DNA of 64,000 nucleotides from an uncultured Armatimonadetes bacterium. GTDB lineage: Bacteria; Armatimonadota; Hebobacteria; Hebobacterales; Hebobacteraceae. The notes beneath the pieces are model-generated. The model did no database searches. It saw nothing but the letters and a program-made list of their open reading frames with translations, and had not been told where the DNA came from. Location of the stretch: the NCBI GenBank assembly GCA_963716175.1, contig OY970296.1, positions 1,280,001-1,344,000 on the forward strand, written 5' to 3'. Below, piece by piece: positions 1 to 64,000 of this stretch. Each line of letters begins with the position of its first letter. The first letter of the stretch is position 1. The translations under genes were made by a program, and so were the position numbers.

Positions 1-325
1 GCAGGCGCGGGCTCCGCCGGAACTCGATGGCGGCGCTGATCACCCCCACCCAGGCCGCCACTGCAGGCCCGAAGATCAGAAGACAAGCGTAGTCCACGGC
101 AAAGCCGACCGTCGTGGTGGCCCCGCCGCGCCCTGGCAGGCGCACCGGGTACAGGACCATGAGCACGGTGAGGGCCAAGAAGAAACCGGCCTCCCAGGAC
201 ACGGAGACCGGCGGATGGGGACTCCAGCCTCGCCACCAGGCTAGGCTCAGCCACGCCAGAAGAACATAGCCTGAGACTCCGACCACGACCATGAACGGCG
301 AGTGTAGCTTCGATGGCTGCTGCAT
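1..325 (-). CDS. Membrane sensor protein, N-terminal part (runs off the left edge); resembles the membrane domain of HD-GYP/GGDEF signalling proteins
   Basis: ATG at 325; MQQPSKLHSPFMVVVGVSGYVLLAWLSLAWW...YPVRLPGRGGATTTVGFAVDYACLLIFGPAVAAWVG; several TM helices. Output domain is outside the window. Confidence 0.6.
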   Translation of the reverse strand, partial: MQQPSKLHSPFMVVVGVSGYVLLAWLSLAWWRGWSPHPPVSVSWEAGFFLALTVLMVLYPVRLPGRGGATTTVGFAVDYACLLIFGPAVAAWVGVISAAIEFRRSPRL

Positions 326-404
326 GGCTGCGACCTCTGCTCTGACGGTTGCCCAGATTAAGCGAGCCGAGGCCGTGTGCTAACAGCTCACGTCATGCGC
401 TAGC

Positions 405-482
405 TTACGGCCAACCAACACGAGCGCCGCCCGCCAACACGAGCGAGAGCAGCGCCAGCACAACCGAGATCCACTTGCCCAC
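405..482 (-). CDS. 25-aa small secreted/membrane peptide MGKWISVVLALLSLVLAGGARVGWP
   Basis: GTG start at 482 preceded by GGAGGTG (5-nt spacing), TAA at 405-407; basic N-terminus, hydrophobic core, polar Trp-containing tail; below the ORF-track size cut-off. Confidence 0.75.
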   Translation of the reverse strand: MGKWISVVLALLSLVLAGGARVGWP

Positions 483-654
483 AGGAACACCTCCAGGAGC
501 TAAAGCTCTGTCCGCCTTCCGCTACTTGGCAGACAGGCAACCGCTCCGCTGGGTGCTCACATCTTCCGTGGCCCCGGCTCGCGTCCGCTCAGTTGTCACA
601 CCCGATTGCTCTCCGTCTTCTCCTTTGACCGGAAGCGCCCGGCGCGCGCCGGAT

Positions 655-1323
655 CTAGGCAGAGAGCGCCGGCAGGCGTCGGTTCAGCGCGTCCAGCACG
701 GCCAGCGCCGCCGCCCTCCAGGGATCATCTCGCACTAGCGCCGACCCCAGCAACTCCTCTTCCTGCCTGCGCCCCAGCACGCGCACGGTGGCCATGACAC
801 AGGGCCGGCCGTTCACCTGGGATCGGGTGAAGTCGCGCAGCTCCAGGCCGGGGATGGCATCGAGGCTGGTGGCGCGCAAGAACTCCTCCACCGCCGCCAG
901 GCTGGCCCGGGCAACTAGCTGCTCCTGGTCGAGCTGGGAGCCGACGGGCATGGAGGCGGCGCCGGTGTAGCTGTCATCACCGCGGCCCACCGAGACTCGC
1001 GCCCGCGCGGTGGTGCGGTCAATGGAGTAATCAATGCTTAGGAACTTGAGACGAGCTTCCACCACCGGTTCGGCTGGGTTTGAGCCCCGGACCTGGGCGA
1101 TGCTGATCTTGCGGTGGTCTACCCGGGTCCCGAGGTCGGAGAAGAGAGCGGATTCGATATCACGTCCCAACTGCTTGGGATGCCGACTCTGGTCGGCGAC
1201 CACGTGGATCTCGATGATATCACCGCGGTTATCGGTCACCACCCGCGCCGACAGCACGCCCCGCAGGCGTGTGATGGTAGCCTCCGCATCCGCAACGGCA
1301 GCCCGATTCTGCAGGTCACCCAT
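655..1323 (-). CDS. Conserved hypothetical cytoplasmic protein
   Basis: ATG at 1323 after AGGGAGGG; motifs EIHVVA...PKQLGRDIESAL...VDHRKISIAQ and C-terminal A.LAVLDALNRRL. Confidence 0.8.
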   Translation of the reverse strand: MGDLQNRAAVADAEATITRLRGVLSARVVTDNRGDIIEIHVVADQSRHPKQLGRDIESALFSDLGTRVDHRKISIAQVRGSNPAEPVVEARLKFLSIDYSIDRTTARARVSVGRGDDSYTGAASMPVGSQLDQEQLVARASLAAVEEFLRATSLDAIPGLELRDFTRSQVNGRPCVMATVRVLGRRQEEELLGSALVRDDPWRAAALAVLDALNRRLPALSA

Positions 1324-1454
1324 GTGGCCAAGCCCTCCCTTAGCCGCGAGTCTGGGCCTACCCGACGCGAAACCGGATGCGTCCCGCAGGGGGCGACGGG
1401 CGTCATCACAGCTCAAGCTAGCAGCACGCAGGCTTTCCAGCCCGACCAACCGCG

Positions 1455-1483
1455 ATGATAGCAGGGACCGGGACGGGTGTCAA
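1455..1483 (-). promoter_or_regulatory. Sigma70-type promoter for the 655-1323 unit
   Basis: TTGACA-17nt-TATCAT with extended -10 TG on the minus strand. Confidence 0.7.
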
Positions 1484-1612
1484 GGACCGCTTGACCCCGC
1501 TGGCGGACAGCAAGGGTTTGGTGGGGCGCTGACCAGGCGGCTTGGGGCAAGCAGATCACGGGGGCGGGAAGAGGCCGGGCGCCGAGCCGTCAGGCCGGGT
1601 CGGCAGCCAGCC

Positions 1613-1641
1613 TTGACAGTCACCTGGCCGAATGCTATCCT
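1613..1641 (+). promoter_or_regulatory. Sigma70-type promoter upstream of the GNAT gene
   Basis: TTGACA-17nt-TATCCT with extended -10 TG. Confidence 0.65.
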
Positions 1642-1650
1642 CCGCCCCAC

Positions 1651-1748
1651 CATGAGTGCGATCAGCAGGCACCAGTTTGGTCTGACAGTCAGGGCCCGAC
1701 TCATGTCCGGGTGCGAACTCGCGTGCCCGCAACTGGTGCCTGCTGATC
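1651..1748 (+). other. Structured leader or small palindromic element
   Basis: Perfect 18-bp inverted repeat 1660-1677/1731-1748 enclosing two hairpins; CATGAGT (1651) complementary to ACTCATG (1699). Confidence 0.5.
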
Positions 1749-1871
1749 CGCCACCATAGTTTCCCAGCCTAGAGAGCCGATCAGGCGAGACCGCAGGCAG
1801 CTTTGGCAGGCCTGCGGTCTCTGGTTTCTGGGCAGGTCGCGGACCTGCCCTACTGGGAAGGAGGAAAGCTG

Positions 1872-2879
1872 ATGAGCGAGGCGCGAGTGCGGTTGAGGCC
1901 GATCACGGAGGCCGATCTGCCGGACTACGTGGTGTGGCTGAACGACCCGGAGGTGACGCAGTTCATGGCCGCGGAGGCTGGGAACTACACGCTCGAGAGA
2001 GAGCGGGAGTGGCTCGCGCGCATCTCTGACCCCGAGTGCCGTGAGCGCCACTGGGCTATCGAACTGGATGGGCGGCATATCGGCAACTGCGCGCTGATGC
2101 CTGACTCGGCCGGGCAGACCGCCGGGTTCGGGATCATGATCGGTGATAAGAGGGCCTGGAACAAGGGCTACGGCACGGCGGCCCTGCAGCAGGTGCTGCG
2201 GATCGGGTTCCAGGAGATGGGGCTGCACCGGATTCACCTGGAGGCCTTCAGCGGCAACGCCCGCGGCATCCGCTGCTATCAGAAGTGCGGATTCCGGCAT
2301 GAGGGAGTGGCGCGCAAAGCGCGGCTCAAGCGGGGCGAGTGGGTGAATGTGGTGAGGATGGCGATGCTGCGCGAGGAATGGGAGGCCTGTAGGGCGGGCG
2401 TTCCCACGCCCGCCGGGGCGGGGTTCGGTGACCCCGCCCTACAGCAGATCGCAATCCGCAGCTACCGCGGGGCTGACTATGAGCAGGCAATCGCTTTGTG
2501 GGAGGCGGTAGGCTTCAACGTGAGAGGGAGGGGCGATAGCAGAGAGGCGATTCAGTACAAGCTGGCCAACGACCGCGGGCCGTTTCTGGTGGCCGAGATG
2601 AGCGGACACGTGGTAGGCACGGCGATGGCAAGCTGGGACGGGCGGTGGGCCTGGGTGTATCGGCTAGCGATAGACTCGGATCACCGGTGCAGAGGGATCG
2701 GTCGCCGGTTGATGGTGGAGGTGGAGCGCCGACTGGCCGCACTCGGCACGCAGCGCATCCACCTGGTCACGGGAGAGGAGAACGGTGTCGCCAGGGCGTT
2801 CTATGAGAGTCTGGGCTATCAGCCGGGGGACGACCTGGTGGTGATGCGGAAGACCCTGCCTGTGGGCGCAAGCAGGTAG
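1872..2879 (+). CDS. Tandem GNAT acetyltransferase (RimJ/RimL-like domain plus a second GNAT domain)
   Basis: GGAGG RBS; two acetyl-CoA motifs WNKGYGT and RCRGIGRRL; N...Y.K.GF motif. Confidence 0.9.
   Translation: MSEARVRLRPITEADLPDYVVWLNDPEVTQFMAAEAGNYTLEREREWLARISDPECRERHWAIELDGRHIGNCALMPDSAGQTAGFGIMIGDKRAWNKGYGTAALQQVLRIGFQEMGLHRIHLEAFSGNARGIRCYQKCGFRHEGVARKARLKRGEWVNVVRMAMLREEWEACRAGVPTPAGAGFGDPALQQIAIRSYRGADYEQAIALWEAVGFNVRGRGDSREAIQYKLANDRGPFLVAEMSGHVVGTAMASWDGRWAWVYRLAIDSDHRCRGIGRRLMVEVERRLAALGTQRIHLVTGEENGVARAFYESLGYQPGDDLVVMRKTLPVGASR
2387..2444. repeat. Inverted pair of GTAG-type REP palindromes inside the GNAT gene
   Basis: CTGTAGGGCGGG...CCCGCCCTACAG terminal inversion, each half forming its own hairpin. 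Confidence 0.7.
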
Positions 2880-4513
2880 AACGCGGTGTCGCCGGCGCGG
2901 GCGGGCTGCCACCGGGATCGGTAGATGTGCCAAAGGTCGGAGACGGCAGCGATCTGCTGGCCGTAGCGCTGCAGGGTGATGGGGTCGAACTGGACCGCCT
3001 CCTGGAGGATGAAGACGCGGGCTTTCTGGGCGAGGGTGCGATCAATGGCCTGGCGCACCCGCTGCACGTAAGCCTGAGGATTGCCGGCCTCGCCATAGGC
3101 AGCAGTGAGGCTCAACACCCTGGCCCTGGTGAACCGCCTGACATACCCCGCCAGGATCCACTCGCGATCTATGATGATCAGGTCCCTGGGCCCGGCCAAG
3201 GCGGCGAGGGGCTCGACCTTGTGATAGTAGTAGTCGGTCTGCGGCGTCACCAGGAAGGTGATGCTGCCCAGGAGGTTCACCAGGAAGAGCAGCGCGGCCG
3301 GAACTGAGAGCGCGAGCAGAGTGCGCGTCCGCGACTGCTCTCCAGCGGTCACAAGCGCAATGAAGAGCAACCAGCAGCAGACAGACTGGGGGATCCAGAA
3401 CTCCAGGTTGGAGGGCTCCCAGAAGAAAAAGAAGGCGCTGTAGATCGCCAGCCAGGCGAGGGTGAGGGGCACCAGGCCGTGGGGCTCTCGCCAGAGCAGT
3501 CGCAGGTTGCGCAGTCGGGAGGCGAAGAGCCAGACCAGAATGACCCCCAGGAGGAGCGAGAGCGCGAGCAGGGCCAAGGCCGTCCTCGCCGAGAGGGAGT
3601 GTGTGACGAAGGCATCGTCCATCAGCCAGTGGCCGGCCAGCACCCGCTCCAGCGACGCTTTCGCCACCGGAATCGCCCACATGAAATGGAAACCGATGAT
3701 AGCGTGGCCGACACCGATCAGAGCCTTCACCAGGGTGGAGAGGGCAAGCCGCTGCCAGAGATCGGATTGGTGGGCATAGAGCGTGAGCCAGTACCAGGCC
3801 TGTGCCGAGGTGCGGAGATGTAAGACGACAAGCATGACCAGAGTGTAGGGCAGTACTACCAGGGGCAGGAAGACCAGGGCATAGGCGGCCCCTGCCCGCC
3901 AGGGCGAGGGCACCTGGCGGCGCCGAATCAGCAGGGCGAGCAGCACCACCGGGAGGAAGAGCAGGTGGGCCTGATGGAAGAGCACGGCCAGGCCCGTGGT
4001 GAGGCCCACCGCGGCGCATCGCCTGCTATCGAGGCGGTCGCCCGTGAGCAGATAGAGCGAGAGCAGGAGGAAGAAGAGGGGGATGACGTAAACCTCAACG
4101 CAGTCGCTGTAGAACCAGAGGCCGAACGAGAACGCGGGCAGGGCAGTGGCGAGTAGGGAGGCGCTGATGTTCAGCCGCAGGCGCGCCCGGAGCAGCAGGT
4201 AGAAGACGCAAAGGGTGAGCGCGCCGAACACGGAGTTGAGGAGAGAGACGATCACCGCGCTGTCCGCTCTGACGCCGAGAGCGCGCCAGAGGTCCAGCCA
4301 GATTGCAGCAGAGGCGTTGTAGAGCAGGTGGTGGGGGTGGAAGAGGTCGACGCGAGCGTCAATGGCGTTGATGTAGGCGATGCTGTCATGGGAGGCCGAG
4401 AGGTTGCGCGAGACGGTGGAGGCGTACAAGGCGAGTGACAGGAAGAACGGGAGCAACAGCTCGCGAATCGTAGGCAGCGGGGCTCTCGCGGAGGATGTAG
4501 CTTGCGCCTGCAT
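2819..4513 (-). CDS. Polytopic GT-C fold glycosyltransferase-like protein (DUF2723/GT39-like)
   Basis: About 11-13 TM helices; first loop SHDS.AY...HPHHLLY; VEVY motif. Confidence 0.7.
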   Translation of the reverse strand: MQAQATSSARAPLPTIRELLLPFFLSLALYASTVSRNLSASHDSIAYINAIDARVDLFHPHHLLYNASAAIWLDLWRALGVRADSAVIVSLLNSVFGALTLCVFYLLLRARLRLNISASLLATALPAFSFGLWFYSDCVEVYVIPLFFLLLSLYLLTGDRLDSRRCAAVGLTTGLAVLFHQAHLLFLPVVLLALLIRRRQVPSPWRAGAAYALVFLPLVVLPYTLVMLVVLHLRTSAQAWYWLTLYAHQSDLWQRLALSTLVKALIGVGHAIIGFHFMWAIPVAKASLERVLAGHWLMDDAFVTHSLSARTALALLALSLLLGVILVWLFASRLRNLRLLWREPHGLVPLTLAWLAIYSAFFFFWEPSNLEFWIPQSVCCWLLFIALVTAGEQSRTRTLLALSVPAALLFLVNLLGSITFLVTPQTDYYYHKVEPLAALAGPRDLIIIDREWILAGYVRRFTRARVLSLTAAYGEAGNPQAYVQRVRQAIDRTLAQKARVFILQEAVQFDPITLQRYGQQIAAVSDLWHIYRSRWQPARAGDTAFYLLAPTGRVFRITTRSSPG

Positions 4514-4639
4514 GGTGCGATGTGGGGCGCGGCCCGGCCGTCTGCGACAGCCACCAGCGGGCTTGCTCCGAACCCCGGCCCCTTAGGAGTAGTTCGGCGG
4601 TGGGCGCGCCTCCCCTGCTGGGTCGGCGCGCAGCGGTGC

Positions 4640-4665
4640 GGGCAGGAGCCAAGCTCCTGCCCAAC
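4640..4665. repeat. REP-like palindrome GGCAGGAG-N5-CTCCTGCCCAAC, copy 1
   Basis: Same hairpin at 17713, 18626 and 43815. Confidence 0.7.
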
Positions 4666-4706
4666 AAGCAGGTCAAGGTGTACGATGCGAAAGGTGAGAA
4701 GCGCCG

Positions 4707-5498
4707 ATGAGGCCCGACCTCACGCGTTACGAGGACCCCTGGACGGCCGAGGTTTATGACTACGAGGTAGGAGCATCCTGGGGCGAGCGGGATGTTGAGT
4801 TCTACCTGGGCCTGGGGCAGCAGAGCGCCGGGCCTGTGCTCGAGCTGGCCTGCGGGACCGGCCGGGTGGCGCTGCCTCTGGCCCGGGCTGGGGTGAAGAC
4901 AACCGGCCTGGATATCTCGCCGCACATGCTGGCGGCAGCGGAGCGCAAGGCGGCAGCGGAGGAGCCCGACGTTCGGGGCCGCCTTCGGCTGGTTCAGGGG
5001 GATATGAGCGCATTCGAATTGGGCCGGCGCTTCGGCCTCATCATCGTCCCCTTTCGCGCGTTCCAGGCATTGCTGGAGCGGGAGCAGCAGCGGGGGTGCT
5101 TGGTGTGCTGCGCGCGCCATCTGCATCCAGACGGGAGGCTGGTGATCAACGTGTTCAACCCGCTGCTGAGCCGCCTGGCGACGAAGGGCGAAGTGGAGGA
5201 GGAGCCGGATGAGTTTCCGGGGCCGGAGGGGGTGATGGTGCGCTGGAGCGCGCACACCAGCTACGACACGGCCGGGCAGAGACTGATCTCGCGCCAGCGC
5301 TACCAGTGCGCGGCGGCCGACGGCCAGGTCCAGGTGCGCGAGCACGTGCTGGAGCTGCGCTACATATTCCGGTTCGAGATGGAGTGGATGCTGGAGGCCT
5401 GCGGGTTCGCGGTGGAGGATCTCTATGGCAACTTCGATCGCAGCGCGTTCGCAGCCGACAGCCCAGAGATGATCTTCGTGGCGAGGAAGATGAGGTGA
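4707..5498 (+). CDS. Class I SAM-dependent methyltransferase
   Basis: VLELACGTGR, GLDISP.ML and GDM motifs. Confidence 0.9.
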   Translation: MRPDLTRYEDPWTAEVYDYEVGASWGERDVEFYLGLGQQSAGPVLELACGTGRVALPLARAGVKTTGLDISPHMLAAAERKAAAEEPDVRGRLRLVQGDMSAFELGRRFGLIIVPFRAFQALLEREQQRGCLVCCARHLHPDGRLVINVFNPLLSRLATKGEVEEEPDEFPGPEGVMVRWSAHTSYDTAGQRLISRQRYQCAAADGQVQVREHVLELRYIFRFEMEWMLEACGFAVEDLYGNFDRSAFAADSPEMIFVARKMR

Positions 5499-6925
5499 GG
5501 GGGCAGCGCGCCTGCGCTGACCCCGATGGGGCGAAGAGGGACAGCGGGCCGCCATCACCGAAGCAAAACAGCGCCATTCTCATCGCTCTCGCGCTCGTCC
5601 TCTGGGCGCTGTTCTGGCTGTTTGCCCACACTGACCGCTCGCTGGGCATGCGTGGGCGGCAGATGCTGCTGTTCTTCGCCGCGTTCACAGTATTTCTGGT
5701 CGCCGTCCGCATCATCTGGCGAGTGGGAGCCGGGGCATCGGCGCGGCTGGTCTGGTTCATTATTATGGCCGGCATCGTCTTCCGGCTGAGCGTGGCGCCC
5801 GCGCTGCCGGTCACGAGCTCGGATATCTATCGCTATCTCTGGGAAGGACGCGTGGTGCGCGCTGGGTTCAACCCCTTTAGCGACGCACCCGACTCGGAGC
5901 GGCTGGCTCGCCTGCGGAGCTGGCCCTGGGAGTGGGTGGACTTCAAGCAAGTGCCGGCCGCGTACCCTCCCGTGGCGCAGTACGTGTTTGCCGTCAGCGA
6001 CTGGATCTCGGGCGCATTCCCGCCCGCCGGCCGGGTGGTGGCGCTCAAGCTGATGCTGGCCGCCTTCGATATCGGGACCGTGCTGCTGCTCCCGGGACTG
6101 CTGGTGCGGCTGGGCCGGCCTCCGGCCTGGGCGCTGCTCTATGCCTGGCACCCCCTGGTGGTGGGCGACGTGGTCGCGCGCGGGCACCTCGATAGCATCG
6201 GGATCTTCTTCCTGGTGCTGGCGGCGCGCTTGCTGCTGCTCGGCTCCCCGGCCGGCCGTGGTCTGGCGGGCGCGGCGCTGGGCGCGAGCGTGCTGGCCAA
6301 GGGCTACGCGCTGTTAGCGCTGCCGTTCCTGCTGCTGGCAGCGCGGCCGCATCGCGTGAGCTTCGCGGCCGGCCTGCTCGCGCTGACGGCGGCCGCCTAT
6401 CTGCCATTCGCTCGCGCCGGAGCAGCGGTCCTGGGCGGCATCGGCCTCTATAGCCGGTACTGGCAGGGGAACTCCAGTGTCTACTCGGTGGTGCGTCTGG
6501 CTCTCGCCCCCTTGGCGCGGGACCCCGCCCTGGTGGCGCGGTGGATCTGCGTGGCTGGTCTGCTGGCCTGGGTGCTCTTATTGCTGGTACGCTCGACAAG
6601 AGGCGGGGAGGAGCTGGACGCTCTCGATCTCTGCTTTCTTTCGCTTGCCGGGTTCTTCTTGCTGAGCCCCGCGGCCTACCCCTGGTACCTGGCGTGGACT
6701 GTGCCTTTCCTCTGCCTGCGGCCTCGCCCGGCCTGGCTGCTGCTGACCGGGACCATCTTCGGGTTCTACGGCCACGACCTCGCCGGGCACCGGGTCGAGA
6801 TCTGGTGGGTGACTGTTCTCGAGTATTTGATGCCACTGCTGGCGGGTGCCGCCCTGGCGCTCAGCGCCTCCCGCGGCTCGTCGCCGGCCAAGAATTCTCC
6901 CCATTCCGGGCGGTTTATCTGTTGA
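5495..6925 (+). CDS. GT-C membrane glycosyltransferase (GT87/DUF2029-like)
   Basis: GTG overlapping upstream TGA; SSDIYRYLWEG...GFNPF, YPP, YAWHP, GHLD and YPWY motifs. Confidence 0.8.
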   Translation: MRGQRACADPDGAKRDSGPPSPKQNSAILIALALVLWALFWLFAHTDRSLGMRGRQMLLFFAAFTVFLVAVRIIWRVGAGASARLVWFIIMAGIVFRLSVAPALPVTSSDIYRYLWEGRVVRAGFNPFSDAPDSERLARLRSWPWEWVDFKQVPAAYPPVAQYVFAVSDWISGAFPPAGRVVALKLMLAAFDIGTVLLLPGLLVRLGRPPAWALLYAWHPLVVGDVVARGHLDSIGIFFLVLAARLLLLGSPAGRGLAGAALGASVLAKGYALLALPFLLLAARPHRVSFAAGLLALTAAAYLPFARAGAAVLGGIGLYSRYWQGNSSVYSVVRLALAPLARDPALVARWICVAGLLAWVLLLLVRSTRGGEELDALDLCFLSLAGFFLLSPAAYPWYLAWTVPFLCLRPRPAWLLLTGTIFGFYGHDLAGHRVEIWWVTVLEYLMPLLAGAALALSASRGSSPAKNSPHSGRFIC

Positions 6926-6950
6926 CACCGCTTTGATCGAGTGCTATATT
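6922..6950 (+). promoter_or_regulatory. Near-consensus sigma70 promoter
   Basis: TTGACA-17nt-TATATT with extended -10 TG. Confidence 0.75.
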
Positions 6951-7746
6951 GCCAGGTAACCGGGCGGGGGGGATCGCTGAGCCCATCCGAGAGTCCTGCT
7001 GAGTTCCTGTTACCGCCGGCAAATAGATGCGCGAGGCGGGGATAGTACGGCCGGCTTCGGGCGGGGACCCTCGTTGTTCTCTGCCGCCGTTCTCCCTGGT
7101 AAGACACGAGTGCTGTAGTCATTGAGTACCCGCGCGGCTCCTGGCCTGCAGCAGAGCGTGCTACGCCTGGCCTCGCACTGAGGAAGGTCTGAGTCCGGGT
7201 TTTCGTCACGACAGCAGGCAGCCGCCTTCGGCGGCAGGTAGTCCTCTAGCAGCCACGCAGATTGCACCCATTGCAGCCCCCGGTGATGTGAAAGTCGTTT
7301 GCGGCCCTGGCGGTCGCGTGAGTGAGCGCGAGTCGGGCCAGGGGGGCCGGCCCGAGGGGTTACTGGAAGAGTCACCCACTAGACCAGCCGGCTCCCCGGC
7401 TCGGCTGAACCGGAGGGAGTGACGTCGGGTGCAGTGCACCCGTAAGGGCTGATGACGTACCAGGCCGAGAGGCGACACCGGCGCTGGAGCAGCGGCGCTG
7501 CGTCGGACCTGAGACCCAGCAGAGGAGGTGATGCAGTTGGGATTGGTGGCAGCGAAGGACCGAGGAGCCAGGACGAGCACTTGGAAGGGCCGTCACTGGG
7601 CACCCCCCGGTCCAGCTCTAGTATTGCCACATCTCTCCCCCTAAGTAAACCCCTGTGTGGTTCCACCCAACCCGCGCGTGGTGGCGCGGGGGCACACCCG
7701 GAGGCCTGGAGTCCGGGCAGACGGAGATGAAAAGGAGAGGTAGACA

Positions 7747-8448
7747 ATGCGTAAGGTGATGCTTCTTGCCCTCGTGGCCGCATTCGCGCTGAGCGCGGCG
7801 GCGGCCTTTGCCAATCCCGCCATCAACGATGGGCTGATCCCGGAGATTAATCCGGGTCACCTCGGAGGCGCGTCCGACAACTTCGTCGAGTTGTCTGGCG
7901 GCGGCTGGTGGGACGGCGTCTACGACTACGATGGGCCCAACCCCTGGATCAACATCGGCGGCAGCCTCGCGACCGAAGACATGAACGTGACCTGTGATGT
8001 CGAGCTGTACTGCTACGAGTCGCTGTCCGCGAACAACGTCTACTTCCACTTCAAGGGCGATTCGTATGCCCCGATGTCGGCCGTCATTGACGGTCTGATC
8101 AAGTCCAATAACGGCGAGTCCGTGGGGGTTGAACTACCCATAGGCAAGACTCTGCTCCAACTCGTCGGGACTACGGATGGCTGGGGCCGCGATGTGACTG
8201 CAGCCCCCGGCTACGATCCCATCCCGGTCACCTGGGAGCTGAGTGAAGACGGCGGCGCCAACTGGCGCACGGCCGACGACACTGGCATGGGGGCCAACGA
8301 GACTGTCTACGCCATGTGGTGGCTACTGGCGGCGGGCGACCCGTGCGACCATGCCTTCAAGTACCGGATCACGGTCTCACCCAAGTACCACCAGCCTGAT
8401 GGACATTACGTGCTGGATCCCAGGGTGGTTGTGGACCCGGTTCTGTAG
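7747..8448 (+). CDS. Secreted beta-rich protein, putative fimbrial/surface-fibre major subunit
   Basis: AAGGAGAGG RBS; Sec signal ending AFA; acidic and aromatic-rich; C-terminal QPDGHY.LDP strand. Confidence 0.7.
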   Translation: MRKVMLLALVAAFALSAAAAFANPAINDGLIPEINPGHLGGASDNFVELSGGGWWDGVYDYDGPNPWINIGGSLATEDMNVTCDVELYCYESLSANNVYFHFKGDSYAPMSAVIDGLIKSNNGESVGVELPIGKTLLQLVGTTDGWGRDVTAAPGYDPIPVTWELSEDGGANWRTADDTGMGANETVYAMWWLLAAGDPCDHAFKYRITVSPKYHQPDGHYVLDPRVVVDPVL

Positions 8449-8502
8449 CGGAGCCAGAACCTTCCCTGGCTAGGGGCTCACTCAGAGCCCACGGACTAGC
8501 GG

Positions 8503-8535
8503 CGGGGCGCGGGCTGCGCCGCAGCCCGCGCCCCG
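8503..8535 (+). terminator. Strong intercistronic hairpin
   Basis: Perfect 15-bp GC stem CGGGGCGCGGGCTGC/GCAGCCCGCGCCCCG, 3-nt loop; no U-tract. Confidence 0.55.
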
Positions 8536-8555
8536 GATTCCCTGGAGCAGCAAGG

Positions 8556-10211
8556 TTGCGGGCTACTCCTCCCTACAAGCGTGATCGGAACCTGATCGCC
8601 GGGCTAGCGGCGGCCTGTTTGCTGCTGGCGATTCGCCCGGCGCTGGCCCAGCTCACTCTGGTGCCGCCCATCCGGGAAGTGTCGCTGCGTCCTGGTGCCT
8701 CGGTTGTGTTCCCGGTGCAGATTTCGAACGCCGGGAAGGAGGCACTGACCTGTGACATGAGCGGAGAAGACATGGAGCTGAGCGCGGTTGGGCGGCCCCA
8801 GACCGCTACGGAGGGGTACACGCGGGGCTGCGGAGGGTGGGTGAGCTTCAAGCCGGCGCGGTTCGAGCTTGGGGCCGGTCAGTCACAGAAAGTCGCGTGC
8901 ACCTTGCGCGCACCGCGCGGTACCAGCGGCGGCTACTACGCTCGGCTTCGCTGCTTGGCTAGGCCGGGCCGAGGCGCTGATCCCATACGTGGCGGCGCCA
9001 TCACCTTCGAGTACCAGATGAGCTGTGCCCTGCTGGCCATTGTCACCTCCGGGCGGCTTCACAGCAACATCTCGGCGAAGTCCATCCAGCTCTCGACCAA
9101 CCCCGGGCGAGCGCGAGCAAGCGGCTCTCCGGCCTGGGCGGCGCGTGTCGCGGTGCGGAACACGGGGAATGTTCACGCCATGCTCGAGGGCAGAGTGAGT
9201 ATACTGGACGAGCATGGTCGGGCGATGGCCCGCGCACCACTCCTGGGGGGGCGCGGCTATGTCCTGGCCGGGGGTGAGCGGGTCTTCCAGAGCTCCGGAT
9301 CGGAGCATCTGCCTGACGGGGTATACGCGCTCGCGGCGTCACTCCATCTCGCCGGCCGCAGGTCTGCACCCACCATCGCCAGCGTCTCCTTCACCATCCT
9401 GAACGGCGAAGTCCACCAAGGTGAGCCGAGCCCGGAGTCCCGGGCCCTCCTTGCCAGCCTGAACCCGGGATTCTACCTGGAACGGCCCACGGTCGAATTC
9501 GCCCTCAGCCCTGGAGGTAAGCGGCGTCAACTCGTGCCTATCGTCAACCGCACCGATCAGCCGATCGAACTTGCCGCGGAGCTTCGAGAGTGGGAGCTTG
9601 ATGCCCAAGGCGAGCTGACCTTTCCCCCCGGGCGGCCGGGGCACGGTCGAAGCTGCGCCGGCTGGCTGAGGGTCGAACCACCCGCCGTCACGTTACCTCC
9701 GCGAGGTCGCGCGCGCGTCGCGCTGCAGATCACGATGCCAAAGCAAGCGCACGGGGAGTACTATGCCGCGGTCGGGTTCAAGCGGCCAGACCAGACGAAG
9801 TCGTCGGACTCCGCGGCGCTGATCGCCGGCAGCGTGCTGGTGACCGCACGCGCCCGCCGCACGGAGAAGCCTGAGATCCAGGTGGCAAGCTTCGCGTTGT
9901 CAAAGCAGACACCTCGAAGCACCACCTTCCGACTGAGCGTGCGGAATTGCGGCAATGTCGAGTGCTTTGCCGAGGGTCGGGTGGCTGTCCTGGATAGCCG
10001 ACGACGCGTGGTGGTGGAGAACCTCCAGTTTGGCAGTGAGCAGCAGACACTCCTGCCAAAGGGTGTCCGCACGTTCGAGATCACGTGGCCTGGAGCGCTA
10101 TCCCCGGGGCCTCACACCGCGGTGATCGCGTTGAACTACTATCGCGGCACCACGGCACTTGCTAAGGAGGTGAGCTTTGCAGTGCCAGCTTCTCCCAAGA
10201 GGCGGAGCTAG
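8556..10211 (+). CDS. Periplasmic protein with two tandem chaperone-like modules (PapD-N/DUF916-like plus Ig-like)
   Basis: Signal peptide; duplicated motifs C.GW....P....L.....V......P....G.YY and VRN.GNV....EGRV..LD. Confidence 0.7.
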   Translation: MRATPPYKRDRNLIAGLAAACLLLAIRPALAQLTLVPPIREVSLRPGASVVFPVQISNAGKEALTCDMSGEDMELSAVGRPQTATEGYTRGCGGWVSFKPARFELGAGQSQKVACTLRAPRGTSGGYYARLRCLARPGRGADPIRGGAITFEYQMSCALLAIVTSGRLHSNISAKSIQLSTNPGRARASGSPAWAARVAVRNTGNVHAMLEGRVSILDEHGRAMARAPLLGGRGYVLAGGERVFQSSGSEHLPDGVYALAASLHLAGRRSAPTIASVSFTILNGEVHQGEPSPESRALLASLNPGFYLERPTVEFALSPGGKRRQLVPIVNRTDQPIELAAELREWELDAQGELTFPPGRPGHGRSCAGWLRVEPPAVTLPPRGRARVALQITMPKQAHGEYYAAVGFKRPDQTKSSDSAALIAGSVLVTARARRTEKPEIQVASFALSKQTPRSTTFRLSVRNCGNVECFAEGRVAVLDSRRRVVVENLQFGSEQQTLLPKGVRTFEITWPGALSPGPHTAVIALNYYRGTTALAKEVSFAVPASPKRRS

Positions 10212-10269
10212 CAGCTTGCCGCGTCGGCGACAGAACATGGCTGGCAATCGCTTTCCGGGAGGAAGTTGC

Positions 10270-11763
10270 ATGCGCAAGAGTGTTCTCGCGCTCGTACTGC
10301 TCTGCCTCCTTCTCGTCGGCAGCCCCGCATCCCGCCTGACCGCTGCCAGGGGGGCTGGCGATGAGGAAGCTCCGAAAGCCACCGAGGAGCAGGCGGCGCC
10401 CACTCCTCTGGCCGCGCCCTCCGTCTCGGCCGGGAGCGGCGAAATCCGCCGCAACGAGGCCGGCACTCCCCTCATCACCAACGTCTTCGCCGATACCGAC
10501 CTCCGCCAGGCGCTCTCCGATGTCGCGGCCCAGGCCGGGGTGGTGATCATCCCCGACGCCACGGTCCAGGGCACGGTCAGCGCCGACCTGAAAGATGTCC
10601 CACTCGAAAGCGCGCTGAGGATGCTGCTCATCTCGGGCGGCTATGCATTCAAGAAGATGGATGGCTACTACCTGGTCGGCGCTCCCGATCCCGCGAACCC
10701 CAATTTCTACCTGTTCAGCGAGACCGAAGTGGTGGAGCTCAATTATCTGGACGGCAATGCCGTCACCGCTTACCTGGTGGGCCCCTATGGCAAGTACGTC
10801 ACCGTGGAAGGAGCGCCGGCCCCGGAGCCAGAGCGGCAACAGGAGCGGCCGGCTCGCGCCGGCTACCAGCGTCCAGCGGCGGGCGGGCGCGCGACGATAG
10901 GAGGCACGCGACTCTTCATCACCGCGCCTCGCGAGATCATCGAGCGCATCAAGGCCGACCTGGCGCTGATTGACCGCCCGCGCACCCAGGTGATGCTGGA
11001 GGCAGTGGTGCTGGAGGTGACCGAGGATGCGCTGAAGGAGATCGGGGTGGATTGGGCCACCCGCTGGATTCGTTTCGCCTCCCAGGTAGGTAGCGTGCCG
11101 ATCGGCGCCCAGGGCTTCCAGGCGACTACCGGCCAGCCCACACTGACGTTGCCCGCGGGTTCATTCACCTATTCGGACCTCTCCTTCACGGAGATGGCCC
11201 AGTTGACTGCTCTCGTGGAGAAGGGCAAAGCCCGCCTGCGAGCCAACCCCCGGGTGGCGACCATCGAGGGCCAGACGGCCGAGATTGAGGTGGGCCAGGA
11301 GAAGTATTTCGCCATCGTCACCGGTCCGGTGACGTACCCCTACACGACCCTGCAACAGATTCCCTCGGGCATCACCCTCCGGATCACGCCGAGCGTGGTC
11401 GAGCAAACCAGGGAGGTGGTGGCGCGGGTGGAGCCGGAGGTGCGGGATGTCACAGGGAAGGGACCCAACGACCTGCCGGAGATAACCTATCGGCGGGCAG
11501 TTACGAACGTGCGGGTCAAGGACGGCCAGAGCATAGTGATCGGCGGACTGGCCAGTGAGTTCACCACCCGCACCACGGCCAGCTTTCCGCTGCTAGGGAA
11601 CCTGCCCCTGATTGGCAATCTCTTCCGACGGACGACCTCTCGTCAGACCAAGACGGAGGTGATCATCGTCATCACTCCCCATATCCTGGATGAGGCCGGA
11701 ACATACCCCGGTCGGCCAGAAGTCATCGGTCCAGATCGGAGCCCTAAGCCGGGCCAGCCCTGA
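10270..11763 (+). CDS. Secretin (GspD/PilQ superfamily) with N-terminal STN/N0-like domain
   Basis: D.DLRQAL..VA; IDRPR.QV.LEA.V.EV; ANPRV.T..G..A.I..G; V.V.DGQ.IVIGGL; P.LG.LP.IG.LFR; E.IIVITPHI. Confidence 0.92.
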   Translation: MRKSVLALVLLCLLLVGSPASRLTAARGAGDEEAPKATEEQAAPTPLAAPSVSAGSGEIRRNEAGTPLITNVFADTDLRQALSDVAAQAGVVIIPDATVQGTVSADLKDVPLESALRMLLISGGYAFKKMDGYYLVGAPDPANPNFYLFSETEVVELNYLDGNAVTAYLVGPYGKYVTVEGAPAPEPERQQERPARAGYQRPAAGGRATIGGTRLFITAPREIIERIKADLALIDRPRTQVMLEAVVLEVTEDALKEIGVDWATRWIRFASQVGSVPIGAQGFQATTGQPTLTLPAGSFTYSDLSFTEMAQLTALVEKGKARLRANPRVATIEGQTAEIEVGQEKYFAIVTGPVTYPYTTLQQIPSGITLRITPSVVEQTREVVARVEPEVRDVTGKGPNDLPEITYRRAVTNVRVKDGQSIVIGGLASEFTTRTTASFPLLGNLPLIGNLFRRTTSRQTKTEVIIVITPHILDEAGTYPGRPEVIGPDRSPKPGQP

Positions 11764-11765
11764 CT

Positions 11766-14700
11766 TCAGAACTTGATGCTGAGGGTGCGGCGGCGGGTCA
11801 TCTGCTGCTGGTCGGCGGTGACCTCGGCCTGGTCGAGGCCAGCTTCGGGGGCCAGGCCAAAGACGGCGGCCGCCAGCAGGTTATCCCCGCCCTGCTCCAG
11901 GGGTGGAGCGGGAAGAGGCAGGCGATAGGCGCCATCGCCCTGGCAGTCCGCGAAACGGGTGCCGTTGAGGTAGAGCAGCGCGCTGCCGTGCAGGCCCAAG
12001 TCCAGGTAGTAAGGGATGCGCCAGGTCCCCGCCCGAGGCAGTCCGAAGGCCACCCGATACCAGCCCACGCCCCACATCTCGGCCAGCTCGCGCCCCTGTG
12101 CGCGCCACGCGCCCAGGCGAAGCAGATGCCACTGGCTGGCGTCAAGATCCAGCTTGGCCCAGCCGGCCGCCTCCCCAGCCGGGCCGGAGCAGACCTCCCA
12201 GTTGCCGATGGGGACGCTGCCCTGGGCGCCAACCAGGGAGACCTCCGGAACACGCTTCGCCTCCCATAGCCCCGCGAATCCATCCTTGCGGGGCATGATG
12301 TCGAGAATGATCTCGATCTGATTGGGGCCTGCGGTCAGCAGCGCGGCAACATCGGCCTCGCGTTCGGGCGCGCTGCCGGAGAGTTCCAGCGCCGGCTTGC
12401 CGTTGATGAGAACGAGCGCGGGGTCGGTGGAGCCGGAGATCCGCAGGCGAGTTGACGCGCCGGACTCAAAGCTGGCGCGCAGGCGAGCGAAGCTACCGGC
12501 CCTCAGGTCCAAGGCCTCGGGTGCGAGCCCGAGACTGGGAACGGAGTGGCACACGCCCGCGGGAGCGGCGTCATCGGGCAGGAACCCGGCGCGATCGAAG
12601 CGCGCGGCGAGCTTGGGGGGCCCGCCCAGGAGGGCGTGACCCAAGCGCTGCAATCCGGTGGCGCGGCGCTCCTCCGCGAAGGGCTCGGTGGCGATGAAGC
12701 AGGTGAGCACCCGAGAGGGAGTGGCGAAGGAGAACTCCAGCGGTGCGCCGTCCAGGGTCACGGCGGAGGGCGGCGCCGGCAACGCAGCCGAGACCTGGAG
12801 ACTTCCTGCCTGGCAATCGAGCGCCACTTCGGCCAAGGATGGCGTGATGGAACCGCCCACAATGGCAGCGCCGGCGCTCAGGGCCAAGCCACCCGAGGGC
12901 CCGGCGATGTCGCCGACCCAGGCCGCGCGCTGGTGGGAGAGGATGGCGATTTCGAGGTCGTCAACCAGCAGATACTGATCCTGCCGGGAGTGGAAGTAGT
13001 CCAGGATGAGCGTGCTCTTCTCGGGGTCCCAGCGCTGCCGCTTGACCTCACCCGAGACCAGGGGCGGGCCCGGCCAGCCGAGGGCGACCTCGCCCGGAGT
13101 GTCCACATCCCCATAGAGCACCAGCAGCGTACGCTCTCCCACCTGTTGGAGGCCGGCGATCTCGGAAGTGGAGTAGTGCAGGAGGCCGCGCCCCACCGGA
13201 ACGCCCAGAGGCAGAATCTTGGCAGAGCCAGCGGGCAGGGTGATGCTGCCGGCCTCGGGGATGCTCACGGCGGCGGCGGTGCCAGGCGGGGTGTAGGTCA
13301 GCCGCACCTGGTGAGCCGCGCTTTTCTCGTCCCACAGGAAGAGGAAGCCGGCCTTTTCCCCCAGGCGGGCCGCGATCTGGACCCCGGGGTCGTCGGCTTT
13401 GGCGATCCCCTCGGCGGCCACGGCCCCGGTCAGCTCCGGGCCGAAGAGGCGCACGAAGCTCCCGATCAGCCGTACCTCTGGGTAGCCTGGGGTGCGGGCG
13501 CCGGCCAGGTCAATGATGCCGGCCGCGGGCTGGCCTGGCAGATAGGGCCCGGTTGCCTCCAGGCCCGGGGCGAAGTCCGAGAGCAGGATAGCGGTAGCTC
13601 CAAGACCGAGTGCGGCCTTGGCTGTGGAGGCGCTGCGGCGAGCGGCCTGCGGGCTGTCGCAGCTGCCGGGAAGGCTGGAGAGAACCGCGGGCCCGTTCTC
13701 CTCGCTGACCAGGGCCCGCAAGCTGGCGAGGACATCCGGCAAGCTCGCGGCTCCGTAGAAGGCCAGGGTGTCGAGCACGTTGGCGAGGCTCTGCCTGCTA
13801 TTGCCGCGGGCGGCCGGCGCGTTGGCGGTGAGCACCGGCACCTGGATGCCGGCCCCTCGTACCAGTTCGAGGAGGGCCTGAAGGGCGCCCGCGTCTACGC
13901 GGCCGCTCCGGTCGGGAAGGGGCCGGATGAGGACGTCCGCAATGGGGCCCCGGTTGGTCAACTGATAGCGCTTCACCATAGGAAGGAGGGCGCGATACCA
14001 GTCCGCGACGGCGCCCTGAAGGTTCTCCCCCGAGGCGCGGCCCAGCGCCCACCCCGGCACCCCGCCGGCCTCCCAGTCATCACCAGCATAGGGCCCGAGA
14101 TCGAGCTGCACCCAGAGCCCAGCTTCCTGGCAGAGGTCCAGGAACGCTTTCAGATCGGAGAGGTCGAGCTGGTCCGGCGTGGGCTGATGGTGGGCCCACG
14201 GAACCGTGACGGCCACCGTGTTCATCCCGGCGGCCTTGAGCAAGGACAGCCGGTCGGCCCAGACTGCTTTCGGGAGGCGAGCGTAGTCAATGCCGCCGCC
14301 GAAGACGACAACCGGCTGGTTGGCGAAGGCGAAGGCGCGGCGATCGAAGCGCGCCATCTCCGGCTTGGGAAATGACGGCCGCAGCGAGGCCGGCCTGGCG
14401 GCGGCGACCACCAGCCCGGCGGTGTCGGGCGCGAGCACCACCGCGACGGTCCGCTCCAGGCAGCCCTTGATGCCGGCGCCGTCATCATCGCAGGCGGAGA
14501 CGCTGAGATTGAGAGGCTGACCTGGGATGGGGCGAAGCGGGGCGAGCTCGGACCAGGGGAGGGCCAGCTCATAGCTCACGCGCCAGCCATGGTCCTCCGG
14601 CCGCGCCCAGATGCCCCGGCCCACGTTCCTGAGCTCGCCGGCGCGGGCCGCCGGCTGAGCGCGCCAGACCAGGGAGGCTCCTCTCAGCAGGGCCACCACG

Positions 14701-15101
14701 AACTGGTTCGCGGGCTCGGGGCCTTCGCCGGTGAGGGCGAGGACGATGCTGTCACCCCGATCGACCTCGGAGGGCGAGTGGACGCGAACCAGCACATCAT
14801 CGCGAACATCAATGGCCAGATAGAGCGCGCGGTTATCCCAGACCAGCCGGATTTCCGCGGAGATATCCTGCGGGCCGCCGTAGACCGCGAACTGAGGGGC
14901 GGCGGGATGCCAGTCCTCGGCGCTGGCCATCACCACCTGCGGGAGCGGGGACCAATCATCCAGCCGCCCGTCCAGGACGGGACCAGTGACGACGCGGGGG
15001 CAGATGATCGGTGAGCTGGTCGGGTGAGGAGGCTGCGCCCAGGCCGGGCCAAGCACAAGCAGGAGCAGCGGTCCGAACCAGAGGGAGCAGGTGCGTGTCA
15101 T
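11766..15101 (-). CDS. Secreted CBM9/DOMON-like plus GH35 beta-galactosidase-like protein, probably catalytically inactive
   Basis: Signal peptide; LDG.LDDW...YELALPW (CBM9-like); GG.DY.R...W.DRL..LKAAGMNTV...VPW..H (GH35); catalytic Glu positions substituted. Confidence 0.8.
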   Translation of the reverse strand: MTRTCSLWFGPLLLLVLGPAWAQPPHPTSSPIICPRVVTGPVLDGRLDDWSPLPQVVMASAEDWHPAAPQFAVYGGPQDISAEIRLVWDNRALYLAIDVRDDVLVRVHSPSEVDRGDSIVLALTGEGPEPANQFVVALLRGASLVWRAQPAARAGELRNVGRGIWARPEDHGWRVSYELALPWSELAPLRPIPGQPLNLSVSACDDDGAGIKGCLERTVAVVLAPDTAGLVVAAARPASLRPSFPKPEMARFDRRAFAFANQPVVVFGGGIDYARLPKAVWADRLSLLKAAGMNTVAVTVPWAHHQPTPDQLDLSDLKAFLDLCQEAGLWVQLDLGPYAGDDWEAGGVPGWALGRASGENLQGAVADWYRALLPMVKRYQLTNRGPIADVLIRPLPDRSGRVDAGALQALLELVRGAGIQVPVLTANAPAARGNSRQSLANVLDTLAFYGAASLPDVLASLRALVSEENGPAVLSSLPGSCDSPQAARRSASTAKAALGLGATAILLSDFAPGLEATGPYLPGQPAAGIIDLAGARTPGYPEVRLIGSFVRLFGPELTGAVAAEGIAKADDPGVQIAARLGEKAGFLFLWDEKSAAHQVRLTYTPPGTAAAVSIPEAGSITLPAGSAKILPLGVPVGRGLLHYSTSEIAGLQQVGERTLLVLYGDVDTPGEVALGWPGPPLVSGEVKRQRWDPEKSTLILDYFHSRQDQYLLVDDLEIAILSHQRAAWVGDIAGPSGGLALSAGAAIVGGSITPSLAEVALDCQAGSLQVSAALPAPPSAVTLDGAPLEFSFATPSRVLTCFIATEPFAEERRATGLQRLGHALLGGPPKLAARFDRAGFLPDDAAPAGVCHSVPSLGLAPEALDLRAGSFARLRASFESGASTRLRISGSTDPALVLINGKPALELSGSAPEREADVAALLTAGPNQIEIILDIMPRKDGFAGLWEAKRVPEVSLVGAQGSVPIGNWEVCSGPAGEAAGWAKLDLDASQWHLLRLGAWRAQGRELAEMWGVGWYRVAFGLPRAGTWRIPYYLDLGLHGSALLYLNGTRFADCQGDGAYRLPLPAPPLEQGGDNLLAAAVFGLAPEAGLDQAEVTADQQQMTRRRTLSIKF

Positions 15102-15435
15102 GCCACAGAGCTCCTTGTGAGTGACATCGGACGCGAACGTTTGGCGAACAGCAAGCATCTAATGTGCATTGACACTTGTGGAGCGGCCGAGTTCGCCCGG
15201 TGAGACAAGCTCTCGCCAGGCCCGGTGGCCTCCTCCGCAGGTGGGGATGATAGCCGATGACGGCTTGAGTGAGCTTCGACACAGCAGTGGCGGTTCCTAG
15301 CACATAGCAAGAACGTGCGAGAGGGAGTACCCAGGAGCAAGGCGAACCGAGAATGGCGTTTGCGTGACCGTGGCGCGGGGTAACCGTACGGGTAACCGGA
15401 AGGTTCGGTTTCCAGTACAAGGACGGCTTGTCTCG

Positions 15436-15469
15436 AGCCAGCCGGCAGGCAGTTTGGGGCTGGCTTTTT
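15436..15469 (+). terminator. Possible intrinsic terminator
   Basis: AGCCAGCC...GGCTGGCT followed by TTTT. Confidence 0.45.
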
Positions 15470-15654
15470 CGCGGCCATCGCACGCCGCCGTGGAACAACC
15501 CTGGATAGGGAAGAGCTTGCCGATGGCCGCAGCCTCGCTGTCGGCAGGTGCGCCGGAACTGGAATGGATGAGCTTCTTGAACGGCTTGTGCAGCAACAGC
15601 TACCGCTGTGATGCCAGAAGCTCTTCAGTAAATGCTTTGGGAGGCCTGTAGGAG

Positions 15655-15975
15655 ATGGCGACTTGTCCGAAGTGCAACACCATCAATGAGGAGGGGATGA
15701 CCCGCTGTGCTGCCTGCAAGTCAATCCTGCCGGTGAAGATCGGGAGCAAATCGGCCACCCGATGGGAACGAGTACGGCGCCTGCCGGACCTGGTGGGCAC
15801 CAAGTGCCCGAGCTGCGGCGCGCCCAATGCCTATACGCGCCTGCGGTGCCAGGCCTGCAACAGCTCCCTCACCAGAGCCGAGAGCAGGTCTCACCTGGGT
15901 AAGCTCTGGATCTATGCCGGCATTGGCGTGGTGATTCTGGCTACCATTCTGACGTTCGTGCTGCGGCACGCCTAG
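15655..15975 (+). CDS. Double zinc-ribbon protein with C-terminal TM anchor
   Basis: Four CxxC pairs (CPKC, CAAC, CPSC, CQAC); hydrophobic C-terminus. Confidence 0.8.
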   Translation: MATCPKCNTINEEGMTRCAACKSILPVKIGSKSATRWERVRRLPDLVGTKCPSCGAPNAYTRLRCQACNSSLTRAESRSHLGKLWIYAGIGVVILATILTFVLRHA

Positions 15976-16321
15976 CGAAAAGGGCGGCGGCTAACCTCCG
16001 CCCCAGGCGGACTTCCCACAGCCGCCCCCCAGCGCGATCCTGTCTTTCCTCCCTCTGTGGTCGGGGCGGCCGGGACTGGTGTGGCCGCGCCCCCGACCTG
16101 CCGCGGAGGCTTCCATCTCCCGTAGAGGCCGCCACCGTTGCTACAGCAGGGGCGATCTCTCACCCTGGCGAAGCTGCTGCCGATTCCACTGCGCCGGCCG
16201 CTCGACGGGTCGGTCCTCTAACGGCGAAGTGATCCGCGGATTGCGCAGATTAGGGAAGTCAGAGAAGCGGGGCGGCCAAGCCGCCCCGCAGCAGCGATCG
16301 GCGACAGAGAGGAGCGGAGTG

Positions 16322-16756
16322 ATGGAGCTATTCCCCGGTGGGCAGATCGGGGAGGTAGTGGCGCTGCGCTTGGACCAAGGCGAGGATGTGCTGGATGCCA
16401 TCACCGGGGCGGCGAAGCAGCTCGACCTCCACACCGGCGTCGTAGTCTCTGGCATCGGCACCCTGGACCGCGCGCGACTGCATCATATCACCCACACCGG
16501 CTATCCGCCCAAGAACCAGTTCGTCGAGTACGAGGGACCGATAGAGCTGCTCAGCATTCACGGGCTGATCGCAGATCACGCGCCTCATCTCCACACCTGC
16601 ATCTCGATCAAGGAAACCACCTACATGGGGCACCTAGAGCCCGGCTGCCGGGTGCTCTATCTCGCGGAAATCGCCATCGTCCGGCTGGAGGGGGTGCGGC
16701 TCTGCCGGCGGATGAACCCGGCCACCAGGGTAAGCCAGCTTCAGCGTGCGGACTGA
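16322..16756 (+). CDS. PPC domain/DUF296 protein
   Basis: RLDQGEDV, SGIGTL, ELLS..G, HLH and GHL motifs. Confidence 0.85.
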   Translation: MELFPGGQIGEVVALRLDQGEDVLDAITGAAKQLDLHTGVVVSGIGTLDRARLHHITHTGYPPKNQFVEYEGPIELLSIHGLIADHAPHLHTCISIKETTYMGHLEPGCRVLYLAEIAIVRLEGVRLCRRMNPATRVSQLQRAD

Positions 16757-16774
16757 CATTTGCAGCGCGCTCCC

Positions 16775-17701
16775 ATGAAGCGCTTTCTTGCCGCGGCCGG
16801 ACTGCTGATCGCGCTCCCGCTCCTCCTCGCCTACGGGGCGGCGACGGCCGGCGGCCGTGGGCAGCCCCGCCCTGCCAGGCCCTTCGGTTCGGAGCGCGCT
16901 TACCACGACCTGGTGCGGCAGTGCGAGTTCGGCCCCCGCGTGCCTGGCACGAAAGCCCACCATAAGTGTGCGCAATGGCTGCTGGACCAGCTCAGAGGCT
17001 GCGCGCAGGAAGTGAGCCAGCAGAGCTTCACCCAGCAGGTAGGCGGCGCGGAAATCCGCCTGACCAACCTGGTGGCAATCTTCAACCCGCAGGGCAAAGG
17101 CCATGTCCTGCTCTGCGCCCATTGGGACAGCCGACCGATGGCGGACCGAGATCCAGACCCCGCGCGGCGCGCAGAGCCCGTACCCGGCGCGAACGACGGG
17201 GCCTCGGGAGTGGCGGTGCTGCTGGAGATGGCGCGGGCCCTGAAGCGGCAGCCGCCCAAGGCGCGGGTGACCATGGTGCTGTTCGATGGCGAGGACTACG
17301 GCACGAGCGAGGCCAGCATGCTCCTGGGCTCGCGGCACTTCGCCAAGAGCTACGCGGGGCCGCCAGTAGACTGGGCCGTGCTGCTGGATATGGTGGGGGA
17401 TCGGAATCTGCGGCTGCCGCCGGAGCAGACCTCCTGGCAGCAGGCGAGGCGAGTGGTGGAGCGAGTCTGGGGCGCGGCGGCGCGGGCGGGCAGCAAGGCC
17501 TTCGTGCGCGAGGCCGGCCCGGAGGTGATGGATGACCACGTCCCTCTACTGGAGCGGGGGATACCGTGCATTGACGTGATTGACTTCGACTACCCCTACT
17601 GGCACACCACGGCCGACACGCCGGACAAGTGCTCGGCCGCGTCGCTGGGGCAGGTGGGGAGGGCGGTGCTGGAGGCGATCGGGGAGTATGGAGAGGAGTA
17701 G
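16775..17701 (+). CDS. M28 family peptidase/glutaminyl cyclase-like, secreted
   Basis: AHWDSRP, GANDGASGVAVLLE, FDGED, LLDMVG, DDH and WHT..D motifs. Confidence 0.9.
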   Translation: MKRFLAAAGLLIALPLLLAYGAATAGGRGQPRPARPFGSERAYHDLVRQCEFGPRVPGTKAHHKCAQWLLDQLRGCAQEVSQQSFTQQVGGAEIRLTNLVAIFNPQGKGHVLLCAHWDSRPMADRDPDPARRAEPVPGANDGASGVAVLLEMARALKRQPPKARVTMVLFDGEDYGTSEASMLLGSRHFAKSYAGPPVDWAVLLDMVGDRNLRLPPEQTSWQQARRVVERVWGAAARAGSKAFVREAGPEVMDDHVPLLERGIPCIDVIDFDYPYWHTTADTPDKCSAASLGQVGRAVLEAIGEYGEE

Positions 17702-17712
17702 GCTGCGCTGCT

Positions 17713-17738
17713 GGCAGGAGCTACCGCTCCTGCCCAAC
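17713..17738. repeat. REP-like palindrome, copy 2
   Basis: GGCAGGAGCTACCGCTCCTGCCCAAC between convergent genes. Confidence 0.7.
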
Positions 17739-17740
17739 AG

Positions 17741-18601
17741 TCAGAACGGCCAGTGATCCTGAAGCGCGCTCCGCGGGATCACGGCGCGGCAGGTCTTCTT
17801 CGGGTTGACGATCTGGGAGATGAGGAGGTCGCCCGCGGTGGAGAGCAGGCGGCGGGCCTCCACGTCGGAGATGCCAAGCAGCCGTGTCAGCAGCTTCGCC
17901 ATCTCGCCCACCGCTTGCCAGGCGGCCTCGTCCAGGGTATCCGCGGAGGCGAGCAGCATCAGCTGATCATCGCGTACCAGGTAGGGCGAAGTGGAGAGGG
18001 GGTTGGCTACCCGGCGGACGGAGAGCGTGACCTCGGCCGCGCACTCGATCCCAGTGCCGCCGCACTCGCCATCCCCCTGCAGGGCGTGCACATCCCCGAG
18101 CGCGAGCAGCGCGCCGGAGACCGCGACCGGGAGGAAGAGGGTGGCGCCGGCGCGCACGTCAATGGTGTCCAGGTTGCCGCCATGCTCGCCGGGGGTGGTG
18201 GTGGGCACCGGGTCGCCGGCCGGAGCCAGGCCGATCACCCCGATCACCGGCTCCACCGGCAGCCGCAGTCCCCAGGGATAGATCGCGACGCCATCCTTGA
18301 GTTCGACGACGGTGAAGCGCTCGCTATCACCCCCTCCGCCGATGAAGCCCCAGTCGGCCGGCCGCACCTCGTGGATGGTGATGGCCAGCGCCTCACCGGG
18401 CTGACTGCCCTTAACCTCAATGGGACCGGTGGCGGGATTGGCATAGGCGCGGGTGCCGCGGAGGGCGCCATCCCGGCCCACCAAACCTCCGTGGCAATCC
18501 AGAGTCTCGACCAGAACGGCCTCGCCTTCGTCAATCTGGTACACCGGCGGATGGTGTCGGCTCAACTCGCCGATGAAGTGGTCACTGGTTAGTCGTTGCA
18601 T
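17741..18601 (-). CDS. Acetamidase/formamidase family protein
   Basis: NPATGPI.V.G..PG, HGGNLD and GDVHA.QGDGE motifs. Confidence 0.9.
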   Translation of the reverse strand: MQRLTSDHFIGELSRHHPPVYQIDEGEAVLVETLDCHGGLVGRDGALRGTRAYANPATGPIEVKGSQPGEALAITIHEVRPADWGFIGGGGDSERFTVVELKDGVAIYPWGLRLPVEPVIGVIGLAPAGDPVPTTTPGEHGGNLDTIDVRAGATLFLPVAVSGALLALGDVHALQGDGECGGTGIECAAEVTLSVRRVANPLSTSPYLVRDDQLMLLASADTLDEAAWQAVGEMAKLLTRLLGISDVEARRLLSTAGDLLISQIVNPKKTCRAVIPRSALQDHWPF

Positions 18602-18625
18602 GAGGACTGCCTCCCTAGTTGCACG

Positions 18626-18651
18626 GGGCAGGAGGCAAGCTCCTGCCCAAC
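18626..18651. repeat. REP-like palindrome, copy 3
   Basis: GGGCAGGAGGCAAGCTCCTGCCCAAC. Confidence 0.7.
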
Positions 18652-18669
18652 GCAGCAGGCCGGTCCGCC

Positions 18670-20586
18670 CTACTCCCACGTGGGCACGGAAATCTCGGCC
18701 CGGTAATCGCTCATGTTGTAGTGAGGCTGACGGCGAGGGCGGTAGAGGCGGCCCTCGGGCGGCGGCGTGTCCTGGGTGTAGATCCAGATGCGATCCAGGT
18801 CCCAGAGCAGGACCTCATCCCGCGGATCGCCGGTGAGATCGAGCGCCTCGGCGCAAAGGGTGGGGTGCCCATCGTCGGGGAAGGCGACCGCCCGGCGGAG
18901 GTGACCGTCCAGCATCCCGCCCAGTCGCAGGCTGCCTGAGGCCAGCAGGAGCTCCAGGCCATCGCCGCGCCAGTTGACCGGAGAGAGCACCGCGCCCCCA
19001 CCGGAGAGCTCGATAGAGTCGAGCATGTGGCCCTTGGCGTCATAGACGCAGATGATGTCCGGATTTCCCCAGAAGGTCTTGGTGATCACCTGGAGGCCGG
19101 GCACATCGTCTCTCACCCGGGCTGCGGTGAGGCGCTGCACGTGGCCGGTGCGATCGCGCCAACGGATGCGGCCCTGCGGATCGCAGGCCACCGTGCCTCC
19201 ATCGCCACAGGCGAGGGCGATCGAGGGCTCGGCGTCATCCAGGTCCAGAGGCGCGATGGCAATCGCGTCCTGGTGATCCTCCACCTCGATGCGCCAGAGC
19301 ACCGTGCCGTCATGGTCTACCAGGGCATACCCAATCATGACCTCATCCCGGCCATCCCCGTCGAGGTCGGCCACTGCGGGGAAGTGGCCGGTGTTGCCGT
19401 GGAACCGCCAGAGGGGCTGGAGGCGATCATCGTAGGCCCAGAGATTGCTGTAGCGATCCTTGATCAGCAGGTCGCGTCGGGCGCCCAGGCCCCTGAGGTC
19501 GGCGAAGCAGATGCAATCTCCGGGGATGCGAAAGAGGTCATCCTCGCGCAGCCAGGTGGCCATCGGGCCGGGCTCGGGGGTGGGCGCGGCGTACTTGAGC
19601 CGGCCGGTGTTCCCCTCCAGCACACAGATCTCGAAGTTGCGGCAGCAGATCACCTCGGCCTGGCCGTCACCGTCGAAGTCGTGAATCTGGAAGCAGAGGT
19701 CCGCGGGGATGATGCCATGAGCGCGGTTGGGCTCACCCCATTGCCAGAGTACCTGCCCGTCGAGGTCAATGGCGGTGAGGCAGCTCAAGCAAGCGAAATC
19801 GCCGCCGCCGAGCATGTCCGTGTATTGGGCGAGCACAATCTCCAGGCGTCCGTCGCCATTCACGTCGCCGAAGCGGAGATGGCGCCCGGTGCCGAACTCG
19901 GGGGTTTCGATCTGGCGCCAGAGGCGAGGTCGGGGCTGCCCGGGCAGGTCTTGGGGCAGGCCGGCGGCCTGCCCTGCCGCGTCAGCCTCCGCTTCGACGC
20001 GGGCGAAGCGCGCCGGGCCGGTGGCGAGCAGGCCAATCCGTCCCCGACTGAGGGCGTGATCCTCGACCGCGAAGAGCGCGCTGCCATCGAGGGAGGCGCG
20101 CAGGCGGCCGCCCTGGGCCTCCAGCCTCAGGAGATGGTAGCGGCCGCAATCAGGCTGCCATTGGGCCTGGGCGAGGACCGCCCTGTCTTCATGCTGGCGG
20201 CGCACCAGGCGCACCAGGCCATCACCGCCGATGCGAAGCGAGTAGTGGGTGCGGTTGTTCCGGTAGCGAAGCGCGATCCCGGCCTCGCTGTGGCGAGAGA
20301 GCAGGCGCACTTCGGCCTCCAGGGCCAGGTCGCGCCACCCGGAATCCCCCGCGGCCAACATCGGCATGCCCTCCCGGCGCAGGCGGGCTTGCTGCATCAC
20401 CCGGCGGCCGCCATCCTCCACCACCTGCCAGTTGCCGAGGTGCCCCCAGCTGGTGTGATTCGTGGTCTCCACCCATCCGCCTGGCAGCTCCGGCAGATCC
20501 AGACAGTGGTACTCGCCCACCGCGCTGTAGTCGTAGGGCAGATCGCCAAGCTTGAACTGCTGGAAGTGATCATGGAAAACCCTCAT
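18670..20586 (-). CDS. FG-GAP beta-propeller protein (PL11 rhamnogalacturonan lyase-like) with N-terminal concanavalin/DUF1080-like domain
   Basis: Repeated D(VL)(ND)GDG..E motifs; GH and HQD residues; no signal peptide. Confidence 0.65.
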   Translation of the reverse strand: MRVFHDHFQQFKLGDLPYDYSAVGEYHCLDLPELPGGWVETTNHTSWGHLGNWQVVEDGGRRVMQQARLRREGMPMLAAGDSGWRDLALEAEVRLLSRHSEAGIALRYRNNRTHYSLRIGGDGLVRLVRRQHEDRAVLAQAQWQPDCGRYHLLRLEAQGGRLRASLDGSALFAVEDHALSRGRIGLLATGPARFARVEAEADAAGQAAGLPQDLPGQPRPRLWRQIETPEFGTGRHLRFGDVNGDGRLEIVLAQYTDMLGGGDFACLSCLTAIDLDGQVLWQWGEPNRAHGIIPADLCFQIHDFDGDGQAEVICCRNFEICVLEGNTGRLKYAAPTPEPGPMATWLREDDLFRIPGDCICFADLRGLGARRDLLIKDRYSNLWAYDDRLQPLWRFHGNTGHFPAVADLDGDGRDEVMIGYALVDHDGTVLWRIEVEDHQDAIAIAPLDLDDAEPSIALACGDGGTVACDPQGRIRWRDRTGHVQRLTAARVRDDVPGLQVITKTFWGNPDIICVYDAKGHMLDSIELSGGGAVLSPVNWRGDGLELLLASGSLRLGGMLDGHLRRAVAFPDDGHPTLCAEALDLTGDPRDEVLLWDLDRIWIYTQDTPPPEGRLYRPRRQPHYNMSDYRAEISVPTWE

Positions 20587-20633
20587 CGGCGCGGTCCTAT
20601 TCAGCCATTCATCAGGCCCTACCCCGGCACGGG

Positions 20634-20765
20634 CTAGAGCGCATTTCATAACCTACCGGCTGGCTGGCCGCACCACGCCCTCGCATGAAATGCGCCGGCC
20701 ACGGCCTGACGTTGCGCAGTGCTGTTTCATAACCTCCCCTGGGAAGGTTATGAAACAGCTTCTAA
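20634..20765. mobile_element. MITE family A, copy 1 (132 bp)
   Basis: Near-identical to 61898-62029; imperfect terminal inverted repeats TAGAGCGCATTTCATAACC / GGTTATGAAACAGCT.CTA; TA at both ends. Confidence 0.8.
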
Positions 20766-20865
20766 CGAGCTTCGCCGAATGAAGTAACACGGCGAAGCTC
20801 AAGAGGCGGCCCAGACGGGCACAGGGCGATGTTCGCACATTACTTCGTTGTGCGAACATCATTAG
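20762..20865. mobile_element. MITE family B, copy 1 (double hairpin)
   Basis: Terminal inversion CTAA.GA..TTCGC..AA.GAAGTAA; related element at 52759-52866. Confidence 0.7.
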
Positions 20866-22386
20866 TCAGGCCACATCCTCGAGTCGCCGCAAGGCCTCCT
20901 GGGCCTCCTCGAAGCCCGGGGACAATTGGAGGGCGCGGGCAAAGCTGGCGCGGGCAGAGGCGAGGTCGCGGCGCGACTCCTGGATCAGGCCCAGGTTGTA
21001 GCGGAATTCGGCGGCCTCGGGGAGCAAGCGCACCGCCTGCTGGGCCGGCCCCAGGGCGGCGTCATAGTCGCCGCCCGAGTAGAGGGCCATGGCGAGAGCG
21101 TCGTGGGCCTCTGCATTTTCCGGGTCGAGGCCACAGGCGCGCCGAGCCGCCCGCGCCGCACCTGCGAGGTCGCGGCCCTGGGAAGTCAGGGCGCGCGAGA
21201 GACCCAGGCAGAGCTCGCAGTCCTGCTGACCCAGCTCCCAGGCGTCGGCCATGGCGTGCTCGGCCTCCACCGGCTGGCCGGCTGCCTCCAGCGCCAGGCC
21301 CAAGTTGTAATGGACCCAGGGATCACCGGGAGCAAGCCGGGCTCCGCTGCGATAGTGCTCGGCCGAGGTCTCATAGAGGCCGAGCCCATAGTAGGCGAGG
21401 CCCAGCCCGCTGCAGGCCTCGGCGCTGTCCGGGCAGATGCGCTGCGCCGTCTGGTAGGCCTCGAGGGCTTCGTGGTGACGGCCCAGCTCGAGACAGGCGC
21501 GGCCGCGCTCGACCCAGATGTCGGAGTCGCTCGGGTCGAGCTGACCGGCCACTTCAAAGGCTGCGATCGCGGCCTCGTGATCGCCCAGCTCTCCGTAGGC
21601 CAGCCCGAGGTTGAAGCGAGCCACGGGATGGGTGGGGTCGAGAGAAAGCGCGTGCCGGTAGGAGCGGATGGCCTCAGGCACTTCGCCCAGCCCGCGGAGG
21701 GCGTTGCCCAGCTCGCAGGCGGCGGCGGCCCGGCCCTCCTCGTCCTCCTCCGGGTAGTGTTGCAGCGCTCGCTCCAGGTAGTGGCGCGCTCGCCGGCAAT
21801 CACCCTGGGCGCTGTGGATTTGCCCGGCGGCGTAAAGCGCCTCATGCCACTCCGGCGCCAGCTCGCAGGCGCGCTCGAACTCGTGCCGGGCGCGGCCGCG
21901 ATCGCTGAGCTGCTGGCTGGCCCAGCCCAGCCAGAGGCGGCAGTAAGCTTCGTCGCTACCCAAGGCCAGAGCGCGCTGGTACGCCTCCGCCGCCTGCTGG
22001 AACTCGCCTATCATGTAGTAAGCATCCCCGAGGTCGCGGTGCAAGCATGCGCTTAGCAGGACAGAGCCGCCCTGATTCTCTCTCACCCCCACCTGATAGT
22101 GGCCAATCGCCTCCTGGTATTGGCCCTGCAGGAACAGGACTTCGCCGAGCACGCGCCGGACCGCCGGGTCGGCAGCGGAGATCTCGACCGCCCGCTGCGC
22201 TAACCTCGTGGCCTCCTCCGTGGGCCCTTGCTGTGCCAGGGCCCAGGCCAGGGAAGTGAGCGCTTCCACGGAATCGGGGGCGAAGGCGAGAGCCTGGCGC
22301 CAGGCGAGCATGGCCTGCTCGCGCTGGCCGCTCTCCCACAGCGTCTTGCCGCGCTGATTGTCGCGATCGGCGTCAAGGGACTTCAT
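20866..22386 (-). CDS. Tetratricopeptide repeat protein
   Basis: TPR units along the whole length (A...LG.....G....A...Y..AL...P). Confidence 0.9.
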   Translation of the reverse strand: MKSLDADRDNQRGKTLWESGQREQAMLAWRQALAFAPDSVEALTSLAWALAQQGPTEEATRLAQRAVEISAADPAVRRVLGEVLFLQGQYQEAIGHYQVGVRENQGGSVLLSACLHRDLGDAYYMIGEFQQAAEAYQRALALGSDEAYCRLWLGWASQQLSDRGRARHEFERACELAPEWHEALYAAGQIHSAQGDCRRARHYLERALQHYPEEDEEGRAAAACELGNALRGLGEVPEAIRSYRHALSLDPTHPVARFNLGLAYGELGDHEAAIAAFEVAGQLDPSDSDIWVERGRACLELGRHHEALEAYQTAQRICPDSAEACSGLGLAYYGLGLYETSAEHYRSGARLAPGDPWVHYNLGLALEAAGQPVEAEHAMADAWELGQQDCELCLGLSRALTSQGRDLAGAARAARRACGLDPENAEAHDALAMALYSGGDYDAALGPAQQAVRLLPEAAEFRYNLGLIQESRRDLASARASFARALQLSPGFEEAQEALRRLEDVA

Positions 22387-22499
22387 AGCAGATCAAGTCG
22401 CCCGGCATTAGGCTTCGCCCCCACGATTCAGCAGTCCTCTCCGCGCGGCGGGGCATCTGGCAGGAGCAAGCGCGACGGCGGCGGAACTACGCCAGCACC

Positions 22500-23339
22500 A
22501 TGCTGGAGGGTCACCTTTCCCTGGCGGAGATCGAGCGCCTCCGCGGCTGTCTCTGGCGGACCGATCCGGATCGCCAGATCCGGGACGAGCAAGGCGCCCT
22601 GCGCTTGATCCGCGAGCTCGGGTTCCTGCTGCTGATGCCCATCGCGGGGGCGGAGTTGCCCAGCATCCATCGGGCGACGCGGGACGATTGGTCATGGTGG
22701 GACTGGAAGCAGACTCTGCCCGGCCGCAAAGCCTGCTACTACGCCAAAGTGCTGCGCCACCGCGGCACCTTCATCTCATGGCCCTGGTTCTCTCGGTTTC
22801 GAGCTGCGCTGGGAGACCGCCGCTCCTATCACCAGCTCTACCGGGAGGGCCTGCTCGACCGCGCCGAGAAGCAGCTCCTGGACCTGCTGGCCGAGCACGG
22901 GCCCATGATGACGGGCGAGCTCCGCCTCGCCTTCGGCCCCCGCAGCAAACAGAACACGCGGCGGGTCAAGAGCATACTCGTAAGCCTCCAGAGGCGGTTC
23001 CTGATCACCACGGCAGGGGGCGACACCGAGGGCTGGAGCCATCACCGCTGGGATCTGGTGGAGCGGTGGGTGCGGGCCAATCTGCTGGCCGAGGCGGACC
23101 GCATCGCGCGCTCCACGGCGCGGGAGCAACTGCTGGTCAAGTGCGTCCAGAACGTGGTAGCCACGACGCCGGCGGACGTCGCCTGGCTGTTTGGATGGGA
23201 GCGCCCAGAGGTAGAGGCGATGGTGGGGAAGCTGACGGCCGCGGGCAAGCTGGGGAGGGCGGTGGCCCCGGAGCTGGAGGGGGAGGTGATCGTGCCTAAC
23301 CCCTGGCCAGGGAAAGGGCGGGGACGCAGGGCGCGATGA
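22500..23339 (+). CDS. Winged-helix DNA-binding protein (AlkZ/YcaQ-related)
   Basis: ELPS....W.WK..L....YYAK...RGTFIS pattern; wHTH segments. Confidence 0.6.
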   Translation: MLEGHLSLAEIERLRGCLWRTDPDRQIRDEQGALRLIRELGFLLLMPIAGAELPSIHRATRDDWSWWDWKQTLPGRKACYYAKVLRHRGTFISWPWFSRFRAALGDRRSYHQLYREGLLDRAEKQLLDLLAEHGPMMTGELRLAFGPRSKQNTRRVKSILVSLQRRFLITTAGGDTEGWSHHRWDLVERWVRANLLAEADRIARSTAREQLLVKCVQNVVATTPADVAWLFGWERPEVEAMVGKLTAAGKLGRAVAPELEGEVIVPNPWPGKGRGRRAR

Positions 23340-24172
23340 GTGAAGACAGCCACACGGGCGCGAGGCCGCTGAGTCCTCTGGGACTCGCCGTCAGGTTCTA
23401 CCTCGGACTGGGTGCGCCCGCGAAGCGGGGGAGCTTCGCGAGGTGCCTCCTCCGCGCGGCGCCGGCCTATCCGTTGGAACTGGTGCAGGCGCTGGTGTCA
23501 CGTTACCGCGGGGCCAGCGATGCGCCTGAAGGTGCGGTCCAGGTCATCAACTTCCGCTGCGCCCGGATCAGGCCTGCCGGGTGCGATGGGGCCTTCTTCG
23601 TCAAGGAGTTCCCTAGGCACCACGCCCTGCATGATGTGGAGCGGTGGCTGCGCTGTTCTCGCGTGGACCGCGCCTGGCGCGCCGGGCACCTGCTGCCCAG
23701 GCTGGGAGTGCTGACGCCGCGGCCGGTGGGAACGGCACAGGCGCGCCTCGAGACGAGGGCCGTGGCCGAGTATCTGATCACCGAGTGGCTGGAGGGCGCG
23801 GCTCCGTTCCCGCAGTTGCTGAAGGGGGCAGGGGCCGAGCGGCGCGCGGTGCTGCTACAGGAGTTCGCGCGAGAGATGGCGCGCTGGCATAGCTGCGGCA
23901 TCTACCTCCGCGACCTGGTGAAGAATGTGCTGGTGACGGAGGCGGAGGAGGGAAGAGGTTACTGGCTGACCGATCTCGACGGTCTGCATCCACTCCGCCG
24001 CGTGACGCGCCGGCGGGTGCTACAGCAGATGCGCCAGCTCGGACACTGGGCGAAGCCCCTGCGGCGGGAGGAGGCGAAGATGACCGCCGAGACCTATCTC
24101 GGCGAGGCGCACGGAGACGGAGCAGAGGAGATCGTGCAGGCGCTGCTGTTGCCGTCCGCGGCAGCGGATTGA
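23336..24172 (+). CDS. Kdo/WaaP-like lipopolysaccharide kinase
   Basis: FVKEF, G..TPRP, YLITEWL, RDL..N.LV and TDLD motifs. Confidence 0.7.
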   Translation: MSEDSHTGARPLSPLGLAVRFYLGLGAPAKRGSFARCLLRAAPAYPLELVQALVSRYRGASDAPEGAVQVINFRCARIRPAGCDGAFFVKEFPRHHALHDVERWLRCSRVDRAWRAGHLLPRLGVLTPRPVGTAQARLETRAVAEYLITEWLEGAAPFPQLLKGAGAERRAVLLQEFAREMARWHSCGIYLRDLVKNVLVTEAEEGRGYWLTDLDGLHPLRRVTRRRVLQQMRQLGHWAKPLRREEAKMTAETYLGEAHGDGAEEIVQALLLPSAAAD

Positions 24173-24226
24173 CCTGGTTCCCGGCGCCTGCTACCATACC
24201 GAACCAACCGCGGCAGGGAGGTAGTG

Positions 24227-25159
24227 ATGCAAGACCCAATCGAGGCGTACTGCCACGTGGGTATCGTGCACCCGATGGCATTCCCCGAGGTGGCGGCAGG
24301 CGAGGGGCCCATCCTTGACACTCTCACCCAGATCGCGACCGACCCGTTCTTCTCGGCCGTCGAGGTGACCGCGATGAAGGACCGCAAGCTGCGCGCAGAG
24401 GCCGCCAGCTTGCTGGCCACCGCGGGCCTGGACGTAGTCTTTGCGGCGCAGCCGCCCCTGCTGCGGGAGCGGCTCAGCCTGTGCGATGCGAGCGCGGCCG
24501 CCCGCGAGAAGGCGGTTGCCCGCGGCAAGGAGCTGATTGACCAGGCCTACGAGCTGGGCGCCACCATCCTGGCCGTGGTCAGCGGACCTGATCCGGGTGA
24601 ACCCGGCCGGGCGAAAGCGACCGAGGCCTTGATCGCATCTCTGAAAGCGCTGTGCGCGGACGCGCAGCAGAAGGCCGGCGAGAGTATGCTGTCCATCTCT
24701 CTGGAGAACTTCGACCGCGGCATTGACAAGAAGGCGCTGATCGGCCCCACCAAGGAGGCGGCCCAGGTGGCGGAGGCGGTATACTCGGAGTACAGCAACT
24801 TCGGCCTCACCATTGACCTCAGCCATCAACCGCTGCTGCGCGAGAGCGCGCACGACATGGTGCTGGCCGCGGTGGACCACCTGATTCACGTGCACGTGGG
24901 CAACTGCGTGGTCGCGGACAGCAAGCACCCGGCCTATGGTGATAAGCACCCCCGCTTCGGCGTGCCCGGCGGGGTGAATGGAGTGGAGGAGCTGAAGCGT
25001 TTCCTGGAGGCGTTGATCTACGCCGGCTACTTCAAGCGCAACACCCCGACCACGATGCCGGTGGTGAGCTTCGAGGTTCAGCCCCTGCCCGGCGAAAGCT
25101 CTGCGCTGGTGATCGCCAATGCCAAGCGGACGCTGATGCAGGCCTGGGCGCGAATGTAG
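24227..25159 (+). CDS. Sugar phosphate isomerase/epimerase (xylose isomerase-like TIM barrel)
   Basis: LENFD, DLSH, HVH.GN and SFEV metal-binding motifs. Confidence 0.85.
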   Translation: MQDPIEAYCHVGIVHPMAFPEVAAGEGPILDTLTQIATDPFFSAVEVTAMKDRKLRAEAASLLATAGLDVVFAAQPPLLRERLSLCDASAAAREKAVARGKELIDQAYELGATILAVVSGPDPGEPGRAKATEALIASLKALCADAQQKAGESMLSISLENFDRGIDKKALIGPTKEAAQVAEAVYSEYSNFGLTIDLSHQPLLRESAHDMVLAAVDHLIHVHVGNCVVADSKHPAYGDKHPRFGVPGGVNGVEELKRFLEALIYAGYFKRNTPTTMPVVSFEVQPLPGESSALVIANAKRTLMQAWARM

Positions 25160-25188
25160 CTAGTGGAAGGCGGTGGGTCCGGTGAATT

Positions 25189-25218
25189 CGAGGGGGGAGG
25201 GAGGACCCTCCCCCCTCG
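25189..25218 (+). terminator. GC hairpin downstream of the epimerase
   Basis: 13-bp perfect stem, AGGA loop. Confidence 0.4.
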
Positions 25219-25412
25219 ATTCTTCCCCTCCCCCTCGGTCGGGCGGTGGAATGAGACGAGGCCGACGAGGATTTCGGGTGGCCTCGCCGAACACCGTGTA
25301 GGCGTTCTCTGTGGGGTTCCCAGGCTCGCGGCCGTTTCCGCTGGCAGGTATGCCTCCCCCCCGGCAGTCTCGTGAGGGCTTGTCCGCCGGCCGTGTGGAG
25401 GATTGACTATTG

Positions 25413-26393
25413 ATGAGCAAGGTCTACATCACACGCCCTCTGGCGGAAGAGGCGATGGCGATGGTGCGCGCGGCCGCCGAAGTGCGGATGTGGCCGGAGC
25501 CGGAGGCCCCGCCGCCGCGGGAGGTGATCTTGCGGGAGGTGCAGGAAGCAGATGGGCTGCTCTGTCTGCTCACGGACCAGATAGACGCGGCGGTGATGGA
25601 GGCGGGGAAGAAGCTGCGCGTGATCAGCAACTGCGCGGTGGGGTACGACAATATTGATGTGACGGCGGCCACCGCCCGCCGCATCCTGGTGTGCAATACG
25701 CCCGGCGTGCTGACCGAGACCACGGCCGACCTGGCCTGGGCCCTGATCATGGCCGTGGCGCGGCGGATCGCGGAGGCCGATCGCTACCTGCGGGCGGGGA
25801 GATGGCGGAGCTGGTCGCCGCAACTGCTGCTGGGCCAGGATGTCTGGGGGGCGACGCTCGGGATCATCGGGCTGGGGCGAATCGGGCAGGCGGTGGCGCG
25901 GCGGGCGAGGGGCTTCGAGATGCGAGTGCTGTACACCGATGTGACGCGTCGCACGCAGGCCGAGCAAGAGCTGGGCGCTGCGTTCGTTCCGCTGCCGGAA
26001 CTGCTGCGGCAGTCCGATTTCGTCTCGGTCCATACTCCGCTCACGGCGGAGACGCACCATCTGATCGGAGCGGCCGAGCTGGCGATGATGAAGCCGAGCG
26101 CGGTGCTGGTCAATACCTCGCGGGGGCCGGTGGTGGATGAGCGGGCGCTGGCGGAGGCGCTGGGCGAGGGCCGCATCTTCTCCGCGGGCCTGGATGTGTT
26201 CGAGGAGGAGCCGCTGCCCAAAGAGAGCCCGCTGCTCGGGATCGAGCGGGTCGTGCTGCTGCCGCACGTTGGCTCGGCCAGCGTCGCCACGCGCACCCGC
26301 ATGGCGCGCATGGCCGCGGAGAACCTGGTGGCCGGCCTGGCGGGCCGGCGACCACCCTATCTGGTGAATACGGAGGTGCTGCCATCATGTTGA
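25413..26393 (+). CDS. D-glycerate dehydrogenase/glyoxylate reductase (D-2-hydroxyacid dehydrogenase)
   Basis: [26 protein letters not shown] and PH.GSA motifs. Confidence 0.92.
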
Positions 26394-27436
26394 TCTCTTA
26401 TGACCTGGGGAACTATGTGTTCGATCTGGGAGCCTTCCTCCCGATGGCGATCTTCGATCGCATCACTGAGGTGCGAGTGCGCCGGCCCCAGTTGATCCTG
26501 CAGGAGGCGGAGCGGCGCAAGCGCCGCAGCGACCTGGCGCCGGACGGGAGGCTGGTGCTGCTGGCCGCCGACCATCCGGCGCGCATGCTCACCGCGGTGG
26601 GCGAGAATCCCATCGCCATGGGTGACCGCTATCAGTATCTGGGGCGCATCCTGCGCATCATGAGCGTCCCGGGGGTGGATGGGGTGATCGCCACCACGGA
26701 TGTGATCGAAGACCTGCTGATCCTGCAGGCCCTGGTGCGCGAGGCGGGCGGGCCCAGCTTCCTGGACCAGCGCGTGCTGCTGGGCTCGATGAACCGCTCG
26801 GGGCTGGCGGGCTCGGCCTGGGAGACGGATGATCGGCTCACCTGCTTCACCGCGGACTCGCTGGAGGACCTCAACCTGGACGGCGGCAAAGTGGTGGTGC
26901 GCATCTGCCTGGAGGAGCCGGAGCTGACCAATCGCACCCTCTCCTATTGCGCCACCGCGATCTCGGGATGCAACGAGCGGGGCCTGCCGGTGTTCATCGA
27001 ACCCGTCCCGGTGAGCAAAGCCAGCGGCCATCTGCGGGTGAAGCGCACCGTGGTTGATATCGTGAAGATGATAGGGGTGGCCTCCGCCCTGGGTGATTCC
27101 TCCCGGGGTCTATGGCTGGAGATCCCCTATTGCGAGGGCTTCGACCGCGTCGCCCGGAGCACCGCGCTGCCCATCGTGGTAGTGGCCGGAGGCACTACCG
27201 ATGACCCCACCGCCATGCTCACCCAGTTCAGCGACGCGGTACGCGCGCGCCCCAATGTCCGGGGCGCGCTGGTGGGGCGGAGCGTGCTATTCCCGGGCGA
27301 CGATGACCCCATGTCCCTGGGGCTGGCGGTGAACGCGGTGTTCCGCGAGGGCCGGGATGTGGAGGGGGCGATTGATCGGTTGATGGCGAGCCGCAATCAG
27401 AGCTTCGACGCCATCACCAGATGGGTGACGAGATAG
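26387..27436 (+). CDS. DhnA/Cgl0159-like TIM-barrel aldolase family protein
   Basis: [26 protein letters not shown] and VGRS.LFP motifs. Confidence 0.75.
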
Positions 27437-27474
27437 CGCGTCGGGACAGAAACGTCCCTGCTAGGGAGGGGCAG

Positions 27475-28692
27475 ATGGCATTGGCCGGAAACCTGCTGGT
27501 TGGCCAATCAGGTGGTCCCACCGCGGTGATCAACGCCAGCCTGGCGGGGGTGATCGAGGAGGCGAAGCGGCATGCCGAGATCGCCGCTATCTATGGGGCG
27601 GCGAATGGGGTGGAGGGCCTGCTGAAGGAAGACCTGGTGGATCTGCGAGCAGAGTCGGCCGAGGCGCTGGCCCTGCTGGCGGCCACCCCCTCGGCCGCGC
27701 TGGGCTCCTGCCGCAAGAAGCTCAGCGCCGCCGACTACCAGCGCCTGGTGGCGATCTTCCAGGCTCACAATGTCCGCTACTTTCTCTACATCGGCGGCAA
27801 CGACTCGGCCGACACCAGCCACCGGGTGGGCCAGGCGGCAAAGGAGGCGGGGTGGGAGCTGCGGGTGATGGGTGTGCCCAAGACCATTGACAACGATCTT
27901 GCCTACACCGACCACTGCCCCGGCTACGGGAGCGTCGCCCGCTTCAACGCGATGGCCGTGCGCGACGCCGGGCTTGACACGGCGGCGATGTACAGCGTGG
28001 ACACGGTGAAGATCATCGAGACCATGGGCCGGAACGCGGGCTGGATCACGGCCTCCTCGGCGCTGGCGCGGGAGCGGCCCGGCGACTCTCCGCACCTCAT
28101 CTACCTGCCGGAGCGGCCCTTCGACCGGGAGCGATTCCTGGCTGATATCAAGCGGGAGGTGGCGAAGGGACGGGGCTGCGTGGTGGTGGCGTGTGAGGGG
28201 CTGCGGGATGCGGAGGGGAAGGTGCTGGTATCGTTCCAGCACGCGGTGGGGACCGACTCCTTCGGGCACAGCCAACTGGGCGGCGTCGCGGACTATCTGG
28301 TGAACCTGATCGCGGAGGAGCTGGGGATCAAGGCCCGCTTCGACAAGGCCGGCACCATCCAGCGCGTCTTCGGCCTGGCGCAATCCGAGGTGGATGTGGC
28401 GGAGGCGAGGATGGTGGGCGCGGCGGCGGTGGCGCAGGCCTGCCAGGGCGTGAGCGACCACATGGTCACCCTGGAGCGGGTGAGCCAGCAGCCCTACCGC
28501 TGCGAGACCTCCCTGGCGCGGCTGGAGGCAGTGGCGAACGCCGAGCGACCCATGCCGAACGAGTTCATCAGCGAAGCCAGCAACGATGTCACCCCGGCCT
28601 TCATCGCCTGGGCGCGGCCCCTGATCGGCGGCGAGCTGCCGCCCTATGCCAGGCTGAAGATGACCCCAGTGCCCAAGAAGACCGGGGGTTAG
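27475..28692 (+). CDS. pfp: Pyrophosphate-dependent 6-phosphofructokinase
   Basis: QSGGPT, GGNDS (Asp indicates PPi donor), PKTIDND and MGR motifs. Confidence 0.85.
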
Positions 28693-28702
28693 GAGCGAAG
28701 CC

Positions 28703-29425
28703 ATGCCCAGAGCCGATGGGCGGGGCCACCAGGAGTTGCGCCTGGTGAGCATGGCCACCGGCTACAATAAGTACGCGGAGGGCTCGTGCCTGATCGAGCT
28801 AGGCGACACGGTGGTGATCTGCACCGCCTCCGTGCTCCCTGAGGTGCCCCGGTTCATGGCCGGCGCACAGCGGGGGTGGGTGACCGCGGAGTACGGGATG
28901 CTGCCTCGCGCCGGCTCCGAGCGCACCCCGCGTGCCCGCATCCAGAGCAGCGGCCGCACCTACGAGATCCAGCGCATGGTGGGGCGAGCGCTGCGGGCGA
29001 TAGTTGACCTGGACGCGCTGGGGGAGCGCACCATCACCCTGGACTGCGATGTGCTGCAGGCCGACGGCGGCACCAGGACGGCGGCGGTGACGGGGTCCTA
29101 CGTGGCGCTGATGGAGGCGCTGAAGCGGCTGCAGTCGGACGGCGTCTTCGCCAAGATCCCGGCCTTCGAGGCCCTGGCCGCGGTGAGTGTGGGAGTGGTC
29201 TCCGGCGAGGTGGTGCTCGACCTGAACTACGCCGAGGACAGCATGGCCTCCGTGGACATGAATGTGGTGATGACCGGCGGGGGGAAGTTCGTGGAGGTGC
29301 AGGGGACGGCGGAGGGGATGCCGTTCTCGCGGGAGCGCCTGGAGGAAATGCTGGCGCTTGCCGGTTCCGGTATCAAGCAGTTATTAGCTCTGCAGAGAAA
29401 GGCGCTGGAGGAAGGTTCGGCGTGA
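28703..29425 (+). CDS. rph: Ribonuclease PH
   Basis: [25 protein letters not shown] and [13 protein letters not shown]. Confidence 0.97.
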
Positions 29426-30042
29426 GCCGGCCGCAGCGCGTCGTGGTGGCCAGCCGCAACCGCGCCAAGGCTGCGGAGATCGCTCAGATTCTGGCCGACG
29501 CGGGGTTGGGCCTGGAGGTGGTGAGCCTCGCGGACTTCCCTCACGTCATGCTGCCCGCTGAGACGGACGCCAGCTTCGCCGCCAATGCCGCCGCCAAGGC
29601 CCGGCAGGCCGCGGACGCCACTGGCCTGCCCGCCATTGCCGATGACTCCGGGCTGGAAGTGGACGCGCTCGGCGGGGAGCCGGGCGTGCGCTCCGCCCGC
29701 TACGCCGGGGAAGGGGCGAGCGATGAGGCGCGCTATCGCAAGGTGTTGGCCTTGCTGGCCGGGGTGCCGGACGAACAGCGGGGAGCGCGATTCCGCTGCG
29801 CCGCGGCCTATGCCGAGCCCGACGGTGAGGTGATGCTGGCCGAAGGGACTTGCCCGGGCCGGATCGCGCGGGAGCCGGCCGGGTCGGGGGGATTCGGCTA
29901 TGATCCCATCTTCATCCCAGAGGGCTACCAGATCACCATGGCCCAGCTCACCCCGGCCCAGAAGCACGCGATCAGCCACCGGGGCCGCGCCTTCCGGCTG
30001 CTGGCGAAGGTGTTGCGGGGCCGCCCAAGCGCCGCGGATTGA
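29422..30042 (+). CDS. rdgB: dITP/XTP pyrophosphatase (RdgB/Ham1)
   Basis: [18 protein letters not shown] and K..ISHR; follows rph. Confidence 0.95.
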
Positions 30043-30068
30043 CGCCTGGTGTGGCCCGCGAGTATACT
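30039..30068 (+). promoter_or_regulatory. tRNA promoter
   Basis: TTGACG-18nt-TATACT. Confidence 0.6.
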
Positions 30069-30078
30069 CGCGGGCAGC

Positions 30079-30104
30079 GGGCGACCGCAGGGGGTCGCCC
30101 CTAC
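30079..30104 (-). repeat. GTAG-type REP palindrome
   Basis: GTAG-GGGCGACC-CCCTGC-GGTCGCCC on the minus strand. Confidence 0.65.
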
Positions 30105-30123
30105 GAGCGAATGTCGGCATCAT

Positions 30124-30197
30124 CGGGGCGTAGCGCAGCTTGGTAGCGCGCCTGCCTTGGGCGCAGGAGGTCGCGTGTTCAAATCACGCCGCCCCGA
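30124..30197 (+). tRNA. tRNA-Pro (anticodon TGG)
   Basis: Acceptor CGGGGCG/CGCCCCG, D arm GCGC/GCGC, anticodon stem CCTGC/GCAGG with loop CTTGGGC, TTCAAAT T-loop; followed by CTA, so CCA is not encoded. Confidence 0.95.
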
Positions 30198-30580
30198 CTA
30201 GTGCCAGCAGCTCCCCACCTGCTGACGGCGGTGCCACCGAGAGGTCCCATGGCCAAGAGGAGGGCCGCCGGGCTGCTCTGTCGGCGAAGAGGCCCACAGC
30301 AGGGCCTCAGGCAGCAGGAACCAAGCCCTGTTTCCGGGAAACGCTGTGTCGTGGGCGCCTCCTCTCTGAGTTACCCCTAGGCAATCCCGCTTTCGCGCGT
30401 CTCCGTGGCCCGCACCCATAGCACCCCACCATCGAGGTGGGTCACAGAGACGGGCCGGCTGCTTCGGGCACCGGCCCGGCGGCGAGCCGCGGGCTGGGCA
30501 AGATGGGAGGATGTGAGGGCATGACGAGGACTGCGTTGCAGGAGTCGGCAGGAAGTGGCAAGGCCGGTAGGACGGGTAGG

Positions 30581-31387
30581 ATGGCGACTGTGCAGTCGGC
30601 CGCGCGAACGGTCGGCATCATCAAGGCGCTGCTGCACTCTCCCAAGGGGGCGAGCCTGACCGAGCTGAGTGACGGCCTCTCGCTGCACAAGACGACTGTG
30701 CTGCGCTTGCTGCGGACACTGGAGGCGGAAGCCGTGCTCGAGCGAGACCGCGACTCGGGGCGCTACCGGCCGACCTCTCGATTCTGGCTCACCATCGCGA
30801 TGGCGTTCGGCGACGTGCAATCCATCAAGGACGGTGTCCGGGAGCTGCTGGCAGGGCTGGCGGAGAGGACGGGAGCAACCGCAGTGCTGGCGCTCCCGGA
30901 TGAGGACCAACGGAGAATGGTAGTGGTGATGTACGCGCTGGCCAGTCAGCCGCTGCTGGTGGATCCGGGGCGAGTGCGAGTGGGGCCCATGCACGCGGCC
31001 TCCGGGGGCAAGTGCTATCTCGCCAGCCTCCCCGAAGCCGAGCTGCAGGCATGGGTGAGGTGTGGCCTGCCCAAGGTGACGCGTAACACCACCACCTCGC
31101 GCCAGAAGCTGCTGCAGGAGATTGGCGCGGTGCGCCGGCGAGGATATGCCTTCAGCCGCGAGGAGCTGGTTCCGGGCTGCTCCGGTTTGGCAGTGTCGCT
31201 GCGGGACGACCGGAGCCAGGTGATCGGATCGCTGGAACTGGTGGTGCCAGCGCCCCGGCTGACACAGAGGAATGTGCAGCGCTGGCTGCCGGCGCTGCGA
31301 GAGACCGCGGAGAGGCTCTCCGCTCTGGTGCGCCACGCTTCGCTGGGACGAGACGAGGGCGCCCAGGGTAGCGCTCCGATGCTCTGA
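30581..31387 (+). CDS. IclR family transcriptional regulator
   Basis: VQS..R...I; HTH LTELS..L.LHKTTV.RLL.TL; HA.SGGK..LA; VRRRGYA...EE. Confidence 0.92.
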   Translation: MATVQSAARTVGIIKALLHSPKGASLTELSDGLSLHKTTVLRLLRTLEAEAVLERDRDSGRYRPTSRFWLTIAMAFGDVQSIKDGVRELLAGLAERTGATAVLALPDEDQRRMVVVMYALASQPLLVDPGRVRVGPMHAASGGKCYLASLPEAELQAWVRCGLPKVTRNTTTSRQKLLQEIGAVRRRGYAFSREELVPGCSGLAVSLRDDRSQVIGSLELVVPAPRLTQRNVQRWLPALRETAERLSALVRHASLGRDEGAQGSAPML

Positions 31388-31859
31388 CACGACCGGGTAT
31401 CGGGCGGGACCGAAGCCGACCCGGCCCACCCAAGATAGGGCTCTGTAGCTCTTATAATGTGTTCTGGCGAATCCACCCCCTCCCCCTCTTGCACATAGCG
31501 GAATGGGGTTGCATTTTCGCCCCCACCTGTGGTATCATAGGCGAACAGGCGACGTGCAGGTGGGGTGAGCGCGGTGAGACTCACTCCTCTGCTGTCGGTT
31601 TCCGGCCCCGGCAGCGCGTTTCGTGCTCCGTATCCCCCTCACGTTGAGCACACGCCGGGGCCGGATTTCTAATCTCCTTGTTGCACACCCGTGGTTTGCC
31701 TCTTCCCGCCCTCAGACAGCCGGTGTCGGTGACAAGGGCGGATCTCGGCCGCGCTGCCTGCTCTCCCCCAGCAGCCATCACGTCGCGACTGGGCGGCGGG
31801 CTGTGGCAATTCCCCTGAGAGGGCCCGATCAAAACTAGCTCCAGGTGGAGGCAGTTGCG

Positions 31860-32135
31860 ATGTGGACAGCGGGAAGCGCTTGGCTTGCGGCGCTGGTGGC
31901 GGGCGTCATCGTCGGCGTCGTCATTCACTACTTGATCGCGGCGCGTCGCCGAAGCCCGTGGTGGACTTCGGCACTGGCCGGCCTGGTGGGGGCTGTGCTG
32001 GGCCGGATGCTGCTGAGCTTCTCCTTCCTAGCCTGGCATCCTCACTTTCTGGGCGCCGTCCTGGGGGCACTGGTGCTGTCTCTGATCTGGGCGCTCACCA
32101 GGCCTCTCGCACAGGCAGCGCCGCCGGCTAGCTGA
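31860..32135 (+). CDS. Small membrane protein (GlsB/YeaQ/YmgE-like)
   Basis: GGAGG RBS; three Gly-rich TM helices (G.IVG, G.VGA.LG, AVLGA). Confidence 0.65.
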   Translation: MWTAGSAWLAALVAGVIVGVVIHYLIAARRRSPWWTSALAGLVGAVLGRMLLSFSFLAWHPHFLGAVLGALVLSLIWALTRPLAQAAPPAS

Positions 32136-32625
32136 GGGCGCGACGGCAGAGACGCCCGACAGACCCCAGGCAGCTTCTCAGGCTGGCCGAGAGGCGAAGT
32201 GGACGCGCCTTATGCCTGGCCGCCTCTGGGCGCCTGTAGGCCCTCTTTTCGCGGTTTCCGGCAAGAGTGACGCGGGCGGTTGTGAGGGTCTTCCCCCGCA
32301 TTCCCTTCCCGCGGGCGCAAGATTTCGCGGGAGGGCCATGTCCATTCTGTGGAAAGACTCCTGACAGAGCAGTGGCCGAGTCAGGGGCCATGACGGGCTC
32401 CTGGCCGGCAGCGATGGACTTGGACGCACAGGCAGAGCCCGGTTCCCCACTGAGTCCACCACGCAGGAAGCTAGCTTCCGGGGGGGCGTCCAGGCGCACG
32501 GGACGACGGAGCATTCTTGCCGTCCCCAGCAGAACATGCCGTCAGGCTGGATCAAAGCCAACGCGGCTGCGCTGAGCCGCGGTGGTGGGAGCTTTGCCAC
32601 GGCCTTTCAGGGGGAACGACTGGCC

Positions 32626-33792
32626 ATGTACTCGCGTACGCGCCGGGGTGGCTTCAGCCTCACCGAGTGCCTCGTCACGGCCTTGCTCCTGGGGATCGGC
32701 GTGGTGGGTGTGGCCAGCATGTTCGTCTACGCCACTGGCTCAGAGCGGAAGGCGCTTTACACCGCACAGGCGCGAACCATCGCTGAGCAGACTCTGGAGA
32801 ACGTCCGCGCCCAGGGCTACGGAGTGTTCACGCAGCCCTCGGGCAGCGCCACCATCCCGACCCTGGGGCTGCCCCGGGCGACGGGGACGCTGGCCTGGCA
32901 GCCCTATCCCGATAGCGGCTCGGAGCAGGGCCTGAAGCTGGTGGCCGTGAATGTGAGCTGGCGCTGGGGGGGTCCCAGCAGTGGTCAGTACCGACTGGTG
33001 ACTCTGATGTCAAGGCCGGAGGGGGGTAGAGCGATGCGCGCTGCGAGAGGGATAGACCGCGTGCGGGGCACCGCGCTCTGTGAGTGGATCATGGCCATGT
33101 TCATCAGCGGCCTCCTGTTCTCCGTGCTGCCGGGATTCTACTTCGGATACATCAAGGTTTGGGGGCGAGAGGCCAGCAGGCTAGGAGGGGCGGAACGGGC
33201 TGACCTGGTGCTGCAGCGGATGCAGGAAGAGATCCGCAATGCCCGCGGGGCCACCGTTTCCTCAGACGGGACCGCTTTGGGGATAGTGCTGCCCAAGCAG
33301 CACTACGATGCGACCGTGGGCCGCCCAGTGAACGATATAGACGCCTCCGGTCAGTTGGTGGACGGAGACCAGGTGCATTACTACTTCCTGGCCGACCCCG
33401 CCGGCACGGGCGCGGATTCCGGCGGGTTCCTCCGCCGGGTGCAGCGAGCAGATGGCTCCTGGCTCTCACCCCGGCTGATCACCGACGAGATCCATCCGGA
33501 ACTCAACCCACTGGCGCCCGGCGGGAGCAGCCCGCGACCCATCTTCGCCTACGACCCGACGCTGCGGATGGTCACGATCACGGTGAGTGCGGCCGAGGCC
33601 AAGCCCTCTGCCGGGAGCTTCGCGCCCACGGCCCAGCAGCCCAGGTGCTCGCGAGACGGCGGAACCCTGATCCGGGTCGCCACCGGCTCCCACCCGGAGG
33701 GAGAGATCCGGTGCAGCCGGTGTGGGACCCAGGTCCGGCCCAATGTGGAGATAATGACCTATCAGACCCAACTCCTGCTCCGGAACAAGTAG
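32626..33792 (+). CDS. In-frame fusion of two type IV minor pilin-like proteins (PilV-like, then PilW-like from internal ATG 33034)
   Basis: Prepilin motif RRGG|FSLTE; second degenerate motif RG|TALCE after internal GGAGG and ATG; C-terminal CSRD...CSRC zinc-ribbon-like pair. Confidence 0.7.
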   Translation: MYSRTRRGGFSLTECLVTALLLGIGVVGVASMFVYATGSERKALYTAQARTIAEQTLENVRAQGYGVFTQPSGSATIPTLGLPRATGTLAWQPYPDSGSEQGLKLVAVNVSWRWGGPSSGQYRLVTLMSRPEGGRAMRAARGIDRVRGTALCEWIMAMFISGLLFSVLPGFYFGYIKVWGREASRLGGAERADLVLQRMQEEIRNARGATVSSDGTALGIVLPKQHYDATVGRPVNDIDASGQLVDGDQVHYYFLADPAGTGADSGGFLRRVQRADGSWLSPRLITDEIHPELNPLAPGGSSPRPIFAYDPTLRMVTITVSAAEAKPSAGSFAPTAQQPRCSRDGGTLIRVATGSHPEGEIRCSRCGTQVRPNVEIMTYQTQLLLRNK

Positions 33793-33826
33793 CATCCTCA
33801 GCCAGGCCGGAGGGAGGCAAGAGCAA

Positions 33827-35014
33827 ATGAGAGACTGGTCCAGAGCTAAGCCGGGAGAGCAGGGAACGGTATTCCTGGTGGCGATGGTCATCCTCACCGT
33901 CCTGCTCTTCCTGGGTGCATGCCTGATCGAGCGGGCGGAGAACGGCCTGCACAGGGCCACGGTTGACAACTTCTCGGCCCGATCATTCCATCTCGCCGAG
34001 GCGGGTATCCATAGGGGCTTGTGGTCGCTGAACCAGCCCAATGGATGGTTCACCTATGCCGGGGATGCGCGCACCCTGCTGGGCGGCGGCTACTATGAGG
34101 TTAGCGTCATCCCGCCGCCCGCGCAGCGGGGGTTCTTCACGGAGCGACTCACCTTGCTGGGCACCGGCTATCTGCCAGGTGCAGCCGGCGCCCCGCGGTT
34201 CCCCATCAGGATCCAGGTGATCGCCCACAAAGATCCCCGCTACTTCGCCTATGCCGTCTTCGGCTCGCAGAAGGTGACGATTGGCAATGGGACTGTAACC
34301 GTCTCGGCTGACAGCTACACCACAGACAAGGGCGGATACGGAGGCGCCAATGTCGCTGAGCATGCTGATGTGGGCACCAATTCCACTGCGGCTGGCGCCA
34401 TAGAAATCCTGCCCAAGGGGGAGGTCCACGGCAATATCACCGTGGGCGCGGGGGTGCCAGCGCCCTCTGCGTGCGTCTCCAACCGGGGCCTCATCACAGG
34501 CAGCATCTCGGCGGCAACGGCACCCAATGCTCTGCCCAATGTCACCTCCTATCCCCCGGGCGCGATCGAACTCGGCGATGTCTGGCTGGATGCAACCCAA
34601 GAGCTGGTGCTGAATGAAGGCGTGTACCACATGACCGACCTGGACATGTTCGGGAGCTCCAAGATCACGTGCAATGGGAAAGTGGTAATATACGTAGATG
34701 AGTCTGGCGATCGCGACAGCCCCGAGATCCGCATCGGGGGCAACGGCTTTGTCAACACCTCTGGTGTGCCCTCCAACCTCGCGCTCTACTGCCTTCAGGA
34801 CGTCGTGGACATTAGCATCAGCGGCAACGGCAACTTCTGCGGCAGCATCTATGCTCCCCAGGCCGCCATCAAGCTCAACTCAGGCCAGGTGTATGGGTCA
34901 CTGGTGGGCAATACCGTTACCCTCAACGGCGCCACCGCGAGCGTGCACTATGATGAGGCGCTGCGCGACCACTCCGTTCCGCAGGCGACCATCCGCTCCT
35001 GGCAGGAGCTGTAG
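33827..35014 (+). CDS. PilX-like minor pilin with C-terminal beta-helix domain
   Basis: EQG|TVFLVAM N-terminus; F.LAEAG; G.IYAP.A...G...G and HYDEAL motifs; ends SWQEL. Confidence 0.75.
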   Translation: MRDWSRAKPGEQGTVFLVAMVILTVLLFLGACLIERAENGLHRATVDNFSARSFHLAEAGIHRGLWSLNQPNGWFTYAGDARTLLGGGYYEVSVIPPPAQRGFFTERLTLLGTGYLPGAAGAPRFPIRIQVIAHKDPRYFAYAVFGSQKVTIGNGTVTVSADSYTTDKGGYGGANVAEHADVGTNSTAAGAIEILPKGEVHGNITVGAGVPAPSACVSNRGLITGSISAATAPNALPNVTSYPPGAIELGDVWLDATQELVLNEGVYHMTDLDMFGSSKITCNGKVVIYVDESGDRDSPEIRIGGNGFVNTSGVPSNLALYCLQDVVDISISGNGNFCGSIYAPQAAIKLNSGQVYGSLVGNTVTLNGATASVHYDEALRDHSVPQATIRSWQEL

Positions 35015-35096
35015 CCGCGACAGTGCATCAGGCGTGAAGGCGATATGATCGTCAGGGCAGGGCCCAAAGAGGCCCTGCCCTGATCGCGTATGAACC

Positions 35097-36440
35097 TCAC
35101 CGGAGTGTGAGTGTCCCGTACTGGGCCGCGGTGGCCCAGATGGCGTAGGCGTTCAGGGCCAGCATGAGCAGGGAGATAAGAGTAAGGCCGAGCCTGGCCC
35201 AGCGCGCGTCGCCGAACAGCGCACTCAGGCCGCGGGCGGAGGCCAGGCCCAGCAAGGGCAGCACGCAGACCAGATAGCGTCCGCCGCTGGTGCCCATGCG
35301 CCAGTCCACTGTCAGCACGTTGCGGACGAGCCCGAGCAGCACCACCAGCGCGGTGAAGAGCCAGAGCAGGAGGGACCAAGATTCAGCGCCGGATATCGCC
35401 TCTCTGCTCCGGTGCAGGAAGGCGACGGCGAGCCCCGCGGCTGAGAGCAGGGCCAGGGCCAGCAGGAAGCGGGTGATCGCCGGGAGGTCGGCGTGGGCAC
35501 CGATGACATCGGCGGGCACGAAGGTGAACAGGAAGATCAGCCTGGGCAGCGCGCCCAGCAGCGCGGCCCGCGGGGCCTCCGGCAGGCCCCGCAAAGGGTA
35601 GAGATAGGGATAGACGAGAGGCGAGCCGTAGATCCACCACTTGCGCAGAAACCACCAGCCGGAGAGGGCGAAGGTGAGCAGGAGCGCAACGCCGATCCAC
35701 TGCAGCGCCTGCCCGAGCGACCTGGGGCTGGCCTCCAGGGCCAGCGCCAGCAGTGACACCACCACCAGGGCCAGCGCGGTCTCCTTGACATTGAGGGCCA
35801 CTCCCAGGAGCAGCCCCAGCACCGCCCAGTCCCGCCAGGTGACGCGAAAGGTCACCATGCGCGCCCACTGCCAGGCGGTGGCGGCGAACATGAGGATGAG
35901 CAGGGAATCGTTGTTGATCACCCCGGTGATGTAGGTGAACATGGGGGTGAAGGCGGTGAGGGCCACGCCGCCGAGCCAGAGCTGGGGGCGGCCGGGGAAG
36001 ACCATGCGCGCCGTCCACCACACGAAAAGCAGGGCGGCGGCGCCGAAGATCACCGAGAGCAGACGCACCGGCCGCACTGCCCCCGGCACCTGGAAGCTCT
36101 GTCGGGCTCCCTCCTGGTCCAGGAAGGTGACGGTCTGCTGGGGGAGGTGGGCGAAGGCGCGCCAGACCAGGGCGGCCAGGGCGTAGTAGAGCGGCGGCTG
36201 GTGCGCTTCATGCGTGCGGGCCGCGCCGGGCCGGTACACGTCGTCTTCCTCCCCGTGGGTGAGCGCAGGGAGCCGGCCATCGAGGGCGAGCGACTCGACG
36301 TAGATGATGTGTCCCGGCTCATCCGGGCCCCACTGCAGGCGGGTGGCGAAGGACTGGAGGGTAGCCAGCAGGCAGTAGCCGACGAGAATCGCGATCAGAC
36401 CAACGTGGGCGAGCCGGTAGCTGGGGTAGCTGGCAGTCAC
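35097..36440 (-). CDS. GT39/ArnT-like membrane glycosyltransferase
   Basis: PDEPGH, HQPPLYY, NND and GRYL motifs; many TM helices. Confidence 0.8.
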   Translation of the reverse strand: MTASYPSYRLAHVGLIAILVGYCLLATLQSFATRLQWGPDEPGHIIYVESLALDGRLPALTHGEEDDVYRPGAARTHEAHQPPLYYALAALVWRAFAHLPQQTVTFLDQEGARQSFQVPGAVRPVRLLSVIFGAAALLFVWWTARMVFPGRPQLWLGGVALTAFTPMFTYITGVINNDSLLILMFAATAWQWARMVTFRVTWRDWAVLGLLLGVALNVKETALALVVVSLLALALEASPRSLGQALQWIGVALLLTFALSGWWFLRKWWIYGSPLVYPYLYPLRGLPEAPRAALLGALPRLIFLFTFVPADVIGAHADLPAITRFLLALALLSAAGLAVAFLHRSREAISGAESWSLLLWLFTALVVLLGLVRNVLTVDWRMGTSGGRYLVCVLPLLGLASARGLSALFGDARWARLGLTLISLLMLALNAYAIWATAAQYGTLTLR

Positions 36441-36525
36441 AGCGCGGCCATTCTCGCGGGCTGACGGGGATTCCTCCCAGCAGAGACCGGCAGGGCTGCT
36501 GCGCGGGCTGCCGAAAGACAAGACC

Positions 36526-37149
36526 ATGCCTCTGGTGCATGTCTTCGATCTGGGAAACGTGCTGGTAGCCTTCCATGAGCGGTTAGTATACCAGCGGCTG
36601 CGGCAGCGCTGCCGGCCGGGTGCGAGGGTGGAGGCCGTGTTCGACGCGCACCTGGGGGCGGCCGGGGTTGACATCGGCGGCGATTTCGACCGCTTGCACC
36701 CGCTGCTGGTGCGAGACCTGGGCCTGAGCATGACCCTGGAGGAGCTGCGGCTGGCCTGGAACGACATCTTCTCTCCCATGCCGGAGATGCTGGAGGTGGT
36801 GCGGGAGAGCCCGCGCCCCCGCTACCTGCTCTCGACGACCAATGCTCCCCACGTCGTGTGGCTGCGCCAGCATTTCAGTTATGTCTTCGAGCTGTTCGAC
36901 CACTGCTTCCTCACCTGCGAGATCGGGCTGCGGAAGCCGGACCCGGCCCTTTTCCGGCACGTGGAATCCGTCACCGGCCAGCCGCCGGAGCGACACCTCC
37001 TGATAGATGATATGCCCCAGAACGTGGCGGGCGCTCGCGCCGCGGGCTGGCAGGCGATCCGATTCGTGGGCGTGGAGGACTGCCGACAGCGACTGGCCGC
37101 GCTGGCCGCCGGCCACAGGGAGGGAAGTGCTCGCCTGCCGGTGAAGTGA
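36526..37149 (+). CDS. HAD-superfamily phosphatase (YihX-like)
   Basis: FDLGNV, LSTTN, RKP.P and IDD...NV motifs. Confidence 0.9.
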   Translation: MPLVHVFDLGNVLVAFHERLVYQRLRQRCRPGARVEAVFDAHLGAAGVDIGGDFDRLHPLLVRDLGLSMTLEELRLAWNDIFSPMPEMLEVVRESPRPRYLLSTTNAPHVVWLRQHFSYVFELFDHCFLTCEIGLRKPDPALFRHVESVTGQPPERHLLIDDMPQNVAGARAAGWQAIRFVGVEDCRQRLAALAAGHREGSARLPVK

Positions 37150-37352
37150 GACGCGCCTCTTCGGCAGGTCGTCCGTCGCTGCGCTCGTGGCAAAGCCACG
37201 TCACCATGGGGGGAGGACCCTGCGAGGCGGGATGGGAAACCGACCAGACCTAGCCTCTGGAGTGACACCCGGGAGCGGCCGGTACTTGCCAGGCAGGCAG
37301 CGGCCGTACTAACATAGGAGAGACGAGCAAGGAATTGGTATGGAGGTGCGAG

Positions 37353-38252
37353 ATGGCTGAAGGGGCTAGCGAGATGCGTTCCACCTGGCGCAATAAGGTT
37401 GGCCTCGCCGAGATGCTCAAAGGCGGGGTGATCATGGATGTCACCACCGCGGAGCAGGCCAAGATCGCGGAGGAGGCGGGCGCGGTGGCGGTGATGGCGC
37501 TGGAGCGGGTGCCTGCCGACATTCGCGCCCAGGGCGGGGTAGCGCGCATGGCCGATCCCGTGAAGGTCAAGGAGATCATGGCCGCGGTCACCATCCCGGC
37601 GATGGCCAAGGCGCGCATCGGCCACTTCGCGGAGGCCCAGGTGCTGGAGGCGCTGGGCGTGGATTTCGTGGACGAGAGCGAGGTGCTGACTCCCGCGGAC
37701 GAGCAGTTCCACATTGACAAGCACCTGTTCAGGGTGCCCTTCGTGTGCGGCTGCCGGAACCTCGGGGAGGCGCTGCGGCGGATCGGGGAAGGGGCCGCGA
37801 TGATCCGGACCAAGGGGGAGGCCGGGAGCGGCAACATTGTGGAGGCGGTGCGCCACATGCGCATGGTGCAATCCGAGATCCGCCGTCTCACCACGCTGCG
37901 CTCGGATGAGCTGATGACTGCGGCAAAGGAGCTGGGCGCGCCCTATGAGCTGGTGTGCGAGGTGGCGCGCTTGGGCAAGCTGCCGGTGCCGAACTTCGCC
38001 GCCGGCGGCATCGCCACCCCGGCCGACGCCTCTCTGGTGATGCAGTTGGGGGCAGAGGCCGTCTTCGTGGGCTCGGGGATCTTCAAGTCGAACGACCCGG
38101 CGGCGCGGGCGAAGGCGATCGTGGAGGCCACCACCTACTACGACAAGCCGGAGGTGGTGGCCCGGGTTTCGGCCGGGATCGGGGAGGCCATGCCGGGGTT
38201 GGATATAGCCAAGCTGGATGAGAAGGAGCTGCTCCAGACGCGAGGTTGGTGA
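37353..38252 (+). CDS. pdxS: Pyridoxal 5'-phosphate synthase, lyase subunit
   Basis: [23 protein letters not shown] and IRTKGEAG.G. Confidence 0.98.
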
Positions 38253-38359
38253 GCGCAATCGGGACGAACATGCCCCTGCCACCGAGGGGCCGCGAAATCG
38301 CCGGCGGGCATGCCCGCCTTTGATGGCTTCTGACAAGCATGGCAGACCGGAGGAACGAC

Positions 38360-38545
38360 ATGGTCGGAAGAGGCATTGCAGTCGCTGGCATCTGGGTTGG
38401 AGTGGGGATCGCGATCGGGCTGACCGGCGCCGCGCACCCCAATCTGCCGGGTTGGGTCTACAAATGGCTGCTGGTGAGCGCGGTGCTGGTGACCTGGCCC
38501 ATCGTGTTGCCGCTGATGGGGCCGTGGTCGTGGGGGAAGGATTAG
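38360..38545 (+). CDS. Small two-TM membrane protein (61 aa)
   Basis: GGAGG RBS plus ATG; two hydrophobic helices. Confidence 0.6.
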   Translation: MVGRGIAVAGIWVGVGIAIGLTGAAHPNLPGWVYKWLLVSAVLVTWPIVLPLMGPWSWGKD

Positions 38546-38618
38546 GCAACGGCCCCACCCCTGCTGCGCAGGGGTAGGCCACAAGAGTGGGGTCGCAAGG
38601 GAAGGGTTGAAGTAGGAG

Positions 38619-39197
38619 GTGGCATTGAAGATAGGAGTGCTGGCCCTGCAGGGGGCGTATCGGGAGCATCTGCAGACACTGCGCAGACTCGGGGTGGAGG
38701 CGATGGGGGTGCGGACGCCGGAGGAGGTGGCGGCCTCGCAGGCGCTGATCATACCCGGGGGGGAGAGCACCACCATCGGGAAGCTGATGGTGCGCTACCG
38801 CCTGCTGGAGCCGATTCAGGCGCACGCGCGATCAGGGAGGCCTCTGCTGGGCACCTGCGCGGGCATGATCCTGATGGCAAAGCGGATCGAGGCGGCGGCC
38901 CAGGATCAGCCCCGGCTGGGGGTGATGGACATCACCGTGGCGCGGAACGCCTTCGGGCGCCAGGTGGACAGTTTCGAGGCCGACCTGGCTTTTGACGGGG
39001 TCAACAGCGGGCCGGTGCGGGCGGTGTTCATCCGGGCGCCGGTGATCCGGGCGGTGGGCGAGGGGGTACAGGTGCTGGCAGCCCACGAGGGGAAGATCGT
39101 GGCGGCGCGGCAGGGAAATCTGCTGGCCCTGGCTTTCCACCCGGAGCTGACCGAAGACGCGAGGATACATCGGTACTTTCTCTCGCTGGTGGGGTAG
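38619..39197 (+). CDS. pdxT: Pyridoxal 5'-phosphate synthase, glutaminase subunit
   Basis: GVLALQG, PGGEST, GTCAG and FHPELT. Confidence 0.98.
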   Translation: MALKIGVLALQGAYREHLQTLRRLGVEAMGVRTPEEVAASQALIIPGGESTTIGKLMVRYRLLEPIQAHARSGRPLLGTCAGMILMAKRIEAAAQDQPRLGVMDITVARNAFGRQVDSFEADLAFDGVNSGPVRAVFIRAPVIRAVGEGVQVLAAHEGKIVAARQGNLLALAFHPELTEDARIHRYFLSLVG

Positions 39198-39238
39198 GCC
39201 GAGGGGCCGGGGCTGCCGATGACGGCGGGAGCCTGAGA

Positions 39239-40006
39239 ATGGTCGCATCTGTGGGCCGGCAAGTGATGGCAGCTCTGGCCTTCGTAGGTGACCAGGTGCT
39301 GCTGTTGGGCAGCACCGCGGGCTATCTGGCGCGGGGCCGGCTCGGGCTGGGGCGAGCGTTCCAGCAGATGGCCGTCGCCGGTACCGACTCCTTGCCCATC
39401 GTGTGCATCACCATGCTGTTTGTGGGGATGGCCTGGGGCTGGAACACGGCCGGCTACATGGTGCGCTTCGGGGCGGTGGGCTATTTCGGGGGCAGCACCG
39501 CGGTGGCGATTGCACGAGAGCTGGGGCCGGCGCTGTGCGGAGTGGTGGTGGCGGCGCGGGTAGGATCGGCGTTCGCGGCCGAGCTGGGGACGATGACGGT
39601 GACCGAGCAGGTGGATGCGCTGCGGGCGCTGGCGGTGGACCCCGTCTACTACCTGGTAGTGCCCAGGGTGGTGGCCTGCGTGATCATGCTGCCACTGCTG
39701 ACGGTGGTGGCGGACGCGGCCGGGATCCTGGGCGCCTACGCCATCTCCACCGGGGTGGGCATCAGCTCCGGCGAGTACACCAGCTCCATGCAGCAGTGGC
39801 TGACCCCGACCAACCTCTACGGCGGTGTCGCCAAGGGGTTCTTCTTCGGGCTGATCATCGCGCTGGTCGGCTGCCGGCAGGGGTTGCGCGCCGGCGGGGG
39901 CGCGGCCGGGGTGGGGCGCGCCACCATCAGCGCGGTGGTGCTGAGCATCGTGCTGATCTACGGCGCCAACCTGCTGCTCACCATGCTGTTCTTCCGCGGA
40001 TCGTGA
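39239..40006 (+). CDS. mlaE: MlaE family ABC permease
   Basis: RELGP, RVGSA.AAELGTM.VTEQ.DAL and GVG.AT. Confidence 0.93.
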   Translation: MVASVGRQVMAALAFVGDQVLLLGSTAGYLARGRLGLGRAFQQMAVAGTDSLPIVCITMLFVGMAWGWNTAGYMVRFGAVGYFGGSTAVAIARELGPALCGVVVAARVGSAFAAELGTMTVTEQVDALRALAVDPVYYLVVPRVVACVIMLPLLTVVADAAGILGAYAISTGVGISSGEYTSSMQQWLTPTNLYGGVAKGFFFGLIIALVGCRQGLRAGGGAAGVGRATISAVVLSIVLIYGANLLLTMLFFRGS

Positions 40007-40791
40007 TGATGAGCGCCTCCACTCCCGATGCCCCCCGCGTCGAGCTCCAGGAGCTTCGCTACCTGATTGATGGCAAACCGGTGCTGAACGGCATTGACCT
40101 GGAGGTGGGCCGGAGCGAGATCGTCGGGATCATGGGCCGAAGCGGCAGCGGTAAGACCACCCTGCTGCGCCTGGTGATGGGGCTGGTGCGGCCTACCAGC
40201 GGGCGGGTGCTGATCAAAGGGCGCGATATTGGGCAGCTCAACGAGGAGCAGTTGGGCGAGGTGCGAGTGGACATGGGGATGGTGTTCCAGGGCGCGGCGC
40301 TGTTCGATTCCATGACGGTGGGGGAGAACGTCGCCTTCGGCCTGGTGGAGCATCGGCGCCTTCCGGGGTCGGAGGTGGCAGGGCGGGTGCGCGCGCTGCT
40401 GGAAATGGTGGCTATGGGTGGAAGCGAGCGGCTGATGCCCGCGCAGCTCTCGGGCGGAATGCGCAAGCGGGTGGGGATCGCGCGGGCGCTGGCGCTGCAG
40501 CCCTCCATCATGCTCTACGACGAGCCCACCGCGGGCCTGGACCCGATCTCGGCGGCGGCGATTGACCACCTCATCCTGCGCCTGTGCGAGCAGTTCCAGG
40601 TGAGCACGCTGATCGCGTCGCATGATGTGGCCAGCCTGCGCCGGGTGTCGGATCGGGCGGCCCTGCTGCACCGGGGCTTGTTCCTGGCGGTGGGGAGAAT
40701 GGCAGAGCTGGAGACGAGTGGTGATCCGGCGATCCAGCAGTTTCTCTCCGGGGCCCCGGAGGGGCCGCTGACTGATGAGGCCGGCGGGTGA
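40006..40791 (+). CDS. mlaF: MlaF family ABC ATPase
   Basis: GRSGSGKT, FQ.AALFDSM, LSGGMRKR and YDEPTAGLDP. Confidence 0.93.
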   Translation: MMSASTPDAPRVELQELRYLIDGKPVLNGIDLEVGRSEIVGIMGRSGSGKTTLLRLVMGLVRPTSGRVLIKGRDIGQLNEEQLGEVRVDMGMVFQGAALFDSMTVGENVAFGLVEHRRLPGSEVAGRVRALLEMVAMGGSERLMPAQLSGGMRKRVGIARALALQPSIMLYDEPTAGLDPISAAAIDHLILRLCEQFQVSTLIASHDVASLRRVSDRAALLHRGLFLAVGRMAELETSGDPAIQQFLSGAPEGPLTDEAGG

Positions 40792-40803
40792 GGAGGTAGC
40801 AAG

Positions 40804-42186
40804 GTGCGCACAGGAGCGGAGGTCAAAGTCGGGCTGATCACCCTGCTCGCAGTCGCCCTGCTGATCCTGTTCAGCATCTACATCACCGGGATTGGCTTTG
40901 GGGCCCACACCTACACCGTCTACGCGACCTTCGGGAATGCCCGGGGCATTGAGCGGGGAGATCCGGTGCAGATGGTGGGGGTGAAGATCGGTGAGGTGCG
41001 GTTGGTGAGCATCACCCCCTCTCGCAAGGCTCAGGTCACCCTGGAGATCGGGCGGCAGTACCGTCTCTATAAGAACTACGTGGTCCAGATATCCACCGCG
41101 GGCCTGATCCAGGAGCGCTTCATTGATGTCATCCCGGTCAAGCCCGGCGAGGAAGGGCCGGAACTGTCGGACCAGGCGACAATCCAGGGGGTGACCGCGC
41201 CCGACCTGGCCGACATGCTGAGAACGGGGCAGGAGGTGCTGACCAACCTGGACCGCACCACCCGGGAGCTACAGGTGGCGTTAAGCGACAAGCAGCTCCT
41301 GGGAGGGGTGAAACGCGCGCTGGAGAGCTTCACCAAGGCGGCTGATGCCACACGGCAGGCGGCCACGGTCGCGGCGGCGGTGGCGAAGGAGTCGGAGCCA
41401 GCGACAATGACCATTCTCGCCCAACTGAGGGCGGCGGCCGCGCACCTGGAGGCCACCACCCGGGCGGTAGAGGCGAAGGTGGCGCAGGGGACAACGCTGG
41501 AAGACTTGCAGGCGGCGGCGCGCAGCGCGCGGGAGGCCAGCGCGAACTCCGAGCGCCTCACCGCGAACCTGGCCGACATGGTCTCTGACCCGACGGTGAA
41601 GCTCGAGCTGCGCACCACCCTGGCGAATATCCATGAGGCCTCTATGTCTCTGAAGAAGATCGGGGCCGACCTGGAGGTGTTCTCCGGGAAGCTGCGGGAG
41701 GCGGCGCCGTCCGTGCCGGCCGTGATGAAGGAGGCGGAGCAGGTGGCAACCTCGGCCGAGCAGATCAGGGAACGCCTGAAGCCTCCCGAGATCCACGGCA
41801 ACTTCAGCGTGGCATACAGCGGAAAGGCGGGCCGCAGCTTCTCCACCGGCAGCCTCGATTTCAGCACCAGCCCGGGCCGCTTCCTGCGCCTGGGCATAGA
41901 CGACATCGGGGAGGGGAGCAACGTCAACATCCAGTTGGCGGAGCGTCAGCGGCTGGGCGTGCTCCGGTATGGGCTGGTGCGGTCGCGGCTGGGGCTGGGC
42001 TTTGACCTGGGGCGGCCGCATCGCGCCATCCTCTCGGTGGACATTTTCGACCCCAACCAACTGCGGGCCGACGTGTTGGCAGACGTCCCGCTTATCCTGG
42101 GGGCCACGGACTGGGGGATACTGGTTGGGATGCGTGATGTGGGCGGGGACAATCTGTTCGTGGCCGGAGCGCAGGCGAGAAGGTAG
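40804..42186 (+). CDS. mlaD: Long MlaD/MCE protein with helical stalk and C-terminal beta domain
   Basis: N-terminal TM; MCE motif G.PV...GV.IG.V; long coiled-coil; beta-rich C-terminus. Confidence 0.85.
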   Translation: MRTGAEVKVGLITLLAVALLILFSIYITGIGFGAHTYTVYATFGNARGIERGDPVQMVGVKIGEVRLVSITPSRKAQVTLEIGRQYRLYKNYVVQISTAGLIQERFIDVIPVKPGEEGPELSDQATIQGVTAPDLADMLRTGQEVLTNLDRTTRELQVALSDKQLLGGVKRALESFTKAADATRQAATVAAAVAKESEPATMTILAQLRAAAAHLEATTRAVEAKVAQGTTLEDLQAAARSAREASANSERLTANLADMVSDPTVKLELRTTLANIHEASMSLKKIGADLEVFSGKLREAAPSVPAVMKEAEQVATSAEQIRERLKPPEIHGNFSVAYSGKAGRSFSTGSLDFSTSPGRFLRLGIDDIGEGSNVNIQLAERQRLGVLRYGLVRSRLGLGFDLGRPHRAILSVDIFDPNQLRADVLADVPLILGATDWGILVGMRDVGGDNLFVAGAQARR

Positions 42187-42279
42187 AATGGAAGGCGGTA
42201 AGTCTGGTGCATTCGAGGGGGGAGGGAGAGCGGAAGGCATACTGTGGACGGCTGCCGTACCAGATAGTAGGAGGCAGGG

Positions 42280-43122
42280 ATGGCGGTTGCGCGGGTTGCG
42301 ATTGCACATGGTGAGGACCCTCGGGCCCTGGTGAGCGAGGCGCTGGAGAAGATCCAGGCGCGCCAGGTGGTGAAGCGGAACCAGCGCGTGGTGGTGAAGC
42401 CCAACTACGTGGAGCCGATGAGGCCGGACGACGGAGTGACCACTGACCCCCGGGTGATCGGCGCGGTGGTGGAGTGGCTCCAGGCGCTCGGGGTGAAAGA
42501 TATCACGATTGCGGAGAGCACCTGGGACAAGGATCGCACCGACCGCGCCTTCCGCCTGGTGGGGCTGCCCAAGCTGGCCGAGCGCCTGGGGGTGAGGCTG
42601 CTCAACCTCTGCGAAGACGAGCAGGTTGAGGTCAAGATCCCGGATGCTCACTCGCTGCACAAGGTGCTGCTGGCCCGGACCGTCCTGGAGGCCGACTGCC
42701 TGATCAGCCTGCCCAAGCTCAAGTGCCACTGCATGGCCTACGTCACCCTGGGGATCAAGAATCTGATGGGCGCGGTGTTCCCGGACAAGGCGCTGATGCA
42801 CCGCGATCTGCACCAGCGGCTGGCCGACCTGGCGAGCGTGCTGCGGGCCAAGCTCACCGTGATAGACGGCCTGATCGGAAGCGAACGCCACGAGACCTCG
42901 GGCTCGCCGGTGAAGACCGATGTCATCATCGCCGGCCGCGACCCGGTGGCGACGGATGCGGTGGGGGCAATGGTGATGGGCATCGACCCGACCAGGGTGG
43001 AGCACCTGCGGCTGTGCGCGGAGCGGGGGCTGGGCGAGTATCGGCCGGAGAAGATCGAGATCGTAGGCGCGCCGCTGGAGAAGGTGCAGAAGAAGTACCG
43101 ACAGCCGGGAGGGTTTGGGTAG
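42280..43122 (+). CDS. DUF362 domain protein
   Basis: VVKPN, TTDP, PKLKCH, T.GIKN.MG and DPVA.D. Confidence 0.9.
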   Translation: MAVARVAIAHGEDPRALVSEALEKIQARQVVKRNQRVVVKPNYVEPMRPDDGVTTDPRVIGAVVEWLQALGVKDITIAESTWDKDRTDRAFRLVGLPKLAERLGVRLLNLCEDEQVEVKIPDAHSLHKVLLARTVLEADCLISLPKLKCHCMAYVTLGIKNLMGAVFPDKALMHRDLHQRLADLASVLRAKLTVIDGLIGSERHETSGSPVKTDVIIAGRDPVATDAVGAMVMGIDPTRVEHLRLCAERGLGEYRPEKIEIVGAPLEKVQKKYRQPGGFG

Positions 43123-43138
43123 CGCCTTCCTCCCGGCA

Positions 43139-43182
43139 TTGACAGAGAGTGCTCCCAAGTGTACAGTCTATGTGTACACTTG
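43139..43182 (+). promoter_or_regulatory. Toxin-antitoxin promoter with overlapping palindromic operator
   Basis: TTGACA-17nt-TACAGT; inverted repeat CAAGTGTACA-N7-TGTACACTTG (43156-43182). Confidence 0.75.
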
Positions 43183-43194
43183 AGGGAGAGCAAT

Positions 43195-43443
43195 ATGAAG
43201 GCATCAATGTTGGATCTGCGGCGGCGGATGAGAGAAGTGCTAGCGGCCCTGGATCGCAACGAGCCAGTGACCATCACCTACCGGGGCAAGGACAAGGCAA
43301 TCATGTACCCGGTGCGCAAGCGCTCCCCGATGCGCGCGAGCGAGCATCCATCGTTTGGGATGTGGCGCGATCGCGAGGACATGCAGGACGTCGAGGCCTA
43401 TATCCGCAAGCTCCGCAAGCCGCGCATAGATGCTCTTCGATAG
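43195..43443 (+). CDS. Phd/YefM-type antitoxin (VapB partner)
   Basis: DLRR....VL......EPV.IT.RGK; FGMW.DR.D; overlaps the PIN gene. Confidence 0.85.
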   Translation: MKASMLDLRRRMREVLAALDRNEPVTITYRGKDKAIMYPVRKRSPMRASEHPSFGMWRDREDMQDVEAYIRKLRKPRIDALR

Positions 43444-43807
43444 CGACATCCTGGTCTGGCATTACCGCGGCAATAAGGCCGTGGATGACGTGATTGACGA
43501 AACCCAGGAGCGTGCCATCTCGGTCGTCACGTACATGGAACTGCTGCGCGGCGCCCACGACAAGGAAGGGCTGACGCGCGTCAAGAGTTTCATCGCGGAT
43601 TTCGCGTTCGAGGTACTTCCGCTGACCGAGAGCATCGGCCACCGCGCCGTGTTCTACGTGGAGACTTACGGGCTGAAGGCAAACCTGGGCATCGCCGACG
43701 CCCTCATCGCTGCCACGGCCGCCGAGCACAACCTCACGCTGTGCACCGCGAACCGGAAGCACTACGCGCCGATCAGCGACCTGCGGCTGAGGATGGTGCG
43801 AGTGTAA
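43430..43807 (+). CDS. vapC: VapC PIN-domain toxin
   Basis: FDSDIL, ELL.G, DALIAATA and T.NRKHY. Confidence 0.9.
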   Translation: MLFDSDILVWHYRGNKAVDDVIDETQERAISVVTYMELLRGAHDKEGLTRVKSFIADFAFEVLPLTESIGHRAVFYVETYGLKANLGIADALIAATAAEHNLTLCTANRKHYAPISDLRLRMVRV

Positions 43808-43814
43808 AGCAGAG

Positions 43815-43847
43815 CTGCATGGCAGGAGACCAGCTCCTGCCATGCAG
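43815..43847. repeat. REP-like palindrome, copy 4 (extended stem)
   Basis: CTGCATGGCAGGAG-ACCAG-CTCCTGCCATGCAG. Confidence 0.65.
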
Positions 43848-43876
43848 TGCAGCCGCCGCCCACAGGAATGCCGCCG

Positions 43877-44999
43877 CTACAGGCTCTGCAGCAACTCCAG
43901 CATCTTGCGATCCAGCTTGTGACCGTGGAAGTCTTCGTAGGCGACGTCGGCGCGGCCGGAGTCCAGGAGGCCGAAGGAGCCGCGGAGGTTCCAGACGCCG
44001 TAGCCGATGTTGTGCTCCTTCAACAGCTCCAGGGTGTCGCGCAGCCAACCCAGGGCCACCGGGTGCGGGGTCTTGTTGTAGACGCCGCCTTCGTTGAAGT
44101 GCACGCCGACGCCGCGGTCGGCCAGCTCGAACCAGGGCCGGAGGTGCTCCACCAGCACGCCGCGATCCCAGCGCCGGCCGCCTGTGAGCACGCCCGGCCA
44201 GGCCGGCTCTGGCGCGTTCTTCGCCTCCGCGCCCGCCCATTCCGCGCGGTAGTGGGTGAGGAGGTGGGGCGCGTAGAAGTGGCCACTCTGCCGCGATGCC
44301 GAGGTCGGCCAGCTCCGGGCAGGGCTCACTCGCCCACTCCAGGCCGTCCGCGATCATGAGGCGATCGGGTGCGATCTCGCGGATGGCGGCAACCACTTTG
44401 CGGATGACGTTGGCGTGCTCCTCCCGGGTCATCTTCCCGATCTCCAGCGCGGGCTCATTGAGCAAGTTGAAGGAGAGCTGCGAGTTCGGAATGCTCTGGT
44501 AGCGCCTGGCGTACACCTGCCAGAGATGGCAGAAGGCGCGCTGCGCCTCCTCGTCCTTCCACAGGTCGTAGCCACCCACATCCTCTGAGGTGTGGTAGGC
44601 ATAGCCAGGGGCAGTATGCATATCGAGACACGCATGCAGCTTGTACTTGCGAGCCAGCTCCAGCCCGCGGTCCACTTCCGCGAGAGCGCGCTCATTGGCC
44701 TGGTAGCAGTCGTCGTCCTTCACCACCAGTTGGTAGGCGACAGAGATGCGGGCGTAGTCGAATCCCCAGTCCGCGATCCACTTGAAGTCGTCCTCTCGGA
44801 ACGGCTGGTAGCGGCCGGAGTGGAACATGTTGTGCACGTTGAACCCACGCCAGCGCGGCAGCACGGTCTGAGTCATCAGTCTCTCCTTTCTCAGTCTGGG
44901 CACGCGAGCCGCTTTCGAGGAGCAACCCAGCGCTCCTGCTGCCAACAGGCCCGTGGCCGCGGCCCGCGTCAGGAACTCCCTCCGCGTGAGTCGAGTCAT
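43877..44999 (-). CDS. GH5 glycoside hydrolase, Tat-exported lipoprotein; apparent 1-nt frameshift at about 44291
   Basis: TRREFL plus ALGC; RWRGFN, LD.H.APG and NLLNEP in one frame; H.Y.P, NEGG and WN.RG.FG in the next. Confidence 0.85.
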
Positions 45000-45042
45000 G
45001 TCTCCTCACCGGCCCACCACGGCCATCCCGGCGACTGCCAAC

Positions 45043-46227
45043 CTACCCCAGTCTCCTCTCTCCGGCAGGGGTCTGCCAGATCGGCATGGCAACATCCGTG
45101 CAGAGCTGGATGACGAGGAGCTCGAGGGCGAGCGCGGGGTCGGTCACTTTCCCCTGAATCCCCTTGAGCGCGAGGTCGCAGGCGAGCAGGGCGCGCATGG
45201 CCTGGGCTAGCTGCTCCCAGGAGAAGGCCGCGGCCTGGGGCATGGTGCGACGGGCGAGCCAGGGGCGGCGGGCGAACACGGCGAGGACGTTCTTCCTGGG
45301 ATCCTGCGGCAGCAGGCTGGCGATCTCGTCATCAACCTGCGCAGGCTGCGAACCTGCCCTGCGGCTGGCCTGGTCAGGCTGCGCGGGTCCCGTGCTGCCG
45401 GGGCGCCAGCCGCGTTCCAGCAGGAGCTTGGTCTGCCAGATCACCCGGAGCGACTGGGCAAGTAGGGCGAGCAGTCGCTGCGGTTCCTCCCGGCGGTCAG
45501 CCAACAGGCTGCGCAAGATGCGGACCGCCCGCGCCGGGCTGCGCTTGCCCACGGCCTCGACCAAGCCCCACACGTCCTCTTCCACCAACTGGGGGGTGAC
45601 GGTGTCCACATCGGCGGTGGTGATGACGGGGGCCTCGCCCACGAACAGGCAGAGCTTCTCCACCTCGGACTCGATCTCGGCCAGGCCGGTGCCGACCTTT
45701 TGCTCGGCCAGCTTACGCGCGGCAGCAGGCGCGAGCTTCTTCCCCCACAGCTTGGCCCGGTCCACGGCCCAGGCCGCGGCCTGGGCCACCTTCATGCTGG
45801 GGAACTCGATGGCAAGGCCGGCCTGCTCCAGGGCGCGCTGCAATCGGGGGCGGAGGGCGCGACCGGACCGGCGCTCACCGGTCTCGGCGGTGACCAGAAT
45901 CACGGACACGCCCGGCAGCAGCGGCCCCACCTCTTTCACCAGGTGATCTTGCTCCGGCGCGGGGATGCGATCCGCGGCCTGCACGACGATCACCCGGGGC
46001 CCACCGAAGAGTGCGCCGGTCTGGCAGCGGCGGAGCAGATCGCGGGCGGTGAGGGCAGGCCCATCGAGGACCTCCCAGCTCGGCTCCTCACCCCCGGCGC
46101 TGACCTCGGCCCGCATCCGCGCCAGCGCCTCTCGTTTGAGGTGGTGCTCGGGACCGAACAGCAGACACCAGGTGCCGAGGCAGGTGAAGTCTTTGGCCTG
46201 CGCGTAGTCGCGGTAAGGGAGCTTCAT
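45043..46227 (-). CDS. holA: DNA polymerase III delta subunit
   Basis: LLFG.E, LFG..RVI.V, E.EKL.LF and D.ALKG...LELL. Confidence 0.85.
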   Translation of the reverse strand: MKLPYRDYAQAKDFTCLGTWCLLFGPEHHLKREALARMRAEVSAGGEEPSWEVLDGPALTARDLLRRCQTGALFGGPRVIVVQAADRIPAPEQDHLVKEVGPLLPGVSVILVTAETGERRSGRALRPRLQRALEQAGLAIEFPSMKVAQAAAWAVDRAKLWGKKLAPAAARKLAEQKVGTGLAEIESEVEKLCLFVGEAPVITTADVDTVTPQLVEEDVWGLVEAVGKRSPARAVRILRSLLADRREEPQRLLALLAQSLRVIWQTKLLLERGWRPGSTGPAQPDQASRRAGSQPAQVDDEIASLLPQDPRKNVLAVFARRPWLARRTMPQAAAFSWEQLAQAMRALLACDLALKGIQGKVTDPALALELLVIQLCTDVAMPIWQTPAGERRLG

Positions 46228-46829
46228 GGCCCTGCGCCTTCCGGGTCGGCCCGCGCTGCCGGCTTCGCGCCCAGGCCGAAGCTGCCCAGGCCCTGGAGTA
46301 TCAGCCAGCACGCGCCGAGGGTGACAAAGACATCGCCGATGCTGCCCGGGGTGAACCAGCGCGGCCGGGGAAAGAGCACAGGCAAGCGCTGCACGTCGGC
46401 CAGGGGCCTGAGCCGGGTGGCCGGCGTGATGGGTTTGTGGGTGACATAGGCGGGCGAATCCAGCAACTGGACGAGGCCGGTGTTGCCGGCCCGCACCGCC
46501 AAGTCGCGGTCCACCGGCATGGTCCCGCCATTGGCCGCGATCACCAGGAAGTTGAGGAAGACGCCGGCGGCGGCGAGGCGCATTCCCCAGAGATGCCGGT
46601 TGAGGAACAGCCCAGCCAGCAGGAAGAGATAGGCGGCGATGTTGGCCGGGCCCCCGAGCGTGGCGCTCAGCGCCACACCCCGCCAACCTAGGATGGCCAC
46701 CCCGATCTTGCCCAGGGCGGCGAGGATGAACAAGCTCGGCCACCGGAGGTCGAATGCGCGCAGGCGGTTCATGCGTCCGCCGGCGAGAACGCCCACCACC
46801 AGAGTCAGCAGGGCGGCATCGAAGAGCAT
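46224..46829 (-). CDS. DUF5317 family membrane protein
   Basis: G..LN..VIAANGG.MPV; L..LAD; SIGDV. Confidence 0.85.
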   Translation of the reverse strand: MLFDAALLTLVVGVLAGGRMNRLRAFDLRWPSLFILAALGKIGVAILGWRGVALSATLGGPANIAAYLFLLAGLFLNRHLWGMRLAAAGVFLNFLVIAANGGTMPVDRDLAVRAGNTGLVQLLDSPAYVTHKPITPATRLRPLADVQRLPVLFPRPRWFTPGSIGDVFVTLGACWLILQGLGSFGLGAKPAARADPEGAGP

Positions 46830-46912
46830 CTGCGAAGCTTTCCTGTCCGCAGAGGTTCGGCGGTCATGGCGGGATTACCTGGAATCGGCCCGCGCCACGG
46901 CCGCGGTTCTGA

Positions 46913-48013
46913 TCAATGATGCGCCGAAACGACCCTGGTCAGGACATATCCCAGGAAGAGCAGCCACCACAGCAGGCCCAAGGCCAGAGGCCAGGGGGTG
47001 AGAGCCCGGCCCCGGCCGGCCGCGACGACCGCGAACAGGAGGAGGGCGCTGCCGAGCGCGATCAGGGCGGAGAGCAGAGCAGCACTGCCGACCGGGGTGA
47101 GGCCGAACTGCCAGCGGGTGAGCAGGATGCCCAGGATCACCGGGAAGGTGGCTTGGAAGACCATGGCGCCGGTGATATTGCCCAGGGCCAGGGTGTCTTT
47201 ACTCTGGCGCACCCACACCACCGAGTTGAACTTTTCGGGAAGCTCAGTGGCGAGAGGAGCAACGATGAGCGCGATCACCAGGGGCGGGAAGCCGACGGCG
47301 GCGGAGAGCTCCCGGACTGAGTCCACGAAGATATAGGCGCCACCGACAATGAGGCTGAGGGCCAGCAACACCTGGGACCCGACGGCGCGCAGCCGCGGGC
47401 CCCGCTCCGCAAGGCTTCGCCTGCGCTCACGGTGCCGGGCGCGGTCGGCCGGCGGGAGCAGAGGCAGGGCGGCCCACACCAGGTTGAGCAGCAACGGCTC
47501 TTCCTTCTCACCCTCCTGGCTCTCTCGCAGGTTGAGATAGACGTAGTAGCTGTAGCAGAGCAGCAGTGCGACGGCCGTCAGCGGGCGCGCCCAATGCCCC
47601 CGGGGTGTGAAGCTGACCGCGATGGCCGTGGTGTAGAGGGGAAGGAAGAACCCGAGGTCGCGGGTGGCCACCTTGCGGTTGAGGGCGAGACGCCAGCCCT
47701 GCTGGCGCCGCCGGCGATAGCCCCAGGCGGCGAGCGCGGTGACGAAGAAGGCGAGCGTGGAGAGCATGAAAGGGGCACCCAGGATGGCGCCCAGGCCGAT
47801 CTCGTGGCTGTCCTCCTCGCGGAACAGCACCAGCGCGACGAAGGGGATGAGGGTCTCGGGCAGCGCGGTGCCCACCGCAGCCAGCACACTTCCCACCGCC
47901 GCCTCGGAGAGACGCAGCCGCACGCCGAGCCATTCCACGCCATTGGTGAAGAGCTCGGAGCCGACGATGATGACGAGGAAGCTGAGCAGCAGTTGGACGA
48001 TGTTGGGCGCCAT
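46913..48013 (-). CDS. Sodium:calcium antiporter (CaCA family)
   Basis: Alpha repeats GTALPE and ATELPE; GNITG. Confidence 0.9.
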   Translation of the reverse strand: MAPNIVQLLLSFLVIIVGSELFTNGVEWLGVRLRLSEAAVGSVLAAVGTALPETLIPFVALVLFREEDSHEIGLGAILGAPFMLSTLAFFVTALAAWGYRRRRQQGWRLALNRKVATRDLGFFLPLYTTAIAVSFTPRGHWARPLTAVALLLCYSYYVYLNLRESQEGEKEEPLLLNLVWAALPLLPPADRARHRERRRSLAERGPRLRAVGSQVLLALSLIVGGAYIFVDSVRELSAAVGFPPLVIALIVAPLATELPEKFNSVVWVRQSKDTLALGNITGAMVFQATFPVILGILLTRWQFGLTPVGSAALLSALIALGSALLLFAVVAAGRGRALTPWPLALGLLWWLLFLGYVLTRVVSAHH

Positions 48014-48091
48014 GCGCGGACTGGTATTCGGTGAGCGGCGGCGATGTGCCTGCCGCGGCAGGGGGACGCGGGGATCCGCAGATGTCGCAGA

Positions 48092-49414
48092 TTACGCAGA
48101 CGAACTGCTGGACTGGGTGCGCTGCAGCAAGAGCAAAGCGACCACGGCCGAGAGAGTGAGGAGGGCGGCGGCGAGGTAGAACGGAGAGCGGAGGTTCAAG
48201 TCCCACAGATAACCGCCTGCCAGGGGACCGAGGAAGGCCCCGGCACCTTGCGCGGTGGCCACCAACCCCATGATCCGACCGGTCGCGCCAGCAGGCGCCA
48301 GGTCAGAGACCAAGGCGAGCCAGGCGGGCAGACCGAGCATGAACCCGAGCATCACCAGCACGCCCGCCACCGCCAGTGGCAGCAGCGCGCGGCAGCACGG
48401 CAGGGCCCACAGAGCAGCTGCGCTGACGCAGAGGGCGAACTGGACCACGCGGCGCTTGGGCCAGCGATCGGCCAGATGGCCCAGCGGGATGCCAAGCAAC
48501 CCGGCGGGTACGAAAAGGGCTACCAGCAGGAAGCCGACGCTCTCCCGGGGGATGTCCACCACTCTCTGCACATAGGGAGCGAGGTACGGGGCAAGGGTGC
48601 CGGTGGCGAACATCTCACTCAGGGTGATCAGCATGATGATGGCGATCACCCGCGCCCGGGGCCATCCCCCGGCCTGCGTGACAGGTCCTGCACCTTGGCG
48701 TGACGGTGCTTGCCCGTCTGCGGAAGCTTCGGCAGGCAAGCCGCGCGCCTGCTCGGCACGGGCAGGCAGGGTCGAGGCCACCGCAGCGCCAGCGGCGGCG
48801 GCGATCACCACCATCACGAAAGGGGCCCTGCTCTCAAAGCCGGAGGGCAGGCTGCTGGCCTGCGCCAGCCATCTCCATAGAGTCATGGCCGCGCCGGCGA
48901 GCGCGGGGCCGAAGGCGAGGCCGGTGAGGTAGGCGGTGTTCATGACGCTCATCGCCAGCCCGCGCTCGCGGCTGGGCACATGGTCCGGCACCCCGGCGAA
49001 GAGGGGCGGCCAGAAGGAGGCAGCGCCCGCGCCATCCACCGCCCGCAGGGGCATGAGCAGGAGGTAGATCAGCAGGGGGAGCGCGATGAGGACTCGAGGT
49101 GGCACCAGGCAGATGGCCAGGGCCGTGCTGGCCGACACGGCGATCCCCATGATCACGAAGGGCCGCCGACCATGGCGATCGGAGAGGTGGCCGAAGGGGA
49201 GCTTGAGCAGCATCTCGGCGATCAGGAACGTCGAGACCAGCAGACCGAGAGTGCGGCCCGGCTGGTGCAGGTCGTCGAGCATGTAGAAGGGCAAGGAGAA
49301 GTTGTTGACCGAGGACTGCACAATCTCGCCGAGCGCCACGACCAGCGCCATCCGGCCGAGCACGGGGTAGCGGCGGAAGACGGCGAGGTAGGTGCGGTGG
49401 AGGAGGTCGAGCAT
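48092..49414 (-). CDS. MFS transporter
   Basis: G.LSDRHGRR and G.LADRW; about 12 TM helices. Confidence 0.9.
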   Translation of the reverse strand: MLDLLHRTYLAVFRRYPVLGRMALVVALGEIVQSSVNNFSLPFYMLDDLHQPGRTLGLLVSTFLIAEMLLKLPFGHLSDRHGRRPFVIMGIAVSASTALAICLVPPRVLIALPLLIYLLLMPLRAVDGAGAASFWPPLFAGVPDHVPSRERGLAMSVMNTAYLTGLAFGPALAGAAMTLWRWLAQASSLPSGFESRAPFVMVVIAAAAGAAVASTLPARAEQARGLPAEASADGQAPSRQGAGPVTQAGGWPRARVIAIIMLITLSEMFATGTLAPYLAPYVQRVVDIPRESVGFLLVALFVPAGLLGIPLGHLADRWPKRRVVQFALCVSAAALWALPCCRALLPLAVAGVLVMLGFMLGLPAWLALVSDLAPAGATGRIMGLVATAQGAGAFLGPLAGGYLWDLNLRSPFYLAAALLTLSAVVALLLLQRTQSSSSSA

Positions 49415-49478
49415 GGGGTGCTAGTCTTCGACAGAGGGCCGGCCGGTCCTATGAGAAGGGACGCGGGCCGGGCCGGCA

Positions 49479-49606
49479 GGCGGGCATGCGGAGATGGCTA
49501 GGTCGCCTGGGCGACCGCTGGCTAAGCCCGCCTTCGGCGGGCCGCCATCCCGGCCTTCAGGCCTAGGGACATGGCGGCTCACGGCCTAGCCACATGCCCG
49601 CCCTAC
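49479..49606. repeat. REPIN-like long imperfect palindrome
   Basis: GGCGGGCATG...TGGCTAGG / CCTAGCCA-CATGCCCGCC-CTAC with internal hairpins. Confidence 0.55.
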
Positions 49607-49613
49607 AGGGCCC

Positions 49614-51075
49614 CTACCCCTTCATCACCCCCAGCGGCTTGAGCATCGCCACCATCTTCGAGATGCCGGCGCCGTGGCAGACGCGGACGACCTGGTGGAC
49701 GTCTTTGTAGGCCTCGGGCATCTCCTCGGCCAGGCCCTCCCGGCTGGCGGCGCGGGCGTAGACGCCCTGGGCGGCCAGCTCCTGGGCGATGTCGCGGCCC
49801 CGGGCGGAGCGGATGGCGGCGTGACGGCTGAGCAGCCGGCCTGCGCCGTGGCAGGTCGAGCCCCAGGTCTGCTCCATCGCCTTCTGAGTGCCAACGAGAA
49901 GATAGGAAGCGGTTCCCATGTCACCAGGCACGATCACCGGCTGGCCGGTCTTCTGATGGAGCGGGAGAAGCTGGGGGTGGCCGGGGCCAAAGGCGCGCGT
50001 GGCGCCCTTGCGGTGGATGCAGAGCCGCTTCGTCTTGCCATCAACCGGATGCTCTTCGAGCTTTGCCACATTATGCGCGACATCGTAGATGATCTCGAGG
50101 CCCAGCTTCTGCCGCGCCGGTCCCCAGCACGCGCTCGAAGGCCTCCCGGGTCCAGTGGGTGATGCACTGGCGGTTGGCCCAGGCGTAGTTGGCGGCGGCG
50201 GCCATGGCGGCAAGGTAGTTCCGTCCTTCCGGGGATGACACCGGGGCGCAGGCGAGCTGGCGATCGGGCAGAGAGATCTGGTACTTCTGCGTCGCCTTCT
50301 GCATCTCGATCAGGTAGTCGTCACACACCTGATGGCCCAGGCCGCGGGAGCCGGTGTGGATCATCACCGTGATCTGATCCAGATCGGTGATGCCCAGGGC
50401 GGCGGCGATCTCGGGATCGTGGATTTCGGCGACGGTCTGGATCTCCAGGAAGTGGTTGCCGGAGCCGAGGGTGCCGAGCTGGGGGCGGCCGCGCTCCTTC
50501 GCCCGGTCCGAAAGCAGGGCGGGGTCGGCGCCCTCGATGCGGCCATTGCTCTCGATGTGCTCCGCATCCTGAGACCAGCCCATGCCCTGGGAGATGGCCC
50601 ACTGCGCGCCTCTGACCAGCACGCGGTCGAGCTCGGCCTTGTCCACGCGCACCCGGCCCTTCTCGCCCACCCCGGAGGGCACATCGCGGAAGATCTGGTC
50701 GATCAGGTCCTTGACGCGGGGCTCGACCTCGGCGCGGGTGAGGTTAGTGCGCAGCAATCGCACCCCGCAGTTGATGTCATAGCCAACGCCGCCGGGGGAG
50801 ACCACGCCCTGCTCCACGTCGAAGGCAGCGACGCCGCCGATGGGAAAGCCATAGCCGTAGTGGATATCGGGCATGGCCATGGAGGGCCCCACGATGCCGG
50901 GCAGGCAGGCGACATTGACCACCTGCTCCAGGGAGTTGTCGGACTTGATGTCCTGCATCATCTCGGCCGAGGAATAGACGATGCCATCGGTGCGCATCTC
51001 CGGCTTGTAGCTGCGCGGGACGCGCCAGCGATAGGGATCTATGCGCTCGATTTTTCCGGACCAGGGCTTGCCCAC
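49614..51075 (-). CDS. rtcB: RtcB RNA ligase; apparent 1-nt frameshift at about 50112
   Basis: GGAGGTG RBS; MPDIH.GYGFPIG, DINCG, GSGNHF and H.GSR; then YDVAHN, HRKGAT, PGDMG and HGAGR in the shifted frame. Confidence 0.92.
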
Positions 51076-51179
51076 GCCAGTTCACCTCCGGGCCGCGGCT
51101 ACTTCTCATGTCAGCAGTGGTGGCGACCGGACGCGGCCAGCTACATACTACGGGAGAGCACAGCGAAAGGCAAGGACGA

Positions 51180-51826
51180 GGGCCGCCGATGTGTGACCAC
51201 GAAGATCAGAGAAGAGAACAAGCTGCTCCGGGAGAGCTGGTTGATCTCACCATAGCTCCAGGAGACCAGGTCCCCATTCCCCTCCTCCGCCCCGGTGGGG
51301 TTGTTCGCCGGGTCGTAGCTGTAGGTGAAGATGGAGATCACCGTCCCGTCCGACTTGCGGTTGCGCACCGCCTGGATTCGGCCGGCATCGTCGTATTGGG
51401 TCTCGGCGCGGCTGCTGTTGCCATAGGTCATGGTGGTGGGCCGGCCCAGGTCGTCGTACTGGTAGGTGCTCACCCCGCCGGTGCCGCGGTTCACCACCGC
51501 GGTTATCCAGTCGCGGGCATTGTAGCTGTAGTCAATGTAGCTGCCCGGCCGCGTCATCCGCGTCCGCCGCCCGCCGTCGTGATAGGTGAAGCTCACCGTC
51601 ACGCTGTTGGGATTCGTCGCCGAGGAGAGCTGGTTCCGCCCGTTGTAATCATAGCTGAACACGTCCTCTCCCGTGACCTGCATGCTCGACACCAAGCCGA
51701 CTCCGTTATACTGATAGGTCGTCGTCTTGGACGTCTCCGCACTCACCGTCACGGATTTCAGCCATTTACTCGGATAGTAGACCTGGGTCGTGGTGCCCGA
51801 TGCATCCCGCGTCTCCGTGATTGCTG
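51180..51826 (-). pseudogene. RHS/YD-repeat fragment A
   Basis: YQYNGVG, YDYNGRNQL, YDDLGR, YDDAGR and YSYDPANN repeats; no genuine start and no RHS core end. Confidence 0.8.
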
Positions 51827-51857
51827 TCCCTGATTCCCCAGGACTGAGTGTTTCCTA

Positions 51858-52280
51858 TCACTTTCTCTTCACTAACCTGGCCAGCAGCAATGCTAATACT
51901 ACCGGTATCCCTAGTAGCCCGGCCCAATAGCTATAGTCCCTCGGAAGGCGATATTTCAGCCACGGACCCATCAGAAGCGACGGAAGGAAAAAGGCCAGGT
52001 TGGTGATAACCGCTGCCCACAGGGGCACGACCAGCCCGCGGCCCTCCACCGCAGTCAACACATAGAAAGAACCAAGACCCGCCAGCTCCAGGAGGAGTCC
52101 CAGGTATGCAATGAACAGAGGCGTGTGCTCTGCAATCCAACGTGCTCCTGGAAGCCGCCATCCCTCCATAGCGAGTATGACCCAGAGCACGAGGAGTATC
52201 CCGAACGTCTCGGGTAGTTTCCGGCTACGCCGGCTCATAACGCCACACCGTCTGTCACACCAGCCCTTCTTCCTTCTCAC
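51858..52280 (-). CDS. Small polytopic membrane protein, putative immunity protein
   Basis: Four TM helices, lower GC, starts immediately after the stop of an orphan toxin-like tail. Confidence 0.55.
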   Translation of the reverse strand: MRRKKGWCDRRCGVMSRRSRKLPETFGILLVLWVILAMEGWRLPGARWIAEHTPLFIAYLGLLLELAGLGSFYVLTAVEGRGLVVPLWAAVITNLAFFLPSLLMGPWLKYRLPRDYSYWAGLLGIPVVLALLLARLVKRK

Positions 52281-52475
52281 TCAGCGGAGACACTTGCTAC
52301 ACTTTTCCATGCAATGCAGGGATTCGCCGGCTAGCAGCAGCGAACCGACCCCAGAGGCCGGCTCAGCCCAAGGGGCGATTTTCTCGGCCAGCCGAGGAAC
52401 TAGGGCTTTAGAGTACCTCGCCCACGCCCTGAACCTTCTGTCCGTGAAGTGGTAACAGATTCTGGCGGTCCAGCG
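52281..52475 (-). pseudogene. Orphan Cys-rich toxin C-terminal tail
   Basis: Start-less frame ...ICYHFTDRRFRAWARYSKALVPRLAEKIAPWAEPASGVGSLLLAGESLHCMEKCSKCLR*. Confidence 0.5.
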
Positions 52476-52476
52476 G

Positions 52477-53120
52477 GGGCCGCCGATGTGTGACCACGAA
52501 GATCAGAGAAGAGAACAAGCTGCTCCGGGAGAGCTGGTTGATCTCACCATAGCTCCAGGAGACCAGGTCCCCATTCCCCTCCTCCGCCCCGGTGGGGTTG
52601 TTCGCCGGGTCGTAGCTGTAGGTGAAGATGGAGATCACCGTCCCGTCCGACTTGAGATTGCGCACCGCCTGGATTCTGCCGGCATCGTCGTATTGGGTCT
52701 CGGCGCGGCTGCTGTTGCCATAGGTCATGGTGGTGGGCCGGCCCAGGTCGTCGTACTGCTAATGAATGTCGCCCAAAGAAGTAACGGGCGACATTCATCA
52801 GAAAGCCAGGGAATGCCTGAAGAAAGACGCTCGCGCAATGTTACTTCATTGCGCGAACGTCGGTAGGTACTCACCCCGCCGGTGCCGCGGTTCACCACCG
52901 CGGTTATCCAGTCGCGGGCATTGTAGCTGTAGTCAATGTAGCTGCCCGGCCGCGTCATCCGCGTCCGCCGCCCGCCGTCGTGATAGGTGAAGCTCACCGT
53001 CACGCTGTTGGGATTCGTCGCCGAGGAGAGCTGGTTCCGCCCGTTGTAATCATAGCTGAACACGTCCTCTCCCGTGACCTGCATGCTCGACACCAAGCCG
53101 ACTCCGTTATACTGATAGGT
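52477..53120 (-). pseudogene. RHS/YD-repeat fragment B, near-identical duplicate of 51180-51719, interrupted by a MITE
   Basis: Direct repeat of about 540 bp plus a 104-bp insertion. Confidence 0.85.
52759..52866. mobile_element. MITE family B, copy 2
   Basis: Absent from the paralogous RHS copy at about 51460; two hairpins with GAAGTAAC/GTTACTTC loops; TA at both ends. Confidence 0.8.
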
Positions 53121-53146
53121 TGGAGTGAACCCCTCTGACTGGACAG
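53121..53146 (+). mobile_element. IS3-family-like terminal repeat remnant
   Basis: TGGAGTGAACCCCTCTGACTGGACAG begins exactly where the RHS duplicate ends; matches 55191-55216. Confidence 0.55.
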
Positions 53147-53311
53147 TTCAAGGGGTCGCCACTATGCGAGTCGACGCGGAGGGCCGCTAGCTCTCGTTGT
53201 GGTGCCAGGGACTTGAGGACGGCGCGGATCCCCACGCCGGCGCCTGGAGCCACTGGCGCCAGCACCAACGTCAGAAGAACCAACCTCCGGCGGCTCAGCA
53301 TAGCATCTCTC

Positions 53312-54397
53312 CTATGGGCATCGGAGCCACGACGCGTCCTCCCCGCGGACGAGTGTCAGGGCCTCACCGGACTCTGTGTTTATGGCCCTCACGAGTGACA
53401 GCCCTTCCACCGCGTAAGGGCCACCAAAGACCCCACGGGAGGGGTGCCTTCGCTGGAAGTGGCGCTCCGTGAATAACACCCACCTCTCGTCAGGGCTCCA
53501 GTGGATGTCCTCGATCTGTGTCACCTCTTTCGTGAAGACCGGCAAGGCCTGCACCGTCTGCCGCTTCAGGCCACTCGCTGTAACCACCGCGAGCGACCGC
53601 CCCATATCGGCGACCGCCAGCATCTGGCCCGATGGGGCAAGGGAGACATAAGACGCAATGGCCAGCTGCCCGCGCGGTACGCTGAGACTTGCCCCGTCAA
53701 GGGTCAGTTCGAGTGGCGGCAATGAGCGGGGATCCTGCAACCAGGAGCGGATGTCCTGCGGCACAAGCGTCCGCGGAAGATGCTGCAGTACCTGGCTAAT
53801 GCCACTCGCGCGCTCTTGCCGGCGTTGTTCGACTGTATGCCTACCGCTGAGCGCAACCGCACCAGAGTTCATGTTCCACACTAGTTCGCGGTATCCTTTG
53901 TGCCCTTTCCACTCATCCGTGACCCCAAGGAGCACCTGCGCGTTGTCCAGCCACATCGGATAGTCGAAGAGGAATGAGAACTCGGCTTTTAGGCGCAAGG
54001 ACATGGCGGCCTCATCCGCGTCATCCAGATCCACCAGCGTGAAGGTGTACCGCCCTTGCCCGCTGCTCCACAAGAATTCCTCCTGCACCACGAGCGCGCG
54101 ACGACCATCGGGGGAAATCGAGTAGAAGGGACGCGACAGCAGGCGCGCCTCCGGGTTACGCCATCGCCAGAGGACACGCTCATACTCGCTTGCGTACCGG
54201 CACAGCCGCAACTCGCCCCCTGGCCGCTCCATCGTCTGGTAAAGCAGACTCATGGTCGGGACGCTCTCGTTCTGCCGGCCCTGTCCGCTCGCAGCGTGCG
54301 CGGTCAGGAGCGCGAACATGGCCAAACTAGCCAGCATCAGGGGCCACCAACCAGCATCACCTCGACGAGGCCCTCGGGTTGCCCGCGTCTCCGGCAT
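53312..54397 (-). CDS. Secreted TolB/WD40-like beta-propeller protein, putative immunity protein
   Basis: Signal-like N-terminus; ISPDGRR, LAPSGQ and WSPDERW repeats. Confidence 0.6.
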   Translation of the reverse strand: MPETRATRGPRRGDAGWWPLMLASLAMFALLTAHAASGQGRQNESVPTMSLLYQTMERPGGELRLCRYASEYERVLWRWRNPEARLLSRPFYSISPDGRRALVVQEEFLWSSGQGRYTFTLVDLDDADEAAMSLRLKAEFSFLFDYPMWLDNAQVLLGVTDEWKGHKGYRELVWNMNSGAVALSGRHTVEQRRQERASGISQVLQHLPRTLVPQDIRSWLQDPRSLPPLELTLDGASLSVPRGQLAIASYVSLAPSGQMLAVADMGRSLAVVTASGLKRQTVQALPVFTKEVTQIEDIHWSPDERWVLFTERHFQRRHPSRGVFGGPYAVEGLSLVRAINTESGEALTLVRGEDASWLRCP

Positions 54398-54774
54398 TGT
54401 TGAGCAGGTTCTGCAAGCACTGCTTTTCAGCGCCATACGCCGCTTCCTCGCTTGGGTACTCGTCGGCTTGCTCTCCGAAACCGTTATGGGCCTCACATTG
54501 CTGCCGATGGGTTGGTTCATGTGCGTTAACCAAGCACTCCTTCACACAGGCTTGCTCGGGTTTCAGCTGACGCCACGCGTCGCAGTAGAACGTCCCAGTC
54601 TTCACCTTCCACACGCCTGACTGGCTGCACTTCTGCTTCTCATACGCGCAGCAACATGCCGTGCACACGTACCAGCGACTGACTGATCCACCCGGGTCGA
54701 ACCAGTGCGCGAGTATCTGGTCGATCTCTCGGATGCGGGCATGGATGGCTTGCTGCTGGTGAGAGGAACGGTCA
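54357..54774 (-). pseudogene. Orphan Cys-rich toxin C-terminal domain with HExxH motif
   Basis: CVKECLVNAHEPTHRQQC...SEEAAYGAEKQCL; no credible start codon of its own. Confidence 0.55.
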
Positions 54775-55173
54775 TCAGTGCACGTGGTAGGTTCGCACAC
54801 GTCCTTGTCTGTCAAACACGACAAAGAGGATCTCCACAGCCAGATCATGCAGTTCGTAAACCCAGACTTCATCCTCTTTTGAAGCGTTGAGCCTGACACC
54901 GTACTTGGCCTCGACGGCACCGGGCGACATCACGGACTCCGGCATCCCCAGCCTTGCGTGGATCTCACCCTGGGTGAATCCGGGCACGACCAAACGCTTA
55001 ACGTGCGACCTCGCGAGCCGGGGCGAGATACGCCAGAGACAGAAAGAGTTCAGCCCCACCCACAAGATCGCCACGCTAATCACCAGTGAGGTCGCGACTA
55101 TCACTCGCCGCACCCACTTCGCTCGCCGTAACCCGTCGCCCCACCAACTCGATCCAGCGCTCTGTCGTGACAT
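54775..55173 (-). CDS. Membrane-anchored BamE/SmpA-like protein, putative immunity protein
   Basis: TM helix; G.T..EI...LG.P...W.Y......V.FD..GRV. Confidence 0.6.
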   Translation of the reverse strand: MSRQSAGSSWWGDGLRRAKWVRRVIVATSLVISVAILWVGLNSFCLWRISPRLARSHVKRLVVPGFTQGEIHARLGMPESVMSPGAVEAKYGVRLNASKEDEVWVYELHDLAVEILFVVFDRQGRVRTYHVH

Positions 55174-55190
55174 ACCTGCTACCCCCTAGC

Positions 55191-55216
55191 TGGACTGCAC
55201 CCCTGGGCCTGGACAG
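55191..55216 (+). mobile_element. IS3-family-like terminal repeat remnant
   Basis: TGGACTGCACCCCTGGGCCTGGACAG. Confidence 0.5.
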
Positions 55217-55603
55217 AGCGGGGCAAGATGCGCCACCCTCTGATGAGGCGGGTTCGTGCTTCGCAGCGAAGCGCTCCTTCGCAGAGTAGCGTAGGAAACC
55301 ACCTCGCTCTCGCCGCCGCCGGTGAGCTGCATGGTGGAGTGGCTAGACCTGCTGCGCAGGCCGCCATGGCGGTCTCTGACGGCGACATAGCCACCCAGGG
55401 CCTCCCCTCGACTCCGCTCGGGCCGGCCGTCACGGGAACCGGGGCCCGGCCGACGCGAATACTACGCTCACGCACAGGGAAATACAAGCACGGCTGCCGG
55501 CGCGCTGTAGCCGCCATAGCGCCTTAGGCGTAGCTATATGCCCGGCTCACGCCATGCAGCCCGGAGGACCCTCCTGAGGCGGGCAAGCCGGGCTCGCACA
55601 AAA

Positions 55604-55627
55604 GGGCGGGATGAATCCCGCCCCTAC
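55604..55627 (-). repeat. GTAG-type REP overlapping a stop codon
   Basis: GTAG-GGGCGGGAT-TC-ATCCCGCCC on the minus strand. Confidence 0.7.
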
Positions 55628-58131
55628 AGCTCGGCTTGCAGGCGCTGGATCTCCTGAGCGTATTGGTGCACCAGGGCGTCGGCGGTGGCCTGGTCGCGGC
55701 TCTCGGCGCGGACGTGGAAGACCGGGCCGGAGACATCGGGGAGCACCAGGGCCCAGCCCGCCGGGACGTGGATCTTGAGGCCGTCGAGCTGCTCCACGGA
55801 GAGGTCGCGGGTCTCCTCGTGCAGGCGTCTCATCACCAGGCCCTTCTGCTCCCAGGGGCAATCCACTTGCAGGTAGGCGCGGTAGTACCTGGGCACCCGC
55901 GCGCACACCTCGCCCAGCGTCTGACCGGTGACGGCGAGCAGCTCCAGCAGCTTGCCCAGGGCGAGCATGGCGTCGAACGCGGGCAGGAAGCGGGGGAAGA
56001 TGAACCCGCCGTCAACGTCGCCGGCGAAGGTGAGCTCGGGATCGGTGCCGGCCGCCTCCATCAAGGAGCCGGCGTCGGCGCGGGTGCGGATGGCCTGGGC
56101 GTGATAGCGCTGGCAGACTTCCTCCACGCCGGAGGTGGCGCTGAACGGCACCGCGACCCGGGCGCCGGAGTCACCGCGCTGGAGCACCAGGTCCATGAAG
56201 CAGAGCAGCAGGTCATCGCTCATCACCCTGGCGCCGTGCTCGTCAACGGCGGCGAAGCGATCGCCGTGGCCGCCCACGAGGAGGCCGAGGTCGCCGTGCA
56301 GCGCGCGCACCACCTCGCCCAGCTCGCCGACGCGCTGCTCCCGCCTCACCCAGGCCTCGTGGGAGCGAGTGGGATCAACGAAGGCGTTGACCGCAGTGGA
56401 CTCGCAGCCCAGGCGGCCCAGCACCAGGGGCATGAGCAGACAGAGGGGCCCGAAGGCGTAGTCCACCACCAGCTTGGGGGCGCGGCGGCGGATGGCGTCG
56501 GCGTCGAGGAAGTTGAGGAAGTCCTCGGTGTAGTACTCCACGGTGCGGCCCAGGAACTCGAGTCCTCCCACCGCCTCGCGCGGGGCGCGGCGGAAGTCCT
56601 GGCGAAAGAACATGTTCTCGATCTTGCGGGCGGCGGCGCGGGTGAGGTTCTTGCCACTGCCGTCGAAAAACTCAATCAGGGTCTGGGTAGGGTCCGAGGG
56701 CGACACTGAGACATGCACTCCGCCAGCCGCGCCCGAGATGTCCGCCATGTGGCGGGCGACGGCGCCGGGCATGGTGCGCAGGTCGAGCACATTGGCGCCT
56801 ACCGACATCAACCCCGAGATCATGGCCCGCTTGACCATGCGGGAGGTGAGGTGGGAATCGCGGCTGGTGATCACCTGCGCGCCGGCCGGCAGGTAGGCCC
56901 CATAGGCGGCGGCCAGCCCGGCCGCGAACTCGGGGGTGATCTCCACATTGGCGAGGCCGCTGACGCCGCTGGCGCCAAACAGCGTGCCCGGCCACTTGGT
57001 CCCCCAGATCAGGCTCATGGTGACCTTGGAGCCGCGGTCGGTGACTTTGTCGGGCCAGATGCGGATATGGGGCATGACCACCGTGCCCTCCTCCAGCAGG
57101 CATCGGTCGCCCACCACCGCACCTTCATTGATGGTGACGTGGCGCTTGGCGACCACGTTGCGGCAGACGGTGGCGGCGTTGAGCCGGCTGCCCGCGCCCA
57201 GGTAGGTCCCGCTCCAGACCACAGAACGGGTCACCACGGCGCCGGCCTCGACTACGCAGTTATCGCCTATGATGGAGTAGGGGCCGATCTGCGCCTCAGC
57301 ACCAATGCTGCAGCCATGGCCGATGAGCACCGGCGGCAGCAGGCGGGCGGCGTGATCAACCGCAGTGGCCCTGCCCACCCAGACCCCGTCGGCCAACCTT
57401 TCGCCGGGGAGATCCACCGCCACCGCGGCTCGCAGGCAGTCGTGATTGGCGGCGCGGTACTGCTCGAGGTTGCCGACATCGGTCCAGTAGCCCTCGGCGA
57501 CATAGCCGCAGAGGAGCTGGCCTTCATCCAAGAGGGCCGGAAAGAGATTCTGGCTGAAATCGAAGGGCCGCTCGGGGTTCACCCGGTGAAGCACTTCCGG
57601 CTCCAGGATATAGATGCCAGTATTGACCGTATCGGAGAACACCTCCCCAGCGCTGGGCTTCTCCAGGAAGTGGCGCACTCTGCCATCGGGATCGGTGATC
57701 ACCACTCCGTACTCCAAAGGGTTGGGCACCCGTGTGAGCACGAGGGTGGCGGCGGCCCCCCGCTGTTGGTGGAACTCGATGGCCGGGCGGAGGTCGAAGT
57801 CGGTGAGGGCGTCGCCGCTGATGACGAGGAAGGTGCCGCCCAGTTTGTCCATCAGCCGACGCACGCTGCCAGCAGTGCCCAGAGGGATATCCTCGACCGC
57901 GTAGGAGAGCTGCATGCCCCACTCCGCGCCGTCCTCGAAGTAGCTCTCCACCTCATCGGCGAGATAGTGGAGGGTGGCGAAGGCCTGGGTGACCCCGAGC
58001 CGCGCTAGCAGTGACATGATGTGGGCCATGATGGGCCGGTTGGCCACCGGGGCCATGGGCTTGGGGAGATCACAGGTGAGGGGCCTGAGTCTAGCCCCTT
58101 CACCTCCTGCCATCACTACCGCTGGGATCAT
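55624..58131 (-). CDS. Mannose-1-phosphate guanylyltransferase / phosphomannomutase-like fusion
   Basis: MAGGEG.RLRPLT...PKPM; hexapeptide repeats; PGM/PMM domains. Confidence 0.9.
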   Translation of the reverse strand: MIPAVVMAGGEGARLRPLTCDLPKPMAPVANRPIMAHIMSLLARLGVTQAFATLHYLADEVESYFEDGAEWGMQLSYAVEDIPLGTAGSVRRLMDKLGGTFLVISGDALTDFDLRPAIEFHQQRGAAATLVLTRVPNPLEYGVVITDPDGRVRHFLEKPSAGEVFSDTVNTGIYILEPEVLHRVNPERPFDFSQNLFPALLDEGQLLCGYVAEGYWTDVGNLEQYRAANHDCLRAAVAVDLPGERLADGVWVGRATAVDHAARLLPPVLIGHGCSIGAEAQIGPYSIIGDNCVVEAGAVVTRSVVWSGTYLGAGSRLNAATVCRNVVAKRHVTINEGAVVGDRCLLEEGTVVMPHIRIWPDKVTDRGSKVTMSLIWGTKWPGTLFGASGVSGLANVEITPEFAAGLAAAYGAYLPAGAQVITSRDSHLTSRMVKRAMISGLMSVGANVLDLRTMPGAVARHMADISGAAGGVHVSVSPSDPTQTLIEFFDGSGKNLTRAAARKIENMFFRQDFRRAPREAVGGLEFLGRTVEYYTEDFLNFLDADAIRRRAPKLVVDYAFGPLCLLMPLVLGRLGCESTAVNAFVDPTRSHEAWVRREQRVGELGEVVRALHGDLGLLVGGHGDRFAAVDEHGARVMSDDLLLCFMDLVLQRGDSGARVAVPFSATSGVEEVCQRYHAQAIRTRADAGSLMEAAGTDPELTFAGDVDGGFIFPRFLPAFDAMLALGKLLELLAVTGQTLGEVCARVPRYYRAYLQVDCPWEQKGLVMRRLHEETRDLSVEQLDGLKIHVPAGWALVLPDVSGPVFHVRAESRDQATADALVHQYAQEIQRLQAEL

Positions 58132-58148
58132 GGCTTCAGCCCCCTTTT

Positions 58149-59435
58149 TCAGCTTCGATCTGGAGTTTCGTCAGACATGAGATAGCGAGGCCGGATACCG
58201 GGTCCGGCGGCTGGGGCGGCGAGGCGGGCGGCGGCCCGCTCGGATTGGCTCACGACTTCCTGGTAGATGGCGAGAGTTTGCCTGGCGATGCCGTCCCATT
58301 GGAAGCGCTGCTCTACTTCGCGGCGGGCGGCGCGGCGGAGACGATTGGCCAGGGCCGGATCGGAGAGCACGAGATTGATGCCCCAGGCCAAGGAGTGAGG
58401 GTTGTTCGCCCAGGTCTGAAGGCCGGTCTGGCGGTGGCGAACGACCTCGCGGAAGCCGCCGATGTCGGAGGTGACCAGGGGCACGCCGGCCGCCATCGCC
58501 TCCAGGGCGACGATGCCGAAGGGTTCGTACAGGCTGGGCAGGGCGACAACATCAGCGACGGCATAGAGGCGAGGGAGATCCTCCTCTGGCAGGAAACCAG
58601 TGAAGGCAACCTTGTGGCCCAGACCCAGGCCAGCGGCGCGCTCCCGGAGATGGCCCTGCCAGCCCCCGCCTGCCACCACGAGCTTGGCCTCGGGATGGGC
58701 CGCGATCACCTCCGGCATGGCCTCTATCAGCACCTCCACGCCCTTCTCCCGCACCAACCGCCCCACGAAGAGCACGATCTTCTCTCTCGACCCGGCCCAG
58801 CGGGCGCGGAACCCGGCCAGCTCCCTCGGGCGGTCGGCGCACTGGAGGCGGGCGGGATCCACACCGTTGGGCACCACGCAAACCTTGTCCGCCGGCACCC
58901 TCAGGCCCGAGGTTAGCTCCCCGGAGGTGGCCTGAGAGCAGCAAATGACCCGCCAGGCATCGTAAGTCAGGAGCCATTCCAGGGAGTGGATGTAGCTCTG
59001 GAGCGGGGTATGGATGCCCTGATTGCGCCCGGCCTCGGTGGCGTGGATGGTGGCCACCAGGGGAAGGCGCTGGCTGTGTTTGAGGGTGCGGGCGGCGAAG
59101 GTCACCAGCCAATCGTGGGCGTGAACCAGGTCGTAGCTGACCTCCCCCTCCCCCAGGATGCGCTCCAGCAGGAGGAAGTTGAGCTGATGGATATCGGAGA
59201 TGAAGTCCAGGGGGTTCACAGGGTTGGGCCGGGCGCGGAGCACCCGGACCTCCCCTTCCCCTGAGGGGATGATCTCCAGCTCGGGGGCGCCGGCGTGGTG
59301 TGCGGTGACCACGTCCACCGTGACCCCCGTGGCGGCCAGCGCGCAAGAAAGCTCGCCCACATGGCGGGCAATGCCCCCAATGATGCGCGGGGGAAACTCC
59401 CAAGAGAGCATCAGGACGCGCGTGGGCGGCTCCAC
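58149..59435 (-). CDS. GT4 family glycosyltransferase
   Basis: SWEFPP..GG, HAHDWL, HATE.GR, GRL..EKG and EPFGIVALEAM. Confidence 0.92.
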   Translation of the reverse strand: MEPPTRVLMLSWEFPPRIIGGIARHVGELSCALAATGVTVDVVTAHHAGAPELEIIPSGEGEVRVLRARPNPVNPLDFISDIHQLNFLLLERILGEGEVSYDLVHAHDWLVTFAARTLKHSQRLPLVATIHATEAGRNQGIHTPLQSYIHSLEWLLTYDAWRVICCSQATSGELTSGLRVPADKVCVVPNGVDPARLQCADRPRELAGFRARWAGSREKIVLFVGRLVREKGVEVLIEAMPEVIAAHPEAKLVVAGGGWQGHLRERAAGLGLGHKVAFTGFLPEEDLPRLYAVADVVALPSLYEPFGIVALEAMAAGVPLVTSDIGGFREVVRHRQTGLQTWANNPHSLAWGINLVLSDPALANRLRRAARREVEQRFQWDGIARQTLAIYQEVVSQSERAAARLAAPAAGPGIRPRYLMSDETPDRS

Positions 59436-59438
59436 CTC

Positions 59439-60042
59439 TCACTGTCTCCTTTGCCGCCCCGCCGCGTGAGTGCAGGAGGCGCACCAGCGCCGGCCCACTC
59501 GCTGCCACCGGCCGCAGCGGGCACAGCGGCGCCAGCCGGTGTCCTTGCGCCACTGCGAGATGCGGGCGAGGGAGAGGAAGGCGCGCTCTGCCCGGGCGCG
59601 GAGCTGGGGGTCCTCAATGTGGGCGGCCGCCTCCGCGATCTGGCGCTGTTGGCGGCCGGAGAGCCTGAGTTCCCGCGGGGCGAGGCTGAGCCGGCCGGGC
59701 TCGGCGAACCTGCCGGGCCCCGCCCGCGCGAAAGTGAATGTCTCGGATCAGGCCCGGTCCGATCCGCTGGGCCACCCGGCCCAGCAGCTCCTGGCGGCGC
59801 ATGTGCAGCTCCTGGGCCCAGGGCGAGGAGTCGGCGGAGATGATCAGGACGCCGTCTCTCACCGCCTCAGCCCGGGTGTGAGAGCTGACCACCTGGCCGG
59901 CGATCTCAGGCCAGGCGAGGACCACCTGATGTTCGCGGAAATGGGACCTGAGATTCAGATTGGCCAGCACGCCTTCCAACAGGCGGCTCAGAGGGGCTTC
60001 GCCCCTGGGCTTTGCCGTCGTCGGTTGAGACGAGCTATCCAT
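59439..60042 (-). CDS. dciA: DciA/DUF721 family protein with C-terminal zinc ribbon; apparent 1-nt frameshift at about 59672
   Basis: W.EI.G..V..HT....DG.L......WAQEL; shifted frame gives IEDPQLR...GWRRCARCG...CASC. Confidence 0.75.
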
Positions 60043-60170
60043 TGCCTATCTCAGATGCGGCTGCCGCCTGCCGCGGCGAGCGCGGGATGTCGGCGACGTC
60101 AGCGCGGGTGACGATGACCTGCTCGCAGCGCCGACTCGAGATGGTTGAAGATGTTTTCCGCCACGCGGCA
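60035..60170 (-). pseudogene. Possible C-terminal relic of recF
   Basis: Canonical recF position between dnaN and dciA; EQVIVT.ADVADIP; stop overlaps the dciA start. Confidence 0.4.
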
Positions 60171-60379
60171 GCGCTCCTCCCGGAAGGGCCTGGTGTTTTG
60201 TTCACTCCGCGCTGCAACGGAGGGGCACTAGTCGAGCAAAAGGTCCGCATCGTGTGCCTGGCCTTGACAGTCAGGGTGGAGGGAAGGGCAGAAGGTTCCT
60301 CCTGCCCTTCCGCGTCTCGTGCGAAGCACAACACGATTTGCGAGACCTGCGTAATCCGCGGACGACTCTGTCAGCTGCG

Positions 60380-61498
60380 CTACAGCCGCATTGGCATCAC
60401 GACGTAGATATACTCGGGGTCGTCGGAGCGCTTGAGCAGGCCGGGGCTCTCGGGTCCGCTGAGCTGCCAGACTACGCTGTCCGAGTCCATAATGCCCAAG
60501 GCATCGGTTAGATACTCGGCATTGAACGCGATCTCAATCGCCTCTCCCTCGAGGGTCGCGGCCAGCTCTTCGTAGGCGCGGCCCACGTCCCCGCTCTCCG
60601 CGCTGATGGTCAGGGTCCCGTCGCCGGTGCGGAAGGTGAGCTTGCTCGCCTCGCTGCGCGCGACGATCGCGGCGCGCTTGATTGCGCCCAGGAGCTGCTC
60701 ACGGTTGACGGTGATCCTGCGATCGGGCTCCGACGCCAGCAGCCGGCTGTAGTTCGGGAATTGCCCCTCGATCAGCCGGGAGATCAGGATATAGGGCCCG
60801 ACCTGGAACATCATCTGCTGCTCGCCCCCGCGTATCTTCACCGGCGTCTCTTCCGCTCCTGGATCCAGCATGCGATTCAGCTCCTGGAGGGCGCGGGCTG
60901 GGACGATGGCCTGCCACTTGTCTTCCGACCCGAGCAGCTTGGCCTGGTCGGAGGCAGCAGTCTTCACCGCCAGGCGATAGCTGTCAGTAGCCACCATCTT
61001 GAGGCTTTCCCCATCCCTTTCCAGCAGCACGCCCGTGAGGATCGCCCTGGTCTCGTCCCGAGAGGCGGCGAAGATGCTGCTGCGGATCAGGTCACGCATG
61101 CCGGCCTGGCTCACCTCCACCGCGATGTCCCCTGTCACTTCGGGCAGCGCGGGGTACTCCTCGGCCGGAAGGCCATGGATAGTGTATTGCGACCGCTCAC
61201 AGCGCAGCTCCAGCAGCGCGCGATCCTGGCTCTGCATTTCAACGGTAGCGTCCGGGAGGCTGGCCACAACGTCTCCCAGGACCCGCGCGGGCACCGTGAG
61301 GGCCCCGGCTTCCTCGGTCTGAATGGGCACCGCGCTCTGGGCGCCGATCTCCATGTCGTAGGCCACTATCCGCAGGTCCCCGCCTTTGGCCTCAAGCAGG
61401 AGATTGCTGAGAATGGGCAGAGTGGTGCGCCCGGACACCACCCTGCTGACATGCTGCAGGGCTTCGTGGAGAACCCTTCGATTGCAGGTCAGTTTCAT
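60380..61498 (-). CDS. dnaN: DNA polymerase III beta clamp
   Basis: T.PILSN, VATDSYRLA, SRLIEG.FPNY, FN..YL.DAL and YVVMPMRL. Confidence 0.97.
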   Translation of the reverse strand: MKLTCNRRVLHEALQHVSRVVSGRTTLPILSNLLLEAKGGDLRIVAYDMEIGAQSAVPIQTEEAGALTVPARVLGDVVASLPDATVEMQSQDRALLELRCERSQYTIHGLPAEEYPALPEVTGDIAVEVSQAGMRDLIRSSIFAASRDETRAILTGVLLERDGESLKMVATDSYRLAVKTAASDQAKLLGSEDKWQAIVPARALQELNRMLDPGAEETPVKIRGGEQQMMFQVGPYILISRLIEGQFPNYSRLLASEPDRRITVNREQLLGAIKRAAIVARSEASKLTFRTGDGTLTISAESGDVGRAYEELAATLEGEAIEIAFNAEYLTDALGIMDSDSVVWQLSGPESPGLLKRSDDPEYIYVVMPMRL

Positions 61499-61683
61499 CG
61501 TCGCTCTCCCTGTGGCAGTGCCGCCACGGTCGCCTACCTGTTCGCTCCTCCCCGGCCAATTCCTTTCCCAACCCAGACCGGTCCAACCACCTCGTTCCCA
61601 GCCAGACCAGCCGACGTTGCTGGAGAAGGTCCGTCGTTCCCCAGAGGAGGTACAGGTCTTGTGGAGCCGAGAGTTGGGGATGG

Positions 61684-61889
61684 AGTAGTAGCTGTACTTA
61701 GAGAGATAATAATAATAATGATAAGGGCTGTGGATCAGGTGAAAACCACAGGGTAACCCGATGAAGTGGGCGGTTGTTATCCCCTGGCTGAAGAAGGAAG
61801 GCTGCGGATGGTTGTTGATAGAGTGAGCGGTGGCTAGCCGAGAGGTCCGGATTCCCGTGCCTGGCCCGGTGATGCACTTGTTGTCCACA
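61684..61889. other. oriC, unwinding half (DnaA boxes plus DnaA-trios)
   Basis: Minus strand TGATCCACA-GCCC-TTATCATTATTATTATTATC (61737 to 61705); TTGTCCACA at 61881. Confidence 0.85.
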
Positions 61890-61897
61890 GGCAAAGG

Positions 61898-62029
61898 CTA
61901 GAGCGCATTTCATAACCTCCCTGCTGGCTGGCCGCACCACGCCCTCGCATGAAATGCGCCTGCCACGGCCTGACGTTGTGCAGTGCTGTTTCATAACCTC
62001 CCCTGGGAAGGTTATGAAACAGCTGCTAG
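61898..62029. mobile_element. MITE family A, copy 2 (132 bp)
   Basis: Near-identical to 20634-20765; CTAG at both ends, the right CTAG contains the dnaA stop codon. Confidence 0.8.
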
Positions 62030-63393
62030 CCTTCGGTACGGAGCCTGGCGCCCAGCTCGTTGATCAGCGCTTGCACAGAGCTGTCCTGCATCTGCTGTCT
62101 GATCTTGGTGCAGGCGTGAATGACGGTGGAGTGGTCTTTGCCCCCGAAAGCGCGGGCGATGCTGGGGAAGGAGGCACTAAGCAGCTCGCGGCAGAGGTAC
62201 ATGGCAATCTGGCGGGCATGGACCACGTCCTGGGTGCGGGTCCGCGCGACCAGCTCGGCGATGGTGAAGTTGAAGTGCTCGGCCACCAGTTGCTGGACGC
62301 GGCTGATGCTGAGGGGTTGTTGGTGGTCCTCGAGAGAGTGATCCCGGAGCTGCTCCGCGGCGAGGGAGAGAGTGATCTCGGCGTGGGTGAGAGAGGCGGC
62401 GGCCAGCACCTTGATGAGGGCACCCTCCAGCACCCGGATATTGGACTTCACCACCTTGGCGATATAGCGAAGGACCTCGTCCGGGACGGGGATGCTCTCC
62501 GCTTGGGCCCTACGGGCGAGGATGGCCAGTCGGGTTTCCATATCCGGCGGCTTGATATCAGCGATCAGCCCCCACTCAAAGCGAGAGCGGAGCCGGTCGT
62601 CCATGATCTGGAGGTCCTTCGGGGGGCGGTCGCTGGTGATGACGACCTGGCGGCCGGTCTCGTAGAGCGTGTTGAAGACCTGGAAGAACTCGGATTCGGT
62701 GCGCTCCTTGGCGGCGATGAACTGAATATCGTCCACCAGCCAGAGGTCCACCTCGCGATACTTCTTGCGGAACGTACCGAAGCGATCGTCCCGAATGGAG
62801 GAGACGACGTGAAAGGTGAAGGTATCGCCGGAGACGTACTGGACGCGAAGGCCGGGATGCTTGGCTGCGCTGTGATGGCCGATGGCCTGCATGAGGTGAG
62901 TCTTGCCCAGGCCCACGCCGCCATAGAGGAAGAGGGGATTATAGGAGTCGCCGGGCTGGTTCGCGACCGCGAGCGCGGCGGCCTGAGCAAACTGATTCCC
63001 CTTGCCCACCACGAAGTTCTCGAAAGTGTACTTGGGATTGAGGGGAGTGGTGAGGAGGGCCTCGCTCTCACCGCGGGAGCCGGAGGCCGGGGGCCGCCTG
63101 CGGCGGGGCACCTGCTCTTCGAGGGCGAGGTCGAGCTGGGCGAGTTCGAAGTGCGCTTTCAGGGGTCGGCCCACCACTTGCTCGAGGGCGGCCTCGATGG
63201 CCTTGAGGCCATTCTTCTGGAGCCAGTCGCGCGCGAACTCACTGCCGACGGAAAGCTCGAAGGTGTCCTGACCGAGGACCTCGGGACGTACGTGCTTGAT
63301 AGAACTCCCGAAAGAGGGGCGAGAAAGCTTGCTGCCCAGCGCCCTTAGCACCTGCTCCCACACCTGCTGCACCGACGGCTGCGACTCCCGCAT
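62026..63393 (-). CDS. dnaA: Chromosomal replication initiator DnaA
   Basis: YTFENFV.G..N, YNPLFLYGGVGLGKTHL, DDIQF, RLRSRF and FGGKDHSTV. Confidence 0.99.
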   Translation of the reverse strand: MRESQPSVQQVWEQVLRALGSKLSRPSFGSSIKHVRPEVLGQDTFELSVGSEFARDWLQKNGLKAIEAALEQVVGRPLKAHFELAQLDLALEEQVPRRRRPPASGSRGESEALLTTPLNPKYTFENFVVGKGNQFAQAAALAVANQPGDSYNPLFLYGGVGLGKTHLMQAIGHHSAAKHPGLRVQYVSGDTFTFHVVSSIRDDRFGTFRKKYREVDLWLVDDIQFIAAKERTESEFFQVFNTLYETGRQVVITSDRPPKDLQIMDDRLRSRFEWGLIADIKPPDMETRLAILARRAQAESIPVPDEVLRYIAKVVKSNIRVLEGALIKVLAAASLTHAEITLSLAAEQLRDHSLEDHQQPLSISRVQQLVAEHFNFTIAELVARTRTQDVVHARQIAMYLCRELLSASFPSIARAFGGKDHSTVIHACTKIRQQMQDSSVQALINELGARLRTEG

Positions 63394-63688
63394 GCCTCCC
63401 CCTTGTCCGACTGGTGCGAGCCGCCCGCTCGCCCAGCGCTCGGCGGTACCGGCCAGAATCAGAACCGGAGGCCAGAGTCGGAGATGGGAGCCCAGCCCGC
63501 GCGGGCCGGAGGGCGCAATCCCCAGGACACAGATCGGCTGTGGATTGGCTGCGCAAGCCTAGATGTTGGACAGGGAAAAAGATGCGATAATTGCTGGCTT
63601 TTTACGGGTCAGCCTTCAGGCCCTCGCCCTCTGCAAAACCCGGTATCATGTGCGGGCCCCGATGGAGTCAGGCACCAGGCTAGCCTAA

Positions 63689-63720
63689 CAATCCACAACA
63701 CTATCAACACCTGTGGATAA
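63689..63720. promoter_or_regulatory. DnaA-box cluster upstream of dnaA
   Basis: CAATCCACA, CTATCAACA and perfect TGTGGATAA (63712-63720). Confidence 0.8.
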
Positions 63721-63773
63721 CTTCCCCGACCCTCACGGGCACCCTCATAACTCACCCAAATCCGACGGCGCGG

Positions 63774-63802
63774 ACTATAGCATACTGCCCACTCATTGGC
63801 AA
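63774..63802 (-). promoter_or_regulatory. dnaA promoter
   Basis: TTGCCA-17nt-TATAGT with extended -10 TG. Confidence 0.65.
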
Positions 63803-63972
63803 GAGTTTTTTTGCCCTACAAAGTGATCGCTAGTATAGCTAGCAGGCGCCCACTATGTCATCGTTTGCGATCACCGCGCGCGAGCAGGTGAGCAGCAAGA
63901 GACATGGTAGAAGAAAGCGCGCACGCGCAATCTTACCGCGCACGTTGGTACCGCGCAAGAGGAGGCCGCGAA

Positions 63973-64000
63973 GTGACCGACATAGTGAGCGCGCTGGCAG
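63973..64000 (+). CDS. Start of an unidentified CDS (truncated by the window edge)
   Basis: GGAGG at 63961 then GTG ACC GAC ATA GTG. Confidence 0.35.

Follow-up and report, generated by a model that had tools for sequence, protein, structure and literature searches.

Membrane-bound HD-GYP proteins with an N-terminal MASE9 domain include T. maritima TM1467 and S. venezuelae HdgA, whose gene sits in one operon with that of a second, degenerate membrane HD-GYP, HdgB (bioRxiv 10.1101/2021.11.05.467447; PMC6205966). No input signal is known for any MASE9 protein, and Galperin and Chou state that only one has been studied at all; they infer that MASE9 binds its ligand within the membrane, because its periplasmic loops are short and poorly conserved (bioRxiv 10.1101/2021.11.05.467447). 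Very small proteins encoded beside, or in the regulon of, a membrane sensor can tune its output, as MgrB and SafA do for the histidine kinase PhoQ in E. coli. DbfQ is reportedly a modulator of this kind for DbfRS in V. cholerae (PMC12714742). Tiny ORFs with a basic N-terminus and a hydrophobic body also encode peptide pheromones next to their receptor genes (SHP/Rgg, ComS/XIP, Phr, and the enterococcal sex pheromones cut from lipoprotein signal peptides), in which the C-terminal few residues are the active signal. In C. difficile, small membrane-associated proteins of about 57 to 60 residues, with four helices and a C-terminal hydrophobic helix, sit behind class I c-di-GMP riboswitches and affect sporulation (PMC13724677). 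We present here an operon from an uncultured Armatimonadetes bacterium (GCA_963716175.1, contig OY970296.1) in which a 25-residue microprotein gene, preceded by a structured RNA leader, lies between an uncharacterized cytoplasmic protein and a membrane HD-GYP protein. The published descriptions of MASE9-HD-GYP proteins that were consulted mention no upstream microprotein, no gene for such a cytoplasmic protein, and no RNA leader.

The window analyzed is a 64,000-nucleotide stretch of the contig (positions 1,280,001 to 1,344,000), and all features described are on its - strand. The original prediction, made from sequence alone, was of a peptide-signaling module comprising a promoter, a conserved protein, a 25-aa propeptide, and a membrane sensor. 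The promoter-like site and the three ORFs are all present at the stated coordinates, and the observation is confirmed. A sigma-70-like promoter candidate (TTGACA, 17 nt, TATCAT, with an upstream TG) lies at 1455-1483, about 125 nt upstream of the start codon of the first gene. It matches 11 of 12 consensus positions, and two such sites were found in window positions 1 to 2000, against 0.1 expected from shuffles. That one promoter drives all the genes, as was proposed, remains an inference from this consensus match; the same scan found no internal sigma-70 promoter between the first gene and the micro-ORF.

The first gene (655-1323, ATG start) encodes a 222-aa protein, p222, that is predicted to be soluble. 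A longer TTG-started frame (655-1449) is also open, but the orthologs all begin at the MADLQNR-type start. No Pfam or NCBIfam family was assigned, the best match being LeuA_dimer (PF08502; E 0.07, 13.5 bits, below the cutoff of 24.9), and a profile search against PDB sequences gave only a chance-level hit (RsfP, E 0.44). The ESM Atlas names its clusters "hypothetical protein." An AF2 model (pLDDT 91.1) has an N-terminal alpha-beta-beta-alpha-beta domain and a C-terminal domain of two beta-beta-beta-alpha units. By Foldseek, the C-terminal half resembles the regulatory domain of alpha-isopropylmalate synthase (LeuA) and citramalate synthase (3fig, 1sr9, and 3f6g, probability 1.0; TM 0.61 normalized to the LiCMS regulatory domain, 3f6g_B). 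In p222 this predicted domain stands alone and is not attached to a synthase. Proteins of about 600 aa that match the C-terminal half of p222 were first taken to be LeuA, but a Pfam search showed that the one in this genome, of 626 aa, has a C-terminal ROK domain, with the p222-like part at about residues 124 to 253. Orthologs of p222 were found in 16 genomes of 41 relatives searched. In a scan of one genome for each of 185,579 species, at least 600 stretches matched p222, and 590 of the 600 were confirmed.

The micro-ORF (405-482; GTG start, TAA stop at 405-407) is preceded by the Shine-Dalgarno (SD) sequence GGAGGTG at 488-494. Within this one G+C-rich window, a 25-codon ORF is not more than chance, since dozens of such frames are present, and the evidence that it is real is comparative. 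It is present in 16 of 16 orthologous loci. In the 14 of these ORFs with exactly 25 codons, 13, 6, and 22 of 25 columns vary at codon positions 1, 2, and 3, respectively, and pairwise codon differences are 786 synonymous against 421 nonsynonymous. Arg, Leu, and Ser codons switch between codon families while the residue is kept, a strong SD sits at the correct spacing in every lineage examined, and the frame stays open although the DNA has diverged between A+T-rich Bacillota and G+C-rich Armatimonadota. Given these data, an untranslated ORF whose conserved DNA encodes only RNA structure is very improbable, although a conserved structured RNA does lie immediately upstream. The peptide has no Pfam or NCBIfam family, and none of 8 family peptides looked up occurs in a collection of about 15 billion proteins. 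A search of RNA sequencing runs found none that contains the locus, one soil run containing a 0.07 share of the sampled words, and gives no evidence on expression.

The membrane ORF starts at ATG 325 and runs off the left edge of the window, which holds its first 108 codons (1-325). The full gene of this protein, HD-GYP1 (G000:C1:1278970-1280325, in coordinates of this genome and contig), encodes 451 aa with at least 6 hydrophobic segments in the first ~230 residues, followed by an HD-GYP domain (HD_5, PF13487; E 3.7e-33, 115.1 bits, cutoff 27.2). It is followed off-window, with a 4-nt overlap, by a second membrane HD-GYP of 469 aa, HD-GYP2 (positions 7564-8973 of the extended locus, L002; HD_5 E 1.1e-29, 103.7 bits). 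Two adjacent membrane HD-GYP genes in one operon thus occur here as in Streptomyces, but here both copies keep the HHE...GYP motif (HHERMDGKGYP and HHERWDGLGYP), whereas HdgB is degenerate. Across 62 homologs, H262, H294, D295, K298, H324, H352, H353, E354, G360, and Y361 are invariant and P362 is nearly so (at least 90%), so that the metal and substrate motifs are intact; phosphodiesterase activity, on c-di-GMP or another cyclic dinucleotide, is inferred from sequence alone. The membrane domain is MASE9-like, scoring 23.0 bits (E 8.6e-5) against a gathering threshold of 24.3 for MASE9 (PF20972). Of four loci of the same module from other genomes (L128, L100, L109, and L084), the proteins of L128 and L100 score 25.5 and 31.3 and pass, while L109 and L084 show no hit at E<=0.001.

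The elements are closely linked. A profile of the peptide alone hit 41 of 301 genomes of the phylum, and only this locus type was retrieved among its 30 best hits. All 14 loci among these that were not already known lie just downstream of a p222 homolog, and 12 of 14 have an HD-GYP confirmed by tblastn within the 1.5 kb examined downstream. The trio of p222, micro-ORF, and HD-GYP recurs in Armatimonadota, Bacillota, Actinomycetota, Sumerlaeota, and Gemmatimonadota. Of 80 cross-phylum loci examined from the species scan, 70 have an HD-GYP downstream on the same strand and 69 have a small hydrophobic ORF in between, of which 51 are canonical (E<=0.01, each with an SD) and 18 are variant forms. 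The continued presence of the micro-ORF beside the sensor, whose absence in homologous loci had been named beforehand as grounds for rejection, was therefore borne out, and the anticipated pattern (A/G)GA-x2-4-W is essentially the family signature. A partner other than the HD-GYP is unlikely but can be envisaged: the microprotein may tether p222 to the membrane, work with the DUF5317 membrane protein that recurs downstream of the HD-GYP in other phyla (L109, L128, and L084), or be a generic membrane-stress reporter. The link between p222 and the micro-ORF is at least as tight as that between the micro-ORF and the HD-GYP, and in a further locus, L110, p222, the RNA leader, and the micro-ORF persist although the HD-GYP is missing. 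However, L110 looks like a recent deletion, with a 92-aa DUF5317 remnant; DUF5317 is not present in the window's own operon; and the p222 paralogs of loci L136 and L140, which lack an HD-GYP, also lack the micro-ORF and the RNA leader.

Directly upstream of the micro-ORF is a structured RNA leader (483-592). It contains AGCGR repeats at 585-589, 546-550, 541-545, and 519-523, the last in the loop of a hairpin with stem 528-536/508-516, and an anti-SD-like GCTCC at 496-500. RNAalifold on a plain MAFFT alignment predicted no pairs because the stems were out of register; a covariance model (core at 506-553) was therefore built from 9 in-register sequences and used for realignment. The model found 69 hits in 100 loci, 68 of which lie, by their coordinates, in the spacer downstream of p222. 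All 8 stem pairs show compensatory changes, and 95.7% of cells are paired, a value reached in 0 of 500 shuffles, against 34 to 49% when the partners are slid, although the alignment was fitted to the model. In its own genome the element has one hit (E 1.4e-7; next best, E 0.69), and searches of other genomes also placed it as a single copy at the module, with 14 of 15 hits in one search verified there. No Rfam 15 family matched the leader at E<=1 at this locus or at seven loci from other phyla. AGCGR occurs 3.65 times per spacer on the sense strand, 0.22 times on the antisense strand, and 0.46 times in shuffles. A G-quadruplex reading of the repeats was rejected, as many members have AGCGA, which lacks a GG. 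The minimum free energy (MFE) fold pairs part of the SD and the GTG start (z = -2.2), and in most of 11 leaders folded, SD bases pair with an upstream pyrimidine stretch, but single-sequence folds are weak evidence (z from -0.4 to -3.2). TRAP (GAG/UAG repeats), HutP (UAG repeats), and CsrA (GGA in hairpin loops) bind repeat leaders, and guanidine-II riboswitches carry tandem ACGR loops. As in these, a short motif is repeated here, 3 to 5 times, with one copy in a hairpin loop, directly upstream of an SD that can be sequestered; the repeat differs.

Because the leader may pair with the SD and the HD-GYP start mostly follows the micro-ORF stop by only 35 to 90 nt, the micro-ORF could instead be mainly a regulatory leader ORF whose translation, gated by the RNA leader and possibly slowed at the terminal Trp-Pro(-Pro-Pro)-stop, opens or closes the HD-GYP ribosome-binding site, the peptide having no function of its own. 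Many family members end in W-P or W-P-P-P before the stop, and such endings, as in TnaC and polyproline stalling, slow termination or elongation. We consider this unlikely, since purifying selection acts along the whole peptide and is strongest in the hydrophobic core rather than at the C-terminus, Bacillota and Actinomycetota members lack any terminal Pro, and the distance to the HD-GYP start varies from 5 to 170 nt.

The original interpretation, in which the peptide is essentially a signal peptide whose tail is released and sensed by a membrane protein with an off-window c-di-GMP output domain, is only partly supported. The HD-GYP output was predicted correctly, and the peptide has the n/h/c layout of a Sec signal peptide: K/R near the N-terminus, a hydrophobic run at positions 4 to 16, G, S, C, or A at position 18 (-3), and Ala at position 20 (-1) in 52 of 54 peptides. 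The hydrophobic stretch between the flanking basic residues is only about 16 to 17 residues and ends in small-x-Ala (GGA, SGA, or CGA, or ASA in the 43- to 47-aa Fimbriimonadales variant), exactly as in a cleavable signal peptide. The Fimbriimonadales variant has a textbook ...VASA|KR... site followed by a 23- to 27-residue hydrophilic tail. The 25-mer could be a Sec- or YidC-inserted pre-peptide that signal peptidase I cuts after Ala20 (AGGA|R) to release a 4- to 8-residue aromatic tail (here RVGWP) outside the cell as an autocrine or quorum signal; the tail keeps the pattern x-(F/W/L)-(K/R)-W, and the gene sits next to a membrane sensor. Cleavage and release remain possible, but nothing shows that the tail is released or sensed, and we regard this reading as doubtful. 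L11, L16, and A20 are at least 90% conserved, and entropy is 0.27 to 1.03 bits at positions 8, 11, 14, and 16 to 20, against 2.1 to 3.3 bits in the tail (positions 21 to 25), which is unusual for a mere export signal. The signature persists across five phyla rather than diversifying as Phr, SHP, and AIP pheromones usually do, some tails would be only 4 residues long, and the short, poorly conserved periplasmic loops reported for MASE9 also argue against it. The greater conservation of the hydrophobic core plus AGGA than of the tail fits a membrane-embedded partner of the MASE9 domain better than a diversifying secreted pheromone. No lipobox is present, as Cys occurs at position 18 in only 3 of 54 peptides and nowhere in the window's own. 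Pfam scans of the neighbors in the window, L109, L128, L084, and L100 found no RRNPP/Rgg-type TPR receptor, and no Opp permease, PptAB/Eep-type, or other processing or re-import gene is conserved in the neighborhoods annotated.

The data establish that the micro-ORF is a protein-coding gene under purifying selection, that it travels with the RNA leader, p222, and the HD-GYP across five phyla, that the HD-GYP keeps all of its catalytic and metal-binding motifs, and that the single-copy hairpin covaries. Beyond this, translation of the peptide, its location, and its partner are inferred. Our preferred but tentative explanation, to which we give a probability of roughly 45%, is that the peptide inserts with its N-terminus inside and its C-terminus outside, and that its conserved helix face (L8, L11, L14, L16, and A17-G18-G19-A20) packs against the MASE9 domain of the neighboring HD-GYP, where it would act as an accessory subunit or intramembrane ligand that sets the rate of c-di-GMP hydrolysis. 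A predicted complex of the peptide with residues 1 to 240 of HD-GYP1, run without controls and with a method whose calibration holds no protein under 30 residues, scored 0.06 and 0.18 against a mark of 0.32 and is no evidence either way. In this view, the amount of peptide is probably set at translation: pyrimidines next to the AGCGR block pair with the SD, and a factor binding the repeats would shift that pairing. That factor could be p222, whose C-terminal domain resembles an amino-acid-binding regulatory domain, although the link between p222 and the RNA rests only on adjacency and on weak dsRBD-like Foldseek hits (TM <= 0.3). Relative to MgrB and SafA, the proposed partner is an HD-GYP phosphodiesterase rather than a histidine kinase, and the peptide has only 24 to 29 residues and no soluble domain, is co-operonic and conserved across phyla, and has its own structured leader.

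Literature searches returned no paper on DUF5317 and one relevant paper on MASE9, and, judged from titles, abstract openings, and selected passages, none of these or of the papers on HD-GYP and small membrane proteins describes this module. The peptide is invisible to gene callers and marks a blind spot in annotation, and the locus adds a single-copy structured RNA with clear covariation and an uncharacterized protein family. Carriers named in sequence records include the cultured Thermosediminibacter litoriperuensis DSM 16647, Caloranaerobacter azorensis DSM 13643, and Geosporobacter subterraneus DSM 17957, which makes the module experimentally approachable. S. venezuelae HdgA-FLAG was built with only about 300 bp of upstream DNA and was among the least abundant of the tagged proteins (PMC6205966); if Streptomyces carries the same upstream elements, that construct may have lacked them. 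A bolder and unlikely reading, which the evidence does not rule out, is a phylum-spanning c-di-GMP control circuit in which p222 senses a metabolite and binds the AGCGR leader of its own operon mRNA, thereby gating translation of a microprotein that is the intramembrane ligand of MASE9 and switches the HD-GYP phosphodiesterase; this would give MASE9 its first identified ligand and define a new class of RNA-binding regulator. HD-GYP and MASE-type membrane sensors are abundant, and the conservation of this operon across at least five phyla points to an unknown way of controlling this second messenger, with the co-inherited 25-residue peptide a concrete candidate for the input of MASE9 or for an obligatory subunit.

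The features of the operon described here lie on the - strand. A promoter-like site, TTGACA-17-TATCAT with an upstream TG, is located at 1483-1455 and matches 11 of 12 positions; two such sites were found in window 1-2000, against 0.1 expected. A 222-aa ORF (p222) lies at 655-1323, about 125 nt downstream, and is followed by a 172-nt spacer, the sequence GGAGGTG at 488-494, and a GTG-started 25-codon ORF at 405-482, whose translation is exactly that given in the original prediction. After a further 79-nt spacer, an ORF starts at ATG 325 and runs off the window. The 10 kb to the left of the window (G000:C1:1280001-1344000 of the source contig) was examined. The truncated ORF encodes a 451-aa protein (HD-GYP1) with at least 6 hydrophobic segments in its first ~230 residues, a subthreshold MASE9 match (23.0 bits against a cutoff of 24.3), and a clear HD-GYP domain (HD_5, E 3.7e-33). 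A second membrane HD-GYP protein of 469 aa follows with a 4-nt overlap (HD_5, E 1.1e-29), and the operon ends against a convergent glutamate-dehydrogenase gene. The original prediction had guessed the off-window output domain, and this guess was right. In Streptomyces venezuelae, hdgA and hdgB are likewise adjacent 6TM-HD-GYP genes in one operon, and HdgA-FLAG, built with about 300 bp of upstream DNA, was among the least abundant of the tagged proteins (PMC6205966). On the other side of the operon, window 1803-2879 (+) encodes a divergently transcribed 358-aa protein with two GNAT acetyltransferase domains, with its own promoter-like site at 1613-1641 (+) (TTGACA-17-TATCCT, 10 of 12 matches), and a 564-aa highly hydrophobic ORF is listed at window 2819-4513 (-).

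Because 25-codon ORFs are everywhere in this G+C-rich window, the window alone proves nothing, and the comparative evidence is decisive. Full-length orthologs of p222 were found in 16 of the 41 related genomes searched, including the window's own, while six further genomes had only partial matches inside ~600-aa proteins. In all 16 loci, the spacer downstream of p222 holds a 25- to 31-codon ORF with the same signature and a strong Shine-Dalgarno sequence (SD). Among the 14 ORFs of exactly 25 codons, variable columns at codon positions 1, 2, and 3 number 13, 6, and 22 of 25, respectively; pairwise codon differences are 786 synonymous against 421 nonsynonymous, and Arg, Leu, and Ser switch between codon families while the residue is kept. 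That the ORF is not translated is considered very unlikely. A profile of the peptide alone has one significant hit in the window's own genome (E 1.8e-12, with the next at 0.85) and hit 41 of 301 genomes sampled from the phylum. Of the loci of the 30 best hits, 16 were already known and 14 were new. All 14 new loci have a p222 homolog just upstream (E <= 2e-33), and 12 have a tblastn match to HD-GYP1 downstream within the 1.5 kb examined, the other two (loci L059 and L060) having only a long unassigned open frame there. Several of the 11 weakest hits (E 0.001-0.009) fall inside long open frames and are probably chance matches to membrane segments.

A scan of one genome per species with the p222 alignment matched at least 600 stretches, of which 590 were confirmed by tblastn, and the best 80 loci were analyzed. 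These come from five groups: Armatimonadota, the window's phylum; Bacillota (Thermincola, Syntrophomonadaceae, Symbiobacterium, Thermaerobacter, Thermosediminibacter, Caloranaerobacter, Geosporobacter, and Haloimpatiens); Actinomycetota; Candidatus Sumerlaeota; and Gemmatimonadota. In 70 of the 80 loci, a homolog of HD-GYP1 follows on the same strand, and in most of them the match reaches into the membrane part of HD-GYP1. Of the other 10, six contigs end within about 150-830 nt, and L114, the Gemmatimonadota locus, is masked with N from right after the SD and GTG, where the micro-ORF is expected (about 4815-4920). Locus L110 has p222, the leader, and the micro-ORF but has lost the HD-GYP gene, and a 92-aa DUF5317 remnant and secA follow. 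Loci L136 and L140 (p222 match at about 3960-4700) carry p222 paralogs of 234 and 247 aa, each followed by a terminator-like hairpin and a DUF3866 gene, with no RNA leader, micro-ORF, or HD-GYP. In Bacillota and some Armatimonadota, a DUF5317 membrane protein follows the HD-GYP; in phyla other than the window's it follows directly (L109:6137-6715, L128:6141-6749, and L084:6945-7514), with secA after it in L109 and L110, whereas the window's own operon has a second membrane HD-GYP instead. That the peptide acts on another partner within the module is considered unlikely. In Geosporobacter subterraneus, a raiA RNA (L132:1187-1431, 169 bits) and a c-di-GMP-I riboswitch (L132:1639-1724, 71 bits) lie about 3 kb upstream of the module, in front of a 149-aa ORF.

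The canonical micro-ORF was found in 51 of the 80 loci at E <= 0.01, each 21-29 codons long with an SD. Among the remaining 29, 14 Fimbriimonadales-type loci (L077, L078, L088, L090, L093, L105, L108, L113, L116, L117, L118, L121, L122, and L127) carry a 43- to 47-codon variant (…SVASA KRVYYPHRWDDP…) about 80-130 nt after the p222 stop, three carry a 27-codon variant, one carries a 24-codon variant, and six showed nothing under the filter used; the other five, left out of this assessment, comprise two truncated loci, the masked locus, and the two paralogs. The micro-ORF stop lies mostly 35-90 nt before the HD-GYP start. None of 8 peptides looked up is present in a collection of about 15 billion predicted proteins, and neither Pfam nor NCBIfam has a family for the peptide.

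An alignment of 54 peptides shows one to three basic residues, a 10- to 13-residue hydrophobic run, (A/S)-G-G-A, and a 4- to 8-residue tail of the type x-(F/W/L)-(K/R/S)-W, often ending in Pro. The most conserved positions are A20 (52 of 54), L11 and L16 (49 of 54 each), G19, L14, G18, A17, and L8, with entropies of 0.27-1.03 bits, and the least conserved are tail positions 21-25, at 2.1-3.3 bits. The uncharged stretch between the flanking basic residues is a constant 16-17 residues. The peptide could be a cleavable signal peptide, with small residues at -3 and -1 and ASA|K in the long variant, or a short single-pass helix with an aromatic, basic interfacial cap. A lipoprotein signal is ruled out, as Cys occurs at the lipobox position in only 3 of 54. 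The best argument that the C terminus faces outward and could be cleaved is the Fimbriimonadales-type variant, with its ...SVASA|KR... junction and charged, YYPHRWDDP-containing tail; a cleaved peptide whose tail is a secreted signal remains possible but doubtful. We prefer the helix reading, and favor a function for the membrane-embedded part, because the hydrophobic core is conserved in sequence, not merely in hydrophobicity, across five phyla in which p222 itself is only 32-46% identical. This agrees with the inference of Galperin and Chou (bioRxiv 10.1101/2021.11.05.467447) that MASE9 binds its ligand inside the membrane. A predicted co-fold of the peptide with the membrane part of HD-GYP1 returned no verdict.

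The spacer between p222 and the micro-ORF contains an RNA leader (window 483-592, - strand), which goes beyond the original prediction and is conserved at the RNA level in every lineage. Its layout is (C)C-GAGCGRAGCG, 2-12 nt, a 6- to 9-bp stem whose loop presents nnUAGCGRnn, AG, and then the micro-ORF start codon 23-52 nt (median, 28) after the stem, with the SD within that stretch. In 63 unique spacers, AGCGR occurs 3.65 times per spacer on the sense strand, 0.22 times on the antisense strand, and 0.46 times in shuffles, and among the 61 leaders parsed, 48 have different stem sequences. A covariance model built from 9 in-register sequences found 69 matches in 100 loci, of which 68 lie in this spacer as judged by coordinates alone. 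On the resulting alignment, which was fitted to the model, all 8 pairs show changes on both sides, 95.7% of cells pair, against 34-49% with slid partners, and 0 of 500 shuffles reach the observed score. The rebuilt model finds one copy in the window's own genome, at window 506-553 (E 1.4e-7, with the next best at E 0.69), and one copy in each of 15 of 121 genomes sampled from the phylum. By comparison with the coordinates of the peptide-profile hits, and by inspection for two genomes (G048 and G088), 14 of the 15 lie at a module; the remaining one, in genome G036, has neither p222 nor HD-GYP nearby and is probably false. In five further genomes, the best hits in three are the module's own, and two divergent leaders fall below threshold. 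Rfam 15 has no match at E <= 1.

In the minimum-free-energy fold of the window's own leader, GGAGC of the repeat block pairs with GCUCC next to the SD, and further helices cover part of the SD and the GUG start (z = -2.2). In most of the ten other leaders folded, pyrimidines just 5′ of the repeat block or of the hairpin pair with the SD, while in loci L120 and L141 the 3′ strand of the hairpin pairs with the SD-to-AUG region instead; z-scores run from -0.4 to -3.2. We read the leader as a candidate translational switch on the micro-ORF, operated by whatever binds the AGCGR repeats, although this is inference. That the micro-ORF is purely a leader ORF is considered unlikely.

p222 has no family assignment in the libraries searched. 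Its AlphaFold2 model is confident (pLDDT, 91.1) and shows an N-terminal alpha-beta-beta-alpha-beta domain and a C-terminal pair of beta-beta-beta-alpha units. Foldseek matches the C-terminal part to the regulatory domain of Mycobacterium tuberculosis LeuA and of Leptospira citramalate synthase (prob 1.0; TM 0.61 by target) and also gives weak dsRBD-like and ring-building-motif hits at TM <= 0.3. The same domain type sits at about residues 124-253 of a 626-aa protein elsewhere in this genome (G000:C1:1431576-1433456; L146:1576-3456, +), whose C-terminal half is a ROK-family domain, and similar ~550- to 620-aa open frames occur in most related genomes. A ligand-binding regulatory role for p222 is therefore plausible, whereas RNA binding by p222 is speculation, based on its invariable position next to the leader.

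The predicted micro-ORF and its neighbors are confirmed as observed. The interpretation first placed on them is only partly supported. The comparative data show a conserved coding gene that recurs with p222, the leader, and an HD-GYP gene, whereas the membrane location of the peptide, its cleavage, its partner, and the action of the leader are inferred. Small proteins that tune membrane sensors are already known, but the partner class (HD-GYP/MASE9), the peptide family, the RNA motif, and p222 are not described in any library or paper we could search. Our tentative reading (probability, roughly 0.45) is that the microprotein is a membrane-embedded partner or ligand of the MASE9-HD-GYP protein, with peptide synthesis gated by the RNA leader.
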